Shown here: piece by piece, positions 1 through 64,000 of the stretch | Layout: each line of letters starts with the position of its first letter | Numbering within the stretch: position 1 is the first letter of the stretch | Assembly (NCBI GenBank): GCA_029863245.1 | Contig: JAOTVV010000016.1 | Coordinates: forward strand, 914-64,913 | Length of the DNA: 64,000 nucleotides | Reading direction: 5' to 3' | DNA from: Gemmatimonadota bacterium | GTDB lineage: Bacteria; Gemmatimonadota; Gemmatimonadetes; Gemmatimonadales; GWC2-71-9 | Made by a program: the position numbers and the translations under genes | Notes under the pieces: generated by a model | Seen by the model: the letters and a program-made list of their open reading frames with translations, nothing else | Database searches by the model: none | What the model was told of the DNA's origin: nothing

Positions 1-1
1 G

Positions 2-1243
2 GCGGCGACGATCTCCTCGGCAGCCAACCAGACGTTCGTGGTGGGGGACGCCGCGACCACGGCGGCGGTGATCACGGTAACGGACGACGCGGTGGCGCCC
101 ACGATCAACTCGGGGCAGGAGATCCGGATCCGGATTCCGACGGCGTTCCCGATGACGTGGAACACGGCGGTGACGACGGTGACGGTGGGGGGCAGTGCGG
201 CGGCGAAGGTGAAGACGGTACTGAAGAACTACGAGGACGGCGGGAAGACGGCGGTGGTGGACGTGGACGTGAACTTCGTGGCCGGGGATCAGCTGACGAT
301 CACGGGCTTGCAGTTCATGAACTTCACGGCGGCGGCGGCGGCGGACCGGCTGGGGCTGGACGTGACCGACGACCAGGTGGCCGACGCGCTGGACGACAAG
401 ACCAAGGCAATCGGGGCGCCGCAGTTCACGTCGGCGGCCCATCAGAACTTCACGGTGGGCGGGGCGCCGCGGGCGATCAGCCCGATCACGGTGACCGACT
501 ACGCGAGCTTCGGGACGGTGACGGCGGCGCGGGACCTCCGGATCCGGATCCCCACGGGCTTCCCGATGACGTGGGAGACCGGGGACGTGGCGGCGACGCT
601 GGGGGGGAGTGCGGCGGGGAAGGTGTCGCCCACGGTGAGTTATGAGAACGGGGGCCGGACGCTGTGGCTGGACGTGCTGACGGACTTCGTCCCAGGCGAC
701 GTGCTGACGATCAGTGACCTGAGCTACGCCAACTTCACGACGAGCGCGGCGTTGAACCGGCTGGAGCTGGTGCTGGCGGGCGCGGGAGCGGGGACGGCGG
801 CACAGGATCTCAATTCGATTTCGGTGGGGGCGGCCACCATCTCCTCGGCCACGTACCAGACGTTCGTGGTGGGGAGCCCCGCCACGCCCATCAGCCTCAT
901 CACCATCACCGACGACCCGGTGGCACCCAAGGTCACGGCGGGCGGCGAGCTCCGGATCCGGATTCCGGCCGGCTTCAACATGGTCTGGAATACGGCGGTG
1001 ACGACCGTGACGCTGGGGGGGAGTGCGGCGTCGAAGGTGAAGACGACGCTCAAGAACTACGAAGACGGCGGGAAGACGGCGGTAGTGGACGTGGACGTGA
1101 ACTTCGCGGCGGGGGACCAGCTCACGATCTCCGGCTTGCAGTTCATGAACTTCACGGCACCGTCGGCACCGGACCGGCTGGGCCTGGACGTGAACAACGA
1201 CAAGTTCCCGGACGCGTTCGACGACAAGACCAAGACGATCATC
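2..1243 (+). repeat. Three tandem 414-nt (138-aa) coding repeats in A-B-A' order
   Basis: Units at 2-415, 416-829 and 830-1243 all share RIRIP.GFPM.W / GGSAA.KV / YE.GG.T / F..GD.LTI. Units 1 and 3 are much closer to each other than to unit 2. Confidence 0.9.
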
Positions 1244-2005
1244 GCCGGCGGGCTCACGTACGGCGTCGTGGTGACCCCGGACTCGACGGCCGTGACGCAG
1301 CTCCCGACCAACGGGACCAACTACACCACGACCTTTAACGTGAAGAACACCGGGAACACGCCCGACGGGTTCGATCTCGTGGCGACCACCACGCCGGGCA
1401 CCGCGATCACGGTGGTCTCGATCACCGGCCCCGGGGTCACCCCGGGCGGGACGCCGTCCATGGCGGAGCGCGCGGCCCTGGCCCCCGGAGATTCGGTGGT
1501 GGTGACCGTGACCTACTCGGTGGCTGCGGCCGGCGTCGGCACGGTGGATCAGCTGGTCTTCACGGCCCGGTCGCAGGGGAACGCGGCGGTCGAGGACGAC
1601 GGAAAGCTCCTCCTCACCGTTTCCGGTCCGCGGATCACGATCAGCCGTGCCGTGAACCCGAACGGCACGGTGCCTCCCGGTACCGACCTCACGTACACGG
1701 TCACCGTGACCAACAGCGGCAGCGAGGATGCCGTGAACGTCGTCGCGGTCGATTCCCTGGCAGCGGAGTTGGAGTTCAAGGTCGGGAGCGTATCAGACAG
1801 CCTCCCCGCCGGTGTGACCGTCAGTGTGCAGTACTCGGATGATGGGGGCGCGACGTGGGCCTACACGCCCGCCTCGCTCGGCTGCGGTGCCCCGACCGAC
1901 TACGATGGCTGCGTCACCCACATCCGCTTGGCCCTCCAGAACGTCCTGGGCTCGGTGGCCCCCGACAACACCGGCTCCTTCGAATACGTCGCCCGAATCA
2001 AGTAG
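2..2005 (+). CDS. 5'-truncated large repetitive surface protein (putative tip adhesin): three 138-aa beta-rich repeats, an Ig-like domain and a C-terminally incomplete DUF11-like domain
   Basis: Frame is open from base 2 (AATISSAANQTFVVG), so the gene starts before the window. C-terminal PGTDLTYTVTVTNSG...VVAVDSL...FEYVARIK matches the DUF11 pattern. Confidence 0.85.
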   Translation, partial: AATISSAANQTFVVGDAATTAAVITVTDDAVAPTINSGQEIRIRIPTAFPMTWNTAVTTVTVGGSAAAKVKTVLKNYEDGGKTAVVDVDVNFVAGDQLTITGLQFMNFTAAAAADRLGLDVTDDQVADALDDKTKAIGAPQFTSAAHQNFTVGGAPRAISPITVTDYASFGTVTAARDLRIRIPTGFPMTWETGDVAATLGGSAAGKVSPTVSYENGGRTLWLDVLTDFVPGDVLTISDLSYANFTTSAALNRLELVLAGAGAGTAAQDLNSISVGAATISSATYQTFVVGSPATPISLITITDDPVAPKVTAGGELRIRIPAGFNMVWNTAVTTVTLGGSAASKVKTTLKNYEDGGKTAVVDVDVNFAAGDQLTISGLQFMNFTAPSAPDRLGLDVNNDKFPDAFDDKTKTIIAGGLTYGVVVTPDSTAVTQLPTNGTNYTTTFNVKNTGNTPDGFDLVATTTPGTAITVVSITGPGVTPGGTPSMAERAALAPGDSVVVTVTYSVAAAGVGTVDQLVFTARSQGNAAVEDDGKLLLTVSGPRITISRAVNPNGTVPPGTDLTYTVTVTNSGSEDAVNVVAVDSLAAELEFKVGSVSDSLPAGVTVSVQYSDDGGATWAYTPASLGCGAPTDYDGCVTHIRLALQNVLGSVAPDNTGSFEYVARIK

Positions 2006-2032
2006 CGCCGCCGGTCACTCCGTGCCTGCCAC

Positions 2033-2059
2033 GTCACCCCAATGGTTACCTTCAGTAAC
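2033..2059 (+). promoter_or_regulatory. Putative upstream activator sequence GTYAC-N7-GTTAC-N5-GTAAC
   Basis: GTCACcccaatgGTTACcttcaGTAAC. The same geometry recurs at 4308-4334. Confidence 0.65.
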
Positions 2060-2119
2060 ACCGTCACCGGTTCGAACCCGATCGTCATCCCACCAGGATG
2101 TCTCCAACAATATATAGGG

Positions 2120-2130
2120 TAATCACTTAG
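2120..2130. promoter_or_regulatory. IHF-like AT-rich site between the UAS and the sigma54 promoter
   Basis: TAATCACTTAG. Its exact reverse complement is at 4375-4385 in the second promoter. Confidence 0.5.
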
Positions 2131-2156
2131 CCATTACGACCCTCGCCGGCCGGTAA

Positions 2157-2172
2157 CGGCACGCGTCGTGCC
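2157..2172 (+). promoter_or_regulatory. sigma54 (-24/-12) promoter
   Basis: CGGCACGCGTCGTGCC has GG(2158)-N10-GC(2170) and matches TGGCACG-N4-TTGC. Confidence 0.65.
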
Positions 2173-2213
2173 TTTTCTCCGACCCGGACGCAACTCGAAA
2201 TGTGGAGTCTCGC

Positions 2214-2399
2214 ATGGTCTTGAGGTGCCCGCACTGCGAAACGCTCGCGCGATATCTTCGCGGTGACTTCAGCGGCAAGTGGGTGATCTGCCACGTCTGC
2301 GAAGCACCGTTCGCGTGGCGCGAGCACCAGACGCAGCTGGAAGGGGCGAAAACCGTGTGGGGCAGAGCCCGACGCAGCACGGAGGAGACGGAGCGATGA
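2214..2399 (+). CDS. Small zinc-ribbon protein (CPHC...CHVC)
   Basis: GGAG precedes ATG 2214 (alternative GTG 2202). Two CxxC pairs. The stop overlaps the next start (ATGA 2396-2399). Confidence 0.6.
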   Translation: MVLRCPHCETLARYLRGDFSGKWVICHVCEAPFAWREHQTQLEGAKTVWGRARRSTEETER

Positions 2400-2926
2400 A
2401 CACGACGCGATACAGCTGGATCGCCGCGGCACTCGTGGCCGCAACGGTGACGCCCTTGGCCGCGCAGCAGGGCGAGCCCCAGGCCCTCGTCATTTCAGCG
2501 CAGAACCTCATGGCTGGGGACGAGCGGCACCAGGAATTGGCCGATCCTACCGCGCTGCTTCCCGGGGACGTGGTCCAGTACCGGCTGGTGTTCACCAACG
2601 TGAACGCCGTGCCGGTGCGCAACATCGCGCTGAACGACCCGATCCCGTCGGGACTCCGCTACGTCGGCGCCTCGGCCGCAGCCGATCGCGACGACACGGT
2701 GGTCGAGTTCTCGATCGATGGCGGAGTGACCTTCGCCGCCGAGCCGATGATCGAGGAGATGGTGGACGGCAAGCCGGTGATGAAGCCGGCGCCGCCGGAA
2801 CGCTACACGCACGTCCGTTGGACGGTACAGGGCTGGGTGCAACCCGGCGCCACGGTCACGGCCGAGTTTCAAGCCCGGCTGCCGGGCGCCGCAGCCGTCC
2901 CGGACAGTACCGCGAACGCCAAATAG
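2396..2926 (+). CDS. Secreted single DUF11-like domain protein (putative chaperone or assembly factor)
   Basis: RBS GGAGGAG and signal peptide (…TPLAA-QQ). Motifs LLPGDVVQYRLVFTN, LNDPIP, VEFSIDGG, YTHVRW, AEFQARL. Confidence 0.85.
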   Translation: MNTTRYSWIAAALVAATVTPLAAQQGEPQALVISAQNLMAGDERHQELADPTALLPGDVVQYRLVFTNVNAVPVRNIALNDPIPSGLRYVGASAAADRDDTVVEFSIDGGVTFAAEPMIEEMVDGKPVMKPAPPERYTHVRWTVQGWVQPGATVTAEFQARLPGAAAVPDSTANAK

Positions 2927-2967
2927 TCACTGGTCACACGTGACGCAAAAGAGATAGGGAGGAACTC

Positions 2968-4200
2968 ATGCTGTGGAACTCGAACTGGATGACGCGCACC
3001 TTGGCGCTTCTCGCCGTCGCCGCGGTCGCGCTGACCGTTCCGGCCTCGGCGCAGACGCCCGAGGGCACGATCATCACGAATACGGCCACGGTGAATTACG
3101 AAGACACCACCGGGAGGGCCTACACGCCCGCCAGCGCCTCGGTGTCGATCACCGTCGCCTTCAAGGCCGGGCTCCTCACGGTGGCGGCTGACGGCACCGT
3201 GTACCCCGCGTCCCCCAGCAACGCCGACACGATCGCGTTCACGATCAACAACACCGGGAACGGAGTGGACACGGTGCAGGTGACCGAGTCGATGACGGTC
3301 GCTGGGATCATGACCAACATCACATACCGGCTCAACGGTGCTGCCGTCTACCTGTCGCTCGGCGACCTCAACACGGCGCTCGCGTCGCTCCAGCTCGCTG
3401 GCATCACGGGGTCGGCACAGATCCAGGTGATCTATGACGTGCCCGACGGGCAGGGTGGCCAGTCCACCGTGTACAGCCTCACGGCGACGTCCGTCCGAGA
3501 CAACACGATGCAGAGTACCGGCCAGACCACGGTTGCGCCGCCGTCGGCGTACGCCGTCGTCGTGACGCCGGACAGCACCACCCCGGCGGCCGAGCGGCTC
3601 CCGGGTGGCGCCCCGTATCAGTTTACGTTCTACGTGAGGAACGCCGGGAACATCTCCGACACCTACACGCTCGCAGCCACCAACAGCGGCGCCGCGATCG
3701 TCGTCGGGACATTCAGCCCCGCGTCGCCAGTGACCATCGCGTCCGGCGATTCCGTGGCGGTGACGGTGGACTACACGATCAACGAGGTGGCGGCCGGCGC
3801 TACCGATCGGCTGACGCTGACCGCAACGTCGACCACGCAACCGCCGACGGACGACGGGTTCCTCGACATGGTCGTGGTGCGTCCGACGGTTGCGATCGCC
3901 AAGGCGGTGTTCGCGCCCGACTCCCTCACGGCCCTGGCGGGGAACGTGCAGCCGGGGGACATCATCTGGTATCGGGTTGAGGTGCAGAATCCCGCCGGTG
4001 CCAACGCCCGCAACGCCCAGAACGTCGTGGTGAGCGACTCGTTGCCGGCGGAGCTGACGTTTAGCCTGCTGGCTCCGGACACCGGGAGCGACTGGACCCT
4101 GGCCTACAACGCGGGCACGCGATTCGTGACCGCCACCCTCGGGGTGGCTCTCGCTCCGGGCGCGAGCCGTCACTTCTGGATCCAGGCACAAGTGAACTGA
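2968..4200 (+). CDS. Secreted DUF11-family protein, putative major fibre subunit
   Basis: Strong RBS GGGAGGAA and signal peptide (…PASA-Q). N-terminal TPEGTIITNTATVNY segment, two Ig-like domains, and a C-terminal DUF11 domain ending FWIQAQVN. Confidence 0.9.
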   Translation: MLWNSNWMTRTLALLAVAAVALTVPASAQTPEGTIITNTATVNYEDTTGRAYTPASASVSITVAFKAGLLTVAADGTVYPASPSNADTIAFTINNTGNGVDTVQVTESMTVAGIMTNITYRLNGAAVYLSLGDLNTALASLQLAGITGSAQIQVIYDVPDGQGGQSTVYSLTATSVRDNTMQSTGQTTVAPPSAYAVVVTPDSTTPAAERLPGGAPYQFTFYVRNAGNISDTYTLAATNSGAAIVVGTFSPASPVTIASGDSVAVTVDYTINEVAAGATDRLTLTATSTTQPPTDDGFLDMVVVRPTVAIAKAVFAPDSLTALAGNVQPGDIIWYRVEVQNPAGANARNAQNVVVSDSLPAELTFSLLAPDTGSDWTLAYNAGTRFVTATLGVALAPGASRHFWIQAQVN

Positions 4201-4243
4201 CCCGGTCCCCGCTTCGACGGGGCGTACACCAAGTTCCACGGCA

Positions 4244-4275
4244 GAGGCCCCGCGGTCCGTTGACCGCGGGGCCTC
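4244..4275 (+). terminator. 14-bp stem hairpin after the subunit gene (terminator or mRNA stabiliser)
   Basis: GAGGCCCCGCGGTC-cgtt-GACCGCGGGGCCTC, with only a weak U-tract. Confidence 0.65.
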
Positions 4276-4307
4276 GCCGCTTCCGTTAACTCCCCTTCAT
4301 TCAACGG

Positions 4308-4334
4308 GTTACCAATCCGGTTACCATCGGTAAC
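4308..4334 (+). promoter_or_regulatory. Putative upstream activator sequence, second copy
   Basis: GTTACcaatccgGTTACcatcgGTAAC, with the same spacing as 2033-2059. Confidence 0.65.
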
Positions 4335-4424
4335 TCCAGGGCCTCCAGCCTGCAAACGGGGCAAATCCTCTCCGCTAAGTGATTATGCTGTAACAGCTTA
4401 GGTAGCCCGCATGTGAGCGGTGTT

Positions 4425-4440
4425 TGGCATACGACCTGCC
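4425..4440 (+). promoter_or_regulatory. sigma54 (-24/-12) promoter
   Basis: TGGCATACGACCTGCC has GG(4426)-N10-GC(4438). Confidence 0.65.
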
Positions 4441-4472
4441 CTCTGAAGGGTGACGTTGGAGAGCGGGAATCC

Positions 4473-7400
4473 ATGCCACACGCAGGCCGAACAATGCGGA
4501 CCGGTATCCGGCCCGGGAGGGGACTCCTCGGGGCGGTCGCTGTGCTGCTGTGCTGTGGCTTGCCGCTCGAGGCTCAGGGACCCACCGCCGCTGGAACCGA
4601 GATCTCCAACGTCGCCCAGGCCACCTACGTGGCGCCCAACGGTCACACCTTCACCGCCGTCTCCAACGTCCTGGTGGTGACCGTCGCCCAGATGGCCGGC
4701 GTCGACCTCGCGCCCCCACGCACAACCACCGCAAACCCGGGTGGCCGCGTGGTGTTCGCCCACACCGTGACCAACGCGGGCAACGGTACCGACAGCGTAC
4801 GGCTCTCGGCCACATCGGCCGCCGGTTGGCCCACGCTGATCTACCGTGACCTGAACGGTGACGGCGTCCTCGACGCCGGAGAGTCGCAGATCCAGGGGCC
4901 GGTCACGCTCTCCGCGGGTGCCGCGATGGCTCTCCTCGTCGTCGTGGACGTTCCGACCTCGGCGACCGTGCGCGGCACCACCGACTCGGTGACGGTTGTC
5001 GCGGTGAGTGAGTTCGACGGCTCCCGACGCGATGCCTGCGTCGACGTGCTCCAGATCCAGGACGTCGGTGTCCTAGTCACGCTCTCCAAGCTCGTGGACC
5101 GCACCACGGCGACGGCCGGGGACATCCTCACCTACACCGTGAGCTACGCCGCTACCGGGACGAACACTGCTTTGACGCTCGCCATGGCCGACCCGATCCC
5201 GCTCGGGTCGTCGTACGTGGCGGGCTCGCTCGAGTGGAACGGCGCGCCGCTCACCGACGGGACCGGTGACGACGCCGGGACGTTCGATCCGGCAGGGAAC
5301 CGGGTGCTCTTCGGGGTGGGCGACGTTCCGGGAGGACAGAGTGGCGTAGTGGCGTTCCAGGTGCGCATCGACGGCGGCCTTGCCGCGGCGACGCCGGTGG
5401 CCAACAACGCAAGCGCCTCCTACGGGACGGTGGCCGGCACCGACTCGGTTGCCTCGAACACGGTCGTCACGACCATCGTCCTCGCGCAGCTCGGGCTGGA
5501 GAAGGTCCTGGTCGGTCCGACCACGGCGCGAATCGGGGAGCAGATCTCCTACACGCTCGTGTCGGTCAACCGATCGAGCACCACGCCGGCCCGCGATGTG
5601 GTTCTCTCCGACACCCTGCCGCCGGAGCTCGAGTACGTGACGGCCAGTCCTGGGGCGAACGTCCTCGGCCAGGTGGTGTCGTGGACCTTGGGCGAGGTTG
5701 CACCGGGCGACTCCGTCCGCGTCTCGCTCACGGCCCGGGTCTCGAGCCTGGTGCGCGACACGCTCTCGGTGCGGAACCTCGCTGTGCTGGCGGCGACGAA
5801 CGCCCCCACGCAGACGGCCATGTCAGACGGCGTCGACCTCGTGGGACTCCTGCCCAATCAGCTCTCGCTGGAGAAGACCGCCGACGTGCTCGAGGTGGGG
5901 TTGGGTGAGACGGCGCCGTACACTCTGGTGCTCGAGAACACTGGGGACAACGCGCTCTCCGGGATCGTGATCGTTGACACCTTGCCGCTGGGTGGCCGCT
6001 ACGCGGAGGGCAGCGCGATCGGGGCGGACTCGGTGCGGGTCGACGGACGGGTCGTCACGTTCTTCGTCACGGGGCCGTTGGCACCAGGTGCCAAACACAC
6101 GGTCCGCTACACGATGGCCGTCGTGTCGGCCGAGACGCCCGTGCTGGAGAACCGGGCCGTGGCGACCGCCGAGGGCGGGTTCGTCGTGGCGAGCATGCAG
6201 CTGGCCTGGGTCCGCGTGCGGCGGAGCTGGCCCATGGAGACCCGCGCGGTGATCGGCAAGGCGTGGCTCGACGTGAACGACGATGGCCGCCAGGGTGCCG
6301 GCGAGCTTGGGGTGGCCGGTCTCGACGTGTGGACCGACGACGGCGAAGTGGCGACCACGGATGGCGACGGGAAGTTCTCGTTCAGGAACGTGCGGCCCGG
6401 CGGTCATGCCTTCAGGATCGATCCGACCACGGTGCCGGCCGGCTACCGCATCGCAGCGTCGGATCGGATCGTGCCGGTGGACGCGGACGGCTGGACCACC
6501 CCGAACGTGCAGTTCCGGCTCGTGCCCACCACTGGTCGCGTGGAGGGCGCGCGCATCCCGGTGCCGTGGACGGTCGCGGTACGGCACGTTCGCCCCCCGG
6601 CAGACAGCCCACCCCCGACCCTCGCGGTGACGGCGCAGATAACCGACGCCGTCGATTCGACCGAGGCGGCGTCACCGTCGGTCCCGCTGGCCGTCCTGCC
6701 CGTGACCTTCGGCGTGGGGTCGGCGGTGCTCACGTCGGAATCCCACACAGTGCTCGACGACGTGGCGGGACTGCTGGTAGCGAGCCCGGAAGTCGAAGTC
6801 GAGATCGCCGGCCACACCAGCTCGACCGGGCCACGCCTGTTGAATCTGCGGCTCTCGCTCGAGCGGGCAACATCCGTGACCGACTACCTCATCGCGAGTG
6901 GCATCGATCGCTCACGCGTTCGCGTCGAGGCTTACGGGCCCGACAGACCAGCGGCGAGCAACGACACACCCGAGGGCCGGGCCCGGAACCGACGCGTCGA
7001 AATGAACTTGGTGCGGGGGACCAACGCGGCCGCCGCGGCCACGTTCGTGCGCGGCTTGGCAAGTGTGGGGCTTGCCGACAGCGCGCTTGTTCCGTCCGCT
7101 CCGCCCGCGCCGCGCCCGCCCGTCACCGAGTATGCTGTGACGCTCGCCAACCCAACTGGCCGGCCCCTCGACGGCCTGTCGCTGCGATTCGAAACGCCCC
7201 CCGACTCCGCCAGGCTCGTGATCGGGGGCGCGCCGGCGCACGTAGATCCCGCAACGATGGCGCTCCCGCCCATCGCGCCGCGTGCGAACGTTGCGCTCAC
7301 GGTGTGGGCGACCGCGACCGGCGATTCGACCTGGGTCGCACTGCAGGCACCCGGCCGCGCGGGCGAGCGGATGGCCGTGAGCGTGGCCGACCTGCCCGTC

Positions 7401-10400
7401 CCCACCGAAGGCGTGATAGACGTCGCCGTCGAAACAGCCGATCTCCCCGACCCGGCGCTGGTGGGAGCCGGTCGCGCGGTGACGCTGTCGGTCGCGCCAG
7501 CGACTCGCGGGTGGCCCGAGCTCACGCTGCCGCTGCCCAACGGGTGGGAGCCGGTGCCCGGCAGTACCCGCCTCGCCGGTGTGCCCACGCCCGACCCGGC
7601 CGCGCGGGCCGACTCCGGTGGTGGGACCCTGCTGGTCTGGGACTTCGGGAAGCGCGCGATGGGTCCGATCACGGTCGAGATGCGCCCGGCGGCGCATACG
7701 ATGCCGGACGAGTCAGTAACCATCCCCGCACTCCGGAGCGATACAGACCGCCTGGAGGACCGTCGAACGGCATTCCTGTTCGGGCCGTCCGTCGAGATCT
7801 TCGGGCTCCAGGATGGGACGATCACCGCCCGCGATCGCGTCTTCATCGGTGTGAAGGGCGAGGCTGGGCAGCCGGTCACCCTGTACGACGGTGACTCGGT
7901 GCTTGCGCGCGGCAATATCCGGATCGACGGCATTCACGACTTCATCGCCGTTCCGCTCGACCCGGGTCCGCACGTGCTGCGCGTAGCCATGCGCAACACC
8001 TGGAGTCAGGAGCGGTGGGACAGCATCGCCGTGCACGTGAGCGACGTGCCCGCCAGCCTGGTGGGTTCGACAGGCACGCTCACGCTGCGGGCGGATGGCC
8101 AGAGTGTCGAGACCGTCCGGGTCCGGATGCTCGATCGCTGGGGCGTGCCCCTCGTGTTCCCGACGCAGGCCACGGTGACGGTGGACGGCGCCGAGGCGCT
8201 GGGGAGCGACACCGACCCCTCGTCGGTCGGGCTGCAACACCGGACCGACTCGCTCGGCTGGCTCACCGTCCGGATCAAGCCGGGCCACGAGGTGCGTCGC
8301 GGCAGGCTCGCGCTGCGAACGGCCGATGTGACGTACGAACGCCCACTCGAAACGCTGCCTGCCACGCCTCCGTTGATGGTGACCGGTGTGGGCCGAGTGG
8401 GTGTGGGCGCCAGTCCCGACGCGTTCGGTGCGATCACGGCCCGCGGTCGGCTGGATGACCGCACGTCGGTGGTGGTGAGCGTCGACTCCCGGCGCCTCGA
8501 TGCCAACCGCGAGACATTCGGCCGCGACTTCGATCCGTTGGATGAGGCCCAGTACCCCATCCTGGGCGATGCCAGCAGCGTGCGGACCGTGAGCGCGTCG
8601 CAACACGCCGTGGCCGCCCGCATCGAGCGCGGCTTCGACTGGCTCGCCATTGGTGACGTGTCGACCGGCGATTTCGCTGAGGGACTGAGCCTCGCCGCCT
8701 ACAGGCGGGCCCTGTCCGGAGGCATGGCGCGGATTGCCACGGGGCCCGTCTCCTGGCGCGGGTTTGCCAGCGTCACCAGTCAGAGCCTCGAGCAGGAACA
8801 GATCCGCGGCGCCGGCATCTCGGGTCCGTACTCACTGGGCGGCGCGGCGATCCCCGGCACCGAGCAGATCGTGGTCGAGATGCGCGATCGCGAAAACCCG
8901 CAGCGCGTGCTCACTCGACAGATGCTGGTCCGCTTCATCGACTATCAGATCGACTACCAGGTGGGAACGCTCCTGTTCAAGCGACCCGTGCCGGCTGCCG
9001 ACGCGGCCGACAACCCCGTGTTCCTGATGGTGACCTATGAGGGGCGCAGTGGAGGAGACCAGCGCCTCGTGGGTGGCGTTCGCGCCAGCCTCGATGCGCT
9101 GGGTTGGTCGAGGCTCCAGGTCGATTCGCTGCGGCTGGGTGTCACCGCGATCCATGCCGACGAGCCCGGCGGGGCGTTCGACATGACCGGCGTCGACGTG
9201 CGACTCCTCCGGTTCGCCGGGTTCGATCTGGGTGGTGAGATCTCCTACTCGCATGCTCCGGACTCGAGCGGCTTCGCCACGTCGCTCACCGGATCCGTCG
9301 AATTGTTGGGTGGCGCCGCCAAACTGTCGGCGTCGTGGATGAAGATCGGCGACGGCTTCGGGAACCCGTCCAACATCGCGCTCCGGGCCGGCACCGAGGA
9401 ATTCAAGGCTGGCGGCACGTTCCAGGTTGGCGGCACGACGCTCCGCGCGCAGCACGACTTCATGACGTCCACGTCACAGGACGTGAGCCGTCGGCGTACG
9501 ACCCTCGGCGTGGGGCAGCCGGTGGGGAAGACCCTGAGGATCGAGGCGAATCAGACACTCGACAGTTTCGAGAACGGCGCCGACGGTGACCGCTCGCAGG
9601 CGTTGGAGGGGAAGCTCGTGTGGACACCCCTCGACCGGCTCGAGTTGTGGGCCGAGGGGCGGCAGCAGCTGGGGTCGAGCGAGAGCTTGGTGCGGCCGAA
9701 TCACGTCGGGGCAGGGGCGGGCGTCAACGTCACTGATGACCTCCGCGTCGAGCTGCGGCATCGCCGCGTGCTCCTCCCCGCGGACGAGTCGTACGGGGTC
9801 ACCAACATCGGGCTCACGTCGGACGTTGGCTTCGGCACTCGGGCCTGGGGATCCTATCAACTCGCTGGCGGTGCCGGCGCGCAGTACAACGCCGCGATCA
9901 TCGGTCTCAACAACCGGATCACCCTCGGTTCGGCCTGGACGGTGAACTCGATGTTCGAGCGTCGGTTCGGACTGAACGATGCGGAGCTGGGCGACCCGGT
10001 CCGCGCGCTCCCGTTTCTGCAGGACGAAGAGGACTACTGGTCTGCCGGGCTCGGGGTGGAGCTGTTGCCGCAGGGCGCCCCCTACCGCGTGACCGCACGC
10101 GGTGAGTACCGCGACGGCGAGCGGCTGTCGACCCGCCTGTTCACGCTGGCCGGTGATCTCTCGTTGAATCGCTCGCTGGCCGTGCTGTCCCGCCAGGAGC
10201 TGCTCTCCACTGAGCAGACCCTCACTACCGGAACCGAAACCGGTCGGCGCGTCGCGTCCCTCTGGGGGGTAGCGTTCCGGCCTATCGGCAGCGAGGCGGT
10301 GAACGTGCTGACCAAGGTCTCCTGGCTCGACGAGACCAACCCTCGGAACCGGGGCGTGTTGACCAGCCTGGGTCAGGAGCAGCGCCTGATCGGGGCGGCC

Positions 10401-10814
10401 GAGGTGATTTGGACACCGACACGCCGCACCGAGCTGGCGGGCCGCTATGCCATCCGCCGCACCGAGGCCGATCGGCTGCACGAGGACGGCGTCACCCAGC
10501 GGCTCGAGTCCACGGCCGACTACGTGGGCGCGCGCACCAGCGTGATCATCAACCCGTTCCTCACCTTCCGGGCGGATGGACGTCTCCTGATCGAGCGCGC
10601 GAGCGGCACCACCCGCTGGGACGCGGCACCGGCACTCGCCGTTGGGCTGCTCGATCTCCTCGAGGTGGTGGTGGGCTACCGCTTCGGTGACCTACGGGAT
10701 CCGGACTTCTCGGTTCGCGGCGGGCATGGGGCGTTCCTCACACTCGGCACCAAGGTCACGGAAGGGTCTGTCGCGACCGTGGCCGACTTCTGGCGCTCTC
10801 GGTTCGGTAGCTGA
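4473..10814 (+). CDS. Giant outer-membrane protein: subunit-like N-terminus, three DUF11 domains, SdrD-B-like domain, OmpA-like domain, Ig-like domains and a C-terminal beta-barrel
   Basis: Signal peptide, then TAAGTEISNVAQATY. Three K...G..(L/I/A).YT...D.(I/L)P modules. VIGKAWLDVNDDG...TTDGDGKFSF; GHTS...LSLERA...NRRVE; long amphipathic beta-strand C-terminus. Start set at ATG 4473 (RBS, downstream of the promoter). Confidence 0.88.
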   Translation: MPHAGRTMRTGIRPGRGLLGAVAVLLCCGLPLEAQGPTAAGTEISNVAQATYVAPNGHTFTAVSNVLVVTVAQMAGVDLAPPRTTTANPGGRVVFAHTVTNAGNGTDSVRLSATSAAGWPTLIYRDLNGDGVLDAGESQIQGPVTLSAGAAMALLVVVDVPTSATVRGTTDSVTVVAVSEFDGSRRDACVDVLQIQDVGVLVTLSKLVDRTTATAGDILTYTVSYAATGTNTALTLAMADPIPLGSSYVAGSLEWNGAPLTDGTGDDAGTFDPAGNRVLFGVGDVPGGQSGVVAFQVRIDGGLAAATPVANNASASYGTVAGTDSVASNTVVTTIVLAQLGLEKVLVGPTTARIGEQISYTLVSVNRSSTTPARDVVLSDTLPPELEYVTASPGANVLGQVVSWTLGEVAPGDSVRVSLTARVSSLVRDTLSVRNLAVLAATNAPTQTAMSDGVDLVGLLPNQLSLEKTADVLEVGLGETAPYTLVLENTGDNALSGIVIVDTLPLGGRYAEGSAIGADSVRVDGRVVTFFVTGPLAPGAKHTVRYTMAVVSAETPVLENRAVATAEGGFVVASMQLAWVRVRRSWPMETRAVIGKAWLDVNDDGRQGAGELGVAGLDVWTDDGEVATTDGDGKFSFRNVRPGGHAFRIDPTTVPAGYRIAASDRIVPVDADGWTTPNVQFRLVPTTGRVEGARIPVPWTVAVRHVRPPADSPPPTLAVTAQITDAVDSTEAASPSVPLAVLPVTFGVGSAVLTSESHTVLDDVAGLLVASPEVEVEIAGHTSSTGPRLLNLRLSLERATSVTDYLIASGIDRSRVRVEAYGPDRPAASNDTPEGRARNRRVEMNLVRGTNAAAAATFVRGLASVGLADSALVPSAPPAPRPPVTEYAVTLANPTGRPLDGLSLRFETPPDSARLVIGGAPAHVDPATMALPPIAPRANVALTVWATATGDSTWVALQAPGRAGERMAVSVADLPVPTEGVIDVAVETADLPDPALVGAGRAVTLSVAPATRGWPELTLPLPNGWEPVPGSTRLAGVPTPDPAARADSGGGTLLVWDFGKRAMGPITVEMRPAAHTMPDESVTIPALRSDTDRLEDRRTAFLFGPSVEIFGLQDGTITARDRVFIGVKGEAGQPVTLYDGDSVLARGNIRIDGIHDFIAVPLDPGPHVLRVAMRNTWSQERWDSIAVHVSDVPASLVGSTGTLTLRADGQSVETVRVRMLDRWGVPLVFPTQATVTVDGAEALGSDTDPSSVGLQHRTDSLGWLTVRIKPGHEVRRGRLALRTADVTYERPLETLPATPPLMVTGVGRVGVGASPDAFGAITARGRLDDRTSVVVSVDSRRLDANRETFGRDFDPLDEAQYPILGDASSVRTVSASQHAVAARIERGFDWLAIGDVSTGDFAEGLSLAAYRRALSGGMARIATGPVSWRGFASVTSQSLEQEQIRGAGISGPYSLGGAAIPGTEQIVVEMRDRENPQRVLTRQMLVRFIDYQIDYQVGTLLFKRPVPAADAADNPVFLMVTYEGRSGGDQRLVGGVRASLDALGWSRLQVDSLRLGVTAIHADEPGGAFDMTGVDVRLLRFAGFDLGGEISYSHAPDSSGFATSLTGSVELLGGAAKLSASWMKIGDGFGNPSNIALRAGTEEFKAGGTFQVGGTTLRAQHDFMTSTSQDVSRRRTTLGVGQPVGKTLRIEANQTLDSFENGADGDRSQALEGKLVWTPLDRLELWAEGRQQLGSSESLVRPNHVGAGAGVNVTDDLRVELRHRRVLLPADESYGVTNIGLTSDVGFGTRAWGSYQLAGGAGAQYNAAIIGLNNRITLGSAWTVNSMFERRFGLNDAELGDPVRALPFLQDEEDYWSAGLGVELLPQGAPYRVTARGEYRDGERLSTRLFTLAGDLSLNRSLAVLSRQELLSTEQTLTTGTETGRRVASLWGVAFRPIGSEAVNVLTKVSWLDETNPRNRGVLTSLGQEQRLIGAAEVIWTPTRRTELAGRYAIRRTEADRLHEDGVTQRLESTADYVGARTSVIINPFLTFRADGRLLIERASGTTRWDAAPALAVGLLDLLEVVVGYRFGDLRDPDFSVRGGHGAFLTLGTKVTEGSVATVADFWRSRFGS

Positions 10815-10885
10815 TATTAGAGATCGCCTCATTCTCGGACGGCGAGCTGGGGCCGTCGCTTGAGGGCCGAACCGCAGCCGAAGGA

Positions 10886-11335
10886 GTGACCGAGCCCATG
10901 ACGCAGATCAACATGCAGCGCGTTGCCCTGGGGGCCCTGGCGGCCGGAGCCGTGATCTTCGTGGCCGAGCGGATCCTGAGCCAGTTCTACATGGGCCCGA
11001 TGCAGGCATCGCTCGAGGCCCACAACCTGTCCATGGACGTCACGGTGAGCGGCTTCGTGCTAGCGGCACTGGTCTCGCTGCTCGTCGGCTTCGCGCTGGT
11101 CTGGTTCTATGCCGCGGTGCGGTCGCGGTTCGGTCCCGGACCCAAGGCCGCCGCACTCGTGAGCGTCGTGTTGTGGCTGGGCGGCTACGTGCCGTCGGTG
11201 CTGGGCTACAAGATGATGGGGCTATTCACCGACTGGCTGCTTGTGTTCTGGGCGCTCACGGGGCTCGCCGAAGTAATCGTGGCCACGATGGTCGGCGGTT
11301 GGCTCTACAGGGAGAGCGAGTCGGGCGCAGCGTAG
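10886..11335 (+). CDS. Hypothetical membrane protein with four hydrophobic helices
   Basis: Four hydrophobic segments. AAGGAG RBS; start may be ATG 10898. Confidence 0.75.
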   Translation: MTEPMTQINMQRVALGALAAGAVIFVAERILSQFYMGPMQASLEAHNLSMDVTVSGFVLAALVSLLVGFALVWFYAAVRSRFGPGPKAAALVSVVLWLGGYVPSVLGYKMMGLFTDWLLVFWALTGLAEVIVATMVGGWLYRESESGAA

Positions 11336-11434
11336 CTCGGGGGTTCCTTGCCCCCGGCGGCATTGGGCATTAGGGTGCGCGCGGGCAGCGCGGCGGCTAT
11401 CGGCGACTTGCGCCGAGGTATAGCTTCACTCGCG

Positions 11435-12484
11435 ATGCAGACCCTGATTGAGCAGTGGAGCGGCGAAGCGGTCGTCACGAGGTACGATCGGGAGACCGAG
11501 ACCTGGGTCTTCATCGCCATTCACGACACGACCCTGGGTCCCGCCATGGGCGGGTGCCGCGTCTGGCAGTATCCGACGCCGGCCGATGGTCTGCGTGATG
11601 CGATGCGTCTCGCCGAGGGCATGACACATAAGTGGGCAGCCATCGGGTTCGACCTCGGTGGTGGGAAGAGCGTGCTCGCTGTGCCACGTCCGTTGGAGGG
11701 CGACGCGCGACGGGGGTTGCTGCGGCGGTTCGGGCGGCTCGTCGCGTCGCTCTGCGGTGCCTACCAATGTGGGCCCGATCTCGGGACCACCCCGGACGAC
11801 ATGGCCGTGATCGGCGAAGAGACCGAGTACGTGCACGGCTACGATCGCGTCCACGGCCAGCCGGTCGATCCCGGACCGTTTACGGCGCTCGGCGTATTTG
11901 TGGGGATGCGCGCTGCGCTGCAGCAGGCGTTCGGGTCCGTCGAGTTTGCCGGGCGGACGGTGCTGGTGCAGGGGATCGGTGACGTTGGCGTGCCGCTGGC
12001 ACGTCAGGTGGCCGAGGCCGGGGCCACGCTCGTGCTGAGCGACACCGACCACAACCGGGCGGAGCGGCTCGCCACAGCGCTTGGCGCACGCACGGTGCCG
12101 GCCGACCAGATCTCCACGACGCCGTGTGACGTGTATGCTCCCTGCGCCATCGGGGGGATACTCAACGCGACTACGATCCCGCTTCTCGGCTGCCGCGTCG
12201 TGGCGGGGTCGGCCAACAACCAACTGGCGGAGCCGGCCGACGCCGACCGGATGCACCGGCGGGGGATTCTCTACGCCCCGGATTATGTGATCAACGCCGG
12301 CGGGGCAACTGCGCTACCGCTGCTCGGGCGAGGGCACGCGGCCGAGGAGGTTCTGGACCGCATTCGAACGTTCGAGCGGACCCTCACCGAGATCTTTTCC
12401 GTGGCTGTGGCGAACGACGAGTCGCCGTATCACGCCGCACAGCGCCGAGTGGACCGGGTGCTGACGGCGAGGCGGCGTGCCTGA
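11435..12484 (+). CDS. Glu/Leu/Phe/Val dehydrogenase (leucine dehydrogenase-like)
   Basis: IAIHDTTLGPAMGGCR, GGGKSV, VQGIGDVG, GSANNQL, APDYVINAGG. Confidence 0.92.
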   Translation: MQTLIEQWSGEAVVTRYDRETETWVFIAIHDTTLGPAMGGCRVWQYPTPADGLRDAMRLAEGMTHKWAAIGFDLGGGKSVLAVPRPLEGDARRGLLRRFGRLVASLCGAYQCGPDLGTTPDDMAVIGEETEYVHGYDRVHGQPVDPGPFTALGVFVGMRAALQQAFGSVEFAGRTVLVQGIGDVGVPLARQVAEAGATLVLSDTDHNRAERLATALGARTVPADQISTTPCDVYAPCAIGGILNATTIPLLGCRVVAGSANNQLAEPADADRMHRRGILYAPDYVINAGGATALPLLGRGHAAEEVLDRIRTFERTLTEIFSVAVANDESPYHAAQRRVDRVLTARRRA

Positions 12485-12511
12485 CGATTCCGGGCCCGGG
12501 GGCCAGGGTGT

Positions 12512-13219
12512 CTAGGGACCGCCTAATCGGACGCGCGCGCCGAGAAAGAGATCGTACAGTGTGCGCGCGGTGGTGGGTTGTCCGAAGTCACCGTACACCG
12601 CGCCCTCTCGGTAGCGGTTGCGGAGCACACCGATCTCGACGGTGGGTCGGCCGCCGGTGTTCCACGAGGCCCCTGCGACCAGCGCGAGCATCGACTGGCC
12701 GCTTTCCTGATAGCGGGTGACGACGGGATCGTCCCCGGCCGGGCCGCCCGAGAAGATGAGAGACAGGCCCGCAAATGGTTCCCAGCTTCCAAGGTCCTGA
12801 CCGTAGCGCACCCCTACGTTGCCCGGGAACATCCACGCACCCTGTGCAATGAATGCCAAGTGGTGCGGGCCGTCGGTGGGGAGCATGGCGAATTTGAGGT
12901 ACGGCCAGAGGACGATGGTTTGCGGGTTCTCACCGAAGCGCGTGAAGGCGTCGCCACTCAAGCTGGCGAATCCCTCCTCGAGGTAGATGCCGATCGGGAG
13001 GCCGAGCTCCACGCGGTCGCCGAACGCAAAGGAGGGAGCCAGGTACGCGATGTAGTCGGGGCCCTGCGCCTCACCATTTCGGGCCTGGTCGCCGAGCACG
13101 GTTACACCGGCGTCGACATGCAGGCCCGGATCGATGCGTGCCGTGTGGAGCGTTGGGAAACAAGCGCTCACGGCCATCGTCACGCTCGGGATCAGTGCCA
13201 ACTGCCACCGTCGCCTCAC
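12512..13219 (-). CDS. Hypothetical exported beta-strand protein, probable lipoprotein
   Basis: Lipobox-like VSAC, amphipathic strands, and a terminal strand YDLFLGARVRL. Confidence 0.65.
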   Translation of the reverse strand: MRRRWQLALIPSVTMAVSACFPTLHTARIDPGLHVDAGVTVLGDQARNGEAQGPDYIAYLAPSFAFGDRVELGLPIGIYLEEGFASLSGDAFTRFGENPQTIVLWPYLKFAMLPTDGPHHLAFIAQGAWMFPGNVGVRYGQDLGSWEPFAGLSLIFSGGPAGDDPVVTRYQESGQSMLALVAGASWNTGGRPTVEIGVLRNRYREGAVYGDFGQPTTARTLYDLFLGARVRLGGP

Positions 13220-13304
13220 CCTTGCACCGCCTGAGAGATCCTTTGGGATATTGGCGCGACGCCGTGACCCGACCGTTCTCCCGGCCGTGACCCTGCCGAC
13301 TCCG

Positions 13305-14327
13305 TCAGTCCTCGTCAGGCGGTTCGGTAGGCTTCGTCTCGTCCCGGGTCTCGCCCCCGGTCTTCAGGAGTCCGGCACCGCCCGCGAGTCCCGCGAGGCC
13401 CAGGATGTTGGGTGTATTGAGCGAGTCCGCGAGTCCGGACGGCACCACCATGAGCGATCCGCGCTTCACGATGCTCTCGTAGAGCATGTTCATCGCTCGC
13501 AGGTTGAGCGCCACGGGGTTCTGGCTGTAGCTCTCCGCGGCCTCGACGAACTTCGAGGCGATCTGCGTCTCCGCCGTGCCGAGGATGATCCGCGCCTGGC
13601 GCTCGCGCTCGGCCTGGGCCTGCCGCGACATGGCCTCTTCCAGCGCTTTCGGGATGATCACGTCGCGAATCTCGACCGACTGCACCTGGATGCCCCAGTC
13701 GTGCATCTTCTCGTCCAGGATCTGCTGCAGTCCACGTCCCAGTTCCTTGCGCGACTGAATCAGCTCGGCGAGGTCGTGCTTCCCGATGGCGTCGCGGAGT
13801 GCGGTCTGGGCCGCGAGCACCACCGCCTGCTGGTATTCCTGCACCTCGAGCGCGGCGCGCTCGGCATCGTACACGATCCAGAACGCGATCGCGTCGACGT
13901 TCACGGGCACGGTGTCCTTGGTGAGGCACGACTCGGCGCCGAAGTCGGTGGTGCGGATTCGCTGGTCGATGTGATAGGTGACGCGATCGATCACCGGGAT
14001 GACGTAGAACAGCCCGGGTCCGCGGAGCCCGCGATACTTGCCGAGCCGCAGCACCACCGCCTTCTCCCATTGGTCGGCGAACTTGATGGACGAGCCCACG
14101 AACGCGCCCGCCACCGCGGCAATGCCGCCGACGACGAGTGCGCCAACCGGTGGTGTGAGCAGCGAGAACAGGGCCCCGATCCCTATGACGCTGGCGGCCG
14201 TGACGAAGCCGCCAAGCATGGCGGCCGGGGGATACCGTGTGTCGGTGGGCGAGGTCATGCTGGGCCTCCCGGTATACCGTCTCGGTGCGGGTGTCTTCGC
14301 GCGCACCGGCAGGAACTCGTTGATCAT
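13305..14327 (-). CDS. SPFH / band 7 (slipin) family membrane protein
   Basis: QWEKAVVLRLG, GPGLFYVIP, LTKDTVPVNVDA, AQAERERQAR. ATGA overlap with the upstream GntR; alternative start 14258. Confidence 0.92.
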   Translation of the reverse strand: MINEFLPVRAKTPAPRRYTGRPSMTSPTDTRYPPAAMLGGFVTAASVIGIGALFSLLTPPVGALVVGGIAAVAGAFVGSSIKFADQWEKAVVLRLGKYRGLRGPGLFYVIPVIDRVTYHIDQRIRTTDFGAESCLTKDTVPVNVDAIAFWIVYDAERAALEVQEYQQAVVLAAQTALRDAIGKHDLAELIQSRKELGRGLQQILDEKMHDWGIQVQSVEIRDVIIPKALEEAMSRQAQAERERQARIILGTAETQIASKFVEAAESYSQNPVALNLRAMNMLYESIVKRGSLMVVPSGLADSLNTPNILGLAGLAGGAGLLKTGGETRDETKPTEPPDED

Positions 14328-14761
14328 TCCGCCTCCCGCGTTCCGCCCTCACGGCGCGCTGCGCGCGACTCGGCGAGAGCATCGATGATGTCGTCGATGG
14401 TGAACCCGAATGCGCGCCCCTGGGCGAGCATATCGGTGCACAGCCGGTCGAGTTGCGCACGCCGCTCGATCGCGGACGTGTCGGGCGACGTCAGAGCGAC
14501 GAACGTGCCACCCGGTCGTGTGACCAGCACCCCGAGCAGCTCGAGCTCCTTGTAGGCCCGCTGCACGGCGTTAGGGTGCACGCTCAGATCGATGGCGAGC
14601 TGCCGGACCGTCGGAAGCCGCTCACCGGTCTCCAGCGTGCCCGTCACCACCTCCAGCCAGATCCGATCGACGATCTGGCGAAACAGGGGCTCGTCACTGC
14701 CCGGGTCCAGATAGACCGCCAGCCGTTGGGCGATCCCTGCGCGCTCGTCCGGCAACCGCAC
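14324..14761 (-). CDS. GntR family regulator (short YtrA-like)
   Basis: PLFRQI...GERLPTVRQLAIDLSVHPNAVQRAYKELE...GTFV. Confidence 0.92.
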   Translation of the reverse strand: MRLPDERAGIAQRLAVYLDPGSDEPLFRQIVDRIWLEVVTGTLETGERLPTVRQLAIDLSVHPNAVQRAYKELELLGVLVTRPGGTFVALTSPDTSAIERRAQLDRLCTDMLAQGRAFGFTIDDIIDALAESRAARREGGTREAE

Positions 14762-14886
14762 CTCCCCGTGAGTCTAGGCAAGGATATGAACTCGTCCGGG
14801 CGAAGGCCAGTCGGACGTCTCCCGGACTGGTCTCTCGGGGACGCTCCGGGCATCATTGAAGAGCAGACGCTCACAGGTGGACGTGC

Positions 14887-15429
14887 ATGGAGCAGCAATC
14901 CAGACTCACCGTGTCCGGAACGTTGAACGCCGCCGTCGCGCGGCTCGATTGGATCTCCGGTGTGGGTGCCCGAGCCGTCCGCGCCGCGGCGGTGGTCGCG
15001 GTCGGTGGAGCCCTTGGCTGTTGGGCCCTCGTCTATCCGGGTCTGGGTGGGGTTCGCCCGCTCGTGTTTGCGCTCAGCCTCGCTCCGGCGGCTCTGCTGT
15101 GGTACTACGCGCGAGCGCTGGATGCCGCCGTGACGGCCGTTCGAGTCCAGGATGCCTTCCGCGATCTCGTCGACAAGACCACGAGTCAGGCGGGACAGGT
15201 GAGGGCGTCGCTCCAGACCGGACGGTTCCGGCTGCTGCGTGGGGTGTTCCGTGCCCTCCGCGCTGCCCGTGCGCTGCGAAGCGATCTGGACACGCTCGGG
15301 GTAGACCTGGCCAATTGGATGATCGTGAGCAACCCACTCTGGCTCGTCATCACGGCCGTGGCTGCCGGCAGCAGCGTGCTCCTCGTGGTCGTTGCGCTCG
15401 CAGCGGGCATCCTGCGTCTCGTCTTCTGA
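14887..15429 (+). CDS. Hypothetical membrane protein
   Basis: Three hydrophobic segments, plausible RBS, fills the intergenic space. Confidence 0.6.
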   Translation: MEQQSRLTVSGTLNAAVARLDWISGVGARAVRAAAVVAVGGALGCWALVYPGLGGVRPLVFALSLAPAALLWYYARALDAAVTAVRVQDAFRDLVDKTTSQAGQVRASLQTGRFRLLRGVFRALRAARALRSDLDTLGVDLANWMIVSNPLWLVITAVAAGSSVLLVVVALAAGILRLVF

Positions 15430-15457
15430 ACCAACGGAACCAACCCGAGGAGCAGTC

Positions 15458-15691
15458 ATGGGCTACCGACGATTCACCGACCGGGCCGGGCACGTGTGGG
15501 AAGTGCGTGACCGAACGAGGAACGCGTGGCAGCTCGAGCCCGTATCGGGCAACCCTGGCCGGGGCCTGACGGTGCCGGCTCCGGGATACGAGCAGGACCC
15601 GTTCGAGCTGAGCGAGGAGGAATTGCTGCGGATGCTCGATGCGGCGGCGGGGACCCTGTCTCGCCCAAAGAAATCACCGTTCGCGGACTAG
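15458..15691 (+). CDS. Small hypothetical protein
   Basis: GAGGAG RBS. RRFTDRAGHVWEV...ELSEEELLRMLDAA with coding-like codon usage. Confidence 0.75.
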   Translation: MGYRRFTDRAGHVWEVRDRTRNAWQLEPVSGNPGRGLTVPAPGYEQDPFELSEEELLRMLDAAAGTLSRPKKSPFAD

Positions 15692-15825
15692 ACCGTTCCC
15701 CGATGGCTCGAGGGGGTTGCTTCCCGTCGGACGCCGTCGTATATGGGGAACAGATGGTGTCTACGGCCGGCGCCGGCGCCGCGGGATGCCCCGTCGGATC
15801 GCAACCCACCAGGAGGTGGTGACTC

Positions 15826-16350
15826 GTGAGCCGCACCAAGTCCTTGCTGGTCATCGTGGGGGTCGCCATCGCCGGCTACGTCGGCGTGAACGCCTTCATG
15901 ATCGGGGGGCACCTGGTGCGTCACCGAGAGGATCGCTCGGCGCTCAAGGCACTCGCCGTGCGCCTGGAGGCCGAACAGTCGCGGATCGCCGCGCTCGAGC
16001 AGGAGTTGGCCAACCTTGAGCGCACGCTCGGGGAGACCGAGCGCAACTCCCAGCGGCTCCGCGAGTGGATCGAGGACGTGGAGGCCCAGTACCCGCGTGG
16101 GATCCCGGCCGGCATGTACGACGAGTACACCTCGGTGGTCGATCGCTACAACGGGCTCATCCGGGATTACAACCAGACCGCCACGCAGCTCCAAGCCCTC
16201 CAGTCGCAGTACGCCGCCACGGTGGACAGCTTCAACCTGCAGGTGGAGCAGGCCAACGCCCTGGTCCGCAAGATCGGGGACATCCCGCATCTGCTTCCCA
16301 TCGATCTTCCCCGGGCGGTGACCGGCGAGGTCACCGTCCCGAGCAGGTAG
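15826..16350 (+). CDS. Membrane-anchored coiled-coil protein
   Basis: AGGAGG RBS, N-terminal TM helix, heptad-rich body with YN repeats. Confidence 0.75.
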   Translation: MSRTKSLLVIVGVAIAGYVGVNAFMIGGHLVRHREDRSALKALAVRLEAEQSRIAALEQELANLERTLGETERNSQRLREWIEDVEAQYPRGIPAGMYDEYTSVVDRYNGLIRDYNQTATQLQALQSQYAATVDSFNLQVEQANALVRKIGDIPHLLPIDLPRAVTGEVTVPSR

Positions 16351-16531
16351 GCCCGACCCTCGGGCCAGAGGCTGCCGGTCGACCCTCAGCTCGTCGGCGT
16401 TCTTTCCGCCGGGTGTCCGACTAACACCCGGCCATCGATCACGGCGGACTACCACGCCGAGTGGCACGCACTCCAGAGACGCTCTACACTTAGCGCGATC
16501 GGCACATGCTCACCGGAACCAGGAGCGTCTC

Positions 16532-18475
16532 ATGCGGAAGGCCGTGCAGGTGGTCGGTATGCTCGTGTTCGGGTCGTCAGTGGTTGCGCCGCCCGGCGAC
16601 GCACAGCAGCGCATCGGCTGGACGGGTGGCTCCCCATTCGAGCGGCTCGACCTGCCGGCGGCCACCACGATCCGGACCGGAGCCGGTCGGCCGGGGCCGG
16701 ACTACTGGCAACAGCGGGCCGACTACACGCTCGTGGCCAGTGTAGACACCAGTAGCCAGCTGCTCACCGGCAGTGGGACCCTGCGATACCACAACAACTC
16801 TCCCCACACGCTGCGCTTCCTGTGGCTCAACCTAGACGCGAACCTGTGCGATCCGCAGAGTGAGGCCGGCGTGCTGAGCGTCCCGCCCCTGCTATTTGGC
16901 GATGCCGTGTTCGACTTCTCCTGCCAGGGCGGCAGCGGGATGACCCTCGAGCATCTCACGGTGGGCGGTCACTCCGTTGGCCATCGAGTCTATGGGACCG
17001 TCGCGCGAGTCGATCTCGCCACGGCCCTCCCGCCGGGAGGAACCGTCGAGCTGGAGATGGCGTGGCGCTGGACGCTCCCGGAGTACGGGTACGGCCGCAT
17101 GGGTCGCGACGGCACGCTCTACCAGGTGGCACAGTGGTATCCGCGTGTTGCCGTGTACGACGACGTGAGCGGCTGGAACGTGGCCCCGTTCCTGGGCGCG
17201 GGGGAGTTCTATCAGGAGTACGGCGACTTCGCGGTGGCGCTGACGGTACCCGCGGGCTACGTGGTAGCCGCGACCGGGACGGTCCAGAATCCGGACGTGG
17301 TGTTGACGGCTGCGCAGCGCGAGCGGCTCGCGCGAGCCCGCCGATCGGAGTCGGCCGTGGCAATCGTGACGGCTGACGAGGCGCGCCAGGCGCGGCAACG
17401 AGCGGTGCCTGGCACCAGAACCTGGCGGTTTGTTGCGCACAATGTGCGTGACTTCGCCTTCGCCATGGCGCCGGATTTCCGGTGGGACGCGAGCACGTGG
17501 GACGGGACGTTGATTCAGACGTTCTACCGACCGGAGGCCACGCTGTGGGAGGAGGCGAACCGCATGTCGTGGGTGAGCATCAAGCATTTCTCGGAACGCC
17601 TGGCGCGCTATCCCTACCCGCATGCCACCACGGTCGAAGGTCCCAACGAGGGCATGGAGTATCCGATGCTCACCTTCGTGCCCAGGGGTGGGTCGCGGGA
17701 GGAACTGTATTGGGTGTTGACCCACGAGTTCGGTCACGAGTGGTACCCGATGCTGGTGAACTCCAACGAGCGGCTGTACCCGTGGATGGACGAAGGCTTC
17801 AATACGTTCATCGACATCGGATCGGTCGAGGAGTACTTCGCGGGCGAGGCGTACGGCGACACGATCGACCTCCAGCCGCTGCACCTCTACGCCCTGCACG
17901 CCCTTGCGGGCAGGGAACAGGCCATGGCGCTCCCGCCCGACGAGCAGCATGATCTGTTCTGGGCGGCCTACTTCAAACCGGCGCTCATGCTGCATCTGCT
18001 GCGTACGGAGGTGCTGGGTCCCGAGCGATTCGACCGAGCGTTCTCGGACTACACCGAGGCATGGTCGTTCAAGCACCCCACGCCGGCGGACTTCTTTCGC
18101 TTCATGGAGGACGCTGCGGGCGCGCAGCTGGACTGGTTCTGGCGCGGATGGATCTACTCCACGGCACGGCTCGACCAGGCCGTTGCCGGGGTGGTGCTCG
18201 GGGGCGACAGCACCGAAACGGAGATCCATCTGCGCAACCGTGGTGCCATGGTGATGCCCGCGGAGCTGGCGCTCACCTTTGCGGATGGGTCGAAACAGAC
18301 CCTGCGACTTCCCGTCGAGATGTGGAAGCTGGGCCCCGACTTCGTCTACCGATTGCCGGCCGGTCGGTCGCTCGTCGCCGTGGAGTTGGACCCGCGCGGC
18401 GTGTATCCGGACGATGACCACGACAACGACACGTGGCGCGCCCCGGCGTCGGGCAAGGGGCCGCCCGGGCGCTAG
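16532..18475 (+). CDS. M1 family zinc metallopeptidase (secreted)
   Basis: GMEYP and HEFGH-x18-E (WMDEGFN); signal peptide. Confidence 0.93.
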   Translation: MRKAVQVVGMLVFGSSVVAPPGDAQQRIGWTGGSPFERLDLPAATTIRTGAGRPGPDYWQQRADYTLVASVDTSSQLLTGSGTLRYHNNSPHTLRFLWLNLDANLCDPQSEAGVLSVPPLLFGDAVFDFSCQGGSGMTLEHLTVGGHSVGHRVYGTVARVDLATALPPGGTVELEMAWRWTLPEYGYGRMGRDGTLYQVAQWYPRVAVYDDVSGWNVAPFLGAGEFYQEYGDFAVALTVPAGYVVAATGTVQNPDVVLTAAQRERLARARRSESAVAIVTADEARQARQRAVPGTRTWRFVAHNVRDFAFAMAPDFRWDASTWDGTLIQTFYRPEATLWEEANRMSWVSIKHFSERLARYPYPHATTVEGPNEGMEYPMLTFVPRGGSREELYWVLTHEFGHEWYPMLVNSNERLYPWMDEGFNTFIDIGSVEEYFAGEAYGDTIDLQPLHLYALHALAGREQAMALPPDEQHDLFWAAYFKPALMLHLLRTEVLGPERFDRAFSDYTEAWSFKHPTPADFFRFMEDAAGAQLDWFWRGWIYSTARLDQAVAGVVLGGDSTETEIHLRNRGAMVMPAELALTFADGSKQTLRLPVEMWKLGPDFVYRLPAGRSLVAVELDPRGVYPDDDHDNDTWRAPASGKGPPGR

Positions 18476-18489
18476 CGCGCGGGTGCTGC

Positions 18490-18813
18490 ATGGGAATCCT
18501 GCTGTGGGTGGTCGGTGCGTTGGCGCTTGCCTCTGGCGGCCTGAAGCTACGCGGCCGAGTACGAGCGACCGTGGGCACCGCGCGCATCGCCGTGTGGGAG
18601 ACTGCGGTCGGCGCGCTTACCGCGGTGGGGTCCGGCGTTGGTCTGGCCCGGGAGCGGCCGCTCGCGTGGACGGCGGTGGCCGTCACCCTCGGGTTCGTGG
18701 TGGTGTCGTCGGTGGTGCACATCCGGCGGACGGCACGCCTCCGCCGATCGCGCGAGGAATCCGCGGAAATGCGGCTCAGGAGTCACTTGGAGAGCGGACC
18801 ACCATCGACGTAG
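18490..18813 (+). CDS. Small membrane protein
   Basis: Three hydrophobic helices; directly follows the peptidase gene. Confidence 0.55.
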   Translation: MGILLWVVGALALASGGLKLRGRVRATVGTARIAVWETAVGALTAVGSGVGLARERPLAWTAVAVTLGFVVVSSVVHIRRTARLRRSREESAEMRLRSHLESGPPST

Positions 18814-18854
18814 TGGGCGACACGGGGCCTCGGACGCCGGGTCCCCGATCTACG

Positions 18855-21521
18855 TCATCCGGTGTTCCGCATGCCCGCCGCGATCCCGTTTACCGTGAGG
18901 AGCATGGCGTCGAGGAGTCGCGTGTCGTCCGGGCTCTTCCGCAGGCGACAGAGGATCTCCGTCTGCACCAAGTTGATGGGATCGATGTAGGGATTGCGCA
19001 CGTCGATGGAGCGCTGTAGCACGGGGTTCCCGTCGAGCAGGCGGTCGTGGCCGGTTACCTGAAGGACGACGTCCGTCGCACGTTCCAGGCGCTCCCGCAG
19101 GTCGGTCCCGATGGAGCGGATGCCTTCGGGGACTAACCGCTCGTCGTACTGCGCGGCGATGGCCGGCGACGCCTTGGCCAGCACCATCTCCACCAGATCG
19201 ACCGTCGACCGGAAGAACGGCCACCGCTCACACATCTCGCGCAACGTCTCGAGCTGTCCGGTGCGGAGTGGCTCGTCGAAGGCCTCGCTGAACCCGAGCC
19301 AGGCGGGGAGCAAGAGGCGCGTCTGCATCCAGGCAAAGACCCATGGGATGGCGCGGAGCGATTGCACCCCGGATCCCGGGCGCCGCCGCGCAGGCCGGCT
19401 GCCGATCTTGAGTGCGCCCAGCTCCACCTCGGGTGTGGCCGCGCGAAAGTAGTCCACGAACTCCGGCGTCTCGTACACGATCCGGCGATACGCCTCGCGG
19501 GACGTGTCGGCGAGCCCGCGCATATGCTCGCGCCACGCGGGGTCGGGCGCGTCGGCCGGGAGCAGCGTGGCCTCGAGCGTGGCCGTGATGTAGACCTCGA
19601 GCGTCCGCGATGCGATGCCCGGGAGGTCGAACTTGGCGGAGATCATCTCCCCCTGCTCGGTCACGCGGAGCGTGCCGTCTACCGAACCGGGTGGCTGCGA
19701 CTGGATCGCCAGATGGGTGGGGCCGCCGCCCCGTCCCACCGTGCCACCACGACCGTGAAACAGGGTGAGGGGCACGTTCTGCTCGCGGCACGCAGCGACG
19801 ATGGCCTCCTGGGCCTCGTACAGCTCCCAAGCGGCGGCGAGCCGGCCGCCGTCCTTGGCCGAGTCCGAGTAGCCGAGCATCACCTCTTGCCGCCCCGCGA
19901 TCCGGTCGCGATAGCCGGGGATGGCGAGCAGTTCGCGCAGGGTGGCGCCCGCCCGCCGCAGGTCGTCCACCGTCTCGAACAGGGGAACCACGCGGAGCGG
20001 CGGATCGAGCCGAGCGGCGATCTGCAACGCCTGGACGGCGAGCACGTCGGACGGCTGGGTGGCCATCGAGATCACATAGGCCCCCAGTGATCCCGGAGGG
20101 ATCGATGCCACCGTGCGGAACGTCTCGAGCACGTCGCGCACGTCGGGCTCGAATCGATCCGTCGACGTCAACGCCCGCCTGATGGCTCCGCCGCCCGCCG
20201 CGATCTGGTCGCACAGGAACCGTTGCCGCTCGGTCTCGTCCCAGCTGGCGTACGAGCCCAGTCCCAGCTGCTGTGTGACCGCGTCGAGTGCTTCGGCGTG
20301 GCGCGCCGACTCCTGACGCAGGTCGAGCCGCACGAGTGTCAAGCCGAAGCACGCGAGCCGGCGCTGAATGTCCAGCAGCCGGCCGCCGGCCAAGACGCCC
20401 GCACCCGTGGCCTCGAGCGACCGACGGCACAGCTCGAGCGGCTCGGCGAGATCCTCGGCCCGCCAGCACATGCGCTCGGCCGTGGCGCGATCGGGGACCT
20501 TCCACTCGAGCATCAGCTCGATGCCCGTGCGGGTTGCCCGCAACCGGTCGCGCAGATCCCGGAGCAGCGCGCGGTAGGGCTCGCGTGTCTTCCCGACCTG
20601 CGCCCTCAGTTCGGGGCTGGCATCACTGAGCGAGAGTTCCGCCCTGAGCGCCGACAGCTCCCGGAGATACAGGTCGGCCGCCATCCAACGCGCGAGCAGC
20701 GTCGCCTGCACGGTGATCTCGGGGGTCACGTGCGGGTTGCCGTCGCGGTCGCCCCCCATCCACGAGCCGAAGCGGATCGGCGCGGCGTCCCGGGGGAGTT
20801 CCCTGCCGATGGCCGACCGCAGGGCCCGGTCCAGCGCGCGGAGATTGGCTGGCACCGCGTCCCACAGCGTCTGCTCGAACACGACGAGTCCCCAGCGGAC
20901 CTCGTCGAGCGGTGTCGGCTGGGTGTGGCGCACTTCGTCGGTCTCCCACGCGATCGTGATCTCGCGCAGCAGGGATTGGCGGATTTCCTCCCGTTCGGCA
21001 GGCGTCAGGTCACTGCGGTCCTGCCGCCCCAGGAGATCCGCAATGCGCCGATGGGATCGTCGCAGCGTGCGGCGCACGATCTCAGTCGGGTGCGCGGTGA
21101 GCACCAGCTCGACTTGCAGGGTGCACACCTGCTCGAACAGGGCGTCGGGTGGGATCCCCCTCTCGAGAAGGCGGGCGAGTGCGTCCGCGAACGACCCCGG
21201 CTGGGGCGGCGCATCGGGATCATGTTGGTATTCGCGCCGCCGGCGCACGCGGTGATGCTGTTCAGCGATGTTGGCCAGCGTCAGGAAGTGCGCGAACGCC
21301 CGGGCGACGGGCAGGGCGTCGTCCACCGGAAGCTGTTGGAGCAGTTCCCGTAGTTCGCCGAAGCATCCCGTTTCACCCTGTCGCGCACGCTTGGAGAGCG
21401 CGCGCACGCGCTCCACGGTCTCGAACAGGGGCACGCCTTCTTGCTGACGCAGGGTCTCGCCCAAGAGGCTGCCAAGGAGCCGGACGTCGTCGCGGAGCGG
21501 ACGGTGGGGATCGGTGGTCAC
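18855..21521 (-). CDS. ppc: Phosphoenolpyruvate carboxylase
   Basis: VLTAHPTE, GSWMGGDRDGNP, QEVMLGYSDSAKDGG, FHGRGGTVGRGGGP, LRAIPWVF, C-terminal GMRNTG. Confidence 0.98.
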   Translation of the reverse strand: MTTDPHRPLRDDVRLLGSLLGETLRQQEGVPLFETVERVRALSKRARQGETGCFGELRELLQQLPVDDALPVARAFAHFLTLANIAEQHHRVRRRREYQHDPDAPPQPGSFADALARLLERGIPPDALFEQVCTLQVELVLTAHPTEIVRRTLRRSHRRIADLLGRQDRSDLTPAEREEIRQSLLREITIAWETDEVRHTQPTPLDEVRWGLVVFEQTLWDAVPANLRALDRALRSAIGRELPRDAAPIRFGSWMGGDRDGNPHVTPEITVQATLLARWMAADLYLRELSALRAELSLSDASPELRAQVGKTREPYRALLRDLRDRLRATRTGIELMLEWKVPDRATAERMCWRAEDLAEPLELCRRSLEATGAGVLAGGRLLDIQRRLACFGLTLVRLDLRQESARHAEALDAVTQQLGLGSYASWDETERQRFLCDQIAAGGGAIRRALTSTDRFEPDVRDVLETFRTVASIPPGSLGAYVISMATQPSDVLAVQALQIAARLDPPLRVVPLFETVDDLRRAGATLRELLAIPGYRDRIAGRQEVMLGYSDSAKDGGRLAAAWELYEAQEAIVAACREQNVPLTLFHGRGGTVGRGGGPTHLAIQSQPPGSVDGTLRVTEQGEMISAKFDLPGIASRTLEVYITATLEATLLPADAPDPAWREHMRGLADTSREAYRRIVYETPEFVDYFRAATPEVELGALKIGSRPARRRPGSGVQSLRAIPWVFAWMQTRLLLPAWLGFSEAFDEPLRTGQLETLREMCERWPFFRSTVDLVEMVLAKASPAIAAQYDERLVPEGIRSIGTDLRERLERATDVVLQVTGHDRLLDGNPVLQRSIDVRNPYIDPINLVQTEILCRLRKSPDDTRLLDAMLLTVNGIAAGMRNTG

Positions 21522-21602
21522 CGGGCTATAGCTAACGCCGTTTGAGCGGCGGTGTCAAAGCGTGGTTATTTCTCGATGGGCCCTCCCCGGGAGTGACCGC
21601 GC

Positions 21603-22655
21603 ATGGCGAACTCAGCAATCCGCATCCTGTTCCTCGCCGACACCCATCTGGGCATCGACATGCCGCTGCGGCCTCGAATCGCGCGGCGGCGGCGTGGACC
21701 GGACTTCTTCGCCAACTACGAGCGGGCGTTGCAGGCGGCGCACGACCACCGCGTGCACGCCGTGATCCACGGGGGCGACGTCTTCTATCGCAGCCGCGTG
21801 CCGGCCAAGCTCGTCCACGCCGGATTTGCGCCCCTCAAACGGGTCGCAGATGCCGGGATCCCCGTCTATGTCGTGCCTGGAAATCACGAGCGATCGGCGA
21901 TCCCGTTTCCGATGCTTGCCGAGCATCCCCGCATCCACATCTTCGACCGGCCCAGGACGTTCACGGCGGAGTGGGAGGGTGTGCGGGTAGCCATTGCAGG
22001 ATTCCCGTTCTGCAGGCGCGGCGTGCGCGGGGCCTTTCGCAGCTTACTCGGGCAGACGGAATGGAGGGGCGTCGGTGCCGACGTGAATCTGCTCTGCGTG
22101 CATCAGTGTTTCGAGGGGGCGACGGTCGGACCCAAGGACTTCACCTTCCGGTACACCGACGACGTCGTCAGGGCCGGCGACGTGCCGCCACCGTTCGCGG
22201 CGGTGCTCACCGGTCACATCCATCGGCATCAGGTGCTCACCGCCGATTTGCGCGGCCGGCCGCTCCCGACGCCGGTGCTGTATCCCGGATCGATCGAGCG
22301 GACCTCATTTGCCGAGCGGGATGAGGCGAAGGGCTATCTGGTGCTCCAGGTGGAGCCAGGAGCCGATCGCGGTGGGATCCTGAAGCAGTGGACCTTCCAT
22401 CGCCTTCCGGCGCGGCCCATGGTGCTCGTGGATGTAGAGGCCAATGGCGTCGAGTTCGGCGCGCTCCAGACCCTGCTCACCGATGCGATCGCCGAGGCGC
22501 CCGCGGACGCGGTGCTCCGCATCCGGGTGCGCGGCGTGCCGGCTCCCACAGCCTTCGCGGCGCTACGCGCCGCGCACGTGCGTGGGCTCGCCCCGGCGAC
22601 GATGAATGTGGAGGTGGTGCTGGTGGACGTGGAGCCCCCCGGCCGGAAGGACTGA
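21603..22655 (+). CDS. SbcD/Mre11-like metallophosphoesterase (DNA repair exonuclease family)
   Basis: ADTHLG, GGDVF, PGNHE, GHIH, YPGSIERTSFAE. Confidence 0.88.
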   Translation: MANSAIRILFLADTHLGIDMPLRPRIARRRRGPDFFANYERALQAAHDHRVHAVIHGGDVFYRSRVPAKLVHAGFAPLKRVADAGIPVYVVPGNHERSAIPFPMLAEHPRIHIFDRPRTFTAEWEGVRVAIAGFPFCRRGVRGAFRSLLGQTEWRGVGADVNLLCVHQCFEGATVGPKDFTFRYTDDVVRAGDVPPPFAAVLTGHIHRHQVLTADLRGRPLPTPVLYPGSIERTSFAERDEAKGYLVLQVEPGADRGGILKQWTFHRLPARPMVLVDVEANGVEFGALQTLLTDAIAEAPADAVLRIRVRGVPAPTAFAALRAAHVRGLAPATMNVEVVLVDVEPPGRKD

Positions 22656-22932
22656 GGTGGCCGGAGTTCGGAACGCTCCTGCGGTCTTGCGGCACCTCCT
22701 GGCGGGGCAACGCGGAATCCGGACCGAGCCGCTTCAGATTCTCGGTTGTGCACGCAGGACAACGAAGTCTGGGTAATGGAGGGGCTGAAGGAGGCCTTGG
22801 GACGGACGTGGATTGCGGGACGTGAGCGGGCTGCCCCTCCTTCCAGATGCCTTTGGTCGTAATTCCCCCGCCAAATCGTTTGACCTCTTCCACCATTCGC
22901 ACAACATTGACGTGGCTTTGCGAGGAGGGGTC

Positions 22933-23724
22933 ATGAGACGGGCTCGGATGATTGTGGCTGCTGCAGTCGTTGCTGGGTTTGCGTTCCTGGGATGCGGAGA
23001 GTCGACTGGTCCGATCGTCATCGACTTCGACTGGACCGGCGTGGTCGACCCAGGTGACCTCATCGAGATCAAGGGCACGAACGGCAGCATCAACGCGTCA
23101 CTGGCAACGGGCAACGAGGTTGTGGTGACAGCGCAGAAGGAAGGGGACCAGAGCGACCCAGCCACCGTGGACATCGTGGTGGTGCCCCACGCCGGTGGGG
23201 TGACGATTTGCGCGGTCTATCCCGACGTGCCTGGGCAGCCCGCGAACGTGTGTGCGCCCGGCGACCAAGCCCGGTTGAACAACCAGAACAACGATGTCGA
23301 GGTCACGTTTACGGTCGCCGTGCCGGCCGACGTCAATTTTGACGGTTTGACGGTGAACGGTTCCGTCACGGGCACCAACCTCGAGAGCGATGCCTCAGCT
23401 CTGGTGGTCAACGGCGGCGTGACGATCACGACGACGGAGCTCGCCGAGGCCATCGTCGTGAACGGCAACATCGTCGTGACCATGGGCGAAGGGAATCTGG
23501 ATCGAAATCTGGAGTTCGTCACGGTCAACGGGAACGTGAGCGTGGAAGTCCCGGCAAACACAAATGCCGTGGTCGAGCTCACCGCGACGAATGGGAACGC
23601 CTCATCCGATTTCTCCTTGACGCGCATCAATGCCGGAAGCATGCAGGGAACGCTTGGCAGCGGGGGGTTCGATTTGACGCTGGTGACGGTGAACGGGAAT
23701 GTGATGTTGTTGCGAGGGACGTGA
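22933..23724 (+). CDS. DUF4097-like beta-strand repeat lipoprotein
   Basis: GAGGAGG RBS, lipobox FLGC, repeated TVNG/VVNG motifs. Confidence 0.85.
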   Translation: MRRARMIVAAAVVAGFAFLGCGESTGPIVIDFDWTGVVDPGDLIEIKGTNGSINASLATGNEVVVTAQKEGDQSDPATVDIVVVPHAGGVTICAVYPDVPGQPANVCAPGDQARLNNQNNDVEVTFTVAVPADVNFDGLTVNGSVTGTNLESDASALVVNGGVTITTTELAEAIVVNGNIVVTMGEGNLDRNLEFVTVNGNVSVEVPANTNAVVELTATNGNASSDFSLTRINAGSMQGTLGSGGFDLTLVTVNGNVMLLRGT

Positions 23725-23882
23725 GACCTGAACTGTGAGCGGTGAGCGGGCTAGAAGACTGAGACGACTGTTATCGCGGGCCAGTCAGGCGTCTTTCTCG
23801 TCCTAGTCGTCTTTGTCGGCTCTCCTGCCGTTCCGGCCGCCGCAGTTTGGAGCCCCCAGCACCTTCCTAGGTACGTTTCTCC

Positions 23883-26177
23883 ATGCGCGTTCGTGCGATG
23901 TGGGGATGGTTGGTGCTGAGGCGACTCGCGTTCTCCTCCGTTCTTGTCGTTCTGCTTGCCATCGCGGCTGCCGAAGCGGTCCACGCCCAGGGAGTCCGCG
24001 ATATCACGGGTACGGTTCTCTCTTTTCGCGATAGCTCAGCGCTCCCTGGGGTGCTGGTCGAGATCCCGACCCTGGGCCGAGCAGTCGTAACCGACAGCAG
24101 TGGCGCCTTTGACCTGCGGGCGGTCCCTCGGATTCGGGTACGACTCACGCTGAATCGGATCGGGGTTCGGCCGGACTCGGTGTGGCTCGAGCCCGACCAG
24201 GATGTCCTGCGGGTGTTCCTGGAGCTCGCACCGATCGCGCTCCCGGCGATCACAACCGAAGGACAACTCCAGGCCCGCACGCGCTTCGAACGGCAGGTGC
24301 AACCCAGCGTCGTCAGCATCGATCGCGAAACCATCACTCGGCTGCCGGCGCCGTTCGAGGCGGACGTCGTGCGCGTAGTCCAGATGCTCCCCGGGATCGT
24401 CGCGCTCAACGACTACACCGTGGGTTTCAACGTGCGCGGCGGCGAGCCGGACCAGAACCTGACCCTGCTCGACGGTGTCACGGTGTTCAATCCGTCGCAC
24501 CTGGGCGGTCTGTTCAGCACCTTCGATACCGACGCCGTCGAGAACGTCGACTTCTTTGCTGGGGTATTTCCCGCTGGATACGGAGGAAGGCTGAGTAGCG
24601 TGCTGGACGTGTCCGTCCGTCCGGGCCGGCGCGATCGGTTTGGTGTGCGCGGAAGCATTTCGCTGCTGTCGAGCAAGGTGCTGGCCGAAGGTCCCATCGG
24701 CGGGACGGGCGCGACCTGGTTGGTGAGTGGCCGCCGTACCTACGCTGATGTCCTGGCCGGACTGCTCAGCGAGACGTCGTTGCCGTACTACTTCGCCGAT
24801 GCCCTGGGCAAGGTGCAGGTGCCGCTTGGCGAGCGCGCCACCCTCTCCCTCACCGGGTACTGGGGTCGGGATGTTCTCGACTGGACGTGGACGAAAGCGC
24901 GTCCGGGACAGGACGCCGTGCGGCTCGTGGCGGATTGGGGTAATCATCTCTTCGGGATCCGGTACGATCAACGTCTTGGGCCACACCGGCTCACGGTCGA
25001 AGGAGGCGTCACCGGCTTCACCGCCGGTGCGGGACTGGAGCCGGGGCTGTTCGCGGCGGAGAACACGGCGCGCCTCGTGTCGGGGCGCGCTCGAATGCTC
25101 CTGGCACCCCACCCCGCGCACGAAGTCCAGGTCGGCATCGGCGTCGAGGACTATCACCTGACGTACGGCGCCAAGTCGGAGAGTTTCGGGACGTCGTTCC
25201 TTGAGAGCGCGTTCCAGCCGCGTGTCTGGTCCGCGTTTGCCGACGAGCAGTGGCGCGTGGTTCCCGGGTTCCTCGTTCGTCCCGGCGTTCGCGTGGAAGC
25301 TGTCGAGGGTCCGGACGTGGTCAATCTCGCGCCGCGGCTCAGTGCCAAGGTGTTCGTCACCCCGGCGCTGGCCGTGACGGCCGCTGTGGGGCGATACCAC
25401 CAGGCGCTCCACTCCCTGCGGGACCAGAATCTCCCCTGGAATGTGTTCGATCTCTGGATCGGGGCGGATTCGGCGATCGCGGTCGCGCGGTCGGACCAGG
25501 CGGTGGTGGGGCTGGAATGGTGGTTCGGCGACGCCGAATCGGTGTCCATCGAGGCGTACCGCAAGACCTTCACCGACATCGTCGACGCGAACCTCAACGA
25601 GGACCCCGCTGTCGCGGGCGACGAGACCATACCCGTGAGTGGCGACGCGTGGGGATTCGATGTATTGCTGCGCCGCCATTGGGGGCGGGTCACGGGCTGG
25701 ATCGCGTACAGCCTCACCAAAGCGGTTCGACGGGCGAACGGTACCGAGTACCCGGCGGTACACGACCGGCGCCACACGGTGAATGTCGTGGTGCAGGCAC
25801 CGGGTCCGTTGGGCAGTGACCTCGGCGTGCGGTGGGGCTACGGGTCCCCGCTTCCGTTCACCCCGTTCGTCGGGGAATGGGACCACCGCTATTACCGGGC
25901 TGCGACGCACACCTTCGACGATTTCGAGCGGGAGCCCATCGCGAGCCCGGTGCTGAACAGCGAACGATATCCGTACTACGGTCGCCTCGATGTGACCCTG
26001 CGCTGGGAGAAGCGCGCGTGGGGTGGTGTGCTGAAACCATACGTGCAGATCGCCAACGCGCTGAACCGTCGAAACGTGTTTCTGTACTTCTACGACTTTG
26101 ACGACGCACCCCCAACCCGGAGCGCCATCTCGCAACTGCCGCTGCTGCCCAGCTTCGGTATGGAGTTCGAGTTTTGA
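23883..26177 (+). CDS. TonB-dependent receptor with N-terminal carboxypeptidase-regulatory-like domain
   Basis: Plug motifs LPGI, NVRGG, DQNL.LLDG, YGGRLSSVLD; C-terminal Phe (FGMEFEF). Confidence 0.92.
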   Translation: MRVRAMWGWLVLRRLAFSSVLVVLLAIAAAEAVHAQGVRDITGTVLSFRDSSALPGVLVEIPTLGRAVVTDSSGAFDLRAVPRIRVRLTLNRIGVRPDSVWLEPDQDVLRVFLELAPIALPAITTEGQLQARTRFERQVQPSVVSIDRETITRLPAPFEADVVRVVQMLPGIVALNDYTVGFNVRGGEPDQNLTLLDGVTVFNPSHLGGLFSTFDTDAVENVDFFAGVFPAGYGGRLSSVLDVSVRPGRRDRFGVRGSISLLSSKVLAEGPIGGTGATWLVSGRRTYADVLAGLLSETSLPYYFADALGKVQVPLGERATLSLTGYWGRDVLDWTWTKARPGQDAVRLVADWGNHLFGIRYDQRLGPHRLTVEGGVTGFTAGAGLEPGLFAAENTARLVSGRARMLLAPHPAHEVQVGIGVEDYHLTYGAKSESFGTSFLESAFQPRVWSAFADEQWRVVPGFLVRPGVRVEAVEGPDVVNLAPRLSAKVFVTPALAVTAAVGRYHQALHSLRDQNLPWNVFDLWIGADSAIAVARSDQAVVGLEWWFGDAESVSIEAYRKTFTDIVDANLNEDPAVAGDETIPVSGDAWGFDVLLRRHWGRVTGWIAYSLTKAVRRANGTEYPAVHDRRHTVNVVVQAPGPLGSDLGVRWGYGSPLPFTPFVGEWDHRYYRAATHTFDDFEREPIASPVLNSERYPYYGRLDVTLRWEKRAWGGVLKPYVQIANALNRRNVFLYFYDFDDAPPTRSAISQLPLLPSFGMEFEF

Positions 26178-27445
26178 ACGTCATGTGTCGGTTCGCCCTC
26201 TTGGCGGCAACTGCGCTGTCGGCCGCCTGCGAGTTCGGTGAGGTCACCGTGCCGACAAGTGATCCCATGGTGATCGTGCAGGCAATCATGCGCCCCGACA
26301 TCGCGCGGCAGTGGCTGATCGTGGAACAGACGTTGACGGGATTGGCCGTGATCGACCGGGAGTCGATCGTGGTCCCGGGCACCCCGCTGCCGCTGCCGGT
26401 GTCCGGTGCGACGGTGACGGTCACCAACCGCACCGATCCCAATGACCCCTGTGGCACCACGGTCTTCACGGAAGACCCCGGCGTGCCGGACATCCCCATG
26501 GGGGCCGGTGTGTACTGGAGTCCAGACGGGTGTCCTATGATGCGGGCCGGTGACACCCTCGAGCTCCGCGTCGTCACACCGGGCGGTGCCGTGGTCACGG
26601 GAACCAGCGAGGTGCCTGGCGCCACCGCCTTTGTCATGCGGGTCGCCTCCACCGCGGTCGAGGTGCCGGGTCCCGTGCTCACGCTCAACCGGGACGTCGA
26701 CTCCTTGAAGGCCAACGCTGCGGTCATTGCGGGCCGGGCGCTACAGCTGGAAGTGCGACGGCCGACCGTTTCGGGATCGTCGGTTCCGGGGTTCTGGTTC
26801 GTCGTCGACTCGACCGCGATGACCGTGCCCGGTAACCTGCCGGACATCATTTCAGCGTTTCTGCAGGATACGTCCGGCATCCCTGACGAGTTCCCGCCGG
26901 TGTTTGCAGCCGGTCGCTACTACGACGTAACCGTCGCGCTCGGCGACGCGCGGTACTTTGATTTCGTGCGATCGGGCAACATCCCGCCCTCCGGCCGCGG
27001 ATTCGTCAACAACCTGCAAGGCGGGATGGGGGTGTTCGGGAGCCTCGTCGCCGCGACCAACGAGGTGAGGGTCGTGGGGAATCTGGACGACGGTCGGGAA
27101 GGGCTCTACCGCGTAACCGGTGCTCTCTTTGGTGTCCCCGTCGACGCGACGCTCGAGCTCTACGTCGAGACCGCGGATGCCGACTCGACGGAGCTCTCCG
27201 CGTTTGTGAGCGGCGCGTGGCTGAACGGATCCATCGATGAGAGCGCCGACGGTGTGTTCCGCGCTGACACCCTGTCGCTCGTGATCGAGCAACGTGTGTC
27301 AGCCGCGGGCGATTCCGTGTCGGCGTATCTGCTGGTGGGTCCTACGTCGCCGAGTACCGCAACCACGCTCACCGCGTACGATGCTGAGCTTCGGGTCGTG
27401 GATAGCCTGACGGTGGAAAGAGTCCCGCCCCTCCCGCAGCCTTGA
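26174..27445 (+). CDS. DUF4249-like lipoprotein partner of the TonB receptor
   Basis: Lipobox SAAC, VSGATVTV, NLQGGMGVFGS. Overlaps the receptor stop; start may be ATG 26183. Confidence 0.75.
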   Translation: MNVMCRFALLAATALSAACEFGEVTVPTSDPMVIVQAIMRPDIARQWLIVEQTLTGLAVIDRESIVVPGTPLPLPVSGATVTVTNRTDPNDPCGTTVFTEDPGVPDIPMGAGVYWSPDGCPMMRAGDTLELRVVTPGGAVVTGTSEVPGATAFVMRVASTAVEVPGPVLTLNRDVDSLKANAAVIAGRALQLEVRRPTVSGSSVPGFWFVVDSTAMTVPGNLPDIISAFLQDTSGIPDEFPPVFAAGRYYDVTVALGDARYFDFVRSGNIPPSGRGFVNNLQGGMGVFGSLVAATNEVRVVGNLDDGREGLYRVTGALFGVPVDATLELYVETADADSTELSAFVSGAWLNGSIDESADGVFRADTLSLVIEQRVSAAGDSVSAYLLVGPTSPSTATTLTAYDAELRVVDSLTVERVPPLPQP

Positions 27446-27516
27446 GTCCAGGTCGCTACGCTGGAGGGCTCACCCCGAGTCTCTGACGGGCGGCGCGTGG
27501 CGATCGCCAACCCCCC

Positions 27517-28488
27517 TCATTCAGTAGCGGCCTCGGGCTCCAATAACGAATCGACTTCGGCCCGAGCGGCAGCGTAGGCGGTAACATCGGCATCCAGCGC
27601 TTCCAGCAGCTCGGCCAACTCCTCACGGGCCGGATCGGCATCGACGGTTTCGGCCCGGAGCCGATACAACACACTCACCCCCTGCCGGAACCGGGAGGCC
27701 AGGCCATCGTGGAGCGACGTCACGCGGTCGATGGCGGCCTCGTCGAGCACGGCGGCGAGACCATGGTCGAGGTCCGAGAGGTCGATCGCCGCGCGACACG
27801 CATGGGTGAGGAGCTGTTCCACGTCCCTCTTGCACGCACCTCCGGCCGGACCGCGCCGCAGGGCCCGATAGACGGGCTCGGCCGCTTGTACCAGACTGGA
27901 GAGGAGATCGCGAGCGGTTCCGAGTGGCAACGCGGCGAATGTCGTAACGATCAGATCTTCCACCGGCGCCGGGAACACGGCGCGACGGCGAGGGCTGGCG
28001 ATCGCCGGATCGCGCAAGCGCACTTGTGCCGCCAGCAGGAGCAGGAGGCCCATCAACGGACTGGTCCAAACGAGCATGGGTTCCGCGATCCGACCGGCCC
28101 ACGTTCCGACCAGGACCATGACGCCGAGCAGAACGTAGAGCGAAGCCGGGGCCGACGCCCACGTCGTTCCCGCCGTCCGAGCCACCGCCGGCACGTCGTG
28201 AAGTGCAAGACGCCGTACCACCGCGTCAGCCGCCGCGGCGGGCACGCGAATCAGCGCACGGTGACCCGCCGCCACCAGATCCCGTCCCTCGCGGTGAGCG
28301 TGACCCGCGAGAAGCGGTTCGAGCGCGGACAGCACATGACGCGTGTCGTGCCGGGCCTCGGTGGGCTTTACGAAGATCAACGTGTCGCCGACCGCCTGGG
28401 CGGTGCCGCCGCACGCGGGGCAGACGCTCAGTCCGAACGGTTCGGGTGCACCGCAGATCACGCAGACCGTCACGAGGGTGTCGGTCAT
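27517..28488 (-). CDS. Hypothetical protein with an N-terminal zinc ribbon, two TM helices and a helical C-terminus
   Basis: CVIC...CPAC, a hydrophobic helix pair, ATGA-coupled to the upstream gene. Confidence 0.75.
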   Translation of the reverse strand: MTDTLVTVCVICGAPEPFGLSVCPACGGTAQAVGDTLIFVKPTEARHDTRHVLSALEPLLAGHAHREGRDLVAAGHRALIRVPAAAADAVVRRLALHDVPAVARTAGTTWASAPASLYVLLGVMVLVGTWAGRIAEPMLVWTSPLMGLLLLLAAQVRLRDPAIASPRRRAVFPAPVEDLIVTTFAALPLGTARDLLSSLVQAAEPVYRALRRGPAGGACKRDVEQLLTHACRAAIDLSDLDHGLAAVLDEAAIDRVTSLHDGLASRFRQGVSVLYRLRAETVDADPAREELAELLEALDADVTAYAAARAEVDSLLEPEAATE

Positions 28489-29054
28489 TGGGTGTCAATC
28501 TCCTCGAGCATCCGTTTGGCGCTTCGCGTCCAGCCGTCATTCTGGTCGTAATGCCGGAGGAATTCTCGCAAGTGGGTTTCGGCGAGGCCGTAGTCACCGA
28601 GGGCGTAGCGTGCGGCCCCGGCGTGGTACAGCGCCTGGTAGTGGTTGGGCCAGAACTCGATCACCAACTCCATGATCGGCCCGGCGGATCGGTCATCGCC
28701 CATGTCCGCAATCGGGTGACCGATGGCAAACACGACCCCCGCCGCCTTCCACCGCTCGTTCCCTTGGAGTGCGAGGATCACGTCGCGCGCCTCCTCGATC
28801 CGTCCGGCGAGTGCCCAGCACGCGGCACTGTACCCGGCACCGCCGCGTGACGTGGGTGGAGGGGTCTGTCGGTGGAGGGTTTCCACCTCGAGCGTGTTGC
28901 AGAATGGCTTCACGTGACTGAACCAGACCGCGCCGTCTTGTGTGGGATCGCCCGCCAGGACGTAGGACGTCGCGCCGACCGGCACGGGGCCGCGGATCAC
29001 CGCGTACACACTGATGGCGATGTAGGTGATGCCAACCAGGTACAGCAGCCGCAT
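28485..29054 (-). CDS. Membrane-anchored TPR-like protein
   Basis: N-terminal hydrophobic helix; PNHYQALYHAGAARYALGDY.LAE.HL TPR-like motif. Confidence 0.75.
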   Translation of the reverse strand: MRLLYLVGITYIAISVYAVIRGPVPVGATSYVLAGDPTQDGAVWFSHVKPFCNTLEVETLHRQTPPPTSRGGAGYSAACWALAGRIEEARDVILALQGNERWKAAGVVFAIGHPIADMGDDRSAGPIMELVIEFWPNHYQALYHAGAARYALGDYGLAETHLREFLRHYDQNDGWTRSAKRMLEEIDTQ

Positions 29055-29139
29055 GGGCGTCTCGTCCGGGTTGTGGGTTCAACCAGGGTGACGATCCGGG
29101 AGGGCGGCTTTGCACACCCCCGGCTCCCAATTGCCAAGG

Positions 29140-29155
29140 AGCAAACGGCGTGCCG
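29140..29155 (-). promoter_or_regulatory. sigma54 promoter for the 29054-27517 gene pair
   Basis: Minus strand CGGCACGCCGTTTGCT is near consensus. An AT-rich IHF-like tract lies at 29170-29196. Confidence 0.75.
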
Positions 29156-29361
29156 CGTGTGATGTCCCCTAACTGATTGTTTTACAACCGGTTAGACGGG
29201 ATGTGGGGAGACGAGGTGCGGGCGATGGAGGAACACTGCCGCGTGTGGTGCGAATTGCGACAACGGTGGCGTGCGGCCTACGGCAATTCTCGCGTGTTCA
29301 CACGGTTGTCCGGCGGCGACGCGTCGCCGTCCCGTCCCCGTCGTGGTCGCGCCCCGCGCGA

Positions 29362-30258
29362 CTACGGATGACAGGCCCCGCTTCCGACATCGACGAACTG
29401 TCCACCACCGGCCGGAATGAAGTCCCAGTCGTAACCCGTTGACCGCAGTGTCAGCTTCAAGACGCCATAGGTGTCACTGTTGCGGCTGTCGCTGTTTGCG
29501 ACCAGAGCTGCGAAGTCTCTGAGCGTCTTGCCCCCTGTCCCCGCGACGAACTCACGGATCCCTCGCACCGCATCGGGAGCTCCTGTCGGCGTTTGCGGCG
29601 CGAAGCGCTCGTAGTTGTGGTCGTGCCCGTTCACCACCACATCGACCCCGGCGTCGTACAGCGCCTCCCAGATGGATTGCATGGCGTCGTCGTTCCCGTG
29701 TTGGCCGGAACTGAAGCGCGGATGGTGCCAGTACGCCACCGTGCAGATCGCGGGGTGGGCTGCGAGATCGCCGCGGAGCCATTGCAGTTGGGGCGAGTCG
29801 GGGTCGACATCGATGTTGCTATTCAGCGCAATGACGTGCCAGCTCCCGAGCTCGTAGGAGTAGTAGCCCTCGCCGGGGTTACCGGCGTTCGCGCCGAAGT
29901 AGGCGAAGTAGGCGGCCCCACCCGGCGTGTGGTAGTCGTGATTGCCCGGTGACGGGCGCGTGCGTGCGGCGTGCCGGCCCCAGGTCGGATCGTAGCAGTC
30001 GGCGAACTGCTGGGCGGTGCCATCGGGGTATGCATTGTCGCCGGCCGTGAAGACGGTGCCCGGGATGGTGTCGAGCACCCGCGCCGTCTCTTCGTGGGCG
30101 CTCTCGCCACATGCGGCAATGTCCCCTGCTCCAACCAGGGTCGCGGACGGCTCGGGATTGCCGTTGGGTCCGGGCAGGTCGTCGGCACATGCAATACCCG
30201 CCAGCAGCAGAGCGGTCGCCGCGAGCCGATATGAGAAGCGATTCGTCACGGTGGGCAA
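29362..30258 (-). CDS. Calcineurin-like metallophosphoesterase (acid phosphatase-like) lipoprotein
   Basis: GAGDIA, GDNAY, PGNHDY, WHHP, GHDHNYER; lipobox IAC. Confidence 0.9.
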   Translation of the reverse strand: MPTVTNRFSYRLAATALLLAGIACADDLPGPNGNPEPSATLVGAGDIAACGESAHEETARVLDTIPGTVFTAGDNAYPDGTAQQFADCYDPTWGRHAARTRPSPGNHDYHTPGGAAYFAYFGANAGNPGEGYYSYELGSWHVIALNSNIDVDPDSPQLQWLRGDLAAHPAICTVAYWHHPRFSSGQHGNDDAMQSIWEALYDAGVDVVVNGHDHNYERFAPQTPTGAPDAVRGIREFVAGTGGKTLRDFAALVANSDSRNSDTYGVLKLTLRSTGYDWDFIPAGGGQFVDVGSGACHP

Positions 30259-30436
30259 CCTCGACTAGGCATGAAGTGTTCTAACGGTATCTCGCTTCGG
30301 CACTGGAGCGTGTGGCGGTGATCACACGTTACCAGGCCGGATCGTGTCCGTCTTGAAGGACACCCTGAATGCACACCACGCCCCACGACCGCATTCACGA
30401 TCGAGGGGCGTGTCCTGCTACGAAGCAACTCTTGCC

Positions 30437-30892
30437 TTACGCGGCCTTGAGCTCGGACGTGCAGCTCGAGCAGCGGGTGGCCTTGATTGCCACCTTCGTG
30501 AGGCAATACGGACATTCCTTCTTGTCCGGTGGGGGCGGAGCGGCCTCTTCCTTCTGCTGCATGCGCATGAGGCCTCTCACCAAGAGGAAGACGGCAAACG
30601 CCACGATCAGGAAGCTCACGATGTTGTCGATGAACATTCCGTAATTGACCGTGACCGCGCCCGCCTCGGCGGCCGCGTCGGGCGTCAGGTACGGCCCGGG
30701 GACGTCACCTGCCTTGACCACGGCAAACAGGTTGGAAAAGCTCACGTTGCCGAGCAGGATGCCGATCGGCGGCATGATGATGTCGGACACGAGCGATTTC
30801 ACGATCGTGCCGAACGCACCACCGATGATGATACCAACGGCCATGTCGACGACGTTTCCGCGCATGGCGAACGCCTTGAAATCTTTCAGCAC
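30437..30892 (-). CDS. mscL: Large-conductance mechanosensitive channel with a C-terminal zinc ribbon
   Basis: [20 protein letters not shown]; C-terminal CPYC...CSSC; AGGAG RBS before the GTG. Confidence 0.96.
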
Positions 30893-30978
30893 TCTGCAAC
30901 TCCTATGCTGGGATGATGGATGAACCACGGCGGGCGCCGCGCGCATGAGGTCGCTGCGCGGCGCCCGCCGACTCGTTG

Positions 30979-32421
30979 TTACTGATCCAACCGCTGCAGC
31001 TCCACGCGGCGGTTCTGAGCGCGACCGTCACGCGTGCCGTTGTCGGCCACGGGATTGTCTGGGCCGTACCCCCTCGCCTCGAGCTGGTTGGCCGCCACGC
31101 CCTGCTGCACGAGGTAGGCGACGACCGACTCCGCACGCCGCTGAGAGAGTCCCATGTTGTACGCGCGTGACCCGGTGTTGTCGGTATGCCCCCCCACCTC
31201 GACGCGCACCTCGGGGTTACCCTGCAGGGTCTCCCCGACGCGGGTGAGGATCATCCGTGCCTGCGCCGTGAGCTGCGCGCTGTTCGTCTCGAAGTTGACC
31301 CCCTCCAGTACGATCCGCGTCTCGGCTTCCCGGAAGAGTATCGGGCATCCGGTCTGATCGACCTGGGTGTTGGCGGTGGTGTCCGGACAGCGATCGATGC
31401 CGTTCGGCACACCGTCGTTGTCGCTGTCGCTCGGGCAGCCCTGCGCATCGACCGTCGCGCCGGCCGGGGTGTTGGGGCAGCGGTCCAGGACGTCGGGCAC
31501 ACCGTCCCGATCCGCATCCAGGGCGCAGCCGTTGCCGTCGACCTGGGCGCCGCGCGGCGTGTTGGGACACCGGTCCGCCGTGTCGGGCACGCCGTCGCTG
31601 TCCGCGTCGGGGACGCAACCACTCGCATTGACCGCGGTCCCGCGCGGCGTGTTGGGACACTGGTCCGCCGAGTCACGCACACCGTCGCCGTCCGAGTCGA
31701 GTGGACAGCCTTCGGCGTCAACCCGCTCGCCGGTCGGCGTGTCGGGACACCGATCCTGGAAGTTGGGCACGCCGTCCCCGTCTGCATCGAGGGGGCAGCC
31801 CCGGTTGTCGACCGGCTCGCCGGCCGGCGTTCCCCCGCACGCGTCCCGCTTGTCGCTCACGCCGTCGCCATCGGTATCGGCGGCGCGACTGCCGAGGAGG
31901 ATGCCCACGCCTCCCTGCGCGCCAAAGTTCCAGTTCTTGTCGGCCCCGTTCTCCGGTGACAGCACATAATCAGCGAGCCCCTCGATACGGGCAAACACCA
32001 CGTCGGACAGCCAGAACCGGAAGCCGAACAAACCGTTCACGCCGAAGTCGGTCGCGTCGGTGTTGTCGTAGATGTTGTAGACTCCGCCGGCGCCGATCAG
32101 CATCGAGACGCGATCATGCAGCGGGGCGTTGTACACGAGACGGGCATGGACCGGGATGTACTTGAGGTTGCCTCCGGCGTCCAGCTCCGCCTGCGTATAG
32201 GATCCCGTTGCCTCGAGTTCCAGATTCGGCACGAAGAAGACGCCCAAGCGGCCGCCGAACCCGATGTGGTCTTTGAGCGTCAGGGTGCTGTCGAACCACG
32301 TGTACCGGGCGAACGCGCCCAGCTCCACGGCGCCCGGACGCTGGGCAAACGCGGGCGTCGCCAGTGCTGCCAGACCAACGGCAGTCACCACGGCGCTCCG
32401 TTTCAACCATTTCCTCTGCAT
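30979..32421 (-). CDS. OmpA family protein: beta-barrel, six thrombospondin type-3 repeats and an OmpA peptidoglycan-binding domain
   Basis: AAGGAGG RBS and signal peptide; DxDxDGV.D..D.CP repeats; GHTD...LSQRRA...NRRVE. Confidence 0.93.
31339..31878 (-). repeat. Six 90-nt coding repeats (TSP3 Ca-binding type)
   Basis: 6 x 30 aa: DxDxDGVx(D/N)xxDxC.xTxxxxxV(D/N)xxGC. Confidence 0.92.
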
Positions 32422-32468
32422 CAAGTTGCCTCCTTGGAAGATCGATCGCGAATTCGCCCTGGCGAAGA

Positions 32469-32483
32469 GCAAGGCGTATACCA
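32469..32483 (-). promoter_or_regulatory. sigma54 promoter of the ompA-family gene
   Basis: Minus strand TGGTATACGCCTTGC has GG-N10-GC, with an AT-rich tract directly upstream. Confidence 0.75.
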
Positions 32484-32548
32484 GAATATAAGTCTCTGCG
32501 GCAAAAAGGTTTACAAGGTTGGCACCCGAGCCGGTACCCAGCGGGCGT

Positions 32549-32585
32549 TGTTTCATTCCGGAATCGATCACGTCAGAATGGGACG
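32549..32585. promoter_or_regulatory. Tandem palindromic activator sites (GTYCCR-N3-YGGRAC-like)
   Basis: tGTTTCAttcCGGAATc and cACGTCAgaaTGGGACg, 20 bp apart. Confidence 0.5.
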
Positions 32586-32631
32586 TGAGCACGGGTGACG
32601 GAGCGAGAACGGGCGTCGAAAACACTCCGCG

Positions 32632-34092
<1,461 letters not shown>

Positions 34093-34177
34093 GTGTCGGC
34101 CCGTTCGGTTCGCACAAATGTACTCGCCGGCGCGGGATTTGACAGTCCGGCAAATCTCAGCGATCCGTCCGAAGGCC

Positions 34178-34235
34178 GGGACCGAATCGGAACGACAGCG
34201 GACGGTTTTCGGAACGACCATCCCGTTCTGATACG
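34178..34235. promoter_or_regulatory. Three tandem palindromic activator sites
   Basis: gGGACCGaatCGGAACg (34178), gGACGGTtttCGGAACg (34200), cATCCCGttcTGATACg (34219). Confidence 0.55.
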
Positions 34236-34268
34236 CTCCGGAGCAGCTCGTTCCAGCAAATCCGTCCC

Positions 34269-34284
34269 TGGCCCTGGAGTTGCA
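34269..34284 (+). promoter_or_regulatory. sigma54 promoter upstream of the Hpt-like gene
   Basis: TGGCCCTGGAGTTGCA has GG(34270)-N10-GC(34282). Confidence 0.7.
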
Positions 34285-34351
34285 CGGGGAGCACGCGGCG
34301 CACCCGGTACGACGATCGCGGCGCGCCGTGAACCGAAACGCCGTGACGGTT

Positions 34352-34672
34352 ATGCCCAACGACCCAGTGCCGGAGCACCCACCCGTTCAGATCGAGCGAC
34401 GCATGGCCGATCTGGTCGCGCGGTATCTCGAGCGGTGTCGAGCGGATGTCGCCGCCATGCGGTCGGCCCTGGACGGAGGTACCCTCGCGACCGTCCGCGG
34501 ACTGGGCGACCGGCTGGCCGGGTCGGGTGCGGCTTACGGCTTCGGCGAGATATCTGCCCGAGGCTTTGCCATCGAGCGCGCCGCCCGCGATGCGGACCTG
34601 TTCGCCATCCGAGAGGCGGTCGAGGCCGTCGACCGCTACCTGGCCAGGGTGGTCGTCACCTATCGGGACTGA
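34352..34672 (+). CDS. Stand-alone Hpt-like protein with the phospho-acceptor His replaced by Asp
   Basis: DLVARYLE...VRGLGDRLAGSGAAYGF.EIS..G.AIE.AA aligns to the Hpt motif LGH.LKGSGG.YGF. Start uncertain. Confidence 0.8.
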   Translation: MPNDPVPEHPPVQIERRMADLVARYLERCRADVAAMRSALDGGTLATVRGLGDRLAGSGAAYGFGEISARGFAIERAARDADLFAIREAVEAVDRYLARVVVTYRD

Positions 34673-34797
34673 CTCGCCGCGTCGCGGGTGCTTCATCCTA
34701 CACCGCCACAACTGACCTTCACCCCCAGCGCCCGAAGTGTATCTTCTCTGGGGTCTTCGTCTCGCTTCAGCTTTCTGAGGGAGATCGATCGAGCCGC

Positions 34798-35373
34798 ATG
34801 ACGAAGAAGTCGTCACGCCAGACCACGCGCGCACCACAGGACGGGTCGCGGGCCGGGGCCGACGCCCAGACCTCCGAGCACCTCGAGCAGGTCCGGGCCA
34901 TTCTGTTCGGCGAGCAGTTTGCGGTCTTCGAAGGTCGCCTGGAACGGCTGGAGCAGCGGCTCATCGAAGAGCAGACGGCATTCCGTGACGCGACGAATCG
35001 GCGGTTCGACGCGCTCACGGCTGAGATGGAGAAACACGTGACCGCCGTGCGGCGAACACTGGGCGATACGGAGGCGACGCACGCGGAGGCGCTGGCGCAG
35101 CTGACAGGCGAGCTCGATCGATCGGTCAACGGGATGGAGCAACAACTCGCGCAGGTTCGGGCGGATGCCGATAGGTTGGCGGTGGAGCACCGTGCACAGA
35201 CTGCCGAACGCATCGACGCGCTCGCGGCGCAGCTCGGAGATCAGTCGAACGCCCTGTCGGCACTCGTCGAGCAGAAGCTCGAGGAGCTCCGTACACTCAC
35301 GACCGATCGTGAGTCCCTCGCCGCGCTGTTCGAAGAGATGGCCTCCCGACTGAAGCGCAGCCCCTCCGGGTAG
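34798..35373 (+). CDS. Coiled-coil protein associated with the small GTPase
   Basis: LEQVRAILFGEQ...RLERLEQRL...DRESLAALFEEMASRL with heptad periodicity. Confidence 0.85.
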   Translation: MTKKSSRQTTRAPQDGSRAGADAQTSEHLEQVRAILFGEQFAVFEGRLERLEQRLIEEQTAFRDATNRRFDALTAEMEKHVTAVRRTLGDTEATHAEALAQLTGELDRSVNGMEQQLAQVRADADRLAVEHRAQTAERIDALAAQLGDQSNALSALVEQKLEELRTLTTDRESLAALFEEMASRLKRSPSG

Positions 35374-35414
35374 CACACGTTCGAGGCCTTCGGAGCGTCG
35401 CGCGCGGTCCAGCC

Positions 35415-35915
35415 ATGATCCGCAAGAAGATCTGCATGCTCGGTGCCTTCGCGGCCGGTAAGACGAGCCTCGTGCAACGATTCGTCGCGGGGCTGTTCTC
35501 TGAGAAATACCACACGACGATCGGCGTGAAGATCGATCGGAGGGAGGTCGCGGTAGACGGCGGGACGGTCACCCTCCTCCTGTGGGATCTCGCCGGCGAG
35601 GACGAGTTCCAGCGCGTTCGCATGTCCTACCTCCGTGGATCGGCTGGTTTGCTCTTCGTAGTGGACGGGACCCGCCTCGGTACGCTCGATCAGGTGAAGC
35701 TCTTGCGACGTGAAGCCTGCGACATCGTCGGCGACGTGCCGGTGGTCGTTGCCCTCAACAAATCCGACCTGGCCACCGAGTGGGAACTCGATGCGGATGT
35801 TGGTGACCATCTCCGGGCCGAGGGCTGGATGGTGTTCGTGACCAGCGCCAAAAGCGGCGTGGGGGTCGCGGAGGCGTTCCAGTGGCTGGCGCATGCGGTG
35901 AGCGGCGGGACATGA
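35415..35915 (+). CDS. Ras/Rab-like small GTPase (Rup-type)
   Basis: G1 GAFAAGKTS, G2 TTIG, G3 WDLAGE, G4 NKSD, G5 TSAK; single domain of 166 aa. Confidence 0.95.
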   Translation: MIRKKICMLGAFAAGKTSLVQRFVAGLFSEKYHTTIGVKIDRREVAVDGGTVTLLLWDLAGEDEFQRVRMSYLRGSAGLLFVVDGTRLGTLDQVKLLRREACDIVGDVPVVVALNKSDLATEWELDADVGDHLRAEGWMVFVTSAKSGVGVAEAFQWLAHAVSGGT

Positions 35916-37432
35916 GCACGTTTCCCCCAGCGGTCCTTGCGTTCTTGCAGGAGCAGCTCATCGACACGCAGGCGCCCGCCTTCCTGCTGCTCGCCGACGA
36001 TGGCACCGTGGTGGACTGGGGTGGTGCCCTCGGCGCCTACGGCATCCATGATCTCGAGCGCGGGGTCGACGTCGCGGAGCGCGTGCCGCTGCTCCAGGGC
36101 CTTCTCCCACTTGGGGTCGCACGCGAAGGGGTCCCGCTCGTGGAGACCGATGCCGGTGCGGTGGCGGACGTCGATCTGTTCCGTGGCGCCGAGGGAACGT
36201 GGGTCGTGCTGCGCAACGTGACCCCCGCGGTCGAGCGGGAGCGGGCGCTGCAGCAAAGCCGGAATGCGATGCAACTCCTGGAACGGAGCATGGCCAAGCA
36301 GGAGGCCGCGAAGGGTGCCCCTGGCGGTTTGCTCCCCAATGCGCTTGCTGCACTCGGCATCGCCATCTTCGAGCCGCTCGGCACGGACCGCTTCCGCCTG
36401 CTCGCAGCCCCGCCCCAGTGGCTCGGTGCGCTCTGGCCCGACATCACAAACGCTACCGACGAGTGCCCACTCCACGAGCACTCGCCATTTTTGCGCGACT
36501 TCCTCGAGGAAGCTGATGGGTGCTGGCAAACCGGGAGCGGGTCGTGTCGTGCCGGGCCGTGGACCGAAGTAGACGCCTTGGGCCGCGACTGGCACCTAGA
36601 AGCTGTTGCGCTCTCGGTGCAGGGTCGATCGCTGCTCGCGATCGTCGATGTTGGCCAGAGCCATCGCGAGAAGACGGCGTTGCTCCAGCGCGCACGCGAG
36701 CACGTGCTCGGCCACCAGCGGTTGCTCAAAGATCTCGAGAAGAAAGACGTGCTGCTGCACTGCATCGTGCATGACCTGCGGACGCCGATGGTGTCGGCGC
36801 ACGCGGCGCTCCAGTTGCTCGCGACCGAGACGCTCCCGTACGATGCCCGACGTGCAATCGTCGTTGGCCGCACGGAACTGGAGCGACAGGACCTCTTGAT
36901 CCGCTCGATCCTCGACGTGTTCGCGGCCGACCTCAACGAGTTGGAGAGCCGCGCCGATGCTGCGCCGGTTGATGTTGCCGACTGCGCGGCGGAGGTAGTC
37001 GACGCCTTCCGGCCCGCCTTTCAGCTGCGTGGCATCAACTTGGCTCTGGAGCGGACCGATGCCGAGCCACCAGGGGGGTGGGGCGTTGTCGCCGAACGCA
37101 CACGGCTGGTGCGCGTACTGGCGAATCTGGTGGACAATGCGCTGCGCCACTCGCGCCGAGACACGACGGTAGCCGTCGGGCTCGCAGTGGACGGCGAGGG
37201 AGTCTTCGTCACGGTCGACGACGAGGGCCCCGGCGTACCGGCCGACCTCCAACCACGGCTGTTCGACCGCTTCTCGCACGGTGGGCCGGCCGGAAACATC
37301 GGACTCGGCTTGCACTTCTGCCGGGTCACGATCGAAGGGTGGGGTGGCCGCATCGGTCAGGAGAACCGCGCCGGGGGTGGGTCCCGTTTCTGGTTCCGAC
37401 TCCCGCAGTCCTCCGGGCGCGCCGACGAATAG
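35912..37432 (+). CDS. Cytoplasmic sensor histidine kinase with PAS-like N-terminal region
   Basis: H-box CIVHDLRTP, N-box NLVDNALRH, DDEGPG, GLGL; no TM helix; ATGA overlap with the GTPase gene. Confidence 0.93.
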   Translation: MSTFPPAVLAFLQEQLIDTQAPAFLLLADDGTVVDWGGALGAYGIHDLERGVDVAERVPLLQGLLPLGVAREGVPLVETDAGAVADVDLFRGAEGTWVVLRNVTPAVERERALQQSRNAMQLLERSMAKQEAAKGAPGGLLPNALAALGIAIFEPLGTDRFRLLAAPPQWLGALWPDITNATDECPLHEHSPFLRDFLEEADGCWQTGSGSCRAGPWTEVDALGRDWHLEAVALSVQGRSLLAIVDVGQSHREKTALLQRAREHVLGHQRLLKDLEKKDVLLHCIVHDLRTPMVSAHAALQLLATETLPYDARRAIVVGRTELERQDLLIRSILDVFAADLNELESRADAAPVDVADCAAEVVDAFRPAFQLRGINLALERTDAEPPGGWGVVAERTRLVRVLANLVDNALRHSRRDTTVAVGLAVDGEGVFVTVDDEGPGVPADLQPRLFDRFSHGGPAGNIGLGLHFCRVTIEGWGGRIGQENRAGGGSRFWFRLPQSSGRADE

Positions 37433-37465
37433 TCGGTGCGCCGCTCGCTCCCGAGCTGGAACGGC

Positions 37466-37503
37466 CGTCCACGATCGGGACGGCTCCGTTCCAAATCGGG
37501 CCT
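37466..37503. promoter_or_regulatory. Tandem palindromic activator sites (the region could also fold as a hairpin, 37457-37493)
   Basis: cGTCCACgatCGGGACg and cGTTCCAaatCGGGCCt, 21 bp apart. Confidence 0.5.
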
Positions 37504-37579
37504 TCGCAACGCGGGGGCTTGGTGTTGGTCGAGTGAGGGAAATCGTTGGCGTCCTGCAACTTGGACAGATTCCTCGCGC

Positions 37580-37594
37580 TGGCATGAACCTTCC
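37580..37594 (+). promoter_or_regulatory. sigma54-like promoter with a variant -12 element
   Basis: TGGCATGAACCTTCC has a good -24 but TTCC instead of TTGC. Confidence 0.4.
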
Positions 37595-37643
37595 GTTGGG
37601 GCGTAGCGGTATCGACGGACCGAACTTGCGAAAGGATAGACCG

Positions 37644-38051
37644 ATGAGTTACAAGATTCAGGACATTGAGGGCATCGGACCCTCGTACGCCCAAAAGCTG
37701 GCGGTGGCCAAGGTCAGGACGACCAACGACTTGCTCAAGTACTGCTGTGACGCCAAAGGTCGCATGAGCGTGGGTGCCAAGACCGGCGTCGGTGAGGCGC
37801 AGCTGCTCAAGTGGGCGAACATGGCCGATCTGATGCGCATCTCGGGCGTCGGCTCGGAGTTCTCCGAGCTGCTGGAGGCCGCCGGGGTCGACACGGTCAA
37901 GGAACTGCGGAATCGCAACGCCGAGAACCTCGCGATCAAGATGAAAGAGGTCAATCGCGCTCGGCGGCTCACGCGTACCACTCCGAGTGCGAAGAGCGTG
38001 CAGAAGTGGATCACGCAGGCGGGGAAGCTCGCTCCCGTCATCACTCACTAA
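37644..38051 (+). CDS. DUF4332 family protein
   Basis: IQDIEGIGP, LKWANMADLMRISGVG.EFSELLEAAGVDTVKELRNRN. Confidence 0.92.
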   Translation: MSYKIQDIEGIGPSYAQKLAVAKVRTTNDLLKYCCDAKGRMSVGAKTGVGEAQLLKWANMADLMRISGVGSEFSELLEAAGVDTVKELRNRNAENLAIKMKEVNRARRLTRTTPSAKSVQKWITQAGKLAPVITH

Positions 38052-38071
38052 TTACTGGGGAGTAGACGACT

Positions 38072-38275
38072 ATGAGCATCGCCAAAGTAACCGAGATCAG
38101 CGCCACATCGTCCAAGAGCTTCGATGACGCCGTCGCCGAGGGGATCAAGCGCGCGGCGAAGACCCTGAAGAACATCGAGGGTGCGTGGGTCCAGACCATG
38201 AAAGTGGATGTCGCAAACAACAAGGTGACCCAATATCGCGTCAACATGAAGGTCACGTTCGTGCTCGACGCCTGA
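38072..38275 (+). CDS. Dodecin family protein
   Basis: AKVTEISATS.KSFDDAV..GI.RA.KTLKNI.GAWV...YRVNMKVTFVL. Confidence 0.95.
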   Translation: MSIAKVTEISATSSKSFDDAVAEGIKRAAKTLKNIEGAWVQTMKVDVANNKVTQYRVNMKVTFVLDA

Positions 38276-38303
38276 TCGCGGGTGACTCAGCGAGTGAAAC
38301 GCA

Positions 38304-38331
38304 AAACGGCCGGCGGATCCGCCGGCCGTTT
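38304..38331. terminator. Perfect 28-bp palindrome, likely intrinsic terminator
   Basis: AAACGGCCGGCGGATCCGCCGGCCGTTT, just after the dodecin gene. Confidence 0.75.
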
Positions 38332-38525
38332 GTCGTTGGCCCGCGCGACGGTGTGCTTCGGATCATGTTACCCGGGCCACTGCCGATGTAGGATTTCGCT
38401 TGGCGCTGAGCTGACCACGGTGGCGGACTGGCCGTCCCAAGCAGAGGACATGGCCGTGCTGAGCGATGTTGCCCCGGGAGCGGCAACTGCGCAGTTTGAC
38501 AGGGGTTGGCGCGCCAGGGGCTTGT

Positions 38526-38541
38526 CGGTCCCGCTCTTGCT
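38526..38541 (+). promoter_or_regulatory. Possible sigma54 promoter of the lipoprotein gene
   Basis: CGGTCCCGCTCTTGCT has GG-N10-GC. An inverted repeat GTTGCC...GGCAAC lies at 38468-38487. Confidence 0.45.
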
Positions 38542-38595
38542 CATCCATTCCGGTGCGCGTCGTCCCGGCAACGAACCCGGTGATCAGGAGGTAGT

Positions 38596-39279
38596 GTGAT
38601 GACGAGGTCGAATCGCGAAGCCAACCGCACCATGCGCGCCGGTGTCGTGTCGCTCGCCAGGACACGAACGCTGCTCCCCCTGTGGGTCGCGGCTGGTGCC
38701 TGGCTGCTCGCCGCGTGTGGTGGATCGAGGGTGTTGGTGCCGCCTCGCGTGGATCTCTCACCGTATTATCGAGTCGGGTTGGTGACCTTCACGATCGAAA
38801 ACGCCAAGGGATCGCTCAACGTGCTCGCCACCGAGCGGTTCTTGGGCGAGGTCCTGGGGGGGCAGCAGGGAATCGAGGTCCTCGAGCTCGGAGAGGCAGA
38901 GCGCGTGCTCAATGATGTGGGCGAGACGCGCCTCGACGCGAGGGCCGCCCGGGCGATCGGTCAGGAGCACGGCGTCCCCGCGGTGTTCTTCGGCCACCTC
39001 AAGGTGTCCGACGTCAAACCGCGCGCGGTGCTCGCCGGATTTCCTCACGTAGAGGCCAGGGTCAGCGTCGAACTCAGCGTGCGGCTCATCTCGTCCGAGT
39101 CGGGTGGTACCCTGTGGACGAGCTCGGGCAAGGCGAGCGACGTGGTCGGTGAGGTTGGGATCACCGGCGGCGACGTCTTCTTCTCCGCCGAGCATCCGGA
39201 AGAGGCCTACGGCCGTCTGGTAGATGCGCTGGTGTTCGAGGTAACCCACGATCTCAGGCCACGATGGGTGAAACGGTGA
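38596..39279 (+). CDS. Lipoprotein, CsgG/LpoB-like alpha-beta fold suspected
   Basis: AGGAGGT RBS, lipobox LAAC, ARAIGQEHGVPAVFFG and VRLISSESGGTLW. Confidence 0.75.
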   Translation: MMTRSNREANRTMRAGVVSLARTRTLLPLWVAAGAWLLAACGGSRVLVPPRVDLSPYYRVGLVTFTIENAKGSLNVLATERFLGEVLGGQQGIEVLELGEAERVLNDVGETRLDARAARAIGQEHGVPAVFFGHLKVSDVKPRAVLAGFPHVEARVSVELSVRLISSESGGTLWTSSGKASDVVGEVGITGGDVFFSAEHPEEAYGRLVDALVFEVTHDLRPRWVKR

Positions 39280-39427
39280 TCTAGATCACTCGATGGTGCA
39301 AATTCGTGTCGGATTCGGTCTTCCGCTTCCGGCGCGAACGTGTCAGAATATTCAGTGACGTGTGCCATATCGGTGGCGCACCATCGCGCCGAGTATTCCA
39401 GGAAGACAAACCCTCCAACCCACGCAC

Positions 39428-39859
39428 ATGAAGACGAAGACGACACGGTTGCAGGCCCGATCCGGCGCTCCGCCGTTTCCCTCACAGGAAATCAAGGCGA
39501 AGGCGTGGGCGCGCGTGTATCCCGCCATCCGTCCGCCCCATTCGCGGAACCTGCGGCACGGGGCCTGGTACGCGATTGTGCAGGACGAGTCCGACCGCGT
39601 GACGCTTCGTCTCGGCCCGTCGACGGCCACCGTGCCCAAGCGGGTGCTCGAGATCCGCTCCGACCGACCGAACCGCTTCACCGTCATCCATCGTGTGGGG
39701 TCCGAGCTGGTGAATCGTCGCGATTCACACGGCCTCGGGAGGTTCTACGCGGTCTGCCCTCTCTGCGCCTGGCGCTTCCAGCTCATTGGTCGCCCCGAGC
39801 GCCGTCTCTGTCCCAAGTGCGCCCACGAGGGTGAGGTTGCCTGGTGGGAGACGGTGTGA
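39428..39859 (+). CDS. Hypothetical protein with a C-terminal zinc ribbon
   Basis: YAVCPLC...LCPKC; followed by a terminator. Confidence 0.7.
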   Translation: MKTKTTRLQARSGAPPFPSQEIKAKAWARVYPAIRPPHSRNLRHGAWYAIVQDESDRVTLRLGPSTATVPKRVLEIRSDRPNRFTVIHRVGSELVNRRDSHGLGRFYAVCPLCAWRFQLIGRPERRLCPKCAHEGEVAWWETV

Positions 39860-39883
39860 GTCAGGTCTGATTGACCAGCCACG

Positions 39884-39914
39884 ACGGGGGTGCCATCGCG
39901 CCCCCGTTTCTTTT
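39884..39914 (+). terminator. Rho-independent terminator
   Basis: ACGGGGGTGC-catc-GCGCCCCCGT followed by TTCTTTT. Confidence 0.8.
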
Positions 39915-39942
39915 CTTGGTACGCTCGGGTCGGCATCTGGGG

Positions 39943-41508
39943 TCAGCGGCGGCCGGCCGGTCTGAGCAGCAGATCCTGGAAATCGAAGCTGAAGTCGGTG
40001 GCGGGCGAGACGGCGCGCATCTTCACGCGGTCGATGCCTCCGTTCGGCTCGAGCTGAAATGTGACAAACGCGTCGGCCCTGAGCTCGCGGTCGTACCACC
40101 GTGCGACAAACGTATCGTACTGCCAGTGCTCGAGCGTACCCGTCAGCTTGGGCGTACGCGAGAACCGGATGGTGAGGTGCTCGTCTTCGAGCGCGATCTC
40201 CACGTCCCCATACCACGCGTCCGTGTACGTCCCGGCATACCGGGACAGCGGCAGCGCCGGACGGGAGGAGCTGTCGCGCTGCGCGGCACTGCGCTGCTCG
40301 GCGGATGCCATCAGCCACTCGGCGCGCGTCGTGACGGCACGGTACGCGGCCAGCCAGTCGTGCGTGGCCCCAAGGTAGTGATCCAAAACCCGATAGGAGA
40401 TCGCACCAAACGCGGCGCCGGATTCCTGATTGGTGAGCACGGCCACGCCGAGTCGCAGGTCGGGGATCATCGCCACCTTGGACACGTATCCCGGTAACCC
40501 GCCCGTGTGTGAGACGAGCTTCCGTCCGCGATAGTCGTTGACCTGAAACCCCAAGGCATATCCGAGAAAGTTGGCCCGTAGGGGCGCCAGCTCCGGGGCC
40601 GGGGTCCCGATCGGAATGGGGGTAACCATCGACCAGAGCTCTGCCGTGGTGGTCGGGGTGAACAGCCGCGTGCCGTCGGCGAGGCGTCCCGAGTCCAGCT
40701 GGACGATCATCCACTTCGCCATGTCGGTGGCATTCGAGTTGATGCCACCCGCGGGATTGGTGTTGTCGCTCAGGAACGGCGCAATGGGACGGACGGTACC
40801 GTCCACGCGAGCGTGCGTCGCCGCCGCGTTCCCCACGATCCCGGCCGACGAGTGCGTCACGTTGCTCTTGGTCATGCCGACGGGGGCCAGGATGCGTTCG
40901 GAAACGAAGTCTTCCCATGATTGCCCGCTCAGCGCCTCGATCAGCTCGCCTGCGATGAGGTAGAGCACGTTGTCGTAGGCGTAGGCGCTGCGGAAGCTCG
41001 TGGCGAGCGAGAGGTACCTGATCCGCCTGGCAATCTCCGCGCGGCCGTAATCCGATTCCGGCCACCACAAGAGGTCGCCGGCGCCGAGCCCCAACCCGCT
41101 TCGGTGCACCAGGAGATCGCGCACCGTGAGCTCGCGGGTGACATACGGGTCCGAGAGCTGGAACCAGGGCAGGTACTGCACGACCGGCGCATCCCAATCG
41201 AGAACGCCCTCCTCAACCAGCAGTCCGAGTGCCGTGGCCGTAAAGGCCTTCGTGTTGGACGCGATGCCGAACAGCGTCTCGGCATCGACCGGTGTGCGTT
41301 CGCCAAGTTTCCTGACGCCGTACCCCTTCGCGAGAACGACTTGGCCATCCTTGACGATGGCAACGGCGACCCCGGGCACCTCGAACGCCTCCATGACGGG
41401 TGCCACATAGCGATCGAAGTCCGGCGGTGCCGCGGTCCGCTGCTGCGCGGTCACGGTGGATGCTAGCAGGGTCAGGGAGAGTGCGGTCACGATCATTGCG
41501 TGCTTCAT
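39943..41508 (-). CDS. Serine hydrolase (beta-lactamase/PBP class C-like) with DUF3471-like C-terminus
   Basis: SxxK (ASNTK), YxN (YDN), HTGG; signal peptide. Confidence 0.92.
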   Translation of the reverse strand: MKHAMIVTALSLTLLASTVTAQQRTAAPPDFDRYVAPVMEAFEVPGVAVAIVKDGQVVLAKGYGVRKLGERTPVDAETLFGIASNTKAFTATALGLLVEEGVLDWDAPVVQYLPWFQLSDPYVTRELTVRDLLVHRSGLGLGAGDLLWWPESDYGRAEIARRIRYLSLATSFRSAYAYDNVLYLIAGELIEALSGQSWEDFVSERILAPVGMTKSNVTHSSAGIVGNAAATHARVDGTVRPIAPFLSDNTNPAGGINSNATDMAKWMIVQLDSGRLADGTRLFTPTTTAELWSMVTPIPIGTPAPELAPLRANFLGYALGFQVNDYRGRKLVSHTGGLPGYVSKVAMIPDLRLGVAVLTNQESGAAFGAISYRVLDHYLGATHDWLAAYRAVTTRAEWLMASAEQRSAAQRDSSSRPALPLSRYAGTYTDAWYGDVEIALEDEHLTIRFSRTPKLTGTLEHWQYDTFVARWYDRELRADAFVTFQLEPNGGIDRVKMRAVSPATDFSFDFQDLLLRPAGRR

Positions 41509-41527
41509 GGGTCTCTCTCGTTGGTGG

Positions 41528-42772
41528 TCAGCCGGGCCAGAACAGGAGCAGCAGAACGCCGACGCCAAGGGTGACGCCAAATCCGAAAGCAATGCGGCCC
41601 AACAGGCGTCGCTGGCCGAGGGCCGCGACGACGCCGCCTTTGAACACGATGTTGGCCATGGCGCCCACGAGGATGAGGCGCCACCCAGTGGTCGCCTCCA
41701 GCTGGTCGGACCGGATGAGCTGAGCCGTGGACAACGTGATCGCATCCATATCGGTGAGCCCGGACAGGCCGGCCACGGCAAACATTCCCGCCTGGCCGAA
41801 GTTGGCCTTCGCCACAGCCACCCCCAGGAGGACGGCCGCATAGAGGAGACCGAACGCAATCGCTGCCCCAAGCTCGGACGGCGGTTCACGCTCTTCGGGC
41901 GCGTGGGAGAGGATTTCCCTCGAGGACCGATAGAGGATGGCGCTCACGGCGATCATGCTCGCCATCATGATCGCGATGGGCGGAGCTGCCGCCGGTAAGA
42001 GCGATGGGGCCACCAGCCCGATCTCCACCAGCACGCGCACGAAGACGATGGTCGACGCGATCATGATGACCACCGCGGCCGACGCGGCCACGGGCGGTGC
42101 CGAGCGGCTGCGGCGCGACAGGCTCACCGTCGTCGCCGTGCTCGAGATGAGCCCGCCCATGACCCCGGCCACGAGCGTGCCCGACCGCGAGCCGAAAAGC
42201 TTGAACGCCACGTACGCGCCCATGCTGATTCCCACGATCAGCACCACCATGAGCCAGATGTTGAACGGGTTGAGGACGCCGTACGGGCCGAAGGTCCTGT
42301 TGGGCAATAAGGGGAGAATGACGAGGGCAATGAGGCTCAGGCGGAAGATGGCCTTGGCGTCTGCCTCGCCAATACGGTCGACCACGTCGTGGAGCGGCCG
42401 TTTCCAATGGAGCAAGACCGCCACGCCGCCGCCGGTCACGACGACGGCGGTGGTGTACCCGGCGGCGAGTGCGACACCGAGGACGTACATGACCAGGATC
42501 GCCATTTCGGTGGTGAGGCCAGGATCCCCTTCACCGCGCTGGATCCTGGCGGCGTTCCCCACAACGATCAACAACGCGACCGCGAGCAGTCCGGTGGGAA
42601 AGATCCATGGACCGAAGGTGACGGCGAGCGTTCCGCACAGGACGCCGAGGATCGCGATCATCGGGAAGGTGCGAATCCCGGCCAAGCGGCTGTCTACCCA
42701 CTCCCGCTGCAAGCCCACGAGGAGCCCGATGCCCAGCGCGATGCCGAGGTCCTTGAACAGCTCCAAGTCCAC
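41528..42772 (-). CDS. MgtC/SapB family membrane protein (DUF4010-type)
   Basis: GLLVGLQRE, AGIRTF, GLTTE, GGLISSTATT, GLTDMDAITLS. Confidence 0.92.
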   Translation of the reverse strand: MDLELFKDLGIALGIGLLVGLQREWVDSRLAGIRTFPMIAILGVLCGTLAVTFGPWIFPTGLLAVALLIVVGNAARIQRGEGDPGLTTEMAILVMYVLGVALAAGYTTAVVVTGGGVAVLLHWKRPLHDVVDRIGEADAKAIFRLSLIALVILPLLPNRTFGPYGVLNPFNIWLMVVLIVGISMGAYVAFKLFGSRSGTLVAGVMGGLISSTATTVSLSRRSRSAPPVAASAAVVIMIASTIVFVRVLVEIGLVAPSLLPAAAPPIAIMMASMIAVSAILYRSSREILSHAPEEREPPSELGAAIAFGLLYAAVLLGVAVAKANFGQAGMFAVAGLSGLTDMDAITLSTAQLIRSDQLEATTGWRLILVGAMANIVFKGGVVAALGQRRLLGRIAFGFGVTLGVGVLLLLFWPG

Positions 42773-42963
42773 GTCCCCTCCGTCGACAGCGTGCGATCGC
42801 GCCCTAACGATACGCCGTGGCGGGGCCGGACGTTAGGGACTCAGTGCCCCTCCCGGTAGCGACCCTCCCGTCCCGGAAGTCTCGCACCCATCTTTAGGGT
42901 GCTCGGCGGTGGGTGAGGGATTGGGCCGCGGAGCCGAGACTTCTTGCACTCTTCGAGGGAATC

Positions 42964-45120
42964 ATGAGACGACCGTGGGTGGTGCTCTTCGCGTTGGCGG
43001 GGTCGACACTGGTGTACCCGAACGCCGGTCTCGCGCAGGCCGGCGTCGATCTCGATACGATCCGTGCGGGTCGGTTCGACAATGGCAAGATGTGGACGTT
43101 CGAGTACGCGCCGAAGGCGTACTTCTCGGAGACCTACGGATTCGTGGCCGACGACGCGTGGTTCGAGCGCGCACGGCTGTCGGCACTCCGGATTCCCGGA
43201 TGCTCGTCGTCGTTCGTGTCACCGCACGGATTGATGGTGACCAACCACCACTGTGTGCGTGGCGCCGTGAGCCGTGTGATGCGGGAGGGCGAGACACTCC
43301 TGGACAGCGGGTTCGTGGCCACGACACTCGATGAGGAGCGCCCGATCCCGGGGTACTACGCGGACCAGTTGATCGCGGTTGAGGACGTGAGTGACGAGGT
43401 CTTTGCGGCCGTCGATCGGGTACCCGAGGCCGAACGGGCCGAAGCGCGGGTCGATGCTCTGCGAACCATCGAGTTGCGGCTCCGCGCACAACATGCAGGA
43501 CTCGGTAGTCAGATCCGGGTCCAGATCATCGGGCTCTACAACGGCGGCCGGTACTCGGCATACGTGTTCCGCCGGTTCAGCGACATCCGGCTCGTGGCCG
43601 CGGCCGAGCTCCAGATGGGGTTCTTCGGCGGCGACCCGGACAACTTCACCTATCCACGGTACGCGCTCGACTTCGCGTTCCTGCGCGTGTACGAGGATGG
43701 CGAGCCATACCGCACGAGTCACTACTTTGGGTGGGGCACCGAGGGTGTCGAGGAAGGTGACGTCGTATTCGTGATCGGCAATCCCGGCCCGACCAATCGG
43801 CTCGCCACCGTCGCGCAGCTCGAGTTCCAGCGCGACGTGCTCGTGCCCGCCGCGGTGGGGTTCCTTGGTAGCCGGCTCACCGCGCTACGCGACTTCCAGC
43901 GGGCATTCCCGGCAGAGGCCGAGGCGCTCGATCTGCGGAACCGGTCGTTCAGTTTGTCCAACTCGCTCAAGGCCAACACCGGTCGACTCGCGGCCCTGCG
44001 TGATCCCACCATCATGGTCCGCCGCTTGGACGCCGAGCGCACGTTGCGCGAGACGATCGCCACGCGACCCGATCTCCAAAGCCGGTTCGGTGCGGTGTTC
44101 GACCGGCTGGCGACGATCCAGCGGCAGAAGCGGGAGTGGGCGCGCGATCTGCGAGCGTTCTACGGGTTCGGGAGCTCGTCGGCGTCTGCTGCGCTCGAGC
44201 GGCGGGCCGCGGCCGCGTTTGAGTATTTGGAGGCTCGGCGGATGGGGGCGACCTTGGATACGCTGGTTGCGCTTCGAGCCGAGCTGGAGCGGATCCCCGA
44301 CTTCCCGCGGGAGCTGGAGCACGCGCTGCTCACTGCGCGGCTCGCCGACTACGGGCGTTACCTCGGTGCCGACGATCCGATCACGCGAGCTGCGCTCGGG
44401 GGGCAGGCCCCGTCGGATGCGGCGACTGCTCTGCTCGAACGCTCGGTCCTGAGAGATCAGGCGGGCCTGGCGAGCGCCATCGCAGAGGATCGGCTCACGA
44501 TGCAGGACCCGGCGGTGCGGGTAGCGGCACAGGTGGTGCCCCGGTACGCGCAGTATCAGGCCGCGATCGGCGGGCTGCTCACCGCTGAACGCGAGCTCGC
44601 CGAAGATCTGGGTCGTGCCCGGTTCGCAGTGTACGGCGGGACCGCGCCCCCTGACGCGTCGTCATCGCCGCGGATCACCGATGGCGTGGTGCTGCCGTAC
44701 GAGTACAACGGCACGCTCGCACCAGTGTACACCACGTTCTTCGGGGTGTACAATCTGTTCCACGCGTTCGGGCCGGGTACCGACTGGGACCTGCCATACC
44801 GCTGGCGCACGCCGCCCGCAGGGCTCGACCTGGGCACGCCGCTCAATTTCATCTCGACCGCCGACACCTATGGCGGCAACTCCGGCTCGCCCGCGGTGAC
44901 CAAGGACCTCGCCATCGTCGGCGTCAACTTCGACCGCAACATCCAAGGGCTCTCGCGCGATTTCATCTATCTGCCCGAGCGGGGGCGCAACATCATGGTA
45001 GATGTGCGCGCCATTCAGGCCGCGCTCGATCATGCCTACGATGCCGATCGCATCCTGATGGAAGCGACGACGGGCACGCTGTATCGGACCGAGGCGGAGG
45101 CGGATGCGGCCAGGCGGTAG
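42964..45120 (+). CDS. S46 family peptidase (dipeptidyl peptidase 7/11-like)
   Basis: GKMWTF, TNHHC, FGGDPDNF.YPR..LDF, GGNSGSP, FDRN. Confidence 0.94.
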   Translation: MRRPWVVLFALAGSTLVYPNAGLAQAGVDLDTIRAGRFDNGKMWTFEYAPKAYFSETYGFVADDAWFERARLSALRIPGCSSSFVSPHGLMVTNHHCVRGAVSRVMREGETLLDSGFVATTLDEERPIPGYYADQLIAVEDVSDEVFAAVDRVPEAERAEARVDALRTIELRLRAQHAGLGSQIRVQIIGLYNGGRYSAYVFRRFSDIRLVAAAELQMGFFGGDPDNFTYPRYALDFAFLRVYEDGEPYRTSHYFGWGTEGVEEGDVVFVIGNPGPTNRLATVAQLEFQRDVLVPAAVGFLGSRLTALRDFQRAFPAEAEALDLRNRSFSLSNSLKANTGRLAALRDPTIMVRRLDAERTLRETIATRPDLQSRFGAVFDRLATIQRQKREWARDLRAFYGFGSSSASAALERRAAAAFEYLEARRMGATLDTLVALRAELERIPDFPRELEHALLTARLADYGRYLGADDPITRAALGGQAPSDAATALLERSVLRDQAGLASAIAEDRLTMQDPAVRVAAQVVPRYAQYQAAIGGLLTAERELAEDLGRARFAVYGGTAPPDASSSPRITDGVVLPYEYNGTLAPVYTTFFGVYNLFHAFGPGTDWDLPYRWRTPPAGLDLGTPLNFISTADTYGGNSGSPAVTKDLAIVGVNFDRNIQGLSRDFIYLPERGRNIMVDVRAIQAALDHAYDADRILMEATTGTLYRTEAEADAARR

Positions 45121-45133
45121 CGGGTTGGGTGAG

Positions 45134-45196
45134 GGCGATGGCAAACGTGAAGCGGGCGGCCCCAGGTGGGCCACCCGCTCTCGTTGGGTCATCGCC
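45134..45196. terminator. Long imperfect hairpin between convergent genes
   Basis: Nested pairings GGCGATGGC/GTCATCGCC, AACG/CGTT, AGCGGG/CCCGCT, GGCCC/GGGCC. Confidence 0.5.
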
Positions 45197-45226
45197 TCTG
45201 TTCGGTGTGCGGGGTGACCGCGTGGG

Positions 45227-45928
45227 TCAGGTCCCGTCGCGCTTGTTCTCCAGCGTGATGAACGCCAAGAGCTTGGCCGCCGCGTAGCGGAATGAGCGCT
45301 CTCGGAACGCCAGATAGCAGACCGCGGCCGCCAGGACACTCAGCAGGAACAGCTGGGTCCGGATGATGGGGAACGGGCCGATCGTGCCGGCGGCGTCGAG
45401 GGCGATGATCGGCCCCCACAACGGCAGCACGATGGCAAACGCGGCTGACGGCAGAATGAAGCCGCGTGCCAGCCGATACTGGTCGCGGTAAACCTGGATG
45501 CCGCGATAGAGGTCGAGCGAGCGGTGGAGGACGGAGAACTCGATCGCGTGCATGACCGCCGTGGCGGCGTACACGTGTGGCGGTGGCTCGGCGGCGAACA
45601 CGTCGCTGTACTTGGGGCCGCCGGGGTATAGCTCCTCGACCCCGGCCGCCTCCATCCGGCGCCGAACCGAATCGCTCGAGACGACCTCCAAGATCCAGCG
45701 GAGCTTGACCCGATGGAACACGGCCTTGGAGACTGTATGCATCAGCACGCCGAGCGCGACCGAGGCCGTGAACAGCACCACGATTCCCACGGTGATCTGC
45801 ATCCCGCTCCAGTCGGGGCGTCCTTCGATGTTGAAGGTCGGTGAGGCAACGTCGAAGAGCACGATCACCCACAGCATCGTGTAGATCCCTTGGACGAGGG
45901 TGGTGATGCCAAGAGAGAAGGGGCGCAT
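45227..45928 (-). CDS. Hypothetical membrane protein
   Basis: GGAGGT RBS and four hydrophobic segments. Confidence 0.75.
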   Translation of the reverse strand: MRPFSLGITTLVQGIYTMLWVIVLFDVASPTFNIEGRPDWSGMQITVGIVVLFTASVALGVLMHTVSKAVFHRVKLRWILEVVSSDSVRRRMEAAGVEELYPGGPKYSDVFAAEPPPHVYAATAVMHAIEFSVLHRSLDLYRGIQVYRDQYRLARGFILPSAAFAIVLPLWGPIIALDAAGTIGPFPIIRTQLFLLSVLAAAVCYLAFRERSFRYAAAKLLAFITLENKRDGT

Positions 45929-46163
45929 CGGTGAACCTCCGGACTCGAGTGGTGCCCGCGCCCGCGGGGCCGGCGGCAGCGCATCGATCAGTCGGTCTGA
46001 CCCGATTGCTGCCGCCCTAAGCTAGGCACCGAGGACCGTTCCGGCCAGACATGCGCCAAGCGCTCGGTAGCCCGACATCACCGAACATGCTAGAATCCTG
46101 AGCCGGCGAGCGCAAAACGCCGGTCGATCTCCAGTGTAGACACGAATCCAGACCACAGGTGCG

Positions 46164-47747
46164 GTGATGGGTAAGAACGCAGCGAACAAGCGTCCCGGTT
46201 TCCTCGCGACGCTCGGCATCGAGGACGTGAACCGGGGCGGGTTTGGTGGGAAGTGGATGGGGTCGGGCCCGGAGCAGCAGGTCACTACCCCGATCGACGG
46301 CTCCACGATCGCGACGGTGCAGCAGGTCACCGAAGCGGAGTATGATAAGATCATCGATGCGGCGCACCGCGCGTTCCTCGCGTGGCGCAAGGTCCCGGCG
46401 CCCAGACGCGGGGAGGTGGTGCGACAGCTCGGCAACCGGTTGCGCGAGGTGAAACACGGGCTAGGCCAGCTGGTGACGCTGGAGATGGGCAAGATCCTGC
46501 CCGAAGGCGAGGGCGAGGTGCAGGAGATGATCGATATCTGCGACTTCGCTGTAGGTCTCTCGCGCCAGCTCTACGGCCTCTCGATGCACTCCGAACGGCC
46601 CGACCACCGCATGATGGAGCAATGGCACCCGCTCGGCGTGGTGGGCGTGATCAGCGCGTTCAACTTCCCCGTGGCCGTGTGGAGCTGGAACACGGCCATC
46701 GCGGCCGTGTGTGGGGACAGTGTGGTATGGAAACCCTCCAGCCAGACGCCACTCACGGCTATCGCGTGCACCAAGATCGCCGAACGGGTTGCGCACGAGA
46801 ACGGCGTCGACCCGGCAATCTTCTCGCTGGTGATCGGCCGAGGATCCACCATCGGCGACCGGTTGCTCCAGGACACGCGCATCCCCCTCGTGTCAGCGAC
46901 CGGGAGCTGCCGGGTGGGGCGTCGGGTGGCCGAGGTGGTGGGAACGCGGTTCGGGCGCACCATCCTCGAACTGGGCGGCAACAACGCCATCATCGTGACG
47001 CCACACGCAAACCTCGACCTGGCCGAACGCGCGATCCTGTTCGGCGCGGTCGGCACGGCGGGGCAACGGTGCACCAGCACGCGCCGTATCATCGTGCACG
47101 CGTCGCTCAAGGATCAGCTGGTGAAGCGGCTGGTGAAGGCGTACGAGGGGATCCCGATCGGCGATCCACGGAAGCCCGAGACGCTCATGGGGCCGCTCGT
47201 CACCAAGAGCGCCGTGCAGGACCTGCAGAACGCCATCGTGCAGGTGAAGAAGGAGGGTGGGAAGATCCTGTATGGCGGCGAGCCGCTGGACGGCCCGCAG
47301 TACCCGGGTGGGCACTACGTCAGGCCGTGCATCGCCGAGGCGAAGAACGCGTTTGCCATCGTGCAGGAGGAGACCTTTGCGCCGATCCTCTACATCATCT
47401 CCTACGGGAAGAAGGCGTCGAGTCCACAACAAGCCGTAGACGAGCTGGAAGAGGCGATCGCCTACCACAACGGCGTCCCGCAGGGCCTGTCGTCGGCGAT
47501 CTTCACCGAGCACCTGCGGGAGGCGGAGTTGTTCCTGTCCGCCCGGGGTTCGGACTGCGGCATTGCGAACGTGAACATCGGGACCAGCGGGGCCGAGATC
47601 GGCGGTGCGTTCGGTGGCGAGAAGGAAACGGGTGGCGGCCGCGAGTCCGGCTCGGACGCCTGGAAGGTCTACATGCGGCGCCAGACCAACACGGTCAACT
47701 GGAGCACTGAGCTTCCCCTGGCGCAGGGCATCAAGTTCGGCGACTGA
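46164..47747 (+). CDS. Aldehyde dehydrogenase, ALDH7 / piperideine-6-carboxylate dehydrogenase type
   Basis: GEGEVQEMIDICDFAVGLSRQLYG, LELGGNNA, GTAGQRCT, GRESGSDAWK. Confidence 0.95.
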   Translation: MMGKNAANKRPGFLATLGIEDVNRGGFGGKWMGSGPEQQVTTPIDGSTIATVQQVTEAEYDKIIDAAHRAFLAWRKVPAPRRGEVVRQLGNRLREVKHGLGQLVTLEMGKILPEGEGEVQEMIDICDFAVGLSRQLYGLSMHSERPDHRMMEQWHPLGVVGVISAFNFPVAVWSWNTAIAAVCGDSVVWKPSSQTPLTAIACTKIAERVAHENGVDPAIFSLVIGRGSTIGDRLLQDTRIPLVSATGSCRVGRRVAEVVGTRFGRTILELGGNNAIIVTPHANLDLAERAILFGAVGTAGQRCTSTRRIIVHASLKDQLVKRLVKAYEGIPIGDPRKPETLMGPLVTKSAVQDLQNAIVQVKKEGGKILYGGEPLDGPQYPGGHYVRPCIAEAKNAFAIVQEETFAPILYIISYGKKASSPQQAVDELEEAIAYHNGVPQGLSSAIFTEHLREAELFLSARGSDCGIANVNIGTSGAEIGGAFGGEKETGGGRESGSDAWKVYMRRQTNTVNWSTELPLAQGIKFGD

Positions 47748-47786
47748 TCGAGGCATCGGGCGATCAATTCAGGGCCCGGCTGCACC

Positions 47787-48737
47787 TCAGGGTGTGCCGG
47801 GCCCGTCGTTCGTGCCCTGTGCGGCAGCTGGCGCTCCCGCCGTCCCGGTCCGCGCCTCCCACTCGTCCAGCGAGCGCGGCCAATCGTCCTTGAGCAGGCG
47901 GGACAACGCCCGGTCGGCGAATACCTTCCCGCCGGTCTGGCACTCGGCGCAGTAGTTCACCTCGTTCTCCGCATACCGGATCCGTTGCACTGGCGATCCG
48001 CACGTGAGACACGGCTGGCGATAGCGGCCGTGGACGGCCATCTCGTCGCGAAAGGCCGTCACCTTGGTTGGGAACGTGTCGCCGGTCTGGCGGCGGAGCC
48101 GGTCGATCCACTCGAGCAGCGTGGAGCGCACCGCGCGGTGGAGACGCTCAATCTCCTTGGGCGAGAGTCTCGAGGTGAGGGTCAGGGGCGAGAGGCGTGC
48201 GGCGTGGAGGATCTCGTCCGAATACGCGTTGCCGATCCCGCTGAACAGCCGCGGGTCGGTGAGGGCCCGCTTGAGCGTGTGGTTCTCGCTCGTGAGGCGC
48301 TGACGGAACGCGGCAAGATCCGCGTCGAGTAGGTCGATCCCACCGGCATCGTGCCCCATCAGCTGCCCACGACCCTCGACCAGGTGAAGCGAAGCACGGC
48401 GCTGCTTGCCGGCTTCCGTCAGCACCAGTGATCCCGTGGGGAAGTCGAATGCCGCGAGTCCGTTGGCCTTGGGGATCGCGGCACCGGCCGGCCGCCACAG
48501 GAGCCTTCCCGCGATCATGAGGTGCAGGATCACGAACAGCTCGCCGTTGAGCACCATGACGATGCGCTTGCCGAGCCGCTCCACACCGCGCACCGTGCGG
48601 CCCTCGGCCGCCGATGGGGGCGGATCGACGGAGCGGAGCACGAAGGGCTTCGTGATCCGGATGGCGTCGAGCCGCCGGTCCACGACCCTCGATGCCAGGG
48701 CCTCGAGGTAGATAGTGATATCGGGGGCCTCAGCCAC
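47787..48737 (-). CDS. Fpg/Nei family DNA glycosylase-like protein
   Basis: RLGKR, HLMIAG, H2TH motif GIGNAYSDEILH, zinc finger CLTC...CAECQ; N-terminus MAEAPD. Confidence 0.92.
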   Translation of the reverse strand: MAEAPDITIYLEALASRVVDRRLDAIRITKPFVLRSVDPPPSAAEGRTVRGVERLGKRIVMVLNGELFVILHLMIAGRLLWRPAGAAIPKANGLAAFDFPTGSLVLTEAGKQRRASLHLVEGRGQLMGHDAGGIDLLDADLAAFRQRLTSENHTLKRALTDPRLFSGIGNAYSDEILHAARLSPLTLTSRLSPKEIERLHRAVRSTLLEWIDRLRRQTGDTFPTKVTAFRDEMAVHGRYRQPCLTCGSPVQRIRYAENEVNYCAECQTGGKVFADRALSRLLKDDWPRSLDEWEARTGTAGAPAAAQGTNDGPGTP

Positions 48738-48769
48738 GTTCAGCTGCCTGTCTCGTCAGCACGGTGCCG

Positions 48770-49990
48770 TCACCCGGGCGTCAGCACCTCTTCGCCCTCG
48801 AGCTTTGCCACGATCACCGCGCCGCAGGAATCGCTCAGCACGTTCACCGTGGTGCGGAACATGTCGAGCACCCGGTCAACGGCGAGGATGATCGCGACCC
48901 CCTCCAGCGGCAGTCCCACCGCGGCCAGGATGATCGACATCATCACCATACCGGACATGGGCACCGATGCCGCGCCGATCGACGCGAGCAGCGCCGTCAG
49001 GACGATGATGAGCTGTTGGTCGAACGAGAGGGCGAACCCGTACACCTGGGCAATGAAGATTACGGCGACGCACTCGTACAGGGCGGTGCCGTCCATGTTG
49101 ACCGTTGCCCCGATCGGCAGCACGAAGGACGAGATCTTCTCCGAAACCTTGGAGTTTCCGGTCACGGCCTCCATGGTGAGCGGCAGCGTCACGATCGTCG
49201 AGCATGTGGAGAAGGCAGTCACCAGCGCGGGAGGCATGCCCCTGTAATGTCGGAACGGGTTTTTGCGGGTCACTAAGTACACGAGTGCGGGTAACGTCAC
49301 GACGGCGTGAATGAAGAGACCGATCAGCACGATCACGAAGTAGAACCCCAGTGACCGGAACGCGTCGAACCCGATGGTCGCCACGATGCGCGCATTGATT
49401 CCGAACACACCGAGCGGCGCCGTCCAGATCACGAGGTGGGTCAGCTTCAGCATGGCGTGGAAGGCGCCGTGGAAGAAATTGCCCAGTTGGCTCCGATGCG
49501 GTTCGTCGAGCCGAGTGACGAAGTACCCGAACAGGATGCAGAAGAAGATCACCGGCATCACCTGTCCCTCGGCGATCGCCTGGAACGGGTTTTCCGGAAT
49601 GACGTTCATGAGGATGTCGCCCACGCTCTGCTGCGCGGCCGGGATAGCCTCGACGGCCTGCTGCAGGTGGATGGTCGATCCGACACCGGGTCGAAACACG
49701 TTCACCAGGACTTGCCCGGTCAGGATCGCCAACAGGCTGCTGGTGATGTAGTAGGCGAAGGTCTTGGCTCCGAGGACCTCGAGATTCTTCTTCTCCCCGA
49801 CGCTGATGACCGCCGACGTGAGCGAGGTGATGATGAGCGGCATGATGGCCATCCGCAGCAGCCGCAGGAACACCTCGGCGAGCGGGTCCGCGACGGCGAG
49901 GATCGATTCGCCGGCCGTCGCTCCCGCGATCATGCCGCCGAACAGGCCGACGAAGATCCAGAACGTCAGGGATCGAAGTGGGAGACGCAT
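48770..49990 (-). CDS. Dicarboxylate/amino acid:cation symporter (DAACS)
   Basis: AFSTCS, LPIGATVNMDGTALY, AVDRVLDMFRTTVNV. Confidence 0.95.
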   Translation of the reverse strand: MRLPLRSLTFWIFVGLFGGMIAGATAGESILAVADPLAEVFLRLLRMAIMPLIITSLTSAVISVGEKKNLEVLGAKTFAYYITSSLLAILTGQVLVNVFRPGVGSTIHLQQAVEAIPAAQQSVGDILMNVIPENPFQAIAEGQVMPVIFFCILFGYFVTRLDEPHRSQLGNFFHGAFHAMLKLTHLVIWTAPLGVFGINARIVATIGFDAFRSLGFYFVIVLIGLFIHAVVTLPALVYLVTRKNPFRHYRGMPPALVTAFSTCSTIVTLPLTMEAVTGNSKVSEKISSFVLPIGATVNMDGTALYECVAVIFIAQVYGFALSFDQQLIIVLTALLASIGAASVPMSGMVMMSIILAAVGLPLEGVAIILAVDRVLDMFRTTVNVLSDSCGAVIVAKLEGEEVLTPG

Positions 49991-50159
49991 GGCAGGGAAT
50001 AGTGCACCCGCTGATCGGGGAGGGGAACCACGGGCCGATGGTGTGCTGGGGTGGGTGGGAGGGCACCGCGTCGGCGGCCGAGGGTATCAGGTTCCAAGCG
50101 CCACCGCTCCCCGGACCGAGAGCGGCCCGGCGCTCCACCTACCACAGGAGTGACGACGT

Positions 50160-50837
50160 ATGGACGGGATGGTACGGATGACCCTGGGCGTCGCGACGAC
50201 ACTCGCCCTCACCGCGTCAACCGCGGGGGCGCAGCTCACCAACATGCCGGTCTATGCCAACCCGGCGGTGTCGGCCGTTCGGATCCAAGGGGACTACGCC
50301 TTCGGGGTGAACCAGGGATCCGGAGAGAACTCGGCCTTTGCCGCACGCGGCAACCTGGTGGTGTCCAAGCTCATCCTCGGGGCCGGTGTCGGCGTGGTCA
50401 AGCTTACCGATACCGAGCCGATGTACATGGGGTCACTGGGATATCGCCTCCTCGGCGGGGGCGCGATGCCACTGGCCGTGGCACTGCAGGCGGGCGTGGG
50501 CGTCGTGGAGACCGACAACCTCCAGAAGACCGTCGATGTGCCGGTGAGCCTCGGCGTGGCGCTTCACCTGCCGCTCGTGCTCGTCACGATCGACCCGTGG
50601 ATCGCGCCCCGCTACACGCTGCAGTTCAACTCGGTTGCCGGGACGACGGGGTCGCGCAACCACCTTGGGCTGTCGGCGGGGATCGACGCCCGTCTCGCCA
50701 TGGGGTTGGGGTTCCAGCTGGGGTTCGACTGGCAGCGGCTACCCGACTTCAGCCTCGATGCCGGCATCGCGGGAATCGTGAGCGACGCGAAGCGGGAACC
50801 GTTCTTGATGAGCCTCGGCATCCACTTCGGGCTCTGA
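50160..50837 (+). CDS. Putative outer-membrane beta-barrel protein
   Basis: Signal peptide (AGA-Q), alternating hydrophobic strands, terminal SLGIHFGL. Confidence 0.7.
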   Translation: MDGMVRMTLGVATTLALTASTAGAQLTNMPVYANPAVSAVRIQGDYAFGVNQGSGENSAFAARGNLVVSKLILGAGVGVVKLTDTEPMYMGSLGYRLLGGGAMPLAVALQAGVGVVETDNLQKTVDVPVSLGVALHLPLVLVTIDPWIAPRYTLQFNSVAGTTGSRNHLGLSAGIDARLAMGLGFQLGFDWQRLPDFSLDAGIAGIVSDAKREPFLMSLGIHFGL

Positions 50838-50867
50838 AGCGCCGGCGGACCGGCGCCCGTCGGGGGG

Positions 50868-51824
50868 CTATCGGCGGGTGCCGGCCACCTCCGGAAGCGC
50901 CGGCGCAGCCAACCGTTCGAAGAACACTCTGGTTGCAGCGAGGCGCTGGGGGCCGTTCACGTCGAAGTACCAGAATCGTTCCACGTCACTCCGGTTCATC
51001 AGGAGCTGCATGGTCCCCTGGGACTTGTGCTCCGCGATGACCCAGTTCACCACGATACGGTAGTCCAGGCGACCCTGCGGATCGAGGGGCTCGGTCATGT
51101 CGAACACGAACGGTGTGAGGCCCGGCTCGACGCGGGTGATCGGGTAGCCCGGCAGTTCTTCGAAGGCCAGCATCGTGGTGTCGGCCTTCGTGCCGACGAA
51201 GCAGCCCATGACCGTGGGACGGTGCTCGCCCGCCACCGCCTGCGCCGCCCTGAGGGCCAAGATGCTCGCCGCCTTGTGATGGGCGTGGAAGTTGGGGATC
51301 GGCAGGTGCACGAAGACGTAGTCGTACTGACCCCGCTCCAAGAGTTCCTGGAGCCTGGTCTGCACGCGATCGCTCCGCCATACGTGCGTCAGAACCGTAT
51401 CGACATTCTCGGTATAGGCGGGGTCTGGCTCATCGAGGAAGAAGTAATTCCGGACTCCCACGATCGCGCCGCCTGCCATCAGCTCGCGCTTTCGGATCGC
51501 GGGCAGGTACTGCCGAGCTACGCGTTCGTCGGTGAGCCGCAAGCCGTAGATCGGCTCCGCGAGCTGGGCATAGCGGTACCCGCCACTGCCGTCGGTGACG
51601 AGCGCGAGATCGACCTGTCCGCCGAGGAACCTGGTGATCTTGTAGACCGCTCCGGCGAACATTGCATCGTCGTCCGGATGGGCGACGACGAGGAGAACGC
51701 GCACCCCGGAATCGGCCTGTGCCCCCAGTGGTTGTGGCACGGCGGTTATGAGGAGAAGCGCAAGGGTCGCCGCTCCGAAGACTCCGCGGCGTGAAGCACG
51801 AGATGTGCGATCCGTCATAGTCAC
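50868..51824 (-). CDS. PIG-L family deacetylase, exported
   Basis: VVAHPDDD, TDG, R.RE, H.HH, HKSQ; N-terminal SRRGVF plus a hydrophobic stretch. Confidence 0.88.
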   Translation of the reverse strand: MTMTDRTSRASRRGVFGAATLALLLITAVPQPLGAQADSGVRVLLVVAHPDDDAMFAGAVYKITRFLGGQVDLALVTDGSGGYRYAQLAEPIYGLRLTDERVARQYLPAIRKRELMAGGAIVGVRNYFFLDEPDPAYTENVDTVLTHVWRSDRVQTRLQELLERGQYDYVFVHLPIPNFHAHHKAASILALRAAQAVAGEHRPTVMGCFVGTKADTTMLAFEELPGYPITRVEPGLTPFVFDMTEPLDPQGRLDYRIVVNWVIAEHKSQGTMQLLMNRSDVERFWYFDVNGPQRLAATRVFFERLAAPALPEVAGTRR

Positions 51825-51863
51825 CTCATCTCGCTCCAGGTACCGTGGTGTGGCCGGCCAGGA

Positions 51864-52325
51864 TCAAAATTCTTCTGGTGGGCCGAGCACGCGTGCGGTG
51901 GCGTAGATGAGCTTGGTGGCCCGCTCCGGGAACGCCATCCAGTCGAGCACGACGTACGTCCCGTCCTTCTTGCGGTACCGGTTCTTGAATGCGAGCGTGG
52001 GGGTGCCATCGGCCAATCGTTCGACCTCCGCGTGAGTGGCGTCTCGGTCGTCAGGGTGGATGAGCTCGGCGAAGGGGCGTTTCAGCAGTTCACTCGCGGT
52101 GTAGCCGAGGGCCCGCTCGAATGCCGGGTTGACGACCTTGAAGTATCCGTCCGTTCCGGCGATGCACAGGAGATCGATCGCATAGTTGAACAGGCGCTCG
52201 TAATCGAACACCGGGTACTCGCCAGTCGCGGCCGCGCTCACACTGACGCCGCAGTGGTGGCAGTAGTTGGCCCCGTCGGGCAACGGAGTCTTGCACCTGA
52301 GGCAGATCGAGCCGCTCGTGGTCAC
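51864..52325 (-). CDS. Zinc-ribbon plus PAS domain protein
   Basis: CLRC...YCHHCG, then DLLCIAGTDGYFKVVNPAFE..LGY...IHPDD...NRYRKKDG.Y; AGGAG RBS. Confidence 0.88.
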   Translation of the reverse strand: MTTSGSICLRCKTPLPDGANYCHHCGVSVSAAATGEYPVFDYERLFNYAIDLLCIAGTDGYFKVVNPAFERALGYTASELLKRPFAELIHPDDRDATHAEVERLADGTPTLAFKNRYRKKDGTYVVLDWMAFPERATKLIYATARVLGPPEEF

Positions 52326-52492
52326 TCCTCTACTCCTGACAAACGTCCCAACAAGAATCCACGGAAGCCGACTGTCCCGCAACCCCGTGTTCGCTCAGGC
52401 GGTGCCCGACTGGCGACACGTGGGGGCACGGCGGATAGATTGATGGGATCCCGGACCGGGCCCCTGACCGGGCGCCCGAGCGGAGGGTAGTC

Positions 52493-53953
52493 GTGGACGT
52501 TGCCGGTCTCAAGCGACGTGCGAGGGAGCTGGAGCGGCAGGGGAGGTATCGCGAGGCCCTTGCCTATTACCGGCATATCCTCACGGGTTTGGAGGGTACG
52601 CCCGACCTGATCCCCGAGCTGCCTCTCTACGTCAAGGCCGGCGATCTGTTCCTCAAGCTCGACAACCCCAAGGCGGCCGTCTCGCTGTACGAGCGGGCCG
52701 GGAAGCTCTACGCAGCGCAGGGCTCGGCGAGGAGCGTGAGCGCGATCTGCGCCAAGGTACTGAGAGTGATGCCCGAACGGCAGCGGGTGTACCACAAGCT
52801 CGCCGGGATCATGCTCGAGAACGGATATGTGGGACCGGCGCGGACGGTGATCGAGGGGTACGTCGCCGAGCTCCACCTGCCGGCGGCCGACCGCGCGCTC
52901 GAGGCGCTGGGTGAGGTCAGCGACGACGTGGCCCGGCCCGTGCTCGAGATGGTACTGGATCTCGCCAAGCGCCACGAGCGGGCCTCCGGCCTGATGCTCG
53001 CCGTTCCGCTTCCTGCTCCACCGCCTGAAGCGGAGCTGATCGAGCAGCCCGAGCCTCTGCAGCAGCCCGAGCCTGACCCCGGATCGGAGCCCGCGCCGGA
53101 ACCCGTGGACCTCGTGCCGATCGGGCAGGAGGTCCTCCCCGAACGCCCACCCGCCCCCGAACCGGTGACCGGCGTTCCTGAGGCAGATGAGGTGACTCGG
53201 CTGCCGGTCTCCGAGCCGGGGCCGGAACCGGAGTTGCAGCCCGTTGGATCCGACCTGAAGGCGGAACCGGAGGCTCACCCACCGGCTCGGGTGACCCCGC
53301 CGGGTCGGGCGCCGTTCAGCGGCTCACTGGTGTTTGCGCCCGAAGGCCGACGGAAGCCGCGGCGAGGCCGTCTCTGGGCAGCGGTCGCGGCGGTTGGCGT
53401 CGTTGGCGTGGGTGGGGGGTACGCGCTGATGTCCGGAGGAGAAACTGGGCCGGTCGTGAGCTCGATCGTGACGCCGACCGCGCCGGAATCGCTCGAGCCG
53501 CTCCCCACGCAACCAGAGACCACTGTTGTCATGGCACCGGATACCGCGGCTGGCCCGGCTCCCGACACCGTGGCCGCACTCCCGCCGCCGGCCCTCGTAG
53601 ACACCGGCATTCCTGTGGCGGTTGCGGTCCCAGACACCGGGCTGCTCGGGAGAACGATCATCACGGTGGCTGAGTTGCCGGTCGACCGGGTGTCGGATCT
53701 CTTGGCCGACGGTCGCTCTGGCTATGAGGTGCTCCAGACACTGCAAAACGGTGAACGGGTGACGGTAGCGGTACTGCCGTGGCGCGGCGCCGATACCGCG
53801 CGGGTCGGACCCGTCCGGACGCGGGCAGATGGGGCAAGCATCGGTTCCGTTCGCTTTGGGCGATACCTGGTGGACGTGAGCGGACGAATCGACCCCGGCA
53901 CGCTTCGCGATCTGATGAACCGGCTGGTCGGGCGCCGCGAGCCCGAGCGGTGA
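52493..53953 (+). CDS. TPR-like, Pro-rich linker, single-TM protein
   Basis: N-terminal TPR-like helices, EP-rich linker, TM LWAAVAAVGVVGVGGGYALM, C-terminal domain. Confidence 0.75.
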   Translation: MDVAGLKRRARELERQGRYREALAYYRHILTGLEGTPDLIPELPLYVKAGDLFLKLDNPKAAVSLYERAGKLYAAQGSARSVSAICAKVLRVMPERQRVYHKLAGIMLENGYVGPARTVIEGYVAELHLPAADRALEALGEVSDDVARPVLEMVLDLAKRHERASGLMLAVPLPAPPPEAELIEQPEPLQQPEPDPGSEPAPEPVDLVPIGQEVLPERPPAPEPVTGVPEADEVTRLPVSEPGPEPELQPVGSDLKAEPEAHPPARVTPPGRAPFSGSLVFAPEGRRKPRRGRLWAAVAAVGVVGVGGGYALMSGGETGPVVSSIVTPTAPESLEPLPTQPETTVVMAPDTAAGPAPDTVAALPPPALVDTGIPVAVAVPDTGLLGRTIITVAELPVDRVSDLLADGRSGYEVLQTLQNGERVTVAVLPWRGADTARVGPVRTRADGASIGSVRFGRYLVDVSGRIDPGTLRDLMNRLVGRREPER

Positions 53954-54002
53954 CCACGCTGCTCTCGTCGCACACTCGAAATCGGCTGACACGGAGGAAC
54001 TC

Positions 54003-54443
54003 ATGGCCCAAGCCAAGGCATTGACCTACGCTACCCATCGCAAATTCGTCCCCCTCTATCACTTCGTCGCCGCATTCCTGCTGCTCGTCAACCTGGTGTA
54101 CGCCGGCTGGAAGTTCGTAGGCGACCTCTCGCTCGAGCGGGGTGTGTATTTCCTCACCGGGATCGCCATCGTCCTCGTGTACTTCTACACGCGCACCTTT
54201 CCCATGGGCGTGCAGGACCGCCTGATCCGGCTCGAGGAGCAACTGCGGCTCCAACGTGTGCTCCCGGCCTCGCTCCATCCGCGCATTCCAGAGTTCACGG
54301 TCGATCAGCTCATTGCGCTCCGCTTCGTGACGGATGCCGACCTGCCGGCATTTGCCCAGCGGGTGCTCGACGAGAACCTGGTGGATCGCGAGGAAATCAA
54401 GAAGCGGATCACGACCTGGCGGCCGGATGACCTCCGTATCTGA
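54003..54443 (+). CDS. DUF6526-like membrane protein
   Basis: H.KFVPLYHFV, QDRLIRLEE.LR, QLIALRF..D, IKK.I..WRPD.LR. Confidence 0.85.
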   Translation: MAQAKALTYATHRKFVPLYHFVAAFLLLVNLVYAGWKFVGDLSLERGVYFLTGIAIVLVYFYTRTFPMGVQDRLIRLEEQLRLQRVLPASLHPRIPEFTVDQLIALRFVTDADLPAFAQRVLDENLVDREEIKKRITTWRPDDLRI

Positions 54444-54591
54444 TGGCTGGTTCTTCAGGGACACCGCCGTGAGGAGGTTCGCCGTGCGATGTCGAGGATG
54501 GACGCTGCGGATTCCAGTTCACGCCTTCTTCATGGCCCCTTCACACTCGGGGGGGCACGTTGCCGTACAACTCCGGTGAAGCGAGGCGATC

Positions 54592-54783
54592 GTGGCGGAC
54601 AAGTGCATCACCCTGCGACTCACCGAGACCCAGCGGCGCGCCGTCCGGGACATCCTCGGCCATGACGTCGAGGCATTGACCATTCCCGTGGACGAGTTGG
54701 GGGAGCGAGCGATCGCGCCGGAAGAGGTCTCGCAGACCGACGAGAATGCCGTGGTGTGGGAGTGCCTCAATCCGTATCCCTGA
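54592..54783 (+). CDS. 63-aa peptide of unknown function
   Basis: GAGG RBS before the GTG, coding-like codons, fills the intergenic space. Confidence 0.55.
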   Translation: MADKCITLRLTETQRRAVRDILGHDVEALTIPVDELGERAIAPEEVSQTDENAVVWECLNPYP

Positions 54784-54914
54784 GGGAGACCCGGAGAAGT
54801 TCTGACGCCCGGCCCATGCCGGGCGTCGTGCTATGTGATCTGCACTCGCGGTCGACGGTTGCGCAGGGTGAATCCGGTGCCATTATGAAAGGAGGACGCA
54901 CCCGAGGTCGGACG

Positions 54915-55334
54915 ATGGCACGACTCGGATCGATACACCCAAGCCCATGTGGGACAACGTTGGTGGTGCTCGCCATCATGGTCCTCGCTCTTCCCGCCGT
55001 CGCGCAGGAACGCCGCGAACCCTCCCCCCCGGGGGTTACGGATTCGGTCATTCAGCGGGGCAGCGTGGTGTTCCGCGGATCCGCTCGGTGCGATGTGTGC
55101 CACGGCGCCGACGCGCGCGGCACCGAAGACGGCCCGGACCTCACCGACGACAAATGGCTCCGGGGCGAAGGCACGTTCGACCAGATCTTAGAGCGCGTGC
55201 TGTACGGCACGCCCCGCCGTGATGCCAAGACCGGCAAGCCCATGCCGATGCGCGGGTGGGAGCCGGTGAGTGGCGACGACGCGCGCGCCGTAGCGGCGTA
55301 TGTGTGGTCACTGAGCCGCCAACGCGCGCCCTGA
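54915..55334 (+). CDS. Monoheme c-type cytochrome
   Basis: Signal peptide, CDVCH, GPDLTDDKW, distal MPM. Confidence 0.88.
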   Translation: MARLGSIHPSPCGTTLVVLAIMVLALPAVAQERREPSPPGVTDSVIQRGSVVFRGSARCDVCHGADARGTEDGPDLTDDKWLRGEGTFDQILERVLYGTPRRDAKTGKPMPMRGWEPVSGDDARAVAAYVWSLSRQRAP

Positions 55335-55343
55335 CTGCGGCGG

Positions 55344-58300
55344 TCAGCTCTGCGCTGCCCGCCGTTCCAGCCTGGACACCTCCCACCGCCTCCAGATGAG
55401 GTAGATCGCCGGGATCACCACGAGCGTCAGAATCGTGGAGGTGACCATCCCGCCCACCATGGGCGCCGCGATTCGCTTCATGACGTCGGCGCCGGTGCCG
55501 TGGCTCCAGAGAATCGGAGCCAGGCCCAGCGTAATCGCCATCACTGTCATGATCTTGGGTCGGAGACGATCGACGGCACCCTCACGTACCGCCGCCGCGA
55601 CGTCGTCGGCCGCGTGCATTCGACCTTCGAGATTCCGCCGGTGGAACGCTTCGTCGAGGTAGATCAGCATGACCACGCCGGTCTCCGCCGCCACCCCGGC
55701 CAGCGCGATGAACCCAACCCACACCGCGACGCTGGTGTTGTATCCCGCGAGCCACAGGTACCACACCCCGCCCACCAACGCGAAGGGCACCGACAGCATC
55801 ACGATCAGCGACTCGGTGACGCCACGGAAGTTGAGGTACAGGAGCAGGAAGATGATCCCGAGCGTGACCGGGACAACGATCTGCATGCGCTCCGCCACGC
55901 GCTGCATGAACTCGTATTGCCCGCTCCACAACAGTGTGTATCCGGAGGGCAGGCTGAGCTGTGTGCTTACCACCCGCTGCGCGTCCCGCACGTAGCTGCC
56001 GACGTCCCGGTCCTCGATGTCCACGAACACGGTGGACACAGGGAAGGCGTTCTCCGTCTTGACCGCCATGGGGCCCTGGAGCACCTGGATCGATGCCAAC
56101 TGCCCGAGTGGGATTTGGCGACCGTCCATGGTGGGAATAAGCACGTACTCGAGGTCGTCCACGTGATCCCGCAACTCCCGTGGGTACCGGACGTTCACTT
56201 CGTACCGCTCACGGCCTTCCACGGTGATCGCGGCGCTCATCCCACCAACCGTGGCCATGATGGCGTCGTGCACGTCGCCCACGTTGAGGCCATACCGGGC
56301 CGCCTCCGACCGATCGACCTCGATGTCCACGTAATACCCGGACACGCCACGCTCGGCGAACGCACTTCGGGTGCCGGGCACCTGTTGCACGATCCGTTCG
56401 ACCCGTTCGCCCAATGCCTGCAAGGTGTCGAGGCTCGGTCCGAAAATCTTGATGCCCACCGCAGTACGAACACCCGTGGCAAGCATGTCGATCCGACCCT
56501 TGATGGGCATCGTCCAGGCGTTGGTCACCCCCGGCATCTGGACCGCGCGGTCCATCTCGCGGATCAACTCGTCGTAGGTCAGGCCCGACCGCCACTCCGA
56601 CTCCGGCTTGAGCGTGATCGTGGTCTCGAACATGTCGAGCGGGGCGGGGTCGGTCGCGGTCTCGGCACGGCCCGCCTTGCCCAGCACGGTCACCACCTCC
56701 GGAAAGGCGGCGAGCACGCTGTCCTGCTGGCGCATGATCTCTCGCGCCTGCGCAATGGAGACCCCGGGCACGGTCGTGGGCATGAAGAGGATCGATCCTT
56801 CGTGGAGCTGGGGCATGAACTCACTCCCCAGGCGCCGCCACGGGATGACGCTGACGGCTAGCACGAGCGCGGCCGTCGCCACGATTGTCCAGGGACGGTG
56901 CAACACGAAGTCGATCACCGGGCGGTACGCCCACTGGAGGCCGCGGTTGAGCGGGTTCTCCGCCTCTGACCGGATCCGGCCGCGGATGAGGTAGCCCATC
57001 AGTACCGGGACGAGTGTGATCGAGAGCAATGCCGATCCGGCCATCGCAAACGTCTTGGTGTAGGCCAGCGGCTTGAAGAGCCGTCCCTCCTGCTGTTCCA
57101 GAGCGAAGACTGGTAGGAAGCTGAACGTGATGATGAGCAGCGAGAAGAACAGCGGCGGGCCCACCTGCTTGGCGCTTTCCAGCACGATCTCCCATCGCGA
57201 CCGCTCCGTCGCCCCCGCCCGTTCGAGGTGCTTGTGCATGTTCTCGATCATCACGATGGCGGCATCCACCATCGCGCCGATGGCGATGGCGATCCCACCC
57301 AAGCTCATGATGTTGGCGTTCACCCCGATCAACCGCATGACGATGAACGAGATGAGGATGCCGAGAGGCAGGGTGATGATCGCGACCAGCGCCGAGCGGA
57401 CGTGGAGCAGGAAGACGACCGCCACCGCTGCAACGATGAGCGACTCTTCGAGCAGCTTGTCGCGCAGGGTGGCGATGGCACGGTGGATGAGGTCGCTCCG
57501 ATCGTAGGCGGTGCGGAGGCGGACCCCCGGTGGCAGGCCTCGTTCGATCTCGACGAGTCGTTTCTTGACTCGCTCGATCGTCTGCAGGGCGTCGGACCCG
57601 AACCGCATCACGACGATCCCCGCCACCACCTCACCTTTGCCATCCAGGTCCGCGGCGCCACGCCGCGGGGCCGGCCCGATCTGCACGGTGGCCACGTCAC
57701 CCACGCGGATCGGTGTGCCGCTCATCGTGGCGCCAACGGTCACGTTTTCGATGTCCGAGATCCCGCCCAGGTACCCGAGACCGCGGATCATGTATTCACG
57801 ACCACCCATCTCGAGCACGCGCGCGCCGATGTCGACGTTGTGCGCACCCACCGCCTGCACTACCCGCGTCACGGGTATGTTGAACGCCCGCAACCGTTCG
57901 GGGTTCACCTCCACCTGGTATTGCTTCACGAACCCGCCGACACTCGCCACCTCCGAGACACCTGGCACGGAGGTGAGCTGGTACCGAAGGTACCAGTCCT
58001 GCATCGTGCGCAGCTGAGCTAAGTCGAGGCTATCGGACTCCAGCACGTACTCGAAGACCCACCCCACTCCGGTGGCGTCGGGGCCGAGCGTGGGTTCGAC
58101 GCCACGCGGCAGCGACTGACGGATGCCGTTCAGGTACTCCAACACCCTGGAACGCGCCCAGTAGATGTCGGTGCCGTCCTCGAAGATCACATACACGAGG
58201 CTCAGCCCAAAAAAGGAATACCCGCGCACGACGCGCGCGCCCGGCACCTTGAGCATCTCGGACGTGATTGGATAAGTCACCTGATCTTCGACGATCTGGG

Positions 58301-58472
58301 GCGCCTGCTCGGCGAAGTCGGTCTGAATGATCACCTGCACGTCCGACAGATCGGGAATCGCGTCCAGCGGCGTCGTCCGCATTGCCCACACACCGCCGCC
58401 CACGAGGGCGACCGTTGCAAGCAACACCAGGCCGCGGTTGCGAAGCGACCAGCCGATGATGGCGCTAATCAT
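55344..58472 (-). CDS. cusA: CusA/SilA-type heavy-metal RND efflux permease (Cu+/Ag+)
   Basis: DAIPDLSDVQVII, AIGAMVDAAIVMIEN; Met triad motifs FMP, PLDMFET, RIDML. Confidence 0.95.
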   Translation of the reverse strand: MISAIIGWSLRNRGLVLLATVALVGGGVWAMRTTPLDAIPDLSDVQVIIQTDFAEQAPQIVEDQVTYPITSEMLKVPGARVVRGYSFFGLSLVYVIFEDGTDIYWARSRVLEYLNGIRQSLPRGVEPTLGPDATGVGWVFEYVLESDSLDLAQLRTMQDWYLRYQLTSVPGVSEVASVGGFVKQYQVEVNPERLRAFNIPVTRVVQAVGAHNVDIGARVLEMGGREYMIRGLGYLGGISDIENVTVGATMSGTPIRVGDVATVQIGPAPRRGAADLDGKGEVVAGIVVMRFGSDALQTIERVKKRLVEIERGLPPGVRLRTAYDRSDLIHRAIATLRDKLLEESLIVAAVAVVFLLHVRSALVAIITLPLGILISFIVMRLIGVNANIMSLGGIAIAIGAMVDAAIVMIENMHKHLERAGATERSRWEIVLESAKQVGPPLFFSLLIITFSFLPVFALEQQEGRLFKPLAYTKTFAMAGSALLSITLVPVLMGYLIRGRIRSEAENPLNRGLQWAYRPVIDFVLHRPWTIVATAALVLAVSVIPWRRLGSEFMPQLHEGSILFMPTTVPGVSIAQAREIMRQQDSVLAAFPEVVTVLGKAGRAETATDPAPLDMFETTITLKPESEWRSGLTYDELIREMDRAVQMPGVTNAWTMPIKGRIDMLATGVRTAVGIKIFGPSLDTLQALGERVERIVQQVPGTRSAFAERGVSGYYVDIEVDRSEAARYGLNVGDVHDAIMATVGGMSAAITVEGRERYEVNVRYPRELRDHVDDLEYVLIPTMDGRQIPLGQLASIQVLQGPMAVKTENAFPVSTVFVDIEDRDVGSYVRDAQRVVSTQLSLPSGYTLLWSGQYEFMQRVAERMQIVVPVTLGIIFLLLYLNFRGVTESLIVMLSVPFALVGGVWYLWLAGYNTSVAVWVGFIALAGVAAETGVVMLIYLDEAFHRRNLEGRMHAADDVAAAVREGAVDRLRPKIMTVMAITLGLAPILWSHGTGADVMKRIAAPMVGGMVTSTILTLVVIPAIYLIWRRWEVSRLERRAAQS

Positions 58473-59721
58473 GACGGTGCTCCGAGCTCGGTGGGAGTGT
58501 ATCTGGTGAGATCGTGTCGGGCTCGATCACAGAGCCGTGCCCTGTGTGCTGCATCCCGGGCATACTCCCGCCGGTAACACCGAGTCGGGACTCCGCGTCC
58601 ACCAGGAAGTTGGCTGAGGCGACGATCGTCTCGCCCTCCTCGAGCCCCCGGAGCAGCTGGACGCGGTTGCCGGCACGGGCGCCCACGACCACCTCCCGCG
58701 GACTCAGCGTGCCGGTCGTGTCGCGCACGAACACCAGGTTGCGCTCGCCGGTAACCACGACGGCCTCCGTAGGGACCGTGAGCACGTTGGGTCCGATCGG
58801 CGCGTCGAAGTACACGGTGGCGAACATGCCGGGCTTGAGCCGGAGGTCACGGTTGGGCACCGTCACCCGCACGCGGTTCGTACGGCTCAGCTCCTCGACC
58901 GTTGGATAGACGAAGCTCACTTGGCCCATGATGTGCACGCCGGGGTAGGCTGCCACCTCGATGTGTGCCTGCGATCCGACACGCACGAACTGGAGATCCT
59001 GCTCGAACACGTCACCGTTGACCCACACCGTCGACAGGTCGGCAATGCGATAGAGCCGCATGCCTGCCATGACCTGCTGGCCCTCGAACACGTCCTTTTC
59101 CAGCACGATCCCGGCAAATGGGGCCGCCAGCGTGAGGGTCTTGGTCACCTGGCCCTTCTCCTCGATCGCCGCGATCTGGTCGGGCGAGATGTCCCAGTAC
59201 GCGAGTCGGCGCCGCGCCGCGTCCAACATGGCTTGGGCGTTCCGCCATGCCTCCTCCGACGACCGGTCCACACGATCGGCAAGGCGCTTGGCAGTGAGCA
59301 GCTCCTCTTGCGCTGCCACCAACATCGGGCTGTACAGGGTGAGAAGCGGCTGACCCCGGCGAACGGCCTCGCCGGTATAGCTCACCGCCAGGTGTTCGAC
59401 GAACCCGTCGATCTTGGGGGTGATATCGGCCACCTTGGGTTCCGGCGCCTCGATCCGGCCGACGGTGCGGATGCTCCGAGTCAGGCTCTCGCGCCGGACC
59501 GTCGTGTACGTGATGCCCAGGGCCCGCTCGGTCGCGGCGGACAGCTGCACGCTTTGGCGCAGCGTCTGACCTGCGGAGTCCATCGCGCCCCGCGTCCCGC
59601 CGGCCTGCATGCGCGCATGCTCTTCGGCGGTCATCCCGGCCATCGGAGAGTCCTGACTCTCTCCGCCGCAGCCCGTAATCAGCACGGCAGCGGCCAACAC
59701 GTGTAGGTAGGGTCTGGTCAT
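58465..59721 (-). CDS. cusB: CusB-type periplasmic adaptor
   Basis: LYSP.LVAAQEE, LYRIADLSTVWV, LKPGMFA, ANFLVDAES; His/Met-rich ends. Confidence 0.92.
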   Translation of the reverse strand: MTRPYLHVLAAAVLITGCGGESQDSPMAGMTAEEHARMQAGGTRGAMDSAGQTLRQSVQLSAATERALGITYTTVRRESLTRSIRTVGRIEAPEPKVADITPKIDGFVEHLAVSYTGEAVRRGQPLLTLYSPMLVAAQEELLTAKRLADRVDRSSEEAWRNAQAMLDAARRRLAYWDISPDQIAAIEEKGQVTKTLTLAAPFAGIVLEKDVFEGQQVMAGMRLYRIADLSTVWVNGDVFEQDLQFVRVGSQAHIEVAAYPGVHIMGQVSFVYPTVEELSRTNRVRVTVPNRDLRLKPGMFATVYFDAPIGPNVLTVPTEAVVVTGERNLVFVRDTTGTLSPREVVVGARAGNRVQLLRGLEEGETIVASANFLVDAESRLGVTGGSMPGMQHTGHGSVIEPDTISPDTLPPSSEHRHD

Positions 59722-61022
59722 GGCGTGCCTCCGAGGTCCACGGCCACCAACGCTTCGAGCGCGGCAATGGCCCCGTGATAATCTGCGGTCAGCCGGATCG
59801 ACTCGACCCGGTATCGGTTGACGGTCATCTCGTTCTCGACGAGCGTCATGTAGTCGACGCTCCCGACCCGATAGGCGGCGAGGGCGGACTCGACCGCCGC
59901 CCGGGCCTGCGGCACCACGGCATTGGCGTATAACTCGGCGAGGTTTCGTGCCCGCTCGGCCTCGGCGCGCAACTCCGTGATCTCCGCGAACGTCTCGTTG
60001 GTGAGGTCTCGCTCCATGGCCTCCTCATGGGCCTGCATCGCCGCCATTTCCCGCCGCATTGGGAGCTGCCGAGCGCCGGCGAATAGGGGGATGCTCACTC
60101 CCACCATGATCGACGCCATGTCGTCGAATTGCGGCCGCTGGCCGTACGCCAATCCGAGCATGAATTCCGGGTAGAGCTCGCGACGTGCTTGCCGGTACCC
60201 TGCCGCCGCCGCCTCCACCCGCGCACGAGCAGCGTGCAGGGCCGGACGCGAACGCACCGCCAACGTCATGAGCGAGTCGACCTCGGGCACCGACGGCCCG
60301 GACGGCGGCAGCTGCAGCGCCGGGACTGGCGCCCTAGCGGCGAGCCCGAGCAGCGCGTTGAGACGCGCGCCCATCGCGACGCGATCCTGTTCCATCACCG
60401 TGATGTCCGCGGTCATCCGGGCGACCGCGATTTGGGCCTGCAACACGTCCTGCTGCAGGCCTTGACCCACGGCATACCTGGTGGCCGACACGTCGAGGAA
60501 GCTGCGCAACAACTCGCGGGTGTCCCGCATGACGTCGAGTGCACGATCCATGTAGGCGAGTTGGTGGTACGCTTGCTTGACGCGCGCCTCGAGCTGACGC
60601 TCCGTCTCGTCGGCGTCGAGAGCAGCCGCTTCGGCCAGATACCGGGCCTGTTGCCGGCGGAAGCCGAGCTGTCCGGGCCACGGGAACCGTTGCGTGAGCT
60701 CGATGGTGTTCATCGTCATCGGCTCGCCGGTCCCGAAGTCCGTGACCGGTCGGTTCATGAGGCCGAAGGACAGCATCGGGTCCATCCAGGCGCCTGCGGG
60801 GCCCACCCGCTCTGCCGCCACGTCGGCACTGAGTCGCGCCGCTGCCAGGGCGGGGTTGCCCGATCGGGCGAGCGCCACCGCATCAGCGAGGCGGAGCGTA
60901 TCGGTCTGTGCCGTTAGTGGTATGGCATGGCCCAGGGCAGCGGCCAGCAGCACCGCAGCACCTCGCGTTCCAGAAGCCCACGCCGCCGTGCGCCGGGGCG
61001 GCAGGCACGTTGTCCAACGCAT
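59718..61022 (-). CDS. TolC family outer-membrane factor (CusC-like)
   Basis: Q.FPWPG, Q.DVL.AQ, GVSIPLF, AY.VG..D; ATGA overlap with cusB. Confidence 0.9.
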   Translation of the reverse strand: MRWTTCLPPRRTAAWASGTRGAAVLLAAALGHAIPLTAQTDTLRLADAVALARSGNPALAAARLSADVAAERVGPAGAWMDPMLSFGLMNRPVTDFGTGEPMTMNTIELTQRFPWPGQLGFRRQQARYLAEAAALDADETERQLEARVKQAYHQLAYMDRALDVMRDTRELLRSFLDVSATRYAVGQGLQQDVLQAQIAVARMTADITVMEQDRVAMGARLNALLGLAARAPVPALQLPPSGPSVPEVDSLMTLAVRSRPALHAARARVEAAAAGYRQARRELYPEFMLGLAYGQRPQFDDMASIMVGVSIPLFAGARQLPMRREMAAMQAHEEAMERDLTNETFAEITELRAEAERARNLAELYANAVVPQARAAVESALAAYRVGSVDYMTLVENEMTVNRYRVESIRLTADYHGAIAALEALVAVDLGGTP

Positions 61023-61101
61023 GTACCTCTCCCAAGAGATGGAATCGCCGTTTCACCCGGAGCGCGGGATGCGCCACGGGCACACTACGGCCTCGAGGAG
61101 G

Positions 61102-61443
61102 CTAAGCTCTGGGAGGTGGCGTGAGGGGAGAAAGCGTCCGGCCGTGGAGCACGTCGCCTGCCGGTGAGGAGTGGTCCGGGTGCGTGGTCCCGCTGGGGAG
61201 GTCGCGGACCGGCATCAGCACCGGGGCCTGAGCGCTCAAGCCACAGGCCTGCATTCCGGGGCACGGGGTTGCATGCGATTGTGCCTGGATAGCATCGCCC
61301 GCGTCATGGTGGGCATGTGCCATCTCCTCGCCATGTGCACAGCACGGATCTCGGTGGCACGCGAACGGCGCCGCAATGGGCGCGGTCAGCGCAATGGCCG
61401 TGAGGCTCGCAAACACGGTACGGAGCAAGCGGTGTGACGTCAT
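61102..61443 (-). CDS. His/Cys/Met-rich exported leader protein ending PLTPPPRA (DUF2946-like)
   Basis: Hydrophobic N-terminus; CHRDPCCAHGEEMAHAHH, CPGMQAC; first gene of the cus operon. Confidence 0.75.
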   Translation of the reverse strand: MTSHRLLRTVFASLTAIALTAPIAAPFACHRDPCCAHGEEMAHAHHDAGDAIQAQSHATPCPGMQACGLSAQAPVLMPVRDLPSGTTHPDHSSPAGDVLHGRTLSPLTPPPRA

Positions 61444-61451
61444 CGCCAAGA

Positions 61452-61460
61452 AGTATACCA
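61452..61460 (-). promoter_or_regulatory. Extended -10 element 8 nt upstream of the ATG (possibly leaderless transcript)
   Basis: Minus strand TGG-TATACT-tcttggcg-ATG with no SD sequence. Confidence 0.5.
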
Positions 61461-61603
61461 GAGATCGTGCCCCGCGGTCAAAAAAGCGACGATGAAGGTC
61501 GCTTCACGAGTCGACCCTTGGGGGTGCTGGAGGGCCGGTCTCTGGCGTCAGGAGGGCACCCTCCGGTAATATGAAGGAAGCCACTCCATCGAGGAGGCCT
61601 CCC

Positions 61604-62041
61604 ATGGCAACCGTTAAGGACATTCTGGGCCGGAAGGGTCGCGACGTGGTCACGATCGTCGCGGACGATTCGGTGCTCAGCGCCGCTCGCCTCATGAACA
61701 AACGCGGCATCGGTGGCGTCGTCGTGCTCGAGGACGACGAGGTCATCGGCATCTTCACCGAGCGGGACATCTTGCGCCGCGTGGTCGCCGAACGCCGCGA
61801 TCCCACCACGACCCTGATCCGCGATGTCATGACCACGCCGGTCATGACCTGCAAGCTCGAGGCGAAGCTCGAGGAATGCACGGCGCTCATGACGGACAAG
61901 CGCGTCCGCCACATCCCGGTGGTTGACGCCGACGGACTCTGCGGGATCGTCACGAGCGGTGACATCCTGGCGTATCAGGTCTCGGAGCAGGCGGACACGA
62001 TCCAGTACCTCAATAGCTACGTGTTCGACCTCCGAACCTGA
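61604..62041 (+). CDS. CBS domain pair protein
   Basis: GAGGAGG RBS; GIFTERDILRRVV, MT.KRVRHIPVV, GIVTSGD. Confidence 0.94.
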   Translation: MATVKDILGRKGRDVVTIVADDSVLSAARLMNKRGIGGVVVLEDDEVIGIFTERDILRRVVAERRDPTTTLIRDVMTTPVMTCKLEAKLEECTALMTDKRVRHIPVVDADGLCGIVTSGDILAYQVSEQADTIQYLNSYVFDLRT

Positions 62042-62101
62042 GTCACGACCCGCGGCGGCCGCTGATGCCGCCGCGAATCAGGTGCACGAAAGGAGCGCGA
62101 C

Positions 62102-62932
62102 ATGCTCAGAAATGTGAGCGACCGTCGCGCAGCAGTTGCCGGGTTCTTCTACCCGTCGGATCGGGAGGCGCTCCACTCCCTCGTGGCGCAGTTCCTGGAT
62201 CAGGTGGATGCGTCCCCCGCGCCAGCGACCGCCGCCATCGCACCGCATGCAGGACTGGTGTACTCCGGACAGTGCGCGGCGCACGTCTGGGCGCGCATCG
62301 CTCTTCCATCGACCATCGTGATCCTGGCCCCAAACCACACAGGGCGGCTCGACAACCCGGCCGGCGCTGGCGCGTGGGATCGCGGGGCCTTCCACACACC
62401 CCTCGGCAGTGTCACCGTGGCGGCGAATTTCCTGAGCCGCCTGGAGTCCGCGTGCGACCGGGTGCGACACGATGTGTCGGCCCATCTCCGTGAGCACGCC
62501 ATCGAGGTCCAACTTCCCTTTCTTCAGCTCCTGGCCCCGGCGACCCTGCTCGCCCCGATCGTGATTGCGTGGGACCGCTGGGAGCCGTCGCGTGAGCTCG
62601 GGGCCGCGCTCGCCGAGGTGGTGCGCCAGTGGCCGGATGACGTGTTGCTCGTCGCGTCGTCGGACATGACCCACTACGAGTCGGCAGCGAGTGCCGCGCG
62701 CAAGGATCGATTGGCCTTGGAGGCGGTGGCCCAGCTCGACGGGGAAGCGCTGCTCGAAACCTGTCACCGGGAAGGAGTGACGATGTGCGGTCGTGGCCCG
62801 GCGGCCGTGGTGCTCGAGGCCGCCCGGCAGCTTGGCGCCACCAAAGCCGAGGTTGTTGACTACCGCCACAGCGGCATGGTGACCGGCGACGATTCCGAGG
62901 TCGTGGCCTACGCTGGTGTGGTGATTCGCTGA
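62102..62932 (+). CDS. amrB: AmmeMemoRadiSam system protein B (MEMO1 family)
   Basis: AVAG.FYP, PHAGLVYSG, PNH, EHAIEVQLPFLQ, ASSDMTHY, TMCG, VVAYAG. Confidence 0.93.
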   Translation: MLRNVSDRRAAVAGFFYPSDREALHSLVAQFLDQVDASPAPATAAIAPHAGLVYSGQCAAHVWARIALPSTIVILAPNHTGRLDNPAGAGAWDRGAFHTPLGSVTVAANFLSRLESACDRVRHDVSAHLREHAIEVQLPFLQLLAPATLLAPIVIAWDRWEPSRELGAALAEVVRQWPDDVLLVASSDMTHYESAASAARKDRLALEAVAQLDGEALLETCHREGVTMCGRGPAAVVLEAARQLGATKAEVVDYRHSGMVTGDDSEVVAYAGVVIR

Positions 62933-62934
62933 CG

Positions 62935-64000
62935 CTACTGGCGTGACGCCAGGATCAGCTCGGCGTACGTTGCCGGATTGGCCGGGTAGTTCCGTCGCGA
63001 CAGTGAATTGGAGATTCGTCCATCCGTGCCGCTGCGGGTCACCGTAAGGCTGAGGCGCACCGCCGGGACGTCGGCGACAGGAATCGCGATCTCCACGACA
63101 TACCCATCACGAGTCTTGGCCACCGCTCGCCGAATGCTGACCGCATCCCCACCATCCGTCGCGTCGGGCTGGCCCAGCGACGTGAGCAAGAATTCCGACC
63201 ACGTGAGATTCCGGTTATCGGCCAGGAACTTGGCCATGAAGCCGTGCACGCCGAGGCTGCCGACCCACTCGGTGTGGTCGGTACCGGTCGTCGGCGCGAG
63301 AAGCAGCAGCAGGTCGTCTGGCTCGAGGGAGGTTCGCCGCCGGCCCGGCTCGTGTTGGAGGATGAGCGCCACGTGGTCACGTTCTCCGATGCGGTCTCCC
63401 GTCTCGGTGTCCGGCGTACCCGGCACGTCAACGGCGATGTACAACATGTCGCCGTGGGTCCCGAGGGCGACACGAGGCGTCCGCCCATCGCGTGCCGGGC
63501 CGTGGGTCGGGCGCCACGCGCTGCGCGGCCAGTCGGCCGTCTGCCCGTCGATCGTCGGAGGCGATCCCATCGATGGGGCCTCCACCCGATCGCGCTCGTC
63601 CCGATAGCGCAACATGCCGTCGTGAATCTCGTAGGCCGGGTCGCGCTCGATCTCGGCCAGGCGCTCGGCCGTGCGAGTGACGAAGGGCGAGAGCTCCGCT
63701 ACCAGCGGTACCATCCCCGGCGTGGCGCCCGCCGCGGCGTCGAGACGCGCGAGCGCCTGCCGCAGCTCCGTTAGCCCGGTTTCGACCGCGGCGCGATCGA
63801 TGGGTGTACCCGGAATGAACAGGGGCTCGAACAGGTTCGTGTCCCACGGGTAGTCACCGTAGATCCGTACGAAGGGCTCCAACAGATCGGCCGACGGACC
63901 GTACAAGTCCGCCAGCGCTCGTCGCAGCGCGCGATCGGGATCGTACCCGCGAGGGTCGCGAACGTACTCGGCGAGCGTGGCAAGTGGGATCATCGAGGCG
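62935..64000 (-). CDS. 5'-truncated protein: GH84 (O-GlcNAcase-like) C-terminal segment plus a CBM9/DOMON-like domain
   Basis: Frame is open to the window edge. ASMIPLATLAEY.RDP.GYDP; PPTIDG...DW...DGYVVEIAIP. Confidence 0.65.
   Translation of the reverse strand, partial: ASMIPLATLAEYVRDPRGYDPDRALRRALADLYGPSADLLEPFVRIYGDYPWDTNLFEPLFIPGTPIDRAAVETGLTELRQALARLDAAAGATPGMVPLVAELSPFVTRTAERLAEIERDPAYEIHDGMLRYRDERDRVEAPSMGSPPTIDGQTADWPRSAWRPTHGPARDGRTPRVALGTHGDMLYIAVDVPGTPDTETGDRIGERDHVALILQHEPGRRRTSLEPDDLLLLLAPTTGTDHTEWVGSLGVHGFMAKFLADNRNLTWSEFLLTSLGQPDATDGGDAVSIRRAVAKTRDGYVVEIAIPVADVPAVRLSLTVTRSGTDGRISNSLSRRNYPANPATYAELILASRQ

Follow-up and report, generated by a model that had tools for sequence, protein, structure and literature searches.

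The locus at the start of the window (the whole 64,000-nucleotide stretch of Gemmatimonadota DNA analysed here) encodes a tip protein, a small protein, a subunit and a giant protein that carry the two parts of a single domain, the CLIPPER/DUF11 module, at their chain ends. The split of this module at a strand boundary is confirmed. With a probability of about 0.6, these parts belong to a Gemmatimonadota-specific surface stalk or fibre, which would be assembled by trans-complementation of the split CLIPPER domains with a probable Lys–Asn lock. The predicted acceptor is a seven-strand body bearing the Lys and the catalytic Asp, and the predicted donor is a two-strand hairpin bearing the Asn behind a signal peptide; the hairpin of one protein would dock in trans into the acceptor body of its neighbour. 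No prior description of a split-CLIPPER surface system was found in the literature.

Table 1. Features of the split-CLIPPER locus, in window coordinates.
Feature	Coordinates	Strand	Description
Tip protein, C-terminal 667 aa	2..2005	+	Ends FEYVARIK-stop
Last domain of tip, acceptor	1625..2002	+	Truncated CLIPPER/DUF11, ends the protein
Zinc-ribbon-like ORF, 61 aa	2214..2399	+	CxxC...CxxC; without signal peptide
Small secreted protein (176 aa)	2396..2926	+	One truncated CLIPPER-like domain, tip type; Asp, without Lys; acceptor-only
Subunit (410 aa)	2968..4200	+	Signal peptide, donor hairpin, two Ig-like domains, truncated CLIPPER acceptor; ends FWIQAQVN-stop
Subunit donor hairpin	3055..3156	+	Residues 30–63; strands 35–42, 55–62; Asn38
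Subunit acceptor	3880..4197	+	Seven-strand truncated CLIPPER, residues 305–410; Lys312, Asp357
Giant anchor protein	4494..10814	+	Likely start ATG 4494; ORF opens 4413 (2133 aa)
Giant N-terminal donor hairpin	4578..4697	+	Residues 56–95; Asn66
Giant first complete CLIPPER module	5067..5480	+	Residues 219–356; K226, D260, N331
OmpA C-terminal-like peptidoglycan-binding domain	6705..6992	+	Giant residues 765–860; PF00691
Predicted outer-membrane beta-barrel	9015..10760	+	Giant residues ~1535–2116; 32 consecutive long strands in AF2 model

The CLIPPER module is split at a strand boundary

Pfam analysis reveals that the internal CLIPPER modules of the giant are whole, unlike the terminal domains of the subunit, tip and small protein, which stop at position 84 of the 114-position DUF11 profile or earlier. 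Specifically, the complete module of the giant, VTLSK...VAFQVRID followed by GLAAATPVANNASASY...SNTVVTTIV (residues 219–356), spans profile positions 3–109, and the last domain of the subunit spans positions 9–84 with the match reaching its last residues. DUF11 (PF01345) scores are 96.6 bits for the giant, 28.3 for the subunit and 25.4 for the tip, against a cut-off of 24.6 bits, and a sub-threshold 22.5 for the small protein; TIGR01451 matches all four proteins at more than 24 bits. The missing two-strand hairpin lies directly after the signal peptide in the 410-aa subunit and the 2133-aa giant. An earlier note on this DNA, which had drawn the same division from motifs, is borne out: every motif that it quoted in the four proteins is present where it placed it, three proteins end at the first half of the module (the tip in FEYVARIK-stop, the subunit in FWIQAQVN-stop and the small protein in ...AEFQARL plus a 14-residue tail), and the second half stands free behind the signal peptides of the subunit and giant, with Pfam spans and HMM adjacency in agreement.

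The truncated end is not due to chance: an alignment of full-length subunit homologues has the same last column in 66 of 70 sequences, and the best-conserved part is the hairpin behind the signal peptide (T30, I36 and D46 invariant). The subunit signal peptide has no Cys, and the conserved hairpin begins right after the Ala-x-Ala-Gln site. The AF2 model of the subunit has seven strands in the C-terminal domain and two in the N-terminal hairpin; nine strands are described for the solved CLIPPER domain 9IFR (PMC12617251), and the subunit-family profile matches 9ifr_A with an E-value of 8.6e-5. An HMM scan of the whole genome (93.9% complete) found five donor or acceptor ends, one each in the tip, small protein and giant and two in the subunit, and none beyond these. 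Lacking a hairpin, the tip and small protein are acceptor-only; lacking a truncated domain, the giant is donor-only; and the subunit is both donor and acceptor, exactly the end types first proposed. Since each has one kind of end, the tip, small protein and giant cannot pair donor with acceptor in cis.

The two parts meet in relatives with tandem arrays. The HMMs of the subunit C-terminal domain and N-terminal hairpin match adjoining segments within the complete tandem modules of nine long relatives, where body and hairpin form contiguous parts of one ~124-aa repeat. The projected gap between a body and the next hairpin is −1, that is, contiguous, in 60 of 141 pairs; the remainder mostly lie at −5 to −19, because the body match breaks off early, and in 15 pairs the gap is long. 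The subunit served as query in retrieving these arrays, which underlie both the HMM adjacency and the junction catalogue, and their likeness to it is therefore partly due to selection.

The residues of an isopeptide triad fall on either side of the cut, with the strand 1 Lys and the Asp on the acceptor body and the strand 8 Asn on the donor hairpin, a division between chains that is read from sequence only. Among the 70 subunit homologues, Lys312 is kept in 69, Asp357 in 70 and Asn38 in 67. Tip homologues carry the bond Lys in 37/43 and the Asp in 40/43, and both residues occur in all eight of the eight adaptors matched by pattern (10 adaptors in total, described below), while the internal module of 36 giants has a nearly invariant K226 and invariant D260 and N331. 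To judge from this conservation, a Lys–Asn isopeptide bond probably locks the junction after docking, and it would form spontaneously, as within complete CLIPPER domains. The lock is not universal, because the tip of the source genome has Arg at the isopeptide Lys position and only 23 of 36 giants keep the Asn of the N-terminal hairpin. A Lys–Asn isopeptide lock had no place in the earlier note's reading.

The triad and the repeats also bear on a reading without any complementation, in which each truncated domain is an Ig variant already complete with seven strands and the N-terminal hairpin adds strands to the first domain. The related DUF7507 is more compact and typically has seven strands (PMC12617251), and weak Pfam DUF7507 matches occur among the locus proteins. 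This reading is nonetheless highly improbable, as body and hairpin are contiguous in the ~124-aa repeat, the body holds near-invariant Lys and Asp and the hairpin Asn, and the same module exists both fused and split.

Fission and fusion of the module in related loci

A gene-neighbourhood survey of homologues, as had been suggested beforehand, found the genes co-occurring in conserved order in 80 loci. Because 79 of these are titled Gemmatimonadota and one uncultured bacterium, the expectation that such clusters probably occur in other diderms is not borne out. The order small protein–subunit–giant is almost invariant: the small protein lies immediately 5′ of the subunit in 71/72 testable loci and the giant immediately 3′ in 61/64, with the tip upstream in 41/52 and a sigma-54 response regulator upstream in 28/43.

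Across the 80 loci, 65 open frames have a giant-type N-terminal match, comprising 36 fused long giants, 10 separate adaptors of ~310 aa, 15 frames that run off the contig and four apparent frameshifts; nine further frames, mostly cross-matches of the subunit itself, were left out of this count. The ten loci with a separate adaptor thus differ from the source genome, where the giant is fused. Every adaptor (10/10) combines a signal peptide with a hairpin, an Ig domain and a truncated CLIPPER, and closes with a real stop codon. In the six of the 10 whose next frame could be read (the other four lie near the end of the available DNA), that frame encodes a short giant with its own signal peptide and with the hairpin that is internal in the giant of the source genome. 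The split point corresponds to the strand 7/8 boundary of the first CLIPPER module of that giant.

Fusions occur as well, and three relatives join the subunit to giant-type sequence. In P0010 and L028, the subunit runs without an intervening signal peptide into a giant-type hairpin, an Ig domain and a truncated CLIPPER; P0010 ends at this point, and L028 has a separate short giant next. The L103 fusion takes in the whole giant, including the barrel, and that genome yielded no free subunit. Moreover, P0121 and P0147 each consist of two units fused head to tail, with the N-terminal hairpin and the truncated C-terminal body still free. In the junction catalogue, a subunit-type body is followed by a subunit-type hairpin 27 times in eight proteins and an adaptor-type body by a short-giant hairpin 90 times, whereas a tip-type body ends the protein 121 times and is followed by a hairpin 0 times. 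Across the relatives compared, the cut in the CLIPPER module is a natural fission/fusion point, and the recurrence of fusion and fission at the same strand boundary argues for complementation between polypeptides.

The same comparison weighs against closure within one chain. In the monomer model, the subunit hairpin has a pLDDT of 94–97 and is thus packed on something, possibly on its own C-terminal domain in cis. The subunit could then be a closed three-domain monomer whose hairpin completes its own C-terminal domain, with the cluster proteins independent and merely sharing domains; AlphaFold models of other donor-strand pilins, TafA among them, are likewise described as closed monomers (PMC11821415). 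Such closure is improbable: the tip, small protein and adaptors are acceptors with no donor on the same chain and the giant is a donor with no acceptor, fission and fusion affect separate genes whose pieces each have a signal peptide, and the small protein–subunit–giant linkage is near-invariant. In addition, the spacing between hairpin and domain 1 is as short as that between consecutive rod domains, so that closure would presumably need a tight three-domain ring.

A further alternative keeps complementation in trans and denies polymerisation. In a split adhesin of fixed order, one tip, one subunit, one adaptor where present and one giant would form a stalk of defined length to which the subunit does not add itself, and splitting would serve modular tip exchange or easier export. 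L103 points in this direction: the only subunit found there is one module of the giant, so a single subunit module can suffice for the system, an argument for a stalk of fixed order and against a polymer. The fusion of the L028 subunit to an adaptor part, the division of acceptors and of donors into three types each that pair preferentially where they are naturally fused, and the restriction of the tip-type acceptor to the tip and small protein are in line with it. Against it, the subunit-type and giant-type hairpins have a core motif in common and the HMM of either type also detects the other, so the subunit's hairpin should fit any acceptor that the giant's hairpin fits. Likewise, a subunit-type body with a subunit-type hairpin is a natural contiguous module (the 27 junctions), and P0121 and P0147 each join two units head to tail and leave the ends free. 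The fixed-order stalk is rated unlikely, and if assembly in trans is true, head-to-tail homopolymerisation of the free subunit is somewhat more likely than not.

Tip, small protein, giant and the proposed assembly

The tip gene runs on upstream of the window, into C23:1-913 and then the end of a second contig, C43, which agrees with the remark that its N-terminus lies outside. At full length, the protein comprises a signal peptide, a ~340-aa head, three complete DUF11 domains, SdrD_B and ~135-aa repeats. Among the first ~90 matches listed, the last two domains are conserved across tip homologues at 46–64% identity, and among the matches listed the heads of these homologues are unrelated (FN3, beta-helix, LamG and BNR among them), as expected of an exchangeable adhesin.

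The domain of the small protein resembles the last domain of the tip, and this tip-type acceptor is common to these two proteins only. The small protein has 357 homologues, and Lys is found in at most 1/120 at the two first-strand columns where it would be expected. The proposal that this protein is a chaperone is without support, as it is itself a truncated acceptor-type domain and not a strand donor like PapD; it also has no PF00345 match. The zinc-ribbon-like ORF and the small protein gene overlap, the stop codon of the former with the start of the latter, and this ORF was found in 38/69 testable loci with a single-sequence HMM.

The likely start of the giant, ATG 4494, matches a 90% identical homologue. 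The giant comprises the N-terminal donor hairpin, an Ig domain, three complete CLIPPER modules, SdrD_B, the OmpA-like peptidoglycan-binding domain, beta-sandwiches and the C-terminal beta-barrel. The "OmpA-barrel" of the earlier proposal is not supported: the OmpA match is the peptidoglycan-binding PF00691 and no barrel, and a separate, much larger C-terminal barrel of ~32 predicted strands is present. In VIA-align comparison with structures, using a 1190-residue model that exceeds the advised size, FimD/PapC rank first for the C-terminal region (Z 16.5 to 15.9). The best usher alignment (Z 16.5, rmsd 6.4, 308 residues aligned) leads the generic barrels that follow (OccK3, Z 14.8) by only 1.7 Z units on this oversized model. 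The usher fold is a 24-strand barrel with a plug, and the giant barrel model has about 32 strands.

In the proposed trans assembly, the tip, subunit(s) and giant would each be Sec-exported separately and assembled outside the cytoplasm, possibly with passage through the giant's own barrel. The order would run from the tip adhesin (acceptor only, variable head) through one or more subunits to the giant (donor only), which would anchor the structure in the envelope via its ~32-strand outer-membrane barrel and, in the source genome, also hold it there through the OmpA-like peptidoglycan-binding domain. The Lys-less small protein may act as a reversible cap. More tentatively, and less likely than not, the system could be a covalent diderm pilus without sortase or chaperone, built head to tail by hairpin insertion and Lys–Asn ligation, growing tip-first via the ~32-strand barrel and terminated and anchored by the giant's hairpin, with the small protein as a decoy that holds hairpins reversibly pending the partner that binds for good.

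Comparison with known systems

Chaperone-usher pili (type 1, P) similarly have a tip adhesin with a pilin-like acceptor, and the N-terminal extension of each subunit completes the Ig fold of the previous one. PapH is the donor-only terminator at the base of such a pilus; its counterpart here would be the giant, with the same polarity. The systems differ in that one donor strand completes a six-strand Ig fold in chaperone-usher pili, whereas here a two-strand hairpin would bring a seven-strand body to the nine strands of a CnaA-like domain. The junction is also predicted to be covalently locked, and terminator, anchor and barrel are one polypeptide. In keeping with the earlier note, family searches of the whole genome (93.9% complete) gave no match to the usher (PF00577), the PapD-like chaperone (PF00345; control genomes positive) or sortase (PF04203), and no usher family is among the Pfam matches of the giant. 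Sortase pili are also covalent Ig-domain polymers of tip, shaft and base pilins but depend on sortase and LPXTG; the locus proteins have no LPXTG, and in the subunit and tip the chain stops at the final strand of the truncated domain. For the RrgB isopeptide domain, NCBIfam scores the subunit at 27.5 bits, short of the cut-off of 30. Type V pili of Bacteroidota have a lipoprotein signal peptide and a protease-released N-terminal strand, neither of which applies to the subunit. Autotransporters resemble the N-terminal Ig stalk and C-terminal barrel of the giant only in outline, and no autotransporter or intimin-type beta-domain is among its Pfam matches.

Covalent complementation has precedents. 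In BsaA of Clostridium perfringens (TasA family), an N-terminal donor segment is described as entering the neighbour's sheet, and an Asn/acid/Lys triad split between neighbours as forming a spontaneous intermolecular isopeptide bond (bioRxiv 10.1101/2024.11.04.621531). The triad is likewise divided here between donor segment and acceptor body, as far as sequence can tell, with Asp as the acid in place of the Glu of BsaA. BsaA belongs to a different fold family and to a Gram-positive host with no outer membrane, variable-head tip or barrel anchor, and the four locus proteins have no Pfam match to the TasA/camelysin-type family (E up to 0.01). Archaeal threads of Saci_0406 are reported to combine donor-strand complementation with sortase-free intermolecular isopeptide bonds, from the N-terminal amine to an Asn of subunit n+2 (PMC9715654), but they are archaeal, with a single-domain subunit that has no Pfam domain. 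[quoted passage not shown] In that adhesin type, unlike the proposed system, a single polypeptide makes up the stalk and the bond forms within it.

SpyTag/SpyCatcher was engineered from CnaB-type domains of Gram-positive adhesins, and a domain cut before its last strand or strands reassembles from two chains and self-ligates. In the Gemmatimonadota system, the split would be a natural one in a CnaA-like domain and would serve assembly. Should the covalent pilus prove true, it would represent a new pilus class and a natural counterpart of SpyTag/SpyCatcher chemistry.

The gene cluster and its conservation

The window corresponds to positions 914-64913 of contig C23, and its first 10.8 kb comprises five genes, all on the plus strand (see table). 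The tip gene reaches the start of contig C23, and its N-terminus, which the earlier note had placed outside the window, was traced to the end of contig C43 of the same genome, where the first ~1000 codons lie with an overlap of ~40 residues. The whole tip consists of a signal peptide, a head of ~340 aa, three complete DUF11 domains, an SdrD_B domain and a series of ~135-aa repeats, whose copies share 89% DNA identity, so that their number may be collapsed in the assembly. The head has no match in Pfam, and its best score against the ESM Atlas (0.82) lies under the level counted as meaningful. Upstream of the tip, C43 encodes a sigma-54-dependent response regulator, an Hpt protein and a hybrid histidine kinase; the 3′ neighbour of the giant gene is an unrelated dehydrogenase of the Glu/Leu/Phe/Val type.

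Coordinates of the cluster genes and of the tip gene parts on both contigs (L004 is the C43 locus; unprefixed positions refer to the window)
Feature	Position	Strand	Basis or remark
Tip, 3′ part of large repeat protein	2..2005	+	ORF
Tip gene remainder	C23:1-913 and C43 end (L004:9589-12687)		break at ~135-aa repeats
Zinc-ribbon-like ORF, 61 aa, two CxxC pairs, no signal peptide	2214..2399	+	ORF
Small secreted protein, 176 aa	2396..2926	+	ORF
Subunit, secreted, 410 aa	2968..4200	+	ORF
Giant, 2133 aa	ORF from 4413, likely start 4494, to 10814	+	ORF
Sigma-54-dependent response regulator	L004:8021-9391		next to tip gene

A pattern scan (5-row alignment), with one genome per species, yields 80 related loci, all metagenome-assembled, of which 79 are titled Gemmatimonadota (Gemmatimonadales, Gemmatimonadaceae, Gemmatimonas, Longimicrobiales) and one uncultured bacterium. 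The gene-neighbourhood survey of homologues proposed in the earlier note, carried out with our own HMMs in the 76 loci with a called subunit, reveals conserved co-occurrence and order. Specifically, the small protein lies directly 5′ of the subunit in 71 of 72 testable loci (the 72nd has one, masked by an overlapping frame), the giant directly 3′ in 61/64, the tip upstream in 41/52 and elsewhere in one more, and a sigma-54 regulator upstream in 28/43. Matches at E ≤1e-20 occur in 26 of 401 genomes of an even phylum sample, and the distribution is thus patchy; the count is 21/165 in the genome's own family, and 7 of 41 close relatives carry the cluster. The 168 tip homologues at E ≤1e-5 have unrelated heads (FN3, beta-helix, LamG, DUF2341, BNR), and their last two domains are 46–64% identical among the first ~90. 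The small-protein family (357 matches) shows 54–73% identity with the near-identical top match set aside, and the subunit family is less conserved, at about 30–50%.

The stop codon of the zinc-ribbon ORF overlaps the ATG of the small-protein gene (ATGA). A single-sequence HMM detects this ORF between the tip and small-protein genes in 38 of 69 testable loci; could its product be a cytoplasmic partner or regulator of the cluster? Elements of the form GGCACG-N5-TGC, which resemble sigma-54 promoters (-24/-12), are located a short distance upstream of zinc-ribbon or tip genes at window 2158-2171 (+) and in related loci at L017:6791, L019:2218 and 4231, L020:7374 and L021:15431, and a looser GGCAC-N5/6-TGC pattern lies upstream of genes in several loci, as seen in a scan without a chance control. 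Such elements fit the neighbouring sigma-54-dependent regulator. A search with the strict consensus at ≤2 mismatches gave 9 matches against 9.3 expected, none of them in the locus.

The signal peptides of all four secreted proteins end in Ala-Gln (window ~3049-3057 at subunit residues 28-30, 4572-4580 and 2462-2470, and the tip), and within the subunit family Gln29 is kept in 66/70 and Thr30 in 70/70 members; conservation of the mature N-terminus may be relevant to processing or assembly. Opposite the subunit and giant genes, the minus strand contains long open frames, such as one of 456 aa at window 2869-4239 (-); they have no family match and are typical of DNA with 68% G+C, and are therefore probably not genes. 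An estuary metatranscriptome (run X1) includes one contig of 260 nt with full identity to the subunit gene at window 3469-3728, although an RNA library can contain DNA. That run contains a small fraction of the sampled words, and neither a ranking of genes nor an expression level can be read from its contigs.

A CLIPPER module divided across chains

DUF11 received the new name CLIPPER in a paper of November 2025, which describes a CnaA-like domain with an intramolecular, Asp-assisted Lys-Asn isopeptide bond (PMC12617251). The solved domain 9IFR has nine strands and a triad of Lys715, Asp748 and Asn806, with the Asn 22 residues before the domain end (PMC12617251).

In the cluster, this module is split across chains. 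The last domain of the subunit aligns to positions 9–84 of the 114-position DUF11 profile of Pfam, the match running to the end of the protein, and an internal module of the giant covers positions 3–109; the division proposed in the earlier note is thereby confirmed, all motifs that it quoted were located in the sequence, and the module is contiguous in tandem arrays. A search of 1.84 billion representatives gave 417 matches, and 70 full-length subunit homologues were drawn from the best 150 of them. The final alignment column is shared by 66 of these 70, and the most conserved part of the protein is the segment directly behind the signal peptide, in which T30, I36 and D46 are invariant. AF2 models the subunit (mean pLDDT 92.2, pTM 0.75) with a seven-strand last domain and a two-strand N-terminal hairpin. 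For this model, Foldseek against the PDB returned only generic tandem-Ig matches, at TM ≤0.35.

HMMs of the subunit-family C-terminal body and of the N-terminal hairpin, run on nine long tandem-array relatives, match adjoining pieces of ~124-aa repeats. Contiguity is exact in 60 of 141 body-to-next-hairpin pairs, most others being local alignments that end early, and the likeness is partly due to selection, since the subunit served as the query that retrieved these arrays. The HMM of the first giant module did not detect the subunit parts, which are too divergent, and Pfam assigns no family to the isolated hairpins of 42 and 43 aa.

The isopeptide triad is distributed over the two pieces. The subunit-family profile matches 9ifr_A with E 8.6e-5; the truncated body holds the Lys (K312, 69/70) and the Asp (D357, 70/70), and the hairpin holds the Asn (N38, 67/70). 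In the tip family the Lys is present in 37/43 and the Asp in 40/43, with Arg at the Lys position in the tip of this genome, and the giant hairpin has the Asn in 23/36. The small-protein family keeps the Asp in 104/120 members and has Lys in at most one of 120 at the two expected first-strand columns.

Natural cuts and fusions at the module boundary

Tip and small protein carry an acceptor, the truncated seven-strand body, without a hairpin, and the giant has a donor hairpin plus complete modules only; when every open frame of the genome (93.9% complete) was scanned with HMMs, no further donor or acceptor came up. Across the 80 loci, 65 open frames whose N-terminus matches the giant type were sorted into 36 long giants, 10 adaptors of ~310 aa, 15 frames running off the contig end and 4 apparently frameshifted ones, after 9 further frames, mostly cross-matched subunits, had been dropped. 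In all ten adaptors, as read individually, the signal peptide is followed by a hairpin, an Ig domain and a truncated CLIPPER domain, and the frame closes with a real stop codon; a pattern matched eight of them, all with Lys and Asp kept. In the six of ten loci where the next open frame could be read, it encodes a shorter giant that has a signal peptide of its own and an N-terminal hairpin corresponding to one that is internal in the giant of this genome; the other four adaptors lie near the end of the available DNA.

Fusions occur at the same joints. In the homologous protein P0010 and in locus L028, the last subunit domain continues directly into a giant-type hairpin, an Ig domain and a truncated CLIPPER domain, with no signal peptide at the junction; P0010 ends there, and the L028 fusion is followed by a separate short giant. 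The nine dropped frames, from nine loci, had been classed as subunit–adaptor fusions; they are mostly cross-matches of the giant N-terminal HMM to the subunit, L028 alone being confirmed by reading. Locus L103, which belongs to a different family of the class, joins the subunit and the whole giant in a single frame of 2,300 aa. The proteins P0121 and P0147 contain head-to-tail duplicated units in which the hairpin of the second unit completes the body of the first, and at the outer ends a hairpin and a truncated body remain free. A catalogue across every protein of the analysis lists 27 junctions, in 8 proteins, of a subunit-type body followed by a subunit-type hairpin, 1 of a subunit-type body with a giant-type hairpin, and 90 of an adaptor-type body with a short-giant hairpin; tip-type bodies stand at the protein end in 121 cases and have a hairpin behind them in none.

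Because the module is contiguous in some genomes and split between secreted proteins at the same boundary in others, the sequences are best explained by reconstitution of the module between chains, and this natural variation of the cut site is the strongest argument for it. Complex prediction with three chains (tip 415-667, subunit 29-410 as partner, giant 55-215) gave 0.76, 0.77 and 0.76. The controls gave 0.00 and 0.00 with the partner replaced and 0.71 with the tip replaced; the last value fell short of the required margin, this control being confounded because the giant chain was retained in the three-chain design, and the prediction counts neither for nor against the assembly.

If assembly in trans holds, the subunit probably forms a polymer (a probability of about 0.6). 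The free subunit carries both a donor and an acceptor end, and polymerisation is favoured by the core motif common to subunit- and giant-type hairpins, each HMM detecting the other type, and by the homotypic junction in the double units of P0121 and P0147. The alternative of a fixed stalk, with a set number of parts, is favoured by L103, which has one fused subunit module in a genome where no free subunit was found. These two proteins are more distant relatives built of duplicated two-domain units, and the split-CLIPPER principle may reach past the family studied here.

The giant protein, a proposed assembly route and known fibres

The earlier note described the giant as an OmpA-barrel anchor, a reading that the domain matches do not support. 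The OmpA match is PF00691 (residues 765-860), the peptidoglycan-binding domain type of YiaD, Pal and the OmpA C-terminus, and not the eight-strand OmpA barrel. The predicted barrel lies further C-terminal: the AF2 model of residues 944-2133 (44-row alignment, mean pLDDT 77.5, pTM 0.53) places beta-sandwich domains before 32 consecutive long strands (model 592-1173, protein ~1535-2116). Foldseek ranks Deinococcus SlpA first among barrel matches, followed by LptD, BtuB and FimD, all with low TM; VIA-align puts FimD/PapC ushers first (Z 16.5, 16.0 and 15.9), and the generic barrels score 14.8 or less. The modelling thus gives good support to a very large outer-membrane barrel, and kinship with ushers is only a lead. 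Usher, PapD-like chaperone and sortase families have no match in this genome, and control genomes gave matches for each. Among the best 120 of 224 giant homologues the barrel region is 47–94% identical, and the PF00691-type domain is absent from many and present in many others; peptidoglycan attachment therefore seems optional.

In the route that we propose, all parts would cross the inner membrane by Sec. Polarity would be as in chaperone-usher pili, with the acceptor-only tip distal and the donor-only giant added last as terminator and anchor, each next unit placing its N-terminal hairpin into the preceding seven-strand body. Where a junction has both Lys and Asn, it would ligate itself in the way that complete CLIPPER domains do. 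The barrel could be threaded by a proline-rich linker that precedes the OmpA-like domain, which would leave the stalk outside and the peptidoglycan-binding domain inside, and the wide barrel might release tip and subunits. The small protein, which amounts to the last tip domain minus the head and minus the Lys, might hold subunit hairpins reversibly until a Lys-bearing acceptor takes them permanently; alternatively, it might act as a headless cap.

Such a fibre would add a route to chaperone-usher, type IV, type V, curli, sortase and TasA-like assembly, and would be the first predicted self-ligating fibre of an outer-membrane bacterium and the first case of a CnaA-like isopeptide domain divided between subunits. 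It would give an assembly role to DUF11/CLIPPER, which is among the most widespread surface domains and hitherto known only as a stalk stabiliser. The three donor and three acceptor types of one operon would constitute natural orthogonal split-domain ligation pairs and possible protein-engineering tools. In addition, the fusion and fission series would exemplify pilus subunits arising from a long adhesin cut at domain-internal boundaries, and the surface biology of a poorly known soil and estuary phylum would be open to simple, direct tests.

Literature searches, with supplements outside their range, returned no split CLIPPER/DUF11 assembly system and no description of Gemmatimonadota fimbriae. 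The CLIPPER survey, in its accessible part, deals with intramolecular bonds only (PMC12617251), and mentions of DUF11 in the available text of the tafi paper refer to DUF1102. Donor-strand complementation with a spontaneous isopeptide lock is described for BsaA of the TasA family in C. perfringens (bioRxiv 10.1101/2024.11.04.621531), and the same principle for archaeal threads (PMC9715654). Compared with these donor-complemented, self-ligating fibres, the novelty here lies in a CnaA-like domain that is split, a donor of two strands, a setting in a diderm and a terminator fused to a giant barrel.

Follow-up and report, generated by a model that had tools for sequence, protein, structure and literature searches.

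A conserved cell-surface locus of Gemmatimonadales with three putative enhancer-dependent sigma-54 promoters and a local candidate activator

We consider it probable that a conserved cell-surface locus of the Gemmatimonadales, a widespread, little-studied and barely cultured lineage of soil and sediment, is driven by three look-alike, enhancer-dependent sigma-54 promoters that would answer to a locally encoded activator with the help of an IHF-like bend in the DNA. Two of these promoters lie in the window, i.e., the whole stretch of 64,000 nt that was analysed (Gemmatimonadota bacterium (GWC2-71-9), assembly GCA_029863245.1, contig JAOTVV010000016.1, positions 914 to 64,913 of the forward strand), and both had been recognised in an earlier note on this DNA; the third, which that note did not have, is near position 9541 of an adjoining contig (C43) of the same 3.68 Mb assembly, a Gemmatimonadales MAG (G000). 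The end of C43 equals the start of the window's contig (C23) over an exact 127 nt, with a continuous reading frame, and the gene order of the locus is that of a giant DUF11 protein, then zinc-ribbon, 176-aa and 410-aa DUF11 proteins, and then a 2113-aa DUF11/OmpA protein (Table 1). Sigma-54 itself is encoded in the genome by rpoN (PF04552 match of 214 bits, G000:C18:78306-78782).

Table 1. Features of the surface-protein locus within the window; G-numbers denote related genomes.
Feature	Position	Strand	Remarks
First repeat-rich surface-protein gene, 3' part	2..2005	+	DUF11 hit; starts on C43 after the third promoter
UAS of promoter A	2033..2059	+	GTCAC-N7-GTTAC-N5-GTAAC; same place in G001, G008, G007, G019
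Palindrome-type element, region A	2105..2129	.	25 bp, AT-rich, CAAC-N17-CTTA; starts 53 nt before GG; 11-mer in proximal arm
Promoter A, -24/-12	2158..2171	+	cGGCACGcgtcgTGCc, GGCACG-N5-TGC; start predicted near 2183
61-aa zinc-ribbon-like protein	2214..2399	+	First gene behind promoter A; weak Pfam hit, no NCBIfam hit
176-aa secreted DUF11-repeat protein	2396..2926	+	Profile matches
410-aa secreted protein	2968..4200	+	Roughly four Ig-like beta-sandwich domains (DUF11) in tandem; the 'subunit' of the earlier note
Hairpin	4244..4275	+	Perfect 14-bp GC-rich stem after the 410-aa gene, no U-rich tail; one loop change in G001
UAS of promoter B	4308..4334	+	GTTAC-N7-GTTAC-N5-GTAAC; same site in G001, G099; similar site in G082
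Palindrome, region B	4376..4400	.	25 bp, TAAG-N17-CTTA; starts 50 nt before GG; inverted 11-mer in distal arm
Promoter B, -24/-12	4426..4439	+	TGGCATacgacCTGCc, (T)GGCAT-N6-TGC; start predicted near 4451
2113-aa protein	4473..10814	+	DUF11, SdrD_B and OmpA-like peptidoglycan-binding domain; the 'anchor' of the earlier note

The earlier note had placed a three-box motif (UAS), an 11-mer and a GG-N10-GC element in each of two intergenic regions (A and B), and all of them were present where it had them. Scanning the genome and homologous loci showed the three-box motif to be above background, specific to this locus in G000 and linked to promoters in relatives. Within the window, the motif with up to one mismatch had two matches, those of A and B, and none of 100 shuffled sequences gave any; the palindrome GTTAC-N5-GTAAC within it had two matches against 0.23 expected, a number that 2 of 100 shuffles reached. 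The exact motif occurred at no other position of the whole assembly, and a genome-wide search with zero or one mismatch returned three sites, all in the locus and each with a promoter 71–98 nt downstream. None of the four sites with two mismatches had a promoter downstream, and a search for extra regulon members in G000 produced no convincing candidate, a site with three mismatches on contig C42 having a poor -12 element. As judged from such matches, the regulon in G000 seems to comprise the surface-protein locus only.

An order-wide scan of 401 genomes found the exact motif in 18, with 17 of them among the 186 genomes of the organism's own family and none among the 187 and 27 genomes of two other families; it had 28 matches, versus one for a reversed control pattern. 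Behind 26 of these 28 sites, or 27 of 29 with site A of the window included (18 Gemmatimonadales genomes), the pattern GG[CT]A[CT]-N6-[TC]GC followed 71–100 nt downstream, the chance expected from its genome frequency being approximately 0.007 per site in a 30-nt window; since the genomes are related and not independent, these counts, and those of sites, orthologues and motif-bearing genomes below, overstate the statistical support. One of the two sites without the pattern was beside tRNA genes. The sigma-54 layout of UAS, architectural site and -24/-12 element, proposed before from the window, fits these comparative data. Across the sites, the motif takes the form GTTAC-N7-GTTAC-N5/6-GTAAC, with boxes 2 and 3 making up a palindrome, GTTACC-N3/4-GGTAAC, and their spacer of 5 or 6 nt would be unusual for one rigid dimer. 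The boxes themselves are nearly invariant, and nothing was conserved in their flanks when related sites were aligned. In a set of 54 distinct sites with UAS and promoter, the distance from UAS to GG was 62–100 nt overall and fell into three classes of approximately 71–77, 82–89 and 91–100 nt, so that a dyad-symmetric site plus a third box is found at enhancer distance upstream of the -24 element, with a clustering that fits helical phasing. At least 41 of the 54 precede a recognisable locus gene (22 zn61, 9 upN, 5 p410-like, 3 bigN and 2 p176), the zinc-ribbon gene being the first gene downstream in 22, and a further 8 directly follow an orthologue of the activator gene but have no gene after them that could be recognised, which places 49 of the 54 in the locus.

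In the window, the GG-N10-GC elements lie 98 nt (A) and 91 nt (B) after the last box; positions 2158–2171 read cGGCACG-cgtc-gTGCc and positions 4425–4439 read TGGCAT-acgac-cTGCc, i.e., with GG and GC 10 nt apart in the sigma-54 pattern (TGGCAC-N5-TTGCW), from which transcription would start approximately 12 nt past GC in dependence on rpoN, and the consensus of 27 related promoter sites was GGCAcg.g.CCTGC. Taken alone, this pattern is not above chance (TGGCAY-N6-TGC with up to one mismatch had 39 matches in the window versus 32 expected, a number equalled or exceeded in 15 of 100 shuffles), and the significance of the -24/-12 elements comes from their association with the upstream UAS. The element is conserved at orthologous positions, just before the gene start, and in region A it reads GGCACgcgtcgTGC in G000, GGCATatctccTGC in G001 and GGCATacctcgTGC in G008, with GG and GC retained while the spacer changes. 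Where a site precedes the zinc-ribbon gene, the start codon of the latter is 44–71 nt after GG in 21 of 22 cases, and in the remaining case 120 nt separate GG from the start of the BLAST match. The promoter A element of G000 also forms a small hairpin followed by TTTTCT, which was flagged by a terminator scan; the terminator reading was rejected because the stem (2158–2172) is not kept in G001 and G008, where GG and GC stay. A scan of positions 1900–4600 for sigma-70-like promoters found none. Promoter B is not genus-specific, as it is also present in G099, with a similar site in G082, both of other genera; G019, G007 and G024 have no more than a short spacer at the promoter B position.

The 11-mer, TAATCACTTAG, is at 2120–2130 on the forward strand and at 4375–4385 on the reverse strand, and these are its only two matches in the window (0.09 expected, none of 100 shuffles with two) and in the genome. 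It had been viewed as a single site in two orientations that belonged to this system in particular, and neither view survived: both copies are arms of a 25-bp palindrome, the promoter-proximal one in A and the distal one in B, and this palindrome accompanies sigma-54 promoters generally in the genome and the phylum. The palindrome has the general form TAAS-N17-STTA, or more fully TAAsTCAyT-N7-(c)AA-N4-sTTA, and is located approximately 31–46 bp past the enhancer, with GGCAY-N6-TGC another 15–19 or 24–29 bp past it; in 51 of the 54 sites, the best match has its start either 40 to 43 or 49 to 54 nt ahead of GG. The genome has 32 strict copies, seven of which start 40–50 nt before a promoter match, six of the seven outside the locus, and a scan of 71 genomes across the phylum gave 96 matches to palindrome plus promoter in 52 of them, versus 22 control matches. 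Over the 54 sites, the E. coli IHF consensus WATCARNNNNTTR (as quoted in an excerpt of PMC3897727) is shared only at (c)AA-N4-TTA, and the window palindromes match five of its nine defined positions and are symmetric, E. coli sites being asymmetric. As the strict consensus is matched neither by the 11-mer nor by the conserved element, the latter is not called an IHF site by its sequence. It is AT-rich and has a fixed position between enhancer and promoter, and the genome encodes two IHF-family proteins, neither of which reaches the equivalog cut-offs: an IHF-like one (G000:C18:205091-205375) and an HU-like one. The palindrome is probably the site of the single IHF-like protein, and the homodimer expected from a single gene fits a symmetric site.

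The candidate activator, a REC-AAA+-HTH_8 protein of the NtrC/AtoC response regulator type (domains Response_reg, Sigma54_activat, AAA_lid_14 and HTH_8), is encoded on the neighbouring contig, its gene ending approximately 40 nt before the first UAS of the locus, a spacing that is similar in G001, G007, G008 and G099. Its gene is divergent from those of a GAF-PAS hybrid histidine kinase, an Hpt protein and a REC protein. The NCBIfam scores of the activator for the AtoC and NtrC models both fall short of the cut-offs, and its sigma-54 contact loop is GAFTDA, not GAFTGA, a variant common to three other such proteins of the genome. The earlier note rightly set aside the NtrC-like gene at 32632, but the activator that it placed elsewhere is most likely the candidate, which heads the locus itself in conserved synteny. 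In 12 further orthologue loci, UAS and promoter were within approximately 320 nt of the stop codon in nine, with no UAS in two and a UAS without the promoter pattern in one; among four more distant MAG orthologues, three had UAS and promoter on the first scan, and the fourth, L115, had them with up to two mismatches.

Each of the 17 family members that bear the motif has an orthologue at E <= 1e-148, versus 27 of 190 genomes in the family sample, 22 of the 54 sites lie within 700 nt downstream of the orthologue's 3' end, the first UAS following right after its stop codon, and G024, which has a homologous operon with a sigma-54-type promoter, has neither orthologue nor motif. Within these samples, the comparison shows that motif and regulator gene appear and vanish together, and the regulator at the head of the locus is likely the reader of the three-box motif; the idea that one enhancer-binding protein co-activates the subunit operon and the OmpA-domain gene fits these data as well. 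Against this background, and with the motif at enhancer distance (62–100 nt) from GG, we give little credence to the alternative that the sigma-54 promoters are real and the motif is bound by a different regulator, be it one of roughly a dozen other sigma-54 activators of the genome or a protein that is no activator, i.e., a repressor or co-regulator. What speaks for it is that the genome has many paralogues at 35–45% identity, that motif and orthologue are on different contigs in G253 and G409, and that motif variants in G003 adjoin paralogues of 33–35% identity. Highly implausible, in our estimate, is a further alternative in which the motifs are what remains of a cassette duplicated between genes or of a small mobile repeat, GG-N10-GC is there by chance, and the stems at 2158–2172 and 4244–4275 are plain terminators. 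The background frequency of GG-N10-GC-type matches in the window and the terminator-like score of the 2158–2172 element would suit a cassette, but the promoter pattern behind nearly all motif sites, the loss of that stem with GG and GC left in place, and the steady distance from GG to the zinc-ribbon start codon would not, and the unconserved flanks of the boxes mean that no repeat unit reaches beyond them.

Weak NtrC sites between the enhancer and glnAp2 are a precedent for low-affinity half-sites, and the 25-bp palindrome might accordingly be, instead of an IHF-type bending site, a second set of low-affinity half-sites for the activator, or the site of some other general factor of sigma-54 promoters. 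Its arms in many orthologous sites (GTAAC...GTTAC) repeat the pentamers of the UAS boxes, with a distance of 22 bp from centre to centre that also separates boxes 1 and 3, and E. coli IHF sites are asymmetric, with a consensus that is only partly matched. We regard this as unlikely, since the same palindrome stands at the same distance before at least six other sigma-54-type promoters of the genome that have no GTTAC enhancer, and is found phylum-wide, including in families for which the scan gave no three-box motif, and is thus not specific to this activator; its high AT content (the region from -50 to -20 is approximately 60% AT versus 34% for the genome) is typical of bending sites.

With the palindrome taken as an IHF-type site, the locus would work as follows. 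The GAF-PAS hybrid histidine kinase, the Hpt protein and the REC protein would form a phosphorelay feeding the activator, and the NtrC/AtoC-type regulator, when phosphorylated, would form its assembly at the three boxes. The palindrome would be occupied by a protein that bends DNA, probably the single IHF-like one, so as to bring the activator by a loop into contact with sigma-54 RNA polymerase, and ATP hydrolysis would then open the promoter. With promoter B located behind the strong hairpin, the signal would reach the OmpA-domain gene too, even in the case that transcription of the 410-aa gene mostly stopped at the hairpin.

NtrC at glnAp2 of enteric bacteria is a regulator with REC, AAA+ and Fis-type HTH domains that acts on short palindromes, their half-site centres approximately one helical turn apart, and several adjacent sites promote oligomer assembly. 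The Gemmatimonadales system is similar in the domain plan of its regulator, its short palindromes and its adjacent sites, and differs in the half-site (GTTACC versus GCACC of NtrC) and in its targets, surface proteins rather than nitrogen assimilation. In CbrB sites, the F and R subsites are spaced as F-N14-R. The CbrB-dependent sigma-N promoters of Pseudomonas putida (crcZ, crcY and PP2810), as treated in an excerpt of PMC6296734, are highly reminiscent of those described here, with an NtrC-family regulator, subsites TGTTAC (F) and GTAACA (R) of the same GTTAC/GTAAC core, each promoter having three of them as well as GG-N10-GC, and an IHF site in the interval where the Gemmatimonadales promoters have the palindrome. 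According to the same excerpt, however, the subsites there are F1, R1 and R2 with a long spacer, whereas the order in Gemmatimonadales is F-N7-F-N5/6-R; the flanking T/A of the subsites is not conserved in the Gemmatimonadales boxes; and no tight consensus could be derived for CbrB, whereas the Gemmatimonadales boxes hardly vary. The excerpt treats CbrAB as confined to pseudomonads and a global carbon regulator, whereas the Gemmatimonadales regulator would be local, with three promoters in one locus. Compared by DNA sites and layout, the Gemmatimonadales enhancer is one that works like the CbrB type and is not a member of it, given the F-F-R order and a non-pseudomonad organism. The description of the motif as a new enhancer motif thus holds for the arrangement of the boxes and not for the half-site, which is that of the CbrB subsites; a full-text literature search for GTTAC and GTAAC with sigma-54 found nothing. 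The orp operons of Desulfovibrio vulgaris, controlled by DVU2106, IHF and sigma-54, also have a locally encoded activator, palindromic sites (there approximately 130 nt upstream), IHF sites between activator sites and sigma-54 promoters, and synchronised promoters of one cluster, as far as an excerpt of PMC3897727 goes; that excerpt has divergent operons, IHF sites like the E. coli consensus and several IHF subunit genes, in contrast to the co-directional operons, symmetric bending-site candidate and one IHF-like gene of Gemmatimonadales. That sigma-54 and a local activator would govern genes for a cell-surface structure accords with Francke et al. 2011 (PMC3162934, in excerpt), who regard sigma-54 as a controller of the bacterial exterior and in whose survey Gemmatimonadetes come up once. 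Full-text literature searches for Gemmatimonadota with DUF11 found nothing, and for DUF11 with sigma-54 nothing relevant, Francke et al. 2011 not being among the results.

Enhancer, bend and -24/-12 element make up a textbook architecture that would not surprise a specialist, and the novelty, as far as these sites tell, is the box arrangement within it. The analysis provides a sequence-level regulatory model of a conserved Gemmatimonadales cell-surface locus, from sensor phosphorelay through activator, three-box site and bending site to three promoters, and links an uncharacterised NtrC/AtoC-type regulator with its likely DNA motif. The palindrome, which points to a symmetric IHF-type site, could at its fixed distances help to call sigma-54 promoters across the phylum, and may be of more use than the locus. 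A bolder proposal, which we hold tentatively and with some doubt, is that Gemmatimonadota have a sigma-54 grammar of their own: a symmetric 25-bp, homodimeric-IHF-like site at one of two positions approximately one helical turn apart (15–19 or 25–29 bp ahead of GG), with a phosphorelay-fed activator reading a three-half-site enhancer of flexible (5/6-nt) spacer at three promoters for DUF11/OmpA surface fibres. If true, sigma-54 regulons of a mostly uncultured phylum would be predictable from sequence alone, and the symmetric consensus would be a new variant of IHF recognition.

The hairpin behind the 410-aa gene, noticed earlier, is real, with its perfect stem and a stability beyond that of shuffled sequences (region 4195–4300: -52.8 kcal/mol, z -4.8, none of 200 shuffles as stable), and may be a terminator or a stabiliser of the 3' end. 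A fold prediction for the 410-aa protein (mean pLDDT 71.8, 5-sequence alignment) gave only generic tandem Ig-like matches in the PDB at a TM of approximately 0.2 (integrin legs, adhesin stalks, ciliary Ig-repeat proteins and one pilin), and the model neither confirms nor refutes its label as a fibre subunit. As to RNA, one metatranscriptome run contained 9% of the sampled words. No RNA contig covered the intergenic regions or bore on transcription starts or strand, and one RNA piece, partial and of low likeness, fell in the repeat gene; another RNA-library contig, of 260 nt, was identical to positions 3469–3728, within the 410-aa gene.

The products of the locus are surface proteins, for which "fibre" is a label, and the tripartite enhancer motifs (UAS), the 11-mer and the GG-N10-GC elements that had been read as two sigma-54 promoters in its intergenic regions A and B were all found where the earlier note had placed them (see table). 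A scan of the source assembly (3.68 Mb in 75 contigs, 66% G+C, with a public MAG labelled Gemmatimonadales bacterium as its nearest relative) for background occurrence returned exact matches to the tripartite pattern and the 11-mer solely in these two regions. Within the window, the tripartite pattern with at most one mismatch occurred twice, and not once in 100 shuffles, and the 11-mer was observed twice with 0.09 copies expected. The -24/-12 pattern alone was without enrichment in the window (39 matches vs 32 expected), and the case for promoters must therefore rest on context and conservation. Transcription starts predicted near 2183 and 4451 would give leaders of 31 and 22 nt with GGAG-type ribosome-binding sites, and the region between UAS and promoter is about 60% A+T in a genome of 34% A+T.

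Features of the surface-protein locus (window positions, or positions on the adjoining contig C43 where named)
Feature	Position	Sequence or remark
Third UAS	C43 9429-9456	GTTAC-N7-GTTAC-N6-GTAAC, before first gene
Third promoter	C43, 71 nt downstream of third UAS	GGCATgggtccTGC
Gene for repeat-rich DUF11 protein, 3' part	ends 2005	upstream of region A
UAS of region A	2033-2059	GTCAC-N7-GTTAC-N5-GTAAC
25-bp element of region A	2105-2129	11-mer is its proximal arm
11-mer	2120-2130; inverted copy 4375-4385	TAATCACTTAG
GG-N10-GC element of region A	2158-2171	
61-aa zinc-ribbon-like protein	2214-2399	first gene after region A
176-aa DUF11 protein	2396-2926	
410-aa DUF11 protein	2968-4200	
14-bp hairpin	4244-4275	after 410-aa gene
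UAS of region B	4308-4334	GTTAC-N7-GTTAC-N5-GTAAC
25-bp element of region B	4376-4400	inverted 11-mer is its distal arm
GG-N10-GC element of region B	4426-4439	
2113-aa protein		after region B; DUF11, SdrD_B, OmpA-like peptidoglycan-binding domain

Conservation was examined in 401 genomes of the order with the exact pattern GTTAC-N7-GTTMC-N5/6-GTAAC, which was present in 18 genomes (17 of 186 in the organism's own family, none of the 187 and 27 genomes of two other families) and gave 28 matches vs one for the reversed control pattern. The promoter pattern GG[CT]A[CT]-N6-[TC]GC, whose genome-wide frequency implies a chance of about 0.007 per site, followed 71-100 nt after 26 of the 28 matches, or 27 of 29 including window site A; of the two motif sites without it, one lay beside tRNA genes and the other had a degenerate -12. 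In region A, the GG and GC are kept across the source genome and its relatives G001 and G008 while the spacer differs. Promoter A had also been flagged by a scan of the source genome as a terminator-like hairpin, a candidate that was set aside, the hairpin being lost in G001 and G008. When up to two mismatches were allowed, 54 distinct sites with UAS and promoter were obtained, with the box consensus GTTACc-N5-cGTTACC-N3/4-GGTAAC and no conserved bases flanking the boxes. The gene for the zinc-ribbon-like protein (MVLRCPxC...; orthologues at loci L014, L018 and L019-L043), the conserved first gene behind promoter A, lay directly downstream of 22 sites, and 22 sites, two of them shared with the former group, were within 700 nt past the 3' end of an orthologue of the activator described below; the OmpA-domain gene or its DUF11 N-terminus followed five, the 176-aa gene two and activator paralogues in the relative G003 another two, with the context of three not assigned. 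The predicted enhancer-promoter architecture has strong backing from comparative data.

The earlier note's count of two promoters fell short by one, the third lying on contig C43. The window spans 914-64913 of contig C23, which starts within the first gene of the locus; the first 127 nt of C23 are the last 127 nt of C43, a 127-mer that was found nowhere else and through which the reading frame runs; in G001 the same genes are on a single contig. The assembly break falls in the repeat-rich first gene, before window position 1, and repeat copies may have collapsed, leaving the true length of this gene uncertain. Scanning the source genome with a second UAS spacer of 5 or 6 nt and mismatches allowed produced only three sites with 0-1 mismatch, all within the locus and each with a promoter, and four sites with two mismatches, none with a promoter.

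The activator had been thought probably to be encoded elsewhere, but a candidate gene is present at the locus: a 456-aa protein with Response_reg, Sigma54_activat, AAA_lid_14 and HTH_8 domains ends about 40 nt before the C43 UAS. Its nearest NCBIfam models are AtoC and NtrC, both scoring under cut-off, and among solved structures the closest are chains that bear the title "Transcriptional regulator (NtrC family)" (top match 4l4u). Divergent from it are genes for a single REC protein, an Hpt protein and a GAF-PAS-HisKA-HATPase-REC-REC hybrid kinase. Of 191 family genomes, the source included, 28 have an orthologue at E <= 1e-140, and so do all 17 family genomes that bear the motif (14 from the family-sample search, 3 from a later one), counts drawn from related genomes that are not independent trials. 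At 12 further orthologue loci, scanned from the 3' end of the gene, UAS and promoter were found within about 320 nt in nine, a UAS only in one and no UAS in two; among more distant MAG orthologues, three of four had both on a first scan, as did the fourth (L115) once up to two mismatches were allowed. In the relative G024, which has the homologous operon with a sigma-54-type promoter, both the motif and an activator orthologue are missing, a double absence that is the expectation if motif and activator form a pair. G003 locus L139 (C75:117000-136000) has three variants of the motif, with boxes that read GTTCC or GGAAC, and a sigma-54 promoter pattern 95-99 nt downstream of each; two of the variants face activator paralogues of 33-35% identity and may belong, with these, to a paralogous pairing of activator and motif within the same genus.

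The 11-mer is indeed shared by regions A and B, but its nature required correction, as the two copies are opposite arms of a 25-bp palindrome. Among 27 sites, this element, TAAS-N17-STTA between UAS and promoter, occurs in strict form in 15 and in relaxed form in a further 8; in 51 of 54 sites the start of its best match lies at -40 to -43 or -49 to -54 relative to the GG. Positions outside the alignment selection are also conserved (T at 8 in 41/54, A at 16 in 44/54), and the resulting consensus, TAAsTCAyT-N7-(c)AA-N4-sTTA, is an imperfect palindrome. The source genome has 32 strict copies, seven of which start 40-50 nt before a promoter match, six of these outside the locus; of the 50 near-matches (7 or more of 8 positions) around the full set of 1751 promoter matches, 20 fell between -55 and -36, a stretch of four 5-nt bins. 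Across the phylum, the element with the promoter pattern 15-29 nt behind it gave 96 matches in 52 of 71 genomes vs 22 for the reversed control, with gaps, counted by hand from match coordinates, of 15-19 nt in 61, 20-24 in 6 and 25-29 in 29; one match is from an unpublished genome (G096), and the claim holds without it. Judged by these matches, the element is not confined to the surface-protein locus. The source genome codes for one IHF-like and one HU-like protein; with one type of IHF-like subunit the protein would be a homodimer and so fit the symmetric site, a link to the element that we infer. With the E. coli IHF consensus (WATCARNNNNTTR, as quoted in PMC3897727) the element agrees only at (C)AA-N4-TTA. 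This candidate for a phylum-wide symmetric bending site is a by-product of greater novelty.

The best support is for a textbook enhancer-dependent system, in which a phosphorelay would yield an active response regulator that assembles on the three boxes, and a bending protein on the palindrome would bring it to sigma-54 polymerase at GGCAY-N6-TGC. UAS-to-GG distances fall into classes of ~71-77, ~82-89 and ~91-100; these classes, like the two palindrome positions, are spaced about one helical turn apart, as face-of-the-helix looping requires. Full-text literature searches found neither motif nor locus described. Among known systems, CbrB of Pseudomonas putida comes closest, with three TGTTAC/GTAACA subsites at each promoter, together with IHF and sigma-N (PMC6296734); the two systems share the half-site core and differ in box order, spacing, organism and regulon size. 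A second analogue is the orp system of Desulfovibrio vulgaris, where a locally encoded activator, palindromic sites and IHF go with a set of sigma-54 promoters that are synchronised (PMC3897727). That sigma-54 controls surface structures is well established (PMC3162934).

Further composites of palindrome and -24/-12 pattern in the source genome, a first list of its likely sigma-54 promoters, are C14:5616-5671, C18:227342 (shortly after an activator gene whose loop reads GAFTDA), C46:3420-3476, C46:19399-19454 and C69:72986-73043. In the window, a sigma-54-type promoter (GGCACGCCGTTTGC) with the palindrome TAACCGGTTGTAAAACAATCAGTTA 15 nt before it (29141-29205, minus strand) lies about 90 nt ahead of the start of a 189-aa gene (29054), downstream of a cluster with an NtrC-like gene (32632-34359) and an OmpA-domain protein (30979-32625) with matches to cell-cohesion MtsC-type repeats.

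As to the locus genes, the 410-aa protein is predicted to form tandem beta-sandwich domains (mean pLDDT 71.8), and a PDB search with this model gave generic Ig-repeat matches only; a family search with the zinc-ribbon-like protein gave nothing beyond a weak Lar_restr_allev match. The hairpin may terminate or stabilise the mRNA of the 410-aa gene, and transcription may start afresh at promoter B; the putative subunit/anchor stoichiometry of the earlier note is plausible. Promoter B is absent in the short-spacer relatives G019, G007 and G024 and present in G001, G099 and G082. An estuary metatranscriptome library contains a 260-nt contig with 100% identity to window 3469-3728, inside the 410-aa gene, a weak hint that the organism, and possibly also this transcript, was present in that estuary. 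Long region A spacers of short tandem repeats occur in G007 (L016 9617-10515; units such as GCTTCAGTAGCCACGACT and CGATTGCAGGCTTMC) and G019 (L015 4035-4700; units such as GCTGAKAGCTGA); they separate either the UAS from the first gene or the 176-aa gene from that of the zinc-ribbon-like protein.

Follow-up and report, generated by a model that had tools for sequence, protein, structure and literature searches.

The window, the 64,000-nucleotide stretch of Gemmatimonadota DNA that was analysed, begins with four genes, all on the + strand, that encode in order a tip protein (P0004), a small protein (P0003), a subunit of 410 amino acids (P0001, ORF 2968-4200 by translation) and a giant outer-membrane protein (P0002). 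This operon is conserved in Gemmatimonadota. The 80 related loci used for comparison all come from metagenome-assembled genomes, and a profile of the subunit family had matches in 19 of 201 sampled genomes. The features referred to below are as follows.

2..2005, + strand: P0004, a tip-type protein with its 5′ end cut off by the contig end; variable repeat modules come first.
About 1628-2002, + strand: C-terminal truncated DUF11 acceptor domain of P0004, placed by sequence comparison.
2279..2926, + strand: P0003, a small single-domain DUF11-like protein with a signal peptide; likely start ATG 2396.
2968..3051, + strand: subunit signal peptide, residues 1-28, with A-S-A immediately before Gln29; model pLDDT <55.
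3052..3159, + strand: candidate donor hairpin of the subunit, residues 29-64, with Asn38 at 3079-3081 (codon AAT); counterpart of the DUF11 Asn strand and last strand.
3160..3885, + strand: two complete Ig-like shaft domains, D1 (residues 65-193) and D2 (residues 194-306); model pLDDT mostly >90.
3886..4200, + strand: D3, a truncated DUF11/CLIPPER acceptor domain (Pfam DUF11), residues 307-410, with Lys312 and Asp357.
4244..4275, + strand: a G+C-rich, 14-bp stem-loop just after the subunit gene, without a T-tract.
4413..10814, + strand: P0002, the giant protein, with a signal peptide at its front; likely start Met28 at 4494.
4575-4697, + strand: donor-like hairpin of P0002, residues about 55-95, with Asn66 at 4608-4610, placed by N-terminal alignment.

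An initial annotation had drawn attention to a Lys/Asp/Asn triad divided between the two ends of the subunit, and translation confirms the three residues at the positions given there: Asn38 in T-N-T-A, Lys312 in I-A-K-A (codon AAG, 3901-3903) and Asp357 in S-D-S-L-P (codon GAC, 4036-4038). Their assignment as triad positions was made by alignment to whole DUF11 repeats. Position 3052 begins the codon of Gln29, the first residue past the A-S-A signal peptide cleavage motif, and both Gln29 and Thr30 are 99% conserved in 185 relatives of the subunit. The hairpin has strands at residues 35-42 and 55-62 in the AlphaFold2 monomer model, and the limits of D1 and D2 follow structural matches (VIA-align, wide) to residues 64-193 and 193-306; DUF7507 matches D2 residues 209-296 with a score below its Pfam cut-off. 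The hairpin was also considered as an integral part of D1 and rejected as such, because structural matches to D1 begin at residues 64-68; a linker of four residues, moreover, is probably too short to lead from the end of the last strand to the start of the first strand of one and the same Ig domain.

The truncation of the C-terminal domain, also described in the initial annotation, is real. Pfam DUF11 (PF01345) matches residues 323-409 of P0001 with 28.3 bits against a gathering cut-off of 24.6, and of the 114 profile positions it spans 9-84, the strands beyond being absent from the C-terminus. TIGR01451 scores 28.6 against a cut-off of 24, and TIGR04226 (isopeptide-forming fimbrial domain) matches residues 310-365 with 27.5 bits, below its cut-off of 30. 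By score, therefore, P0001 belongs to DUF11, but it does not hold the whole domain in the usual order, with the Asn strand following the Lys in one chain: the stop codon comes directly after the strand that in whole domains precedes the Asn strand. When aligned with the tandem DUF11 repeats of P0124 (124 amino acids each), the C-terminal strand of the subunit falls on the pre-loop strand and its mature N-terminus on the next two strands, Asn included.

Across the 185 relatives, which have 29-87% identity to the subunit (median 42%), Asn38 is kept in 180, Lys312 in 183 and Asp357 in 184, and four have Ser at position 38 with the Lys and Asp retained. Besides Lys312 the mature protein has just one Lys, K66, and 20% of the relatives retain it. 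Given this near-invariance against 20% for K66, the triad match is, as judged from the alignment, beyond chance. The end of the protein is similarly fixed, with the same final alignment column in 180/185 relatives, and mean column conservation is highest in residues 29-64 (0.78, versus 0.56-0.57 in D1, D2 and D3). A mean-field coupling analysis of 247 sequences gives a weak enrichment: of its 200 strongest pairs, eight link the hairpin to D3, five to D1 and two to D2.

Separate halves of the same domain recur in the neighbouring proteins. A hairpin motif is present at the N-terminus of the giant protein in an alignment of 68 sequences, with the Asn in 48 and missing in 20. BLASTP leaves the N-termini of P0001 and P0002 unaligned, and their relation is visible in secondary tblastn matches and in the alignment; a hairpin profile derived from the subunit finds 18 of 87 giant-type ORFs, a count that is an underestimate as the giant hairpin is divergent. 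Behind the hairpin, P0002 has an Ig-like domain, three complete DUF11 modules (about 5076-6212; 96.6 bits in Pfam), SdrD_B and an OmpA-like domain (6705-6992). The C-terminal part, of about 1250 residues, ends in a beta-barrel-like region (8910-10811), its barrel-like character being an alternating pattern read from the sequence; a minority of the Atlas neighbours of P0002 have Porin_4 or OMP_b-brl, which is a lead only. The DUF11 modules do, as previously claimed, each hold Lys, Asp and Asn in cis (LSK/DPIP/ANNA, LEK/DTLP/RNLA and LEK/DTLP/ENRA). In an alignment of 47 homologues the conservation of all three residues is 90% or higher, up to invariance, in modules 1 and 2; in module 3 the Asp is invariant and the Lys is not conserved. 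P0002 is proposed to be both anchor and terminator.

The tip protein has the opposite half. The truncated domain stops at the same position in 55 of 56 aligned tip-type homologues, and the Lys is present in 36 of 55 and missing in 19, P0004 itself having Arg534 (1637-1639) at that position. The N-terminal modules of tip proteins are unrelated to the hairpin, and the hairpin profile, which detects 77 of 83 subunit ORFs, detected none of 55 tip-type ORFs and none of 74 small-protein ORFs. Tip proteins have only the truncated acceptor domain, and the open half of the giant protein is only its N-terminal hairpin, its own DUF11 modules being complete.

With these parts, the gene at 2968-4200 is proposed to encode the shaft subunit of a Gemmatimonadota-specific fibre. 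Following Sec export and removal of the signal peptide, the mature protein would start with a 36-residue beta-hairpin, most likely a DUF11/CLIPPER Asn strand and last strand separated from their domain, and would end in a DUF11 domain from which precisely these two strands are missing, with Lys312 retained on its first strand together with a presumably catalytic Asp357. The hairpin of one subunit would enter the C-terminal domain left open in the subunit before it and complete the fold of that domain, thereby placing Asn38 beside Lys312 and Asp357, so that the Lys-Asn isopeptide bond that is intrachain in whole CLIPPER domains would become interchain. Acceptor-only tip proteins would cap the far end of the fibre, and the giant outer-membrane protein would terminate and anchor it with a similar hairpin at its own N-terminus. 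The sequence comparisons show that the two halves are homologous and conserved, that the four genes form an operon whose other products carry a donor alone or an acceptor alone, and that the split point has shifted, as described below; from these comparisons we infer the insertion of one subunit into another in trans, formation of the bond, location at the surface and the order of assembly. Taken as a whole, a covalent head-to-tail fibre of split-DUF11 subunits is the reading we favour as probable. The intermolecular cross-link put forward in the initial annotation thus gains a split triad, homologous halves, partners with orphan halves and a shifted split, and the trans bond itself is argued by comparison.

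The related loci also bear on which proteins are likely to be bonded. The subunit triad is intact in 18 of 18 loci in which the giant hairpin lacks the Asn and in 18 of 18 in which the tip acceptor lacks the Lys. Both the tip Lys and the giant Asn are lacking in six loci, and the triad is intact there; in the window, the tip has Arg. This persistence of the triad where neither neighbour supplies a Lys or Asn points, at the level of sequence, to subunit with subunit as the bonded pair. It also argues against a stalk of fixed length, with no polymer, that would consist of a single copy each of tip, subunit and giant protein, the subunit hairpin inserted into the tip and the giant hairpin into the subunit. 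Donors and acceptors do balance at 1:1:1, and the subunit-giant fusions found in genomes with a shifted split resemble such a stalk. The stem-loop that follows the subunit gene, however, fits a higher output of subunit, and we regard the fixed stalk as very unlikely. The 4195-4300 region is predicted to fold with -52.8 kcal/mol (z -4.8), with equal stability in 0 of 200 shuffled sequences; a terminator scan did not call the stem-loop at 4244-4275, which might act as an attenuator or stabilise the mRNA and in this way raise the output of subunit above that of the giant gene. For the covalent fibre, the Asn missing from 20/68 giant proteins and the Lys missing from 19/55 tip proteins mean that covalent locking would not be universal at the fibre ends.

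A natural displacement of the split point was found in other genomes. In the genome designated G070, a 687-amino-acid ORF joins the subunit in-frame to giant residues 51-321, with 44% identity to subunit residues 28-406 and 52% identity to the giant part, and ends immediately ahead of the Asn strand in the first DUF11 module of the giant protein. The next ORF encodes a signal peptide, then that Asn hairpin and then the remaining giant protein (residues 309-2132, 54% identity). A second fused protein of this kind, P0126, is 59% identical to the first. The split in G070 thus lies three domains further along than in the window, at the same loop, and the domain that is split in the window is contiguous there. 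With subunit and giant protein joined in frame, subunit D3 and the giant hairpin must form one domain, and D3 must therefore be open to the donor of another chain. As far as such gene comparisons go, this shift shows that half-domains of this kind are completed by another polypeptide. That the hairpin and the short last domain might be independent of each other, and the triad match coincidental, is consequently hard to credit: the cut lies exactly at one loop of a known domain, the shifted split uses the same loop, and all three residues of the triad are conserved. A hairpin modelled with confidence in a construct without an acceptor would fit such independence, which we nevertheless consider extremely improbable.

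Insertion within a single chain deserves more attention. The hairpin of a subunit could enter its own D3 and form an intramolecular Lys312-Asn38 bond, resulting in a closed three-domain monomer, with the giant hairpin inserted directly into the tip. The AlphaFold2 monomer gives the hairpin a pLDDT of 86-90, a high confidence that could reflect docking on its own D3, and the mean pLDDT of the five models falls into two groups (89.5 and 88.6 versus 76.3, 74.0 and 72.2) that fit docked and undocked states; conservation and the coupling signal, moreover, do not separate cis from trans. However, a model of giant residues 50-600, a fragment without an open acceptor, gives its hairpin an equally confident pLDDT of about 89, and the confidence in the monomer is therefore not diagnostic; the hairpin may be stable by itself. 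Closure on itself is also at odds with G070 and P0126, in which D3 is completed by the giant hairpin, a donor that a covalent self-lock would block. The linker between hairpin and D1 has four residues, as between tandem domains, and three rigidly linked Ig domains would presumably need to form a ring. A conserved, separately encoded subunit would, in addition, be left without a place in the assembly, and overall a self-closed monomer seems unlikely. A complex prediction for two mature copies of the subunit (residues 29-410), run without controls, gave scores of 0.00, 0.51 and 0.30 relative to a mark of 0.42 and is counted neither for nor against trans insertion.

Structure searches brought up common Ig folds. 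Foldseek against the PDB returned multi-domain Ig arrays only (TM 0.2-0.36, uninformative), and VIA-align gave common Ig-like matches that do not bear on cis versus trans, the best being for D2 (Z 11.2). The solved CLIPPER domain is not among the 50 VIA-align matches listed, from a library of cluster representatives only, and sequence and profile searches of the PDB gave no match for P0001.

For the CLIPPER/DUF11 (PF01345) domains of fibrillar adhesins, a crystal structure shows a Lys-Asn bond that has an Asp close by, according to the available part of PMC12617251. P0001 falls in the same family by Pfam and NCBIfam, and these domains have the same order of residues, with Lys on the first strand, Asp about 35-45 residues later and Asn on the penultimate strand. 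In the subunit, however, the Asn strand and last strand are at the N-terminus of the polypeptide, and the domain can therefore be completed only by a detached hairpin; the bonds treated in the text seen of PMC12617251 are within one chain. The same text reports that the bond is missing in some DUF11 domains, and some junctions in the present family clearly have no Lys or no Asn, so such junctions seem to be tolerated. Both fused proteins have the D3 Lys replaced (by Gln or Ala) and the hairpin Asn replaced (by Ser or Thr), and the new junction in the shifted-split genomes has Asn at the Lys position, making a Lys-Asn bond impossible there. Strands might then be complemented in trans with no covalent bond, as in chaperone-usher pili, the triad being kept for folding or packing only. 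The residues that are near-invariant are, however, exactly the three that form or catalyse the bond, the other Lys being kept in 20%, and Lys and Asn were both lost in two proteins in which the backbone is continuous. Complementation with no bond is thus distinctly unlikely, and a bond at the subunit junctions remains the favoured reading.

The claim that cross-linking would need no sortase is supported. At E up to 0.01 no match to Sortase (PF04203) appeared in the genome (completeness 93.9%), and the same search was positive in three control genomes; an LPXTG-type sorting signal with membrane anchor is absent from P0001, which ends directly after its last beta-strand. Sortase-assembled pili are likewise fibres held together covalently, built from Ig-like CnaA/CnaB domains that contain Lys-Asn bonds, but their sortase joins a C-terminal Thr to a pilin-motif Lys, and in the diderm phylum considered here there is neither a detected sortase nor a sorting signal. 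SpyTag/SpyCatcher, to which the initial annotation likened the two ends of the subunit, forms a CnaB Lys-Asp bond with a Glu. The likeness holds for the anatomy of a natural split pair, and the chemistry would instead be CnaA-like, Lys-Asn with a catalytic Asp as in CLIPPER. In engineered split pairs (isopeptag/pilin-C, SnoopTag/SnoopCatcher, SpyTag/SpyCatcher) the separated strand, which carries one reactive residue, reacts spontaneously with the remaining domain; these splits are man-made, whereas here the split would be natural, with a tag of two strands and a CnaA-like domain of the E-set type.

The principle itself, a donor strand with an intermolecular isopeptide bond, is already known from two systems, as far as the available text of each source goes. 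In BsaA of Clostridium perfringens, a member of the TasA family, an Asn-bearing N-terminal donor strand enters the neighbouring monomer, where the Lys and an acidic catalyst are located; oligomers are lost in mutants, and the authors call the process 'exchange and lock' (bioRxiv 10.1101/2024.11.04.621531). BsaA differs in its TasA-like fold, catalytic Glu, Gram-positive host, SipW and type IV pilus-linked export, and in having no outer-membrane partner; no TasA-family Pfam match is among the matches of P0001. The archaeal thread protein Saci_0406 forms a head-to-tail filament by donor strand complementation with a proposed intersubunit isopeptide bond and no known sortase (PMC9715654). It is archaeal and glycosylated, without a Pfam domain, and is likened to the subunit by published description only.

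PapH is the terminator, on the donor side, in chaperone-usher pili. Type 1 and P pili, as presented in the available text of PMC13721041, have an acceptor but no donor at the tip, both an N-terminal donor and an acceptor in the shaft subunits, and an outer-membrane base protein. The polarity logic of tip, shaft, terminator and outer-membrane base is the same here, read from the genes alone. The anatomy of a donor plus an incomplete Ig fold also fits, with completion by another chain seen from the shifted split and subunit-on-subunit insertion as a prediction. Their junctions, however, are non-covalent, and here two strands would make up the donor, and anchor and subunit-like stalk are parts of one protein. 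Usher (PF00577) and PapD-type families have no match in P0001-P0004 (Pfam, E up to 0.01) or in giant residues 880-2133 (E up to 5). A lipobox as in type V pili (FimA/Mfa) is not present, the signal peptide ending A-S-A-Q with no Cys seen in P0001; D3 matches an Mfa5 domain over 95 aligned residues (Z 8.9, rmsd 3.6), values of the order usual among common Ig folds.

Covalent pili are a textbook feature of Gram-positive bacteria and depend on sortase. Diderm pili are described as non-covalent in the part of PMC13721041 available, and a self-locking diderm fibre, if this reading is correct, would link the two types. With it, 'exchange and lock', until now proposed for the TasA family and archaeal threads, would reach the most widespread family of isopeptide domains, and the fibre would provide a natural, evolution-tuned CnaA-type tag/catcher pair, with related donors and acceptors in subunit, tip and anchor for mapping cross-reactivity. 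A function is thereby offered for a conserved four-gene operon of a poorly studied soil phylum. In a literature search that covered mostly open-access text, without supplementary tables, no split DUF11 domain or such operon was described; Table S2 of PMC12617251 may list such domains.

A wider model is conceivable, which we advance tentatively, as rather less than probable. Gemmatimonadota would have a covalent pilus of a third kind, diderm, sortase-free and assembled with tip-first polarity, in which every junction is a two-chain CLIPPER domain with an autocatalytic Lys-Asn lock. Tip adhesins would be interchangeable, as the acceptor half suffices, and the giant protein, with stalk, peptidoglycan-binding domain and outer-membrane barrel, would end the fibre with its own hairpin; the split point would be mobile in evolution. 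The small protein, having no acceptor Lys, would act as a periplasmic chaperone or cap that binds hairpins reversibly. P0003 has the D/N-P-I-P motif, no hairpin and no Lys at the acceptor position, and its gene adjoins the subunit gene on the upstream side in related loci; that it is a cap or periplasmic chaperone is a guess. The relatives of P0003 found by search are close Gemmatimonadota-like sequences only, and the Atlas hints at clusters in Pseudomonadota.

The high-G+C window begins 913 bases into contig C23 of a 3.68-Mb genome, 93.9% complete, and its first part holds a locus of four + strand genes:

to 2005, + strand: P0004, the large tip-type protein, 5′ side cut by the contig end
2279-2926, + strand: P0003, the small protein
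2968-4200, + strand: P0001, the 410-aa subunit that is the subject here
4413-10814, + strand: P0002, the giant protein, 2133 aa

Housekeeping-type genes lie downstream (for example, Glu/Leu dehydrogenase-like, M1 peptidase and PEP carboxylase). The mature protein of P0001 starts with the codon at position 3052, after a signal peptide ending in A-S-A. Translation places Asn38 in the N-terminal hairpin (residues 29-64) and Lys312 and Asp357 in the C-terminal domain, D3 (residues 307-410), where the initial annotation had located them. This domain had been described as truncated, and Pfam agrees, with DUF11 matching residues 323-409 over profile positions 9-84 of 114 only; Pfam and the sequence also return three complete DUF11 modules in the giant, bearing the motifs listed for them (LSK/DPIP/ANNA, LEK/DTLP/RNLA and LEK/DTLP/ENRA). 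The NCBIfam isopeptide-forming domain TIGR04226 matches P0001 residues 310-365 slightly below the cut-off. The solved CLIPPER (DUF11) domain is described as having a Lys715-Asn806 bond with Asp748 near (PMC12617251), and the giant's second module has Lys364, Asp400 and Asn455 with the same spacing.

A search of 1.84 billion representatives (E up to 0.001) found 417 relatives, mostly 400-430 aa, some being giants of tandem DUF11 repeats. The 124-aa repeat of one of these, P0124, runs from a Lys-bearing first strand through Asp-x-x-Pro and a Trp strand to a strand resembling the P0001 C-terminus, followed by a Thr-Pro loop, the Asn strand and the last strand. Because of this order, and because P0001 residues 7-99 align by BLAST across the P0124 repeat boundary, P0001 is an array of domains interrupted in the loop that precedes the Asn strand, and the two strands beyond this break now lie behind the signal peptide. 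P0124 (3372 aa) and the similar giants P0128 and P0140 are arrays of more than 20 such repeats; in eight P0124 repeats examined, Asn and Asp are present in all eight and Lys in all but one. Such arrays correspond to the proposed fiber without the cuts.

The triad was compared across 185 relatives of 380-450 aa, at 29-87% identity (median 42%): 180 retain Asn38, 183 retain Lys312 and 184 retain Asp357, and 180 share the same final alignment column. The only other Lys of mature P0001 is kept in 20%. Conservation within the subunit peaks in the hairpin, at 0.78 versus 0.56-0.57 for the three domains. Asn38 is replaced by Ser in four sequences and by Ala in one, with Lys and Asp retained; one further relative has no Lys and one is truncated there. 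One genome per species was scanned, and 80 loci were kept from 81 relatives, all metagenome-assembled genomes. Of the 77 strong matches, 75 are titled as Gemmatimonadota lineages and 2 as 'uncultured bacterium'; the three weak partial matches are from other phyla. Among the matches listed, the gene order tip-type, small, subunit, giant recurs. Sorting every ORF in the 80 loci and in the window's first 11.4 kb yields 55 pieces of the tip type, 74 of the small type, 83 of the subunit type and 87 of the giant type. Within the phylum, 201 genomes were sampled and the family profile matches 19 of them (17/95 in the window's own family, 1/3 in one other family); the trait is patchy and accessory. 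An OmpA-like domain, inside the giant here, matches separately downstream of the giant gene in five related loci (L053, L062, L069, L072 and L073), and some loci encode this part as a downstream gene of its own.

A related genome, G070, provides a natural experiment in which the split has moved. Its locus (L083, contig 11) has two ORFs:

1208-3271: fused subunit-giant ORF
3159-8993: downstream giant ORF

The first, the gene after that for the small protein, encodes 687 aa: residues 32-415 correspond to the subunit (44% identity), and residues 419-687 continue in frame as giant residues 51-321 (52% identity). The part of the giant fused in this way is its first 270 mature residues. This ORF stops just short of the Asn strand in the first DUF11 module of the giant. 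The second ORF begins with a signal peptide, has that Asn hairpin at its predicted mature N-terminus and continues as the rest of the giant (residues 309-2132, 54% identity). By these alignments, the domain split here is contiguous there and the domain contiguous here is split there, in the same loop, with a new signal peptide before the hairpin. It would be difficult to account for this shift if truncated domains were not completed by detached hairpins from another chain. Two stored proteins share the fused form (P0020 and P0126, 98.7% and 59% identical to the G070 protein), which is absent from all 163 ORFs matched across the 80 loci. Both fused versions have lost the D3 Lys (Gln, Ala) and the hairpin Asn (Ser, Thr), a loss that, in these two sequences, fits a pair acting at split junctions. 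The new G070 split junction has Asn at the Lys position, and would thus be non-covalent; neither of the two affected junctions has a Lys.

Were the giant's hairpin the sole partner of Lys312, and a tip Lys the sole partner of Asn38, decay would be expected where the partner residue is missing. The triad is intact in 18/18 loci with a giant hairpin lacking Asn and in 18/18 with a tip acceptor lacking Lys; six loci have neither residue, counting tip genes within the locus flanks. Because the triad shows no such decay, the conserved pair is read as subunit with subunit. The subunit hairpin could alternatively close its own D3. AlphaFold2 gives a confident three-domain monomer (mean pLDDT 89.5, pTM 0.66) with hairpin strands at 35-42 and 55-62 (pLDDT 86-90), the five models falling into two confidence groups. 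This confidence proves nothing on cis versus trans, since the hairpin is modeled equally confidently in a 551-residue N-terminal fragment of the giant that has no open acceptor; structural searches of the subunit gave domain limits only. Indirect arguments favor trans: in the fused forms D3 is completed by another protein's hairpin, neither the tip acceptors nor the donor of the giant has a partner in cis, and hairpin and D1 are joined by a linker just as short as those of tandem domains. Polymerization in trans with a covalent lock is the reading we somewhat favor, and closure in cis is improbable. The intermolecular cross-link proposed in the initial annotation is well supported by comparative genomics (orphan halves, shifted split, conserved triad) but unproven.

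Tip-type proteins have a signal peptide, then varied modules, and end in a truncated DUF11 domain, with the same end residue in 55/56. The hairpin profile matches 0/55 tip-type ORFs versus 77/83 subunits. The Asp of the tip acceptor reaches at least 90% conservation, and the Lys position is Lys in 36/55; the other 19 have Asn (12), Ser (2), Arg, Asp, His or Glu (one each) or a gap (one), with Arg in P0004. The acceptor (window positions 1628-2002 in P0004, and homologs) contains an inserted stretch in which two Cys are conserved (G-C-G-A-P ... Y-D-G-C-V), a likely disulfide that subunit D3 lacks. Upstream of it, the N-terminal part of P0004 (window positions 38-1600) includes about three 130-aa repeats (motifs like I-R-I-R-I-P-x-x-F-x-M-x-W). 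The N-terminal modules of homologs in other loci are quite unlike these, and two tip-type genes occur in some loci, such as L060, which suggests that tips are interchangeable. After its signal peptide, the giant has the subunit-like motif Thr-Pro-x-Gly-Thr-x-Ile-x-Asn-x-Ala ... Tyr, with the Asn in 48/68 sequences, including P0002; the DUF11 modules of the giant itself are all complete. The small protein resembles a lone acceptor domain without hairpin or Lys and is more conserved than the subunit (55-72% identity in the best 120 relatives versus about 40-45%); its gene is present in nearly all related loci.

In the assembly envisaged, the proteins would reach the periplasm by Sec export, the tip protein would supply the first acceptor and subunits would join hairpin-into-acceptor, each junction being locked by Lys312-Asn38 with Asp357 as catalyst and release of ammonia. 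The giant's hairpin would fill the last acceptor, and the giant would tie the fiber both to the outer membrane, by a barrel, and to peptidoglycan, by its OmpA-like domain; the barrel is suggested by an alternating sequence pattern and by Atlas neighbors, a minority with porin or OMP families. The nearest precedents in principle are BsaA, reported with donor-strand Asn35, acceptor Lys74, catalytic Glu56 and oligomers lost in mutants (bioRxiv 10.1101/2024.11.04.621531), and archaeal threads, for which a donor strand plus a proposed N-terminal amine-Asn57 bond between subunits n and n+2 is described (PMC9715654). By sequence the nearest relative of the subunit is the intramolecular CLIPPER domain, and in polarity the chaperone-usher pili, whose junctions are described as non-covalent (PMC13721041). 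By the features tested, the subunit is outside the sortase, chaperone-usher, TasA and type V families, and the finding is of real interest to pilus biology and protein engineering.

In the Atlas, clusters of 166-176 aa that resemble P0003 occur in Pseudomonadota and Acidobacteriota, and there are unnamed clusters of 630-680 aa similar to the giant's C-terminus; related systems may therefore exist in other phyla. Directly 3′ of the giant gene, a 149-aa ORF (10886-11335) has only weak membrane-protein family matches (E 0.006, 0.04). A terminator-like stem and T-tract at 2156-2172, between the tip-type and small genes, may make the tip gene a separate transcription unit. Between the subunit and giant genes there is a perfect 14-bp G+C stem-loop (4244-4275, z -4.8), not called by the terminator scan because it has no T-tract, that could raise subunit output above that of the giant.
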